Positions 1 to 20,000 of a stretch of 20,000 bases of DNA are shown piece after piece. Position 1 is the first letter of the stretch. Each line of letters opens with the position of its first letter. Origin of the DNA: Catajapyx aquilonaris. Taxonomy: Eukaryota. The notes beneath the pieces are model-generated. The model ran no database searches. It was not told where the DNA came from and saw nothing but the letters and a program-made list of their open reading frames with translations. The stretch covers positions 170,264-190,263 of the forward strand of contig KZ537974.1 in NCBI GenBank assembly GCA_000934665.2, written 5' to 3'. The position numbers and the translations under genes were made by a program.

Positions 1-196
1 CTTTTCTAGCATCAGACTATGAGAAGAGGTAACGAACGCGTCTAATCCGTCTTAGGAACTGGATTATACCCTATCAAGTAAATTTCAGGTCGCGAAGGTA
101 GCCATTTTGTACTCATATGTTTCTAGAGACACTCCGGATGATCCGATACCTTTCCCCAGAAGGGAAGAAGTGTTTGGGGGAGGGGGGGGGGGGGGG

Positions 197-240
197 NNNN
201 NNNNNNNNNNNNNNNNNNNNNNNNNNNNNNNNNNNNNNNN
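197..240. other. Assembly gap following a poly-G run
   Basis: N run preceded by G15. Confidence 0.99.
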
Positions 241-1343
241 CATTTTGGTGGAGGCCCCGAGGCAGCGCCCAGATGCGCCGATTGATTTCCTTTATATAAA
301 CGCCAACACAGGCCTTGCCCCCAAAACTCGACACAAGCTTCTCCTTCCGGACCGACCTTAACTCTCGCAAAATTCCACCTGCCAGTACATTTCGCGGAAA
401 TTACAACCCAGCAGCAGACCCACGGTTTTTATGTATTACATGCAGATTGAATAGGAGCGACTCAACATCCGCACTAAATCTGCTGTCAAAAATGGCCCCT
501 GCGAATATAAACGCTTTTTTTTTGGACTTTTTTTTTTGTAAAAAAAGGGGGGTGGTTCGTGCCCTCCAGACCAATCGATAGCTCAGTAATAAATTTTGGT
601 ACTTAAACAGCTTAATGCCAATATTTATGCGGCGTTTTATATCCATCCCGCTACTAACCGGGTCATTCAGGCTCCGGTACTTATCGAGTGGCAGCAAAGT
701 TTGGACCAAATGTATAAATATTTATTGTGTACCTTTTTGCCACGGGCTCCAAGTACTGGAAAACGTAGTAAATGTGATTTTTTTTCTGGTGGACAATTTT
801 TCCTGCAAGTAAAATCGATATTGTGATGATATATCGCGATATTCAGAATATTTTCGATATATTGAATATTGCGGAATTTTCCTCCTTTTTCTGTCGTTCC
901 AGCAGGCTAAATAGGAAAATCCGTGAGCCCGTGTGCCTCCTTCCACTCGCATTACATTTACATTAGTACAGAGGCACTTGGCATGGATTGTCCGCTGCGA
1001 GCCAAATGTGATTTGTGTATCGGAGCCAAGTGAGGCTCTATTCCACTCCTCACGTCCCCAATTCCTCTAACGACCCTTCCCCATTCTATCGGGGCCTACC
1101 AGAGACACCGCCCAATCCCATTCTATAGTCCGCACCCGAAATGGACCGGACTTGCCAAAAAAAAAAAAAGAGGGACTGGAAGCACTGCACACAAGTGCGA
1201 ACCGACCTGTAATTAATCATCACGCTGCAATTGGGCCCATTGCAAATGGGCGTGAGTTTTATGTCAATAGCCCGACGGGTCAATTTGGATTATTGACACT
1301 GTGGCGTGGCCAGAAATGTTTCAACTCCATGTTCCTCTGTCAG

Positions 1344-1508
1344 TATGAGCTTCGCCTGGTGGCATCGGACAACCTGAATGAGAACTTCACCACAGTTGTG
1401 ATCCACGTGAAAGACGTGAATGACAATCCGCCAGTCTTCGACCGGCCTACATACGAGACACAGATCACCGAAGAGGATGACCGCAACCTGCCCAAGAGGG
1501 TCCTCCAG
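1344..1508 (+). CDS. CadN: N-cadherin (DN-cadherin type) coding exon, first member of a duplicated exon pair (Drosophila exon-13-like); second half of one cadherin repeat and first half of the next
   Basis: Acceptor ttcctctgtcAG at 1342-1343, donor CAG|GTcact at 1509. 165 nt, phase 0-0. Encodes YELRLVASDNLNENFTTVVIHVKDVNDNPPVFDRPTYETQITEEDDRNLPKRVLQ with the cadherin Ca-binding motif DxNDNxP; closely matches DN-cadherin as I recall it. Confidence 0.93.
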
Positions 1509-1722
1509 GTCACTCGGATTTGATGGGTCAAATCGCTGACCTGTTGGAGGAATAAGCCAGCTGATGGCATCTTCCTTCAACTGGACATGACCCTACTCTC
1601 TATGTGTTGTGTTGTGCTTTTATGTTGTGCATGCTTTTTTTTTATACTTATGTTTCAGGTATTTGCACGGCTAATCCCGCTTGATTTATTCTCGTTTTTT
1701 TGCCATTTTTGTTTTTTTATAG

Positions 1723-1887
1723 TATAACCTGACCCTAGTCGCTTCCGACAGCCTGAACGAAAACGAGACCACTATTATCATTTACGTGAACGACGTGAAT
1801 GACATGCCGCCTGTTTTTAACCAATCCTTGTACACGACCGAGATTGAGGAAGAGATTTCTGGTCCGTTTCGTCACAAGCTTTTGCAG
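1723..1887 (+). CDS. CadN: N-cadherin alternative (mutually exclusive) exon, paralogue of 1344-1508
   Basis: Not represented in frame in the ORF track. Long U-rich tract, AG at 1721-1722, donor CAG|GTatta at 1888. Also 165 nt, phase 0-0, no stops: YNLTLVASDSLNENETTIIIYVNDVNDMPPVFNQSLYTTEIEEEISGPFRHKLLQ, 30/55 identical to the preceding exon without gaps. Confidence 0.9.
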
Positions 1888-2327
1888 GTATTATTGTTGT
1901 CACTGTACTTGGAGGAAAATTACTGCTATAGTAATTAAGGCAGATTCCATGTTAAAGTTATATAAGAGCAAAAGAATTATTTTTCCTCCATGTCTTCCTG
2001 GCCTATAGCTATGCTTTTATTTTGAAAACGTTAGTTGACTGTTTTCCTTCCTTTTGCATGACACACGGCTCTGGAGACGGACTTTTCCTAAATCCTGACA
2101 ATGTCAACACAAAGTAAGCCAGCAGTATCCTAGTAAATGCGCTCCAGAGCCTATTTAACATTGATGACAAGTCGCATTTTCTTCGCAATCAGAGTGAAAG
2201 TCCTCTCAGATAAATGCGGCCATTTTTTCTTCCTCCTACTCCTCCTCCTCTTTTTTTTATCTCTTCTCTCTCCAGAGATGGAAGCAATCTCTGTAAAAGC
2301 AGGCAGTTGACTGTCTTTTCTATGCAG

Positions 2328-2465
2328 GTGACTGCCACCGATGGAGATAAGGACCGTCCTCAGAATATCGTCTACTTTCTGACGGGTCAAGGAATTGACC
2401 CCGAGAATCCGACCAATAGCAAGTTCGACATCAACAGAACCACCGGCGAAATCTACGTCCTCAAG
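2328..2465 (+). CDS. CadN: N-cadherin constitutive exon (cadherin repeat)
   Basis: ttttctatgcAG|GTG...CTCAAG|GTatgt. 138 nt: VTATDGDKDRPQNIVYFLTGQGIDPENPTNSKFDINRTTGEIYVLK, containing the AxDxD motif. Confidence 0.95.
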
Positions 2466-3494
2466 GTATGTCCGAAACTTTTTTTTTCTATACACTTGAA
2501 AAAAAAGACAGGATTTTTTTTAAATGGCTGACCTAGTACCTGGAGGTATTAGCTTACTATCCGGAATGTTCGAATTTGTCATGTGTGCTCATAGCGTGGA
2601 ACCACGTTCCATTTGGGAAAGTAAATTTGATGTTGACCAGCAGAGGTGAAGTTTGCCAATCCCATCCGTTTTATGCATGCAAACCCTCTTGTTTGTCCAC
2701 CATAATGCAACTATTGTGTGTGAATACGGATTGCGATTTTTCTGTGGGACCCTATAAAAAAAGAGGTCGTGAACCGCAACGTAATTGGCACATAAGTCAT
2801 TATTCCAGCCGCACCGTTAACTGTTGCATCAGTTTCCCCATCCAAATAAAATGCATCGGACACTAATTCTCCCTGTTAAAGGTCGTAAACTTTTGCCAAG
2901 AGGAAGTCCGGGAAACCCAGGATCAAAAAAAGAGTTGGACAAATGTCAACGAAACTCGGGAGATTTGCAGCGGAAATAAATTGCCCGTGTAATTCACTGC
3001 TATTTGGACGAAACGGAAAAAAAAAGAAGGAGGGTCGTGCACGGTCCTTTCCCGGAGTTGCATGCCAACTTGACGGAGATGTAGTGTATCAGACGAAATT
3101 TTTGCAGGGAACGAATAAAAAACGGACATTTTTTTTTTCGCGCGTGTCTCAGTGGCTGGGTGTCCCCCATGGGTGTAGTGTTGAATGTGGTGGCCCGAGG
3201 CAAGTTGACACTAGGCTATTCATCACCGTGGGGGTGTAGGCGAGGGAATAGACTCCCATCAGTCGAATGGCTATGAGGAAGCCTATCGACAGGCCCTGGG
3301 GGATTTTTCATCCCGGTTCACTCAACATAGTAATAACTATCGGATGGCCCCTGTTGTCACTTGTCATTCACAACTGGAAGGGCCTGTCTGCAAAGGGTGT
3401 TGCCACTCACCATCCACGGGGATTAACCTGGGGCGGAACCCACCTCTTTTGCCTGATTCATCCCAAGTATTGAGGTCAAAATTTGAAATTCCAG

Positions 3495-3681
3495 CCTTTG
3501 GATCGAGACCAACCCAACGGCCGACCCCAATGGCGGTTCACCGTGTTCGCTCAAGACGAGGGCGGCGAAGGACTGGTTGGCTACGCAGACGTCCAGGTCA
3601 ACCTGAAGGACATCAACGACAATGCGCCAGTCTTTCCTCAGGGAGTCTACCTCGGGAATGTCACCGAAAACGGCACATCAG
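3495..3681 (+). CDS. CadN: N-cadherin constitutive exon (cadherin repeat)
   Basis: ttccAG|CCT...TCAG|GTcagt. 187 nt, phase 0-1: PLDRDQPNGRPQWRFTVFAQDEGGEGLVGYADVQVNLKDINDNAPVFPQGVYLGNVTENGTS, containing LDRD and DINDN motifs. Confidence 0.95.
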
Positions 3682-4889
3682 GTCAGTGTTACATCAAAAT
3701 TTGTGATGAAAATATTCACCAAGCTGTATAATTTTATGCGCCTTACTGAATAACCTAAATTTAACCCGTATTTAGCAAAAGTAACTTAACCATCTCAGCT
3801 CTAAATTAACATTAATGAACAATTGTGCGTGTAAATTATGCTGAAGATCTGGATGACTTTTCATTGGATGAGTGAACAGTGGTTTCACAGACGGGCCACC
3901 CTGAATCTGCATAATTCATGCAGAGAGCCAAGGTGTCCTTGTCGCTTGAAACCCCCTCTTGGCCCTATAGGGCCGCACCTCTTTAATAACCCTGCGCCAA
4001 CAAAGGTTTTTTTTTTTTTTTGCCCCCCACCCCTCCCCCCTCGAACTGGAAGGACAACTACGAAACTGCTGCATAATGTATACCTCATAATCAGGAAGCC
4101 CTATTTCTGTTCGTAGCCGAATTCAACCGTGCAGCTGATGGGCGAATATCATCCGGCTCACTTGCTTCACTCGCCTGCAACTGAAGATGTGCCGTTATTA
4201 AAATGCCACATCGTTTCATATTTCACGCTAAAAATCCTCGTAAAAAGGGCCGTACATGATTGTAATGAGTTTTGGAGCGGGTACAAAAACGGTGAAGCTC
4301 AGCTCTAAATGCGACTCACTGTTTGATTACGCTCGACTTTATTTTTTTAAAAAAAATTGTGTAATTTTTGTGCGTGCCGGGTTTTTACTGAAAACGGTGG
4401 GGTGATGAAGTGGCAAAGCGTGAGAGCGCATTTGGGGACCGAACTTTAGGGAAATCAGATCCGATTCGGCGGAGTGTCATCCCAGCAGCCTTTTCCCCGC
4501 ACCATTTCGGGATGATTCAACCCCTAGTCTATTTTTCAGACCAGTTTTTTTTTTTATCCGGTGCAAAAATACGGGTTAGGCGCGTCGGATGGTAATAACT
4601 CCGAGTCGTCAATTAGAGAGGCTGGTACGCAGATGCGGCTGCAATTTGCGAGTCGGCGCGTGTCCTGCGGCTCCAAAGATTGCGGATATAATTTGTGGGA
4701 TGGCGGACAGGGCGAATTAATCAAGGATCTCGGTTTTTTTTATGTATATATTTCAAGCTCGTCCAATTGATCTGCGCTTCGCTTACAGATCCTCGTTAAA
4801 TTCAAGCGGCGCCAACATGTGGTCTGCTCACAAATCGGACCTATACTAGAACCGGATAGAGTGTGTATAAATATAATTTTTGTTTACAG

Positions 4890-6568
4890 GTATGGTGGTG
4901 ATGACGATGACGGCTGTGGACTATGATGACCCCAACGAGGGAACCAATGCTCGTCTGACTTATTCGATTGAGAAGAATGTGATTGATGAGGAGCAGGGCA
5001 GGCCGATCTTTGAGATCGAGCCGGAGACGGGTGTGATCAAGACCGCGGTGTGTTGCTTGGACCGGGAGAAGACACCGGATTATTCGATACAAGTGGTGGC
5101 AATGGACGGAGGGGGGTTGAAAGGGACAGGGACAGCCTCTATACGAGTGAAAGATATCAATGATATGCCGCCGCAGTTCACGAAGGACGAGTGGTACACC
5201 GAGGTTGATGAGACTGACGGGACCAATCTGCCGGACATGCCCATCCTGACGGTGACGGTGCACGATGAGGATGAGACCAACAAGTTCCACTACAAGGTGA
5301 TCGAGAACAGCGGGTACGGAGCGGACAAGTTCACTATGGTCAGGAACAACGATGGTACAGGCTCGCTCAAGATCGTGCAGCCCCTGGACTTTGAGGATCC
5401 GCTGCAGAGCCAAGGCTTCCGGTTCCGAATCCAGGTCAACGACAAGGGAGAGGACAATGACAACGACAAGTACCACGTGGCGTACGCTTGGGTAAGGGTG
5501 ACCCTGAGGGACATCAACGACAACAAGCCACAGTTTGAACGGCCCAACATCGAAGTGTCCGTGTACGAGAACGCAGAGGTTGGGAAGAGCCTGGAGACAT
5601 TCAAGGCGACTGATCCGGACCAGGGCGGGAAGAGCAAGGTGTCGTACGCGATAGACCGCACGTCGGACAGGAAGCGACAGTTCTCGATCAATCAGGACGG
5701 TACTGTCAGCATCCAGAGGAGCCTGGACAGAGAGGAGACCCCGCGTCACCAGGTGAAGATCCTGGCCATCGACGACGGCGTCCCACCCAAGACGGCCACT
5801 GCCACGCTCACAGTCATAGTGCAAGACATAAACGACAATGCGCCCACGTTCCTGAAAGACTACCGTCCGGTCCTGCCCGAACACGTGCCGCCTAGGAAAG
5901 TGGTGGAAGTGCTGGCCACCGACGACGACGACCGGTCCAAAGGCAACGGACCTCCGTTCACCTTCAGGATGGACCCCAATGCGGACGACATCATACGCGC
6001 GTCCTTCAAAGTGGAGCACGATCCGAAGGGCGCCAACGGAGACGGAATGGCCATCGTGTCGTCGTTGCGGTCGTTTGATCGCGAGCAGCAGAAGGAGTAC
6101 CTGGTTCCCATTGTGATAAAAGACTCCGGAAATCCAGCCATGTCCGGCACCAGCACGTTGACGGTCATCATCGGAGACGTGAACGACAACAAGATGCAGC
6201 CAGGATCCAAGGAGATATTTGTGTACAACTACATGGGACAGGCTCCTGACACCGAGATCGGTCGCGTGTACGTGTACGACTTGGACGACTGGGATCTTCC
6301 AGACAAGAAGTTCTACTGGGATGGACCAGACCACCCGTACTTCCGGTTAGATGAGGACACTGGAATGATCACGATGAAGCGGGGCACTAGAGAAGGGCGG
6401 TACCACTTGCGGTTCAAAGTGTACGACCGGAAGCACACCCAGACGGACGTGCCGGCCAATGTCACGGTCTTGGTGAAGGAAATACCTTACGATGCTGTGA
6501 TGAACTCCGGGTCAGTCAGGATAGCTGGGCTTACAGACGAGGACTTTATCCGGATATGGGACTACAGG
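4890..6568 (+). CDS. CadN: N-cadherin large exon encoding about five membrane-proximal cadherin repeats
   Basis: tttacAG|GT ATG...TACAGG|GTgagt. 1679 nt, phase 1-0, inside ORF 4880..6643. Repeated LDRE/LDFE/FDRE, AxDxD and DxNDN motifs. Confidence 0.97.
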
Positions 6569-6898
6569 GTGAGTCACTGCTGGATGGCTGGCACAATGCA
6601 TTGCTTTTGGTTCATGTCACTGGATCAAATCATATCGCAATAATCAATAATGGCATGAATATAAATATGCAAAAATTAATTGTTCCTTTTGCAACACTCA
6701 TCCCAGTGAGTAGTTAATATGTAACAGCTCGTGGACTTTGAGAAACTCTTTGTCACTCTGTACTGTAGTTGAAAATTGAAATGATGGTGCAGTCATTCCA
6801 TTATGAAAGAAATTGTTTGTGCCCAACATGTTTCCATTGTAAGAAGCAGAAATGCACTGGAAATTTTCCAGGACCAAAGTCGCATACTATATCTAGGG

Positions 6899-7384
6899 CA
6901 GGGGTATTCAACTAGTTTCAGACAAGGTCCAGTATTTACCTATCCTGGGCCATTGAAGGTTCGGATATTTTTTATGGTACGATTGGTACCAAAGTGATTG
7001 GTACCACAGGGTTCATATTCGAAAATATAAACATGTGCATCAAGGGTAGAAGGGCCTATTAAGACATTTTCGCCCTTTATGATGTCCTGTATACAGGGGC
7101 GTAGGCAGAAGAATTTCGGAGGGGGCCCATTTCGTAAGCACAAGGTGAACAAGCCGTAAAGGGCGGAAATTTTTTTGGTGGTTCAAGGTCACACGCGCTT
7201 AGGTGAGATGTGGGAGATTTGAATAGGTGTGTATTTGCTGAAATTGGTAGCACTTTTTCCAAAAAAAAATCATGAATTGGTAATTTATCATGCTATTTCA
7301 AACTGTCCTGTATATTGTCGCGGTCCGGACAAAATTGCGTCGCGGTCCGGATCCGGACCGCGGGCCGCCAGTTGAATATTCCTG
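6899..7384. mobile_element. Non-autonomous hAT-type DNA transposon (MITE), 486 bp
   Basis: TIRs CAGGGGTATTCAACT (6899-6913) and AGTTGAATATTCCTG (7370-7384), 13/15 match. Perfect 8-bp TSD ATCTAGGG at 6891-6898 and 7385-7392; an 8-bp TSD with a TCTAG core is typical of hAT-Charlie/Buster. GC-rich subterminal palindrome at 7341-7362. Confidence 0.9.
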
Positions 7385-8105
7385 ATCTAGGGTCTATTAT
7401 AGAATAGTTCCACACTTAAAACAATTGTCACATGTCTGTTTTGATGAAATTACTTTGCACAGACCTATAGGTAATTTTTTTTTAAATCCAGTAAGTAGTA
7501 GTGGTACTGTATGCAAGTTCTGCAAAAGGAGATTATGTTACCCTCATACAAAGTTATGCTGTTAGTTAGACAACCTTTACAACTCTTTTCTTCAAGGGTT
7601 GGTTACTTGGCAGGAGGAAAAGAATTTGGAGCAGCTTGGCACAGCCACTGGCTACATCTGGTTAAGCTTGATTGAGCCAGTGGTCAATTACTTTTAGAAT
7701 CAAGTTGGTTTCCAACCTACTGGGGATTAAACTGTGTTTGCCCTTAGGAAGTGAGTTGTTTGCAATTTAGAAGTTGGAAGTTTTAAAGTCCTTGGTCAGG
7801 TAATGAATTTTAAGGATTGTTGACTGTACTTGCCAGGTTGCAAGCAAGGTTACATTTAACAAACTGTAAGTCATGAATTAATCTGGTTGAAACTGCAACG
7901 TAATGTAACTGTGTGCATTATAATGTATAAAGGCCATTTCACAAAAAAATGTCGCGCAGCAAACAGCGCGCGTTGCGGCAAATTTTTTATTAAATAAATA
8001 AAAAAAATTTAAGTCTATATTAAAATTGCTCGGCCATGTGGTTAGTTGGCAGTGTATAGTTATCATTTATTAATGTGCATTAATATAAATGAGTAGGCTA
8101 TAATT

Positions 8106-8431
8106 TTTATTTTTTATTTTTTTATTTTTTTTACTTTACCCCGTGATAAGGCTGAGCCTTTTTAGGGGGGTGGAATACCACCATTTGTGCAAGGAGTCAA
8201 GGATGTAGGGTAGGGATAGGGATTTTTGGGGAGGGAACATTAGTGCAAGTGCAATGTCGGTAAAGGGGTCATGTGCTATTCCCCAGGAGGTTAGGTTGCC
8301 AGACACCTCCTTGGTGCAGGTCAGAGACCCTCCTGACCCAGGTGAAAGGAAAGTTCCCCAGGCGGGGATCGAACCTGGGGCCTTTCACTCAGCAAGCCGA
8401 GACGTTACCATCTCAGCCACCACACCTCCCC
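8106..8431 (-). mobile_element. tRNA-derived SINE, full length (~326 bp)
   Basis: Minus strand starts GGGGAGGTGTGG, with Pol III A box TGGCTGAGATGG (8408-8419) and B box GGTTCGATCCC (8365-8375), and ends in an A-rich tail (T-rich on + at 8106-8132). Perfect 14-bp TSD AGTAGGCTATAATT at 8092-8105 and 8432-8445. Confidence 0.9.
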
Positions 8432-8637
8432 AGTAGGCTATAATTATTTTTAGTGAATGACGCCCTGAATTACTTACATTCTTTAATATTAATTTGCAAT
8501 AATGTGACTCGCAGTAAAGTTGAATGCCATGTATAGGTTGAATTCATGATTTTAAAATGGGGAAGTGGTTCATGTCAGTGTATATCCTAAAATGGTGCTG
8601 AAATGCAATGCTGAAACATGTTTGCTTACTTCTCCAG

Positions 8638-9729
8638 AGCCAATCTGTGATGAAGAGCAAGGCAGAGCGTTTTCGAGAGAAGATTGCTGAGTTGATGAAC
8701 ACCATGGAAGACAATGTGGATGTGTTCAGTGTCCAGCTTCACCAGCAGCGTCCTCCAGTAACAGACGTCCGGTTCTCTGCACATGGGTCACCTTACTACA
8801 AACCAGTGCGCTTAAATGGTCTTATATTGATGCACAGAGAGGAGATTGAGCGAGACGTGGGTGTCAATATTACCATGGTAGGGATAGATGAGTGCTTGTA
8901 TGAGAACCAGGCTTGTGAGGGCAGCTGCACCAACACTCTTGATGTGTCTCCACTGCCATACACTGTCAATGCAAACAAGACTGCATTAGTAGGAGTGAGA
9001 GTCGAGGTGATTCCAGAATGCACGTGTGGTGCCAGGAACTTCACCAAAGGCGAATCGTGCAGAAATAATCCTTGCTACAATGGTGGCCGGTGTGTTGAAG
9101 GACGCTACGGGTTAAGTTGCCTCTGTTTGGTTGGGTACGATGGACCAAGGTGTCAGCAGACGACACGCAGCTTCAGAGGAAACGGGTGGGCATGGTATCC
9201 ACCACTAGCCATGTGTGACGACTCACACATCAGCCTCGAGTTTATCACTCGCAAGGAAGATGGGGTGTTGCTGTACAATGGCCCCATTGTCCCACCTGAG
9301 CATGAAGAGGTGATGGTGTCAGACTTTATATCCCTGGAACTGGAGAAGGGAGATCCAAGGCTGTTGGTTGACTTTGGGTCTGGAACTCTGGAGCTGAGGA
9401 TCAAGACCAAGAAGGGTTTGGCAGACGGCGAGTGGCACAGGATTGATGTGTTCTGGAACACTGAGAATGTGGAGATGACTGTGGACTTCTGCAAGACGGC
9501 AGACGTATCTGAGCTGGAAGACGGGTCACCTCCAGAATTTGATGGAGCTAGCTGCCAGGCCAAGGGGGTCATCACCCCATTTAATGAGTACCTGAATGTG
9601 AACACACCTCTGCAGATTGGCGGCATGTATGTTGAGCAGTTTGACCCCATTCAGTTCAGGTGGAGCTACATGCCTAACCTGGGCAAGTTCTTCGATGGGT
9701 GCATAAGGAACATCATCCACAATAGCATG
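8638..9729 (+). CDS. CadN: N-cadherin exon: non-chordate cadherin domain, EGF-like repeat, first laminin-G domain
   Basis: cttctccAG|AGC...AGCATG|GTgagt. 1092 nt, phase 0-0, inside ORF 8608..9807. EGF motif CxNGGxC...CxCxxGYxGxxC; LamG motifs DGEWH, LQIGG and FDGCIRN. Confidence 0.97.
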
Positions 9730-9866
9730 GTGAGTGTACCTGTGATTTGCATGCATTGTCTCTTTTTTTTTTTAAAGCTGGTTACACACCTTGCTAATAG
9801 GCTATGACAAAATAATGTATCCAGTTCAACTGGTAAAACTAACTGATATCTTTTTTAAATGCACAG

Positions 9867-10708
9867 ATATATGATCTGGCACACCCTGGTCTGAGTCGCA
9901 ACAGCCAGAGTGGGTGCCCCCAGGTGGAGGATGTGTGCCTGGGCAATGATGTGACCGTCCGGTGTGCTGAGCATGGAGTATGCACAGGCAGCTTTACAGA
10001 ACCTCGGTGCGAGTGCCGCCCTGGGTGGACTGGCCCCTCTTGCTCCGTCCCAACCATACCCACCACTTTCAAACCACAGAGCTACGTCAAGTATGCCCTA
10101 TCCTTCGAGCCTGACCGTTACGTCACCCTGGTTCAGCTCAGGTTCCGCACCCGAGAGGAGCATGGGGAACTCTTCCGAGTGTCTGACCAACACAACCGGG
10201 AATATGGTATTCTGGAGATTAAGGACAGCCGGCTTCACTTCCGATACAACCTGAACAGCCTGCGCACAGAGGAAAAGAGTCTGTGGCTCAGTGCCCTCAC
10301 CGTTGATGATGGGCAGTGGCATACAGCCAGAGTCAGTCGGTTTGGGTCAGTTGCCATTTTGGAACTTGACGGAGGTGAAGGAAGGAGGTACAATGAGAGC
10401 TTCAGCTTCGAGGGGCACCAATGGATGATGGTGGACAAGCAGGAAGGGGTGTATGCTGGCGGGAAGGCTGAGTACACTGGAGTTCGCACCTTTGAAGTGT
10501 ATGCAGACTACCAGAAGGGTTGCCTGGACGACATAAGGCTTGAAGGAAAGCAGCTGCCTCTGCCACCTGCTCTCAATGGGACCCAATGGGGACAAGCAAC
10601 CATGGCCAGGAACCTAGACAGAGGTTGCCCCTCAAACAACCCTTGCTCCAACGTCATTTGCCCAGAGCCGTTCGAGTGTGTCGATCTCTGGAATGAGTAC
10701 GAGTGCAC
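9867..10708 (+). CDS. CadN: N-cadherin exon: EGF-like repeat, second laminin-G domain, start of next EGF
   Basis: gcacAG|ATA TAT GAT (IYDLAHPGLSRNS...) to GAGTGCAC|GTgagt. 842 nt, phase 0-2. Motifs DDGQWH and GCLDDIR. Confidence 0.96.
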
Positions 10709-11092
10709 GTGAGTACACACACCTGTTTGTTATACTGGAGTCGCTCCGCCAAAAGTAGCACTAAATATATTAACAGCATGGGAGTTACATGCACATTTAG
10801 TTTTATGTGAGGGACATGTCACTTTTGTGTATTGGATCTCTGAGAAAAAGTAATATTGTCTCCTTTCATTTTAATTTAATGAGTGCAGAACTTGCACAGG
10901 CTGCAGTAGTACCTCAGATGAAAATTTGACCATCTTTTAAAAGGATACAAAATAATAATCAAATAATATAGTTGGAATTTTAGGTTGCAAAGTAAGCTTT
11001 AGTAAGCAAGTGACATTCCTCTCGATAATCACAAGTAGTGTCACAAACCTCTGCATGCACTGGTCTTGACTAACACCTCGGTGGCGGTGTAG

Positions 11093-11334
11093 GTGCGGCG
11101 AAGGCAAGGTGGTGACACCTGATGGGAAGGGCTGCATGGATAAGAATGAGTGCCTTGAGAACCCGTGCCTGAACGGAGGCACATGCATCAACCAAGATCC
11201 ACGCTACCGCTACCAGTGCATCTGCCCAGAGGGATTCTGGGGGGAGAACTGCGAGCTGGTGCAGGAGGGGCAGATACTCAGGCTTAGCATGGGCGCCCTG
11301 GCTGCCATTCTTGTTTGTCTACTCATCATACTCA
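11093..11334 (+). CDS. CadN: N-cadherin alternative exon (Drosophila exon-18-like, first copy): Ca-binding EGF and N-terminal part of the transmembrane helix
   Basis: ggtgtAG|G TGC GGC...CTC A|GTgagt. 242 nt, phase 2-1: CGEGKVVTPDGKGCMDKNECLENPCLNGGTCINQDPRYRYQCICPEGFWGENCELVQEGQILRLSMGALAAILVCLLIIL. Confidence 0.94.
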
Positions 11335-11557
11335 GTGAGTTTACACATGAACCAATGAAGCACCTCTTCCTTCCTGCTTTACAACCTTTTGCTCACCAAT
11401 CCCTGTCACAATATATTTTTAGTTAGATCTAACCCCTACTGGTGGTGATGGGTGCACACAACTTATTAACTAACCTGGCGGAGTGTTCCTGTTTATACGA
11501 CCATTCATTGCACACTTTGTCGCAAATTTACTGGTACCATAAACTCCCGAAATTCAG

Positions 11558-11802
11558 GTGCCCACCAGGTCGCACGAAGCAGCTTGACAAGTGCATTGAC
11601 ATCGACGAATGTGCCTGGATCATCACTCCATGTCAGAATGATGCTGTTTGCATCAACATTGATGGTTATGAGATGTACCGTTGTGATTGTCTGCCTGGAT
11701 ATTCAGGGAAGGATTGCGAAGTGGAAGTGCTGCCATCTGCAACCATCACTACCTCAGCCGAGTTCCTCCTCACCATATGCATTTGCGTTTTTGTTCTCCT
11801 GA
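11558..11802 (+). CDS. CadN: N-cadherin alternative exon (exon-18-like, second copy): Ca-binding EGF and alternative transmembrane half
   Basis: aattcAG|G TGC CCA...CTG A|GTaaat. 245 nt, same phase 2-1: CPPGRTKQLDKCIDIDECAWIITPCQNDAVCINIDGYEMYRCDCLPGYSGKDCEVEVLPSATITTSAEFLLTICICVFVLL. Cysteine pattern and hydrophobic end parallel the previous exon. Confidence 0.92.
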
Positions 11803-12688
11803 GTAAATCCATTTTTATTTTATTCCATTCCTAATGATTTCACACCTGAGGTTAGAAAGAAGGTGATGCCATGCTAAAGGACATAAGACAATGCGTCACT
11901 CAATCATTTCCCATATGTACCTTACAACTGCCGGCACATATTACATCAGTATATATTTTCTGTCATAAAATGCTTTGATTTCTTTAATATCGACTGCAAA
12001 CTTTCAGACAAAGAAACACATGCAGCTATCCTATATTGGTGCCATATGCACATGAATGCAATGATCCTCCCACACCATTCATCTGCTTGACTGTCCCAAT
12101 GTGCAGAATAAGACAGGATCAGACTTTCAACAGTTGTCATGTAACCATATTAAGCAGTTGCACACAATTTACAAGTTATTGCTGAAATATAATTGTTCAG
12201 TTCAGTATGGTCAAGAATGTTCTTAGCCTCATCCTTACCAAAATAATTATGATTGTCTATCTGGTTGTAAGGTAAGAATCACCCGGGTGTTGCATGAATG
12301 TACATTGTACTTTTGACCAACAGTTACCACCATATAGCAGACTTCTGTCATTTGATGTGGTTGCTCTTACTAAGGTACTGACAACAGCTGCTGCCAATAT
12401 TTATGTGCTTTTGCATATTTGTGGCCAATGAAAGCTGTGTAAATACAACTGCTTATTTGAATCAAGTGATTTAACTTGTGAGATAGCTTTTGTGCTGATC
12501 CTTTATCATCCTGTGCAGAGACATGTCGTGATGTTACAACTGCAAAAGTGTATGGAAAGCTTTCATGTGCAGCTTTAATTGCCAATAGCATTGGCAGTTA
12601 CACCTTTTTTGGCCTACAGGTTTTATTTTACTATTCTGCATTTTACCAATAATAATTAAAATGCATTATTCTTCTTTTCAATCCACAG

Positions 12689-12892
12689 TTTTAGTACTAG
12701 TGTTTGTTGTGTACAATCGGCGAAGGGAAGCACAGATCAAGTACCCTGGTCCAGACGACGATGTGCGTGAAAACATAATCAACTACGATGACGAGGGTGG
12801 TGGTGAAGATGATATGACTGCATTTGACATCACTCCGCTTCAAATTCCTGTTGGCGCCCCTGGACCAGATGGACCTCCTGTAAAAATGCAGT
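12689..12892 (+). CDS. CadN: N-cadherin exon: rest of TM helix and juxtamembrane p120-catenin-binding region
   Basis: atccacAG|TT TTA...CAG T|GTaagt. 204 nt, phase 1-1: LVLVFVVYNRRRE...DDVRENIINYDDEGGGEDD, the classical cadherin juxtamembrane core. Confidence 0.96.
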
Positions 12893-13462
12893 GTAAGTGG
12901 AAATATTTTGTGATGTACCAGTATTTTCAGGAAGATCTACATCTCATGGGTTTTGTTCATTAAATGTTAATTATTGCATTAATTACACCATCTTCATAAC
13001 CTTTCTGTCCTTTTCATACTTTCAGCAGCAGTATTACCTAACTTATGCTGCAGTTAATTTGAATATTGAAATTAATGGGCAGTTAATATCCAGCCACCCA
13101 TAAACTTCTATTTCATATGTTGACTACAGTTTGTAATCATTCATCCACTCATATCTCATTAATTTGGTAATTCACCCACTAGCCCTTGTATTATGCATGT
13201 GCATTAATTAGCGATAATTGGTAAGGGATATCAGCAACCCTGGTATAATGTCAATCAATGGAAGCCCAGATCTGAACCCCTCATTTATTAAATGGGCAGT
13301 GAGGAATCTGTTACAAAGCACCTTTTAGTGATTTTGCTTGTACAAATGTTCCTGTGATATCTAGCTAGATATTCAAGCCCTTTAACTTCATAATTTCCAA
13401 GTGATAAAAACAAACAATATTTACTTCCTTGTTTGAGACATTGCACTTTTTTGGCATTTTAG

Positions 13463-13657
13463 ATCCTGCGGCTGCTCCCTTGGGCCCTCCCATCGTCCCC
13501 ACCATGGTGGGAGGCGAGCCCAACGTGGGTGTGTTCATCGATGAGCACAAAAAGCGAGCAGACAACGATCCCAATGCTCCGCCATTTGACGACCTGCGAA
13601 ACTATGCCTACGAAGGTGGAGGCAGCACTGCGGGATCACTCTCCTCATTAGCCTCAG
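13463..13657 (+). CDS. CadN: N-cadherin exon: cytoplasmic domain (beta-catenin-binding region)
   Basis: ggcattttAG|AT CCT...TCA G|GTagtt. 195 nt, phase 1-1: ...[33 protein letters not shown]. Confidence 0.95.
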
Positions 13658-14020
13658 GTAGTTGCACCTTTCTCCAGAAATCTAGGCAACTATATTCCCT
13701 GTTGTTTTCTTGTCTTCATTTGGTGTACTTCAGTGCTGCTCTTGAATTTTCCACCACCAAATTTTAAAATACATATTGACAGACAAACTGTTTTTGGTAG
13801 ATTCCTATTTTTTAAAGTTTTGTTAGATAATTTCATCTCTCTGCAACTCATTATGACAGTAGCTCTTTGGATGCATGTACTATTTGCCCAAACTTTTATT
13901 CTGCTGTGACATGGAATGACCTTTATATCTTTCACATACGTATCAAGTTATTGTGAGTGTTACTGAAACATTGACACACTTGACTTTTTCTTCCCCCTTT
14001 TTTCCCCCCGCAACAATTAG

Positions 14021-14127
14021 GTACAGACGACAATGAGCAGGACTACGATTACTTGAATGGTTGGGGCCCTCGGTTCAGCAAATTGGCCGACATGTACCAT
14101 GGAGAGAGTGAAGAGGAAGATCAGTAA
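14021..14127 (+). CDS. CadN: N-cadherin last coding exon with stop codon
   Basis: Strong pyrimidine tract, AG at 14019-14020. Encodes (G)[37 protein letters not shown] with the hallmark WGPRFxKLADMY. Too short for the ORF track. Confidence 0.96.
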
Positions 14128-17100
14128 AGGAGGAGATAGATGGAGTAAAAGGAAGAAGGAAGCCAAGGCTGCTGCAGCTAGTCAGAGATTAGGCTGGAAA
14201 AGGAAGTCTTAGGGGTTTTTGGGCAGGGAGGTGCAATCCCAAAAAATTTTATCTGCCTCCCACCCATCCCATTCCATTTTCAAGCCAACTCAAAGCAACA
14301 AACCCAGTTTTTTTTGTCGCTATTATTAAGATATAAGGACTGGAGATGAGATTTATTCCAAATGGACTCCATAAAAACCCCACAACTTAAGTGGAGCTAA
14401 ATAAGAGAAAAAAAGTATTGGTGTATAGTTTCTCTGTGTGTATGTGTGCTGAAGAAGTAGATTGGGGAGGGCGACATGAAGAAGAGAAAAATAATGGAGG
14501 AAGAGAGAAAAAGTGTGGTAAACTGTTTTCTGGTTGTGAAGAGGAAAATGGGGGAAGAAGATACCAATGTTTTTTTTTGGATGTTGCTCTCTGTCTTTTT
14601 TCGTGCGATCTGATTGCCCTTTTTTATTGTGCCGTAACCAGTACTGTTTGCACTCAGGTTAAATATTTCACAGCCGTTCTCCAAACTCGACCCCTCACCC
14701 CCTCATCCAGTGACCCCCCCAAACAACCCCCCACAGGTTGCGGCAGTGATTTTCAAAGTGGTGATTCAGATCAGTGGACAGACTGACAAGAAGACTAGAG
14801 AGTGACAGAAGAGAGACACAACACAACCCACATAAGTGACTCAAATCAAAAAAAAAAGTAAGAAAGAGGAAACACAAACTTTGCAGCTAATGGTTAAACT
14901 CCCCCTCCCCAAAATACACGAGTTCAGTTGTGCGTTATCCAGGCTCAAAAGTCGTGAGTCAATCAGAGCCATTTGTTATTTTGCCATATGAGTTTAGTCA
15001 GGCGGCTCATTTTTTGTACCTTTTGGACTTTTCGTTTTTTTACATTTTTGTATTATTATTTAAGCCTTGCAACCCACAAACTTATATTCCTGACCATTGT
15101 CATCGGTTTTGCTGATCAAGTGGCAGGGATTTTTCCAGAGCATTTCTATCATGCCCAATTCCAGGTGTGTGTGTTTTTCCTCTCCCAAACCACCAAGTAC
15201 ACAAATAAGGGAAGAGAATAATAATCAAACAAGTGCCTAACAAACCCCTGGATTGACAAAGAGAGTAATAAGAAAAGCCAATATAATACCAAAGTGAAAA
15301 CCGATGACTATGGGGGGGAAAACACTATGTAATTTATTTGAGTTATTTTTGTACTTTTCATCCCCTCCCAAATGTGACAACTGCATTTGTTTTCCCCTTA
15401 TGTGGGAGAAAATACATATATCGAGGCATAAGAGACATCTCTTCTCACGTGACACTTGGGATGCTCAATTCCACAATTTTTATTGACGTAATAACTATCA
15501 CAGTTGAAGTCCCCAGTCAGAGCAGGTTTAACTACGTTAGAAAGGTAAAATATATATATAAATACATCTGCACTACTCCCCCCAAAAAATATTTATTTGT
15601 TGAAAAAGAAGTGGTTTTTGATACTGTTTGTGCGTAACTTAATCAAACATTTTTAGTGATCTGTGGGGGAGCCGGAGTAACAGTGTGTTTGGACACATGG
15701 AACTCTTTGTGTGTGGCAAGAAGTATGGGGAAAAAAATAATCATGACATAGGAAAAAAACCAGAGATTAATTTTGTTTCGTTTTTTCGGTGAATAATCTT
15801 GTCATTGTTGGCTGTCCATATTCAGTGTGAGTGTGTCCAGCGATAAAAAGAGGAAACAGCTTTTTTTGTCCTGCACGCATCATGACACCATTTTTGCCCA
15901 CCCCTCGCCACACGCACATAACATGCATTTGAGTTTTAGAGATGCCTTTCAGTTCCGTGGGAGTACATGTGAGATGTGATTCATTCTTGAGAGCAGTGTG
16001 TGTGTTATGCACCACCACCCACCCCTTTTTCCCTTTTTCTCTCCCCCTCCTGATGAACACCCAACCACAAAAACTAAAAGAAAAAAAATGTTTGTACCAT
16101 ACACCTAAGAAAACTCCTTTTATCACTGCCATATAGTGGTTCGGAGAAAGCAAGAGATGTGTGAATGTAAGCGTGACTTCGGTTTTAATTTTCTGTTGGT
16201 ATAGGCTAGTTGCTTTGGCCATTTTTTATTTTTCAAAAAAGTGAACACTCCAACAAAAAAAACACACACACCCATTTTTTTATTGCCCCTACCTGTTACC
16301 TGACCTTTGCACTACATTTCCCACATCCAACTACACCTAGATGATGACGATGGAAAAAAAGGCTGACATGTGAGTGAGTTCAACTGAAAAGAAGTCAATA
16401 TCTTGCAAAAACTGAGAGGAAAATACTCACAATCATTGCCCATTTTTTTGGTTACTTCTTTTACACACACTTTCTACGTTTATGATTATTTTCCAAAACT
16501 GAATCATTCCCACTATTCCTACTAATTGATAACGAGAAAAAAATAAAAAGTTTTGTACATTTCTACACATTCATGGTACCTAATAGTAAATAATATGAAA
16601 CCAACACATACAGGGACATGAGTTGGCATCAAGATATGGTAATAGCCAACATAACTCTTTATGTTTTTAAAACACTTTTGCCCAATTTGTAATACTATAA
16701 CACATGCAGAAAAAAAGCATCTCTCTCTTTTATTTTAATCAATCTACATTCGCTCATGTGTCCTGGCATCATGGTGTTATTTGCGGGGCTTACTTTTCAA
16801 GCAAAACGAATGCCGAAAAAAGGTGACTGAAATTTTTGTCGCCCTGCAAATGACACCAGAGTTTCTTCATGAACCAAAAAGACGATCCTGTAAAAGACTC
16901 ACAATCATGGAATCTCAAGGCATTTATGATATTATTATTTTTTATTTTTGAGTCTCCTCCCCTGGTGGCTAGCAATACAGAGATATATTTGTAGGTTCCA
17001 AAATTAATGTAATTAGTAATGATAAAAAAAAGAATGAAGAGAAATAAGTATGACACAAAGAAAAATAACATAAGTATGCAGGAGTTTAAAGTCACAGGAT

Positions 17101-17270
17101 GACAAAGGGGGACGTTGGTAGTGATAACCACCATCAGCACTTTTCGTTCCTGTGATTTTAGAGACTGTCAAAAAAATTCTCGTGCTCTGTTTTGGTGTTG
17201 TGTTTTTGCAGCTGTGATTTCTGTAGCTGTATAGCTCTATACCGAAATAAAAATTACACCAGTTCTGAAA
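14128..17270 (+). other. Probable long 3' UTR of the cadherin gene
   Basis: Non-coding, A/U-tract rich. AATAAA at 16542-16547 and 17246-17251. The true end is inferred, not observed. Confidence 0.5.
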
Positions 17271-18069
17271 GTTAACAATGGCGGTTTGTGAAGGGATGAA
17301 TGTCGTATTATGGATTTTGCACTCCTTTCCAGAAATATAGGGACAACCTCCAGATGCATGGGTGTTCAGCTGGCTAAATGCAGCTTTGAAGACTGATGAA
17401 TGGTGAACAAGGTTTGGGAAATTGCATGTTGTATGGCATCAGGCTAAAAATGTGCAGTAGGCCTACTGTACTGGTACTATTGCAGAAGTTTGATCATATG
17501 TAAGGTTGTAATATTCAACCTTGCACAGAAGCTGTATTATTGCTTCTACATTGTTAATTGTCAGATTAATTTCTGAAAGGTCTTGTTGACAATGTGGAGT
17601 CAATACAAGTGTCTGGTTGTAGGAATGATAGCTTCAAATGAAGTGGAATTGAGCTCAGGTGCATTTCACTTCATCAGAGTTCAGAGGCAATGAGAGCCAT
17701 GTTTAATTTATTGCATGCAGTCTAATTATTATGTAGTCTAATTATCCTCCTTCAGGTAATTAAATCTTAGAGCTGTGCAGATACTGCAGTTCAGGCCAAT
17801 CAGACGGTGTCAGTTTATTGGCAAAGTGGGTAAATCCCGAAGTAAATCCTCTTGAAGAGCTGACGAGTGTTCTCGAGAGCTACCGTATTGTGAAATACAG
17901 TATGACGTACCCAGTGTCCACCCCGCTTGTTTTGCAGTAATGATTTAATAATTTTGATTAGTAAAAAATGTACTCCACTTTATGAAATGGTATACGGACA
18001 CTCTTAATTCGGTTTATTATTTCTCATCACAAGCGAGCATGTTCTGTTGGCACCCCTGAGGACGCCCTC

Positions 18070-18089
18070 NNNNNNNNNNNNNNNNNNNN
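18070..18089. other. Assembly gap preceding poly-C runs
   Basis: N run followed by C-rich low-complexity sequence. Confidence 0.99.
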
Positions 18090-18246
18090 CTCCCCCTCTC
18101 CCCCCCCCGCCCCCCCCCCCTCCCCCTCCTTCCGTAAGTCGGCCATCTTTGCTCAGACGCCGGTTCGACGTACGACTCACGCGGCACGTCGTGTCGGGGA
18201 CTGTTCTTCTTCTCGTCCGCGGCGTCCATCGGAAGGAAGTGTCAAG
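18090..18246 (+). promoter_or_regulatory. CpG-rich promoter/5' UTR of SmB
   Basis: Sudden CpG-dense, GC-rich stretch ahead of the ATG. YY1/Pho-like GCCATCTT at 18142-18149. A CCAAT box (GGCCAATCAG, 17794-17803) lies upstream across the gap. Confidence 0.55.
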
Positions 18247-18249
18247 ATG
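18247..18249 (+). CDS. SmB: SmB first coding exon (ATG only)
   Basis: caagATG|GTgagt: good initiation context and a perfect donor. Splices in phase 0 to 18407 to give MTISKNNKM. Confidence 0.85.
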
Positions 18250-18406
18250 GTGAGTGGGCGTCCTCTGTCGCTTCTGAGAGGCTTCTACGGGCAGGGAAAT
18301 CCGGGCTGTGCCTCATAAAATTGATGGAAACAAAGGACAAAGAGGCGGGGCCTAGGCCATTTCCCTATTTACACGACATTTTCAAATGTTGCTTGTTCCA
18401 TTCCAG

Positions 18407-18500
18407 ACGATCAGCAAGAACAACAAGATGCTGGCCCACATCAACTACCGGGTCAGGGTCATCCTGCAGGACTCCAGGACATTCATTGGGACATTCAAAG
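18407..18500 (+). CDS. SmB: Small nuclear ribonucleoprotein B (SmB/SNRPB) exon 2; gene continues beyond the window
   Basis: ttccattccAG|ACG...TTCAAAG|GTttgt. 94 nt: [31 protein letters not shown], the SmB N-terminus and Sm1 motif. The expected continuation AFDKHMN was not seen in the window. Confidence 0.93.
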
Positions 18501-19231
18501 GTTTGTTTGTGCCCTACCTTTTGCTGCAGAGTCGCAGTTGGTCTAGGCGATTATCGGCCAGTGTGGTGTGATGAAAGCCAGTGACAGGATGCCTTACAGA
18601 GCTTACACTGGTATTAATGAATGCAGTGCAGCCGAGTGCAGCTATGTGCCTATGTCACACCCCCATACTACCCATGCACTGGCCTAAACAAGCCCAGTTC
18701 GTGCGTAGGTGATGTACCAGTGCCACACCAGGCTATGAACAAATTGACATAGTGATACTATGCATTACATGGAGGCTGGTTTGTATTGAGCCCCCATGTA
18801 ACATTCAGGCATTGAGCTTGTTGTAGTGTAACTGTCGCGATACTTGGACAAGGGCTTTGTAGTCGTTGTGAGATATAGAGCTAGAGTGGTTCCAGGAGGG
18901 ACCTGTTCCTCGTTACGAATTTTTTTAAACCAAAGAATAGGGACTTAAAAAAAAATTCTTTCCTTTTCATGCTTAGGAAGATTTTTCTGACAAAGTCACG
19001 GAAGGACAGGGGAAAATAAAATTCAATGAAAAAGTTACATGCATTTAAATAGTGCTTGGAGCCTCTCAGGCTCCACCTACGTAGTTAAGGGTTAATTATG
19101 ATTAATGAAAGTCTGTGCTTGACAAGAAAATTTTTTTTTGGATTGTGTTGCAACCCAGGTTGATTCATGACATGACTGACTTGCCAGAGCACATTCGAAA
19201 TGCCTTGACACAGATTGTTCTAAAATCCAAC

Positions 19232-19308
19232 TGTGCAGGTGGGACCCATGGTACACCAGCAACACAACAGTGTAAAATGATTGGTGCGAAATGGGTCCCA
19301 CCTGTATA
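19232..19308. repeat. Short inverted repeat/hairpin
   Basis: CAGGTGGGACCCAT (19236-19249) and ATGGGTCCCACCTG (19291-19304) form a perfect 14-bp stem, extendable with G-T pairs. Confidence 0.75.
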
Positions 19309-19392
19309 TTTAGGGACCTTGCGCCATGACAAACTAAACGAAAAGCACCTATAACAGTGTGTTCGTACCATGGTCTAATAATAATCAGGCTC

Positions 19393-19657
19393 TGCAACTC
19401 CCTCCCTTTTTGCGTGAACTTAGTTGCTCTCCACCACCCTGAATTTGGCACTGCAGTTGCTCCACAGCTCGAGGCGCTGGCAGACAACCGTGCAACTGTG
19501 CTCCAGATCCAGTTGCAGTGGAAAGGACGATTTGGGTTGGTTCGTCATCTGCCCGAACCACTTACAGAGCTGTGGAGTGACAGTGGTGTCAAATTCAGAG
19601 TGGTGGAGAGCAACTAAGTTCACAAGGGGTCTCCATAAGGCTGGGGTAGGAGTTGCA
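19393..19657. mobile_element. Fold-back MITE-like element in SmB intron 2
   Basis: 57-nt arms 19414-19470 and 19567-19623, 50/57 match with the outermost 24 perfect. Outer arms TGCAACTCC (19393-19401)/GGAGTTGCA (19649-19657). Inner hairpin TGCAACTG/CAGTTGCA (19491-19517). No clear TSD found. Confidence 0.75.
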
Positions 19658-20000
19658 AGTGCTCATTTGGACTAGGAAGTGTTGCAGCAATCTATTTTAG
19701 ATTATTTTGTTACTTTGAAATTTTTTCACGATTTTCCAATTTATTAAACTTTTCAATGGTAATTTTGAAACTGTCGTAAAATGAAGCAGAGTAAGATAGG
19801 TCCCACCCACGGTCATATAAGTAAGGTCTGGTCACTCCCACCCACCCCCTGCCGAGGCATTTTGCAGCGGCCACTCACCTGAGACCGCCAGGAGACATTT
19901 AGGAGGACACGATAAGTGGCGACCCTACCGGATTAGGCTGAACTTTATAGGTACGAAAGGGGAGGGCTACATGCTGGCCCAACATGGCCGCCGGCGGCCA

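Follow-up and report, generated by a model that had tools for sequence, protein, structure and literature searches.

Hairpins that mask a donor and RNA structures that compete within clusters of mutually exclusive exons are both known kinds of element. In the MAPT (tau) gene, as described in PMC9198270, a hairpin masks the donor of exon 10; its stability sets the access of U1, and it can be opened by DDX5. The same source names a hairpin that controls exon 6B of chicken beta-tropomyosin. The docking/selector systems described for Dscam1, 14-3-3zeta, Mhc and srp consist of competing intronic structures in mutually exclusive clusters (PMC6071210). Arthropod N-cadherin has three pairs of mutually exclusive exons, ME-7, ME-13 and ME-18, which are reported to be conserved from insects to Daphnia and to undergo a concerted developmental switch (PMC2655722, PMC3245913). 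In the available text of Hsu et al. 2009 (PMC2655722) the term 'secondary structure' occurs 0 times, thus RNA structure is not treated there, and our literature search found no paper on RNA structure or on a cis mechanism in N-cadherin exon choice. Here we analyse a predicted fold at the donor of an exon of the ME-7a type.

The plus strand of the window (the whole stretch of 20,000 nucleotides that was analysed) carries a classical invertebrate (N-type) cadherin gene, as judged from its Pfam domains (Cadherin, Ig_Shg, Laminin_G, EGF, CADH_Y-type_LIR; Table 1). The exons at 1344-1508 and 1723-1887 are equal in length and phase and 55% identical as protein; they form a homologous tandem pair. 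Two tandem same-phase exons of 165 nt, in a classical cadherin that also has Ig_Shg, EGF, laminin-G and cytoplasmic domains, are the layout of the ME-7 pair, and by this match to the published description we identify the two exons as the counterpart of ME-7a/7b in arthropod N-cadherin. We assign the labels 7a and 7b provisionally, on exon order and homology, and mutually exclusive use in the mRNA would follow, by analogy, from the description of Hsu et al. (PMC2655722). Farther downstream, 11070-11330 and 11433-11800 are successive open frames, in each of which a hydrophobic segment comes after an EGF-like stretch; they are probably the ME-18a/18b transmembrane pair of N-cadherin, a naming that we infer.

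Table 1. Positions of the exons, predicted helices and motifs in the window
Feature	Position	Strand	Remarks
Proximal mutually exclusive exon (ME-7a type)	1344..1508	+	165 nt, 55 codons, phase 0, open frame
5' splice site CAG/GTCACT of proximal exon	1506..1514	+	predicted paired -3..+4; +5, +6 free
Three-way-junction RNA fold, predicted	1497..1594	+	36 bp, one G-U, no internal mismatch
Outer stem	1497-1502/1589-1594	+	minimum-free-energy structure
TCC/GGA helix	1504-1506/1583-1585	+	minimum-free-energy structure
Hairpin i, contains donor	1507..1542: 1507-1512/1537-1542 and 1517-1523/1528-1534, loop TGGG	+	minimum-free-energy structure
Hairpin ii, contains TGGAGGAA copy 1545-1552	1543..1581: 1543-1552/1572-1581 and cap 1556-1559/1565-1568	+	minimum-free-energy structure
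TCAG/GTATT, acceptor-like site directly followed by donor-like GT	1656..1664	+	preceded by T-rich tract (tract and site together 1635-1664), 64 nt before distal exon
Distal mutually exclusive exon (ME-7b type)	1723..1887	+	165 nt, phase 0; donor CAG/GTATTA
Second TGGAGGAA copy (TGGAGGAAAA)	1910..1919	+	22 nt past donor of distal exon
TTTTCCTCCA, complement of TGGAGGAA(AA), candidate docking site	1981..1990	+	
Next constitutive exon (VTATDGDKDRPQ...)	2328..2465	+	starts VTATDGD; downstream of both alternative exons
Long open exon	4877-6640	+	four Pfam Cadherin domains
Exon	8602-9729	+	DE-cadherin Ig-like domain, EGF domain, laminin-G domain
Exon	9843-10709	+	EGF, laminin-G
Exon	13474-13650	+	cadherin cytoplasmic motif

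A metagenome scan with the two-exon alignment as query returned 77 loci, all from distant relatives: none had an exon nucleotide identity above 85%, the best value being 85%. The proximal exon was present in 31 of the 77, where it is 85-95% identical at the amino-acid level across its full length of 55 residues (54 in L027-L029); in these 31 loci it ends with the same codon, followed by GT. This identity and the common end point confirm that 1344-1508 is a real exon, as the original prediction had assumed. Second copies, of the distal-exon type, were matched in the relatives' loci by tblastn, and the two-exon layout recurs in many loci. Scanning genome contigs for close relatives gave two bacterial cadherin-like matches only, which were of no use, and a scan of viral contigs for relatives of the exon pair gave 0 matches. 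Between the proximal exon and four relatives there are 25-33 nucleotide differences and only 3-5 amino-acid differences; judged by these substitutions, the exon is under purifying selection. Such selection implies that the exon is spliced into mRNA and that its donor is used in this lineage, and since the donor is in use, a mask on it cannot be a remnant on a dead exon. In one locus (L026, 195-500) a 7a-type exon continues in frame into the peptide of the next exon; neither an intron nor a 7b-type exon lies between the two, and the sequence upstream of the 7a-type exon is non-coding. This could be an intron-loss or a partly processed copy in another species; the intron-less join places the intron border exactly at the donor on which the original prediction was built.

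At both +3 and +5 the proximal exon's donor carries C, which departs from the 5' splice-site consensus, and the donor is weak, as had been claimed. For comparison the loci were grouped by eye into 16 further lineages, 17 with the window. A pyrimidine stands at +3 in 10 of the 17 lineages for the proximal (7a-type) donors vs. 1 of 12 for the distal-exon donors (Fisher p 0.008). By this count a weak proximal-exon donor seems to be conserved across lineages, and the recurrently poor 7a-type donors lend support to the notion that the proximal exon depends on help.

The eight pairs of complementary segments from which the original prediction had assembled its structure are all present in the sequence. 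At minimum free energy, 1497-1594 forms a three-way junction at the donor, which agrees with the predicted arrangement. Its energy is -43.7 kcal/mol (z -4.76), a value equalled by 0 of 200 dinucleotide shuffles, and the wider segment 1480-1610, for which a folding z-score had been suggested as a check, folds with -49.1 kcal/mol (z -3.35; again 0 of 200 shuffles as stable). The donor helix and the outer helices of the prediction both exist, but they clash at the junction because C1506, A1507, G1508 and G1543 each fit one helix only, hence the pairs number 6 + 3 + 10 and not 7 + 5 + 10. The sole G-U of the fold, G1547-U1577, is in hairpin ii. On their own, the hairpin 1506-1543 has -15.6 kcal/mol and hairpin ii -18.3 kcal/mol. 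The same pairs were obtained, with probabilities of at least 0.95, in sequence contexts of 98, 131, 221, 379 and 601 nt and 1.2 kb.

The claim that a helix covers the donor was upheld by the model: each position from -3 to +4 is predicted to be paired at a probability of at least 0.9 in all contexts from 98 nt to 1.2 kb (unpaired probability at most 0.09 each). In a 181-nt context it costs 7.8 kcal/mol to open this donor, and 2.0 and 4.4 kcal/mol to open the donors of the distal exon and of the next exon, respectively. Other parts of the prediction had to be given up. The extension of the donor helix by TCCTC/GAGGA has a probability of 0.0, and the alternative helix 1525-1530/1588-1593, which was thought to free the donor, reaches 0.035 at most; with this helix near-absent from the ensemble, the proposed bistability does not hold. 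When the donor was forced open in silico, at a cost of 8.0 kcal/mol, hairpin ii and the outer stem stayed intact. By these fold calculations the element is a lock, thermodynamically static, and not a switch.

The rarity of the fold in the window was, like its helices and their stability, the exon pair and the weakness of the donor, computed directly. An RNALfold z-scan of the 20 kb gave 49 non-overlapping plus-strand folds with z of -3 or lower, among which 1495-1598 (z -5.22) ranks second. Three plus-strand folds in the 20 kb, taking up about 1.5% of the strand, reach z -5. On a fixed 100-nt grid, which cuts off the outer stem, the segment 1501-1600 takes 7th place among 394, at z -2.87. In local folding the donor 9-mer takes 5.86 kcal/mol to open; this puts it at the 97th percentile of all 9-mers, with 111 regions of the window buried at least as deep. 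By these calculations the whole fold is exceptional, and the burial of the donor is marked, not extreme. That one given donor should lie inside a fold of z -5 has a small chance; that one of about a dozen donors should do so is not improbable.

The window has other notable structures. The strongest fold is a near-perfect 78-nt hairpin at 19232-19309 (-45.9 kcal/mol, RNALfold z -9.28), beyond the 3' end of the cadherin gene, and strong local folds lie downstream of the gene at 17515-17629 (z -5.15) and 17188-17250 (z -4.86). A 57-nt inverted repeat with 88% complementarity, the arms 96 nt apart (19414-19470/19567-19623), may be a small mobile element. N runs at 197-240 and about 18070-18090, adjoining poly-G and poly-C tracts, are assembly gaps.

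The introns of the exon pair contain further sites that resemble splicing signals. The juxtaposition of an acceptor-like and a donor-like site at 1656-1664, where CAG runs straight into GTATTT, is like a recursive splice site, and we regard it as a candidate only; the a-b introns of 13 other lineages have no such juxtaposition. At 2226-2292 a long pyrimidine tract is followed by AG, the 15-nt ATGGAAGCAATCTCT and GTAAAA, 35 nt before the acceptor of exon 2328; this site may be a decoy or a pseudo-exon, and a fold with z -3.74 extends across 2254-2354. Hsu et al. 2009 (PMC2655722) describe a 12-nt micro-exon, 7a', in the insects they studied, whereas no AG-N12-GT candidate occurs here in 1509-2327, and we therefore rejected micro-exon 7a' as the identity of the element.

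None of the 16 other lineages has an intron resembling 1509-1594, and the introns do not align. When the last 12 exon and the first 102 intron bases of the 17 lineages were compared (MAFFT and RNAalifold), there were 0 consensus pairs. When 30 nt of exon were folded with 120 nt of intron, the window had z -2.67, the lowest of the 17 lineages, and the donor regions of the other 16 had z between -1.15 and +2.14. The mean unpaired probability of the donor is equal or lower in three of these 16, without a significant fold, and no 5- to 7-mer in the intron after the proximal exon was common to more of the 17 lineages than in shuffles. The conservation that was to be checked in orthologues was thus not observed in these lineages. 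As far as the data reach, the fold is specific to this lineage, the relatives being too distant to judge close kin; with relatives at 85% identity or less, the lack of conservation neither tests nor supports recent selection on the fold.

We tentatively favour, with somewhat less than even confidence, the reading of the element as a static mask, specific to this lineage, that would lower the use of the proximal exon by covering a donor poor in itself. As to folding in vivo, an effect on U1 and any selection for the fold, we infer the following. Hairpin i would form once about 35 nt of the intron have been made, pairing the donor from -2 to +4. The three-way junction would then be closed around it by the outer stem and hairpin ii, and U1 snRNP would have to displace a structure of about 8 kcal/mol from a poor donor. 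The fold would act as a static cis-repressor of the proximal exon and bias the choice to the distal one. The proximal exon would be used only if U1 bound before the 3' arm was transcribed (the donor and the start of this arm at 1537 are 28 nt apart), or if a helicase or RNA-binding protein opened the fold. A role of the fold in exon choice is, on the strength of the model, plausible. If the mask is strong, it would provide a simple and directly testable handle on exon choice in one species.

It is quite possible, although we lean against it, that the structure is neutral: its palindromic arms could have arisen by chance or by a short template switch (fold-back) during replication and have no measurable effect on splicing, since co-transcriptional loading of U1 and intron-bound proteins would prevent folding. 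Lineage specificity and the absence of consensus pairs in the 17 lineages speak for this, and so do the near-perfect helices with their single G-U. The opposite strand of 1497-1594 is almost as stable (-40.7 kcal/mol, z -4.29), as recent inverted copying at the DNA level would give; this near-equality is compatible with palindromes that formed recently in the DNA, and it carries no strand-specific signal of selection at the RNA level. Template switching is reported to make perfect RNA hairpins (PMC8794818). Moreover, folds at least as extreme occur away from the N-cadherin exons (19232-19309 and 17515-17629), and the burial of the donor does not go beyond the percentile given above. What neutrality does not readily explain is that three separate helices meet in one junction exactly at the donor of the regulated exon. 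Hairpin i would by itself, with the energy given above and a loop of less than 40 nt, be within the range that inhibits splicing, a range known for donor hairpins from in-vitro and in-vivo splicing work, and a strong mask would be visible to selection, because the exon is under purifying selection. A compact, highly structured intronic element could also be a hosted non-coding RNA gene or the remnant of a mobile element, e.g. of a miniature inverted-repeat element, but 12 bases of the fold are coding exon, and the searches for relatives of the element were negative. Rfam gave 0 matches in 1497-1594 at E up to 10, four weak matches in 1300-2400 that all lie outside the fold, and 0 matches at the gathering score in the whole window; a known RNA family is not supported by these searches. 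There is no second copy of 1497-1594 in the window, and each of three DNA runs of one sample, possibly the source of this DNA, yielded one identical full-length contig for 1200-2500, with no sequence differences among the contigs of the three runs and 0 partly matching contigs at 80% likeness or more, with the proviso that contig assemblies can hide repeats. A repeat element is likewise not supported, the sequence having no further copy in the window and a single contig per DNA run, and we consider a hosted gene or mobile element extremely improbable.

The original prediction had also coupled the fold to a selector motif, and a two-state docking/selector switch would indeed give the sequence another use: the copies of TGGAGGAA at 1545 and 1910 would compete for TTTTCCTCCA at 1981-1990. 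If 1545 paired with 1983, the distal exon would be looped out and use of the proximal one favoured, and the three-way junction, which sequesters both the 1545 copy and the donor, would be the opposite state. There are four copies of TGGAGGAA in the 20 kb vs. 0.9 expected, a number reached in 7 of 200 shuffles, and three of them fall within 1545-1990 (at 1545, at 1910 and, as complement, at 1983). The duplex of TTTTCCTCCA has -15.5 kcal/mol with the 1545 region and -16.4 kcal/mol with the 1910 region, and with -14.1 kcal/mol for the third the three duplex energies are comparable. The layout is moreover as in the model of PMC6071210, by which one arm of an intronic stem-loop is copied along when an exon duplicates. 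Against the switch, 93 of 2000 shuffled intron pairs contain an 8-mer in two direct copies and one complement, in 1476 of 2000 the two introns have some complementary 8-mer, and the introns contain a second such triple, which is AT-rich (TGCTTTTA); the TGGAGGAA pattern is, by these counts, marginal, and the proposed coupling weak. A long-range duplex of 8 bp is far weaker than the local fold at -43.7 kcal/mol, and hairpin ii keeps a probability of 0.998 in the 1.2-kb fold that contains the docking site. The local hairpin past the distal exon (1910-1919 with 1981-1990; -20.1 kcal/mol) has a z of only -2.03, and GGAGGA is found within the first 130 intron bases in one of the 17 lineages, the window alone. 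We regard such a switch as unlikely. Quite unlikely, too, is the combination of the two ideas, in which the fold with its hidden donor would be one state of a two-layer switch for the ME-7 choice. The folded state would lock the weak donor together with the proximal copy of TGGAGGAA; the distal copy would then be the local partner of the docking site at 1981-1990, and the distal exon would be used. A developmentally regulated helicase, an RNA-binding protein or slow elongation would open the fold and free the donor, after which 1545-1552 would pair with 1983-1990 and loop out the distal exon. If true, the concerted 7a-to-7b switch of arthropod N-cadherin would have its first cis-RNA mechanism, one of independent origin in one lineage. 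Finally, the exon-intron duplex could be a substrate of ADAR: the intron would supply the editing-site complementary sequence, the edited base would be A1497 (AGG, Arg to Gly) or A1507 (CAG, Gln to Arg, donor position -2), and editing would be linked to splicing, as it is at the R/G site of GluA2. The last 12 exon bases are in a fold with the intron, A1497 and A1507 both lie in helices, and the last residue of the proximal exon varies among Q, R, K and G in the lineages. Editing-site complementary sequences of ADAR form an extended exon-intron duplex of about 20 bp or more, and 1497-1594 falls short of this: its longest unbroken helix has 10 bp and is wholly intronic, and the exon contributes 11 paired bases (6 + 3 + 2). 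The gene family is neural (PMC3245913), which would suit editing, and our literature search found no paper on RNA editing of N-cadherin (CadN). We hold this explanation to be very improbable.

The static donor mask, which remains our preferred reading, is best compared with the systems from which we started. Its precedents, by analogy, would be MAPT exon 10 with DDX5 and exon 6B of chicken beta-tropomyosin, as both are described in PMC9198270. With the stem-loop of MAPT exon 10/intron 10 it shares that a predicted local structure spans the exon-intron junction and covers the 5' splice site of an alternative exon. As in MAPT, the donor lies in a helix, here a predicted one; the stability exceeds what base composition gives, and across the 17 lineages, the others all distant, the pairs are not conserved. 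The MAPT element, a single short hairpin, is proved genetically and biochemically, whereas here we have the prediction of a 98-nt three-way junction of about -44 kcal/mol and, unlike MAPT exon 10, the proximal exon is one of a mutually exclusive pair. In the latter respect it resembles exon 6B of chicken beta-tropomyosin, since here, too, the structure would repress one of two mutually exclusive exons. The 6B structure involves the exon and the upstream intron; it belongs to a vertebrate muscle gene and has no relation to 1497-1594 in sequence or architecture.

The likeness to the docking/selector systems consists in an intron motif beside each variant exon and one complementary site, in an arthropod cluster; the known examples pair over longer stretches and are conserved across species, whereas the pairing found here is 8 nt long, marginal against shuffles and confined to the window. 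As for the N-cadherin pair itself, the tandem homologous exons and the domain order are those that Hsu et al. 2009 (PMC2655722) describe for ME-7a/7b of arthropods, and in their account as in our loci orthologous copies are more alike than paralogous ones. In our judgement the fold is a good in-silico candidate and not a discovery. As a donor mask built as a three-way junction, it would join a small set of donor-masking structures.

What the first reader, a model, noticed from the sequence alone, without database searches (positions are those of the whole stretch)
10727..11500. Candidate docking-site/selector RNA switch controlling the transmembrane-exon choice (exon-18-like pair)
Seen: 34 nt into the upstream intron lies CGCTCCGCCA (10742-10751). 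It pairs with TGGCGGAGTG (11476-11485) in front of the second alternative exon (9 Watson-Crick + 1 G-U). The duplex extends with bulges through GGAG/TTCC, TATA/TATA and TTG/CGA, spanning 10727-10751 against 11476-11500, and would loop out the first exon. The same site also pairs with TGGCGGtGT (11082-11090) just before the first exon's AG (6 WC, a mismatch, then C-G and G-U). Both exons are therefore preceded by the same module, ACTAAC followed by TGGCGGnGT. These motifs keep their CpGs in otherwise CpG-poor introns. Established: one docking site with competing selectors drives mutually exclusive splicing in arthropod Dscam1 exon 6, 14-3-3zeta and Mhc. Inference: N-cadherin TM isoform choice uses the same logic; I do not know of a description for CadN. 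Caveat: the first-exon duplex is short and overlaps its 3' splice site, so it could repress rather than activate.
Basis: partly seen in the sequence, partly recalled or inferred. Interest (0 to 1): 0.85.

Follow-up and report, generated by a model that had tools for sequence, protein, structure and literature searches.

The report
Unproven intron helix at N-cadherin exons
Two alternative transmembrane exons of an arthropod N-cadherin gene are flanked by intron stretches that could base-pair and loop one exon out, but the match is no stronger than other matches in nearby natural sequence and is not seen in relatives, so it stays an untested candidate.

Summary
The sequence facts are correct. 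The window holds the 3' half of an arthropod N-cadherin gene. It has two tandem, same-phase EGF+transmembrane exons (11093-11334 and 11558-11802), the ME-18 pair known from arthropods. CGCTCCGCCA (10742-10751) pairs with TGGCGGAGTG (11476-11485) through 9 Watson-Crick pairs and 1 G-U, and extends to about -27 to -29 kcal/mol. This is the strongest duplex between the two introns, and global folds predict it with probability 0.96-0.99.

The case for a switch is weak:
- Only 2 of 123 dinucleotide shuffles reach this energy, but 12 of 80 GC-matched placements of natural sequence from the same window do.
- The proposed pairing with the first exon's "selector" has probability about 0 in every fold, so competition between selectors is not supported.
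- Neither the motifs nor a consistent architecture appear in 11 other arthropod lineages recovered from metagenomes. All are too distant for intron alignment, so covariation could not be tested.
- No RNA covered the alternative exons.
- Exclusivity needs no docking site: including both exons or skipping both shifts the frame into stop codons.

New point: selector B abuts the only branch-point-like motifs in front of exon B. My odds are about 55% fortuitous and 35% a lineage-specific functional helix.

The parts
9867..10708 (+). Upstream constitutive exon (EGF + laminin-G + start of an EGF), ending ...NEYEC with 2 spare bases
   Evidence: Open frame and Pfam Laminin_G_2 at 5.5e-18. RNA-like contigs of run X5 start at 9866 and cover 9866-10599.
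10709..11092 (+). Intron 1 (384 nt), GTGAGT...TAG
10727..10751 (+).
   Evidence: Duplex energies; best intron 1 x intron 2 duplex; pair probability 0.96-0.99
11069..11074 (+). ACTAAC, likely branch point of exon A (18 nt before the AG)
   Evidence: ACTAAC-like motifs sit before the A-type exon in several other loci.
11082..11090 (+). It occupies the place of exon A's polypyrimidine tract.
   Evidence: It never pairs with the 5' arm in folds and pairs weakly and locally with 11069-11076.
11093..11334 (+). Alternative exon A (242 nt): EGF-like domain + transmembrane segment. This is the highly conserved type (...CELVQEGQILRLSMGALAAILVCLLIIL).
11335..11557 (+). Intron 2 (223 nt), GTGAGT...CAG
11469..11474 (+). 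ACTAAC, probable distal branch point of exon B. The only YTRAY motifs in the last 150 nt of intron 2 are at 11429, 11466 and 11470.
11476..11500 (+). 3' arm of the candidate helix ('selector B'); core at 11476-11485. It begins 2 nt after the ACTAAC and includes the pyrimidine-rich GTTCCTGTTTATAC.
11484..11555 (+). 72-nt AG-free zone in front of exon B's 3' splice site
11558..11802 (+). Alternative exon B (245 nt): EGF-like (calcium-binding type) domain + transmembrane segment, same phase as exon A
12689..12892 (+). Downstream constitutive exon (end of the TM segment and juxtamembrane cytoplasmic region)
   Evidence: An X5 contig joins 12892 to 13463. The next exon carries the cadherin cytoplasmic domain (Pfam PF01049).

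Best explanation
The region is the ME-18-type pair of alternative EGF+transmembrane exons of an arthropod N-cadherin gene. Most likely it is fortuitous, and it is not a docking-site/selector system with competing selectors.

Mutual exclusivity at the mRNA level is already secured by the reading frame. Joining both exons (242 + 245 nt) shifts the frame and ends in a TGA at the last codon of exon B. Skipping both shifts the frame into a stop inside the next exon. Such transcripts would probably be removed by nonsense-mediated decay (inferred).

Which exon is used is then most likely set by competition between two weak 3' splice sites. Exon A has a purine-rich tract after a consensus branch point. 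Exon B has a distal branch point 83 nt upstream and a 72-nt AG-free zone. Trans-acting factors probably act on these sites (inferred, not shown).
For: - Exon pair and gene. In 55 of the 120 listed relatives the segment just before the cytoplasmic exon could be typed: 49 are A-type and 6 are B-type.
- Frame: exon lengths are 242 and 245 nt, the sum mod 3 is 1, and 242 mod 3 is 2. The shifted frames of exon B and of the downstream exon run into stops ('B 1' and 'down 1').
- Energy not exceptional against natural sequence: 24 of 145 placements and 12 of 80 GC-matched placements reach -29.1 kcal/mol.
- Restricted z-scores: the window scores -2.48, and the 13 other loci tested (11 lineages) range from -4.17 to +0.88, with two at or below -2.3.
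- Ten other inverted pairs of 9-16 nt lie in the same 1.3 kb.
- Selector A never pairs with the docking site in folds.
- Neither motif occurs at a corresponding place in any of the 42 related loci.
- In the one group of close relatives available (L018=L029, L033, L035; 88-92% identical), the first 100 nt of intron 1 are 77-87% conserved. That is below the 92-100% seen in the 200 nt before exon B.
- Weak 3' splice sites and the distal branch-point motifs.
Against: - The helix is the single best duplex between introns 1 and 2. It is stronger than the best intron 2 x intron 3 duplex (-25.5) and the best intron 1 x intron 3 duplex (-23.6).
- Only 2 of 123 shuffles and 2 of 80 restricted shuffles reach its energy.
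- Folding predicts it with probability 0.96-0.99.
- Its 5' arm sits 18-34 nt from the constitutive 5' splice site, and its 3' arm abuts the likely branch point of exon B. These are suggestive places.
- The arms hold 6 of the 9 intronic CpGs in a CpG-poor gene.
- The module ACTAAC...TGGCGG occurs only in front of the two alternative exons.
- The natural-sequence null may itself contain functional or transposon-derived helices, so it is conservative.
- All relatives found are distant, so non-conservation weighs little against a lineage-specific element.
Confidence: 0.55

Rival explanations
1. A lineage-specific single long-range helix (10727-10751 with 11476-11500) is functional. It loops out exon A together with its splice sites and brings the constitutive 5' splice site close to exon B's distal branch point, which biases splicing toward exon B. 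It works like a looping-out switch rather than a competition between two selectors. Regulation would come from factors or kinetics that allow or prevent the helix.
For: - Best intron 1 x intron 2 duplex, -29.1 kcal/mol.
- 2 of 123 and 2 of 80 shuffles reach it.
- Probability 0.96-0.99 in global folds of 0.9-2 kb.
- The arms flank exon A, and the 3' arm starts 2 nt after ACTAAC at 11469-11474.
- CpGs are retained in the arms, and the one G-U in the core is what a CpG-to-TpG change in the 3' arm would leave (inference).
- One other lineage (L014) has a perfect 12-nt complement at a similar place, 54-80 nt from the 5' splice site and 71 nt before exon B; 1 of 80 shuffles reach it.
Against: - Natural-sequence controls reach the same energy in 12 of 80 and 24 of 145 placements.
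- There is no sequence or architectural conservation in the other lineages. Besides L014, only L025 is nominally significant, through a purine/pyrimidine low-complexity match 155 nt before its exon B.
- No RNA data exist for exon use.
- If the helix formed as predicted, exon A, the strongly conserved type, would rarely be used.
Confidence: 0.22
2. The same helix is functional but with the opposite sign. It sequesters the pyrimidine-rich stretch directly downstream of exon B's only branch-point-like motifs and so hinders U2AF/U2 assembly. Exon B is repressed, and exon A is the default until the helix is opened.
For: - The only YTRAY motifs in the last 150 nt of intron 2 lie at 11429, 11466 and 11470.
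- A 72-nt AG-free zone follows.
- The 3' arm 11476-11500 covers GTTCCTGTTTATAC right after the ACTAAC.
- This reading fits exon A being the conserved, predominant type among annotated relatives (49 of the 55 typed).
Against: The statistical and comparative weaknesses are the same as for the loop-out reading. The branch point is inferred from consensus only and has not been mapped.
Confidence: 0.1
3. This is a full docking-site/selector system. One docking site (10742-10751) pairs alternatively with selector A (11082-11090) or selector B (11476-11485), and the competition decides which exon is used.
For: Both selectors share TGGCGGnGT downstream of ACTAAC. Both are complementary to the same docking bases.
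Against: - The pairing with selector A is only -12.3 to -13.1 kcal/mol.
- It has probability about 0 in all six fold contexts, including the three in which selector B is absent.
- It lies on the last 9 intron bases before the AG, so it would mask exon A's 3' splice site rather than activate the exon.
- An 8-of-9 match to a 9-mer somewhere in a 384-nt intron has a chance of roughly 0.04 (own estimate). TGGCGGAGT-like sites are not clearly enriched in the window (6 against 2.83 expected; 10 of 200 shuffles reach 6).
- There is no conservation.
Confidence: 0.06
4. TGGCGGnGT next to the branch points is a binding site for a splicing regulator that acts on both alternative exons. Its complement near the 5' splice site is then incidental.
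For: The module sits at both alternative 3' splice regions and nowhere else in 20 kb.
Against: No call links the motif to any known factor, and it is absent at corresponding places in all related loci.
Confidence: 0.05

Closest known systems
Dscam1 exon 6 docking site / selector sequences (Graveley 2005; May et al. 2011). Read here only as described in passages of PMC3245913 and PMC6071210.
   Same: - An element in the intron just downstream of the constitutive exon is complementary to a sequence upstream of a variable exon.
- The pairing loops out the intervening variable exon.
   Different: - There, every variable exon has a selector, and docking site and selectors are conserved across insects. 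Mutations and compensatory changes prove the mechanism.
- Here only one convincing pairing exists. The second is not predicted to form, no conservation was found, and no experiment exists.
- Here the 3' arm lies downstream of the likely branch point rather than well upstream of it.
14-3-3zeta, Mhc and MRP1 clusters, with a docking site in the downstream intron (as summarised in a passage of PMC6071210)
   Same: Competing intronic pairings govern small clusters of mutually exclusive exons in arthropods.
   Different: - The docking site there is downstream of the cluster.
- Here the best duplexes involving intron 3 are weaker (-25.5 and -23.6 kcal/mol) and unremarkable.
srp bidirectional pairing model (Yue et al. 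2016, PMC4691838; search listing and abstract start only) and human ATE1 exons 7a/7b (PMC7797038; search listing and abstract start only)
   Same: These are two-exon clusters in which intronic helices flanking one exon decide between two exons.
   Different: - Those systems have two sets of conserved, experimentally tested competing helices.
- Here a possible second set (11375-11387 with 10982-10994 or with 12263-12274) is weak, at -13.2 and -18.6 kcal/mol.
Frame-enforced exclusivity with nonsense-mediated decay. It is named as one mechanism for two-exon clusters in a passage of PMC6071210; the FGFR2 IIIb/IIIc example is recalled, not read.
   Same: Double inclusion and double skipping both shift the frame into stop codons.
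   Different: Decay of such transcripts has not been shown for this gene. The ME-13-like pair in the same window (165 nt each) cannot use this mechanism.
Arthropod N-cadherin ME-18a/18b exon pair (Hsu et al. 2009, PMC2655722; passages read)
   Same: - Two tandem alternative exons each encode part of the transmembrane region.
- Orthologous exons are more alike across species than the two paralogous exons within a species are to each other.
   Different: That paper reports conserved exon organisation and low synonymous rates near the alternative exons. In the passages read it describes no intronic RNA pairing.

Membership tests
Arthropod N-cadherin ME-18 alternative exon pair | The gene is a classic arthropod N-cadherin with cadherin repeats, laminin-G/EGF region, TM segment and catenin-binding tail | tested here: met
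   - Pfam Cadherin 4.6e-57, Laminin_G_2 5.5e-18, EGF, and the cadherin cytoplasmic motif PF01049 at 1.1e-14.
- The best protein relatives are named neural-cadherin and come from many insect orders, at 80-85% identity.
Arthropod N-cadherin ME-18 alternative exon pair | Two tandem homologous exons of similar length and the same phase, each encoding an EGF-like part plus a TM segment | tested here: met
   - Lengths 242 and 245 nt, same phase.
- Both match Pfam EGF.
- The same up-A-B order is found in the other genomic loci.
Arthropod N-cadherin ME-18 alternative exon pair | The two exons are used in a mutually exclusive way in RNA | tested here: inconclusive
   - No RNA contig covers either exon in this species.
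- In relatives, cDNA-like contigs carry A alone (L001) or B alone (L002=L004), from different species.
- Annotated proteins carry A-type (49) or B-type (6) before the cytoplasmic exon.
Docking-site/selector competing RNA structures of mutually exclusive exon clusters | A docking site in a flanking intron is complementary to a selector next to EACH variable exon | tested here: inconclusive
   Selector B pairs at -26.6 kcal/mol and is the best duplex. Selector A pairs at only -12.3 to -13.1 kcal/mol and has pair probability about 0.
Docking-site/selector competing RNA structures of mutually exclusive exon clusters | Complementarity beyond what chance gives | tested here: inconclusive
   2 of 123 shuffles reach the energy. 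Against that, 24 of 145 and 12 of 80 natural-sequence placements reach it.
Docking-site/selector competing RNA structures of mutually exclusive exon clusters | Docking site and selectors are conserved, with compensatory changes, in related species | tested here: inconclusive
   - The motifs are absent in all 42 related loci.
- None of those loci is closer than about 80% nucleotide identity in the exons, and their introns do not align.
- An architecture test in 11 other lineages gave 2 nominal hits, L014 and L025, the latter low complexity.
Docking-site/selector competing RNA structures of mutually exclusive exon clusters | Exon choice depends on the pairing (disruptive and compensatory mutations) | not testable with these tools
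   This needs a minigene or in vivo editing.

The most novel reading that the evidence does not exclude
A lineage-specific long-range RNA helix joins the start of the intron after the last laminin-G/EGF exon to the sequence that abuts a distal branch point of the second transmembrane exon. It acts as a switch for the N-cadherin transmembrane isoform. This would be the first RNA-structure control described for any CadN alternative exon pair, with the unusual feature that the selector lies between the branch point and the 3' splice site.
Probability: 0.3. Interest if true: 0.55.

Novelty: new member of a known kind. Interest (0 to 1): 0.3.

Why it matters
N-cadherin's alternative exons are conserved across arthropods and show regulated expression (Hsu et al. 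2009, PMC2655722, passages read). In the papers I could search, the cis-elements that choose between them are not described.

If the helix works, it would add CadN to the short list of genes whose mutually exclusive splicing is steered by long-range intron pairing. It would also give a simple two-exon model in which the pairing touches a distal branch point.

If it is fortuitous, which I judge somewhat more likely, the case is a caution. In this locus, shuffle controls overstate the significance of intron complementarity by roughly an order of magnitude compared with natural-sequence controls.

Tried and rejected
- Whole genome: none is held for this window, so paralogues and other introns could not be used.
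- RNA evidence: no RNA holder is listed. Run X5 behaves like RNA, because one contig joins 12892 to 13463. The pieces shown lie on constitutive exons, and the depth bins over both alternative exons (11021-11874) read 0. It gives no information on exon use.
- Earlier notes of this scan: nothing by place, words or sequence.
- Rfam on 9800-13000: only two sub-threshold chance matches, elsewhere in intron 3.
- Sequence-level conservation: the docking and selector motifs, allowing 2 mismatches, occur at no corresponding place in the 42 related loci. Nucleotide search finds no intron similarity beyond a few bases at exon edges.
- Whole-intron duplex scans in 7 other loci: their best duplexes do not sit at docking-like places.
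- Close-relative group (L018=L029, L033, L035): at 88-92% identity it is too similar to resolve conserved islands. The start of its intron 1 is not specially conserved. A shared GTAAATACTGTA / CAGTGTTTAC pairing about 60 nt before its exon B is within chance energies (57 of 70 and 17 of 70 shuffles reach it).
- ME-13-like pair in the window: no outstanding duplex, -24.4 to -26.9 kcal/mol.
- A second possible competing set (11375-11387 with 10982-10994 or with 12263-12274): weak, at -13.2 and -18.6 kcal/mol.
- (U)GCAUG elements near the alternative exons of several lineages: seen by eye, not counted against a control, so not used.
- Literature: searches found no description of intronic pairing for CadN. 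Hatje and Kollmar 2013 (Nat Commun), which predicted competing structures genome-wide in Drosophila, is not held. Its tables may bear on novelty.

Full report
**What is in the window.**

The + strand carries the 3' half of an arthropod-type N-cadherin gene.
- A 574-residue open stretch at 4877-6600 has four cadherin domains.
- The exon 9867-10708 has laminin-G and EGF matches.
- The exon at 13465-13659 has the cadherin cytoplasmic motif.
- The closest named proteins are neural-cadherins from many insect orders, at 80-85% identity over the 280-residue exon. None is closer than that.

Between the laminin-G exon and the cytoplasmic exons lie two tandem exons, 11093-11334 (242 nt) and 11558-11802 (245 nt). 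They share the same phase, and each encodes an EGF-like domain plus a hydrophobic transmembrane stretch. This matches the ME-18a/18b pair described for arthropod N-cadherin (Hsu et al. 2009, PMC2655722; passages read).

Among the 120 listed protein relatives, the segment just before the cytoplasmic exon could be typed in 55. It is A-type in 49 and B-type in 6. cDNA-like metagenome contigs carry A alone (L001) or B alone (L002=L004), from different species.

**Checking the observation.**

- The core is 9 Watson-Crick pairs plus 1 G-U, at -18.3 kcal/mol.
- The 25-nt arms give -26.6 kcal/mol.
- The alternative pairing with 11082-11090 gives -12.3 to -13.1 kcal/mol.
- Scanning every 30-nt window of intron 1 against every 30-nt window of intron 2, the proposed pair is the best duplex, at -29.1 kcal/mol.
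- It also beats the best intron 2 x intron 3 duplex (-25.5) and the best intron 1 x intron 3 duplex (-23.6).
- Partition-function folds of 0.9, 1.2 and 2 kb around it give the ten core pairs probabilities of 0.84-1.0, mostly 0.96-0.99.

**Is it more than chance?**

Against dinucleotide shuffles of both introns, 2 of 123 reach -29.1 (mean -21.9, sd 2.25). Restricted to the first 150 nt of intron 1 and the last 200 nt of intron 2, 2 of 80 do.

Natural sequence gives a different answer. I placed the same geometry (384 nt, a 242-nt gap, 223 nt) elsewhere in the window. 24 of 145 random placements reach -29.1. With GC matched to the two introns, 12 of 80 placements reach it. These represent four distinct duplexes, two of them purine/pyrimidine low complexity and two of complex sequence.

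Further points in the same direction:
- The same restricted test on 13 other loci (11 lineages) gave z-scores from -4.17 to +0.88. Two are at or below -2.3, against -2.48 for the window.
- A separate tool lists ten other inverted pairs of 9-16 nt within 10600-11900.

So the helix stands out against shuffles at about 0.02. Against real sequence the figure is only about 0.15.

The shared module ACTAAC...TGGCGG occurs only in front of the two alternative exons (2 found, 0.01 expected), but it was defined after the fact. TGGCGGAGT with one mismatch is found 6 times against 2.83 expected, and 10 of 200 shuffles reach 6.

**The second selector.**

The pairing of the docking site with 11082-11090 is never predicted. 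Its probability is about 0 in the three full contexts. It is also about 0 in three truncated contexts that end before selector B is transcribed. In those, the docking bases pair with other nearby sequence, and 11081-11088 pairs weakly with the ACTAAC at 11069-11076. The site also covers the last nine intron bases before the AG. The defining feature of a docking/selector system, a selector for each exon competing for one site, is therefore not supported.

**Relatives.**

No whole genome is held. One scan of metagenome contigs with the upstream exon returned 42 loci. Genomic up-A-B structure is present in:
- L009, L012=L013, L014, L015, L023 and L036;
- a group of close relatives, L018=L029, L033 and L035;
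- a group with a divergent cysteine-rich B-type exon, L006/L007/L008, L017, L025 and L011.

None exceeds about 80% nucleotide identity to the window in the exons, and no intron similarity exists. Neither motif occurs at a corresponding place.

The architecture test looked for a strong duplex between the start of intron 1 and the 200 nt before exon B. It is nominally significant in L014, which has a perfect 12-nt AU-rich complement 54-80 nt from the 5' splice site and 71 nt before exon B (1 of 80 shuffles reach it). It is also significant in L025 (0 of 70), through a purine/pyrimidine low-complexity match that overlaps the 5' splice site and lies 155 nt before its exon B. It is not significant in the other eleven loci tested:

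| Locus | Shuffles reaching the observed energy |
|---|---|
| L009 | 29 of 80 |
| L012 | 54 of 80 |
| L015 | 59 of 80 |
| L023 | 34 of 70 |
| L018 | 57 of 70 |
| L033 | 45 of 70 |
| L035 | 17 of 70 |
| L036 | 10 of 70 |
| L007 | 23 of 70 |
| L017 | 48 of 70 |
| L011 | 48 of 70 |

In the close-relative group, the first 100 nt of intron 1 are 77-87% conserved. The 200 nt before exon B and the 100 nt after exon A are 92-100% conserved. Conserved regulatory sequence there hugs the alternative exons, not the constitutive 5' splice site.

These results argue against an ancestral docking system for CadN ME-18. They say little about a lineage-specific one.

**RNA.**

No RNA holder is listed for the region. 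Run X5 looks like RNA, because one contig joins 12892 to 13463 and others lie on constitutive exons. The depth bins over both alternative exons (11021-11874) read 0. It gives no evidence either way.

**New anatomical points.**

1. Exclusivity needs no RNA structure here. Including both exons adds 487 nt, and the shifted frame ends at a TGA in the last codon of exon B. Skipping both shifts the frame into a stop in the next exon. Removal of such transcripts by nonsense-mediated decay is inferred.
2. Both alternative 3' splice sites are weak compared with the constitutive ones.
3. In the last 150 nt of intron 2, the only branch-point-like YTRAY motifs are at 11429, 11466 and 11470. A 72-nt AG-free zone follows. 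Exon B probably uses a distal branch point, and the 3' arm of the helix begins 2 nt after it and covers the adjacent pyrimidine-rich stretch.

If the helix forms in vivo, it could favour exon B by looping out exon A, which is the classical reading. It could instead hinder exon B by masking the tract next to its branch point. The sequence alone cannot decide the sign.

**Literature.**

Five full-text searches found no description of intronic pairing for CadN.
- Passages of PMC3245913, PMC9013439, PMC6071210, PMC3923563 and PMC3303723 list CadN among genes with mutually exclusive exons, or analyse exonic motifs only.
- Ivanov and Pervouchine (PMC6071210, passages) report that two-exon clusters in fly and human, taken together, show an increased capacity for competing structures. 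They also propose that duplicating one arm of a stem creates two selectors. That would fit the repeated module here, but it does not test it.
- Hatje and Kollmar 2013 is not held. Its predictions for Drosophila CadN, if any, could not be checked.

**Verdict.**

The switch interpretation remains a candidate. My odds are:
- about 0.55 that the complementarity has no dedicated function;
- about 0.32 that it is a lineage-specific functional helix, split 0.22 for looping out exon A and 0.10 for masking exon B;
- about 0.06 for the full competing-selector model;
- about 0.05 for a protein-binding motif.

If real, it would be a new member of a known kind.

Noticed in passing
window 1344-1508 and 1723-1887: A second pair of tandem alternative-looking exons, 165 nt each, in the same phase, both with the DxNDxPxF cadherin motif, separated by a 214-nt intron. 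It resembles the ME-13a/13b pair. Because each exon is a multiple of 3, the reading frame cannot enforce exclusivity here. No outstanding intron duplex was found (-24.4 to -26.9 kcal/mol).
   Followed up: partly
window about 6750-8450: High-copy repeats sit inside an intron. Summed contig depth in the DNA run rises from about 30 to between 9,000 and 267,000, with many variant letters and joints. These are probably interspersed transposable-element copies.
   Followed up: no
window 11375-11387 with 10982-10994 or 12263-12274: An element 41 nt into intron 2 can pair either with a site about 100 nt before exon A or with a site in intron 3. The two partners share GGTTG[C/T]AA[A/G]GTA. The layout resembles bidirectional pairing, but the energies are weak, at -13.2 and -18.6 kcal/mol.
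   Followed up: partly
window 11484-11555 and 11429-11474: A 72-nt AG-free zone lies before exon B, and the only branch-point-like motifs are 83-128 nt upstream of its 3' splice site. This suggests a distal branch point for exon B.
   Followed up: partly
L006, L007, L017, L025, L011 (about 250-350 nt after their A-type exon; L008 inferred from its likeness to L006/L007): One group of relatives has a B-type alternative exon that is not EGF-like. It is a divergent cysteine-rich segment (SCPxGYER...DDDVxC) followed by a TM stretch.
   Followed up: partly
window 11050-11060; loci L009, L011, L012, L018/L033/L035, L036 near their alternative exons: (U)GCAUG-type motifs, the binding consensus of Rbfox-family splicing regulators (recalled), lie close to the alternative exons in several lineages. 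In the L018 group they occur both just before and just after exon A. They were seen by eye and not tested against a control.
   Followed up: no
window 18356-18571 (+): A short open frame has a weak LSM-domain match (E 0.0028, below the Pfam cut-off). It may be the first exon of a neighbouring Sm-like gene.
   Followed up: partly
window about 200-260 and 18070-18090: Runs of N (64 in all), flanked by G- or C-rich homopolymer-like sequence. They are probably assembly gaps.
   Followed up: no
window 13656-13685 / 14212-14241 and 17211-17240 / 17767-17796: Two long-range complements of complex sequence, at -32.0 and -30.1 kcal/mol with runs of 23 and 19 paired positions. They lie downstream of the last coding exons seen and are stronger than the candidate helix. 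Their nature is unknown; transposon arms and 3' UTR structure are both possible.
   Followed up: no
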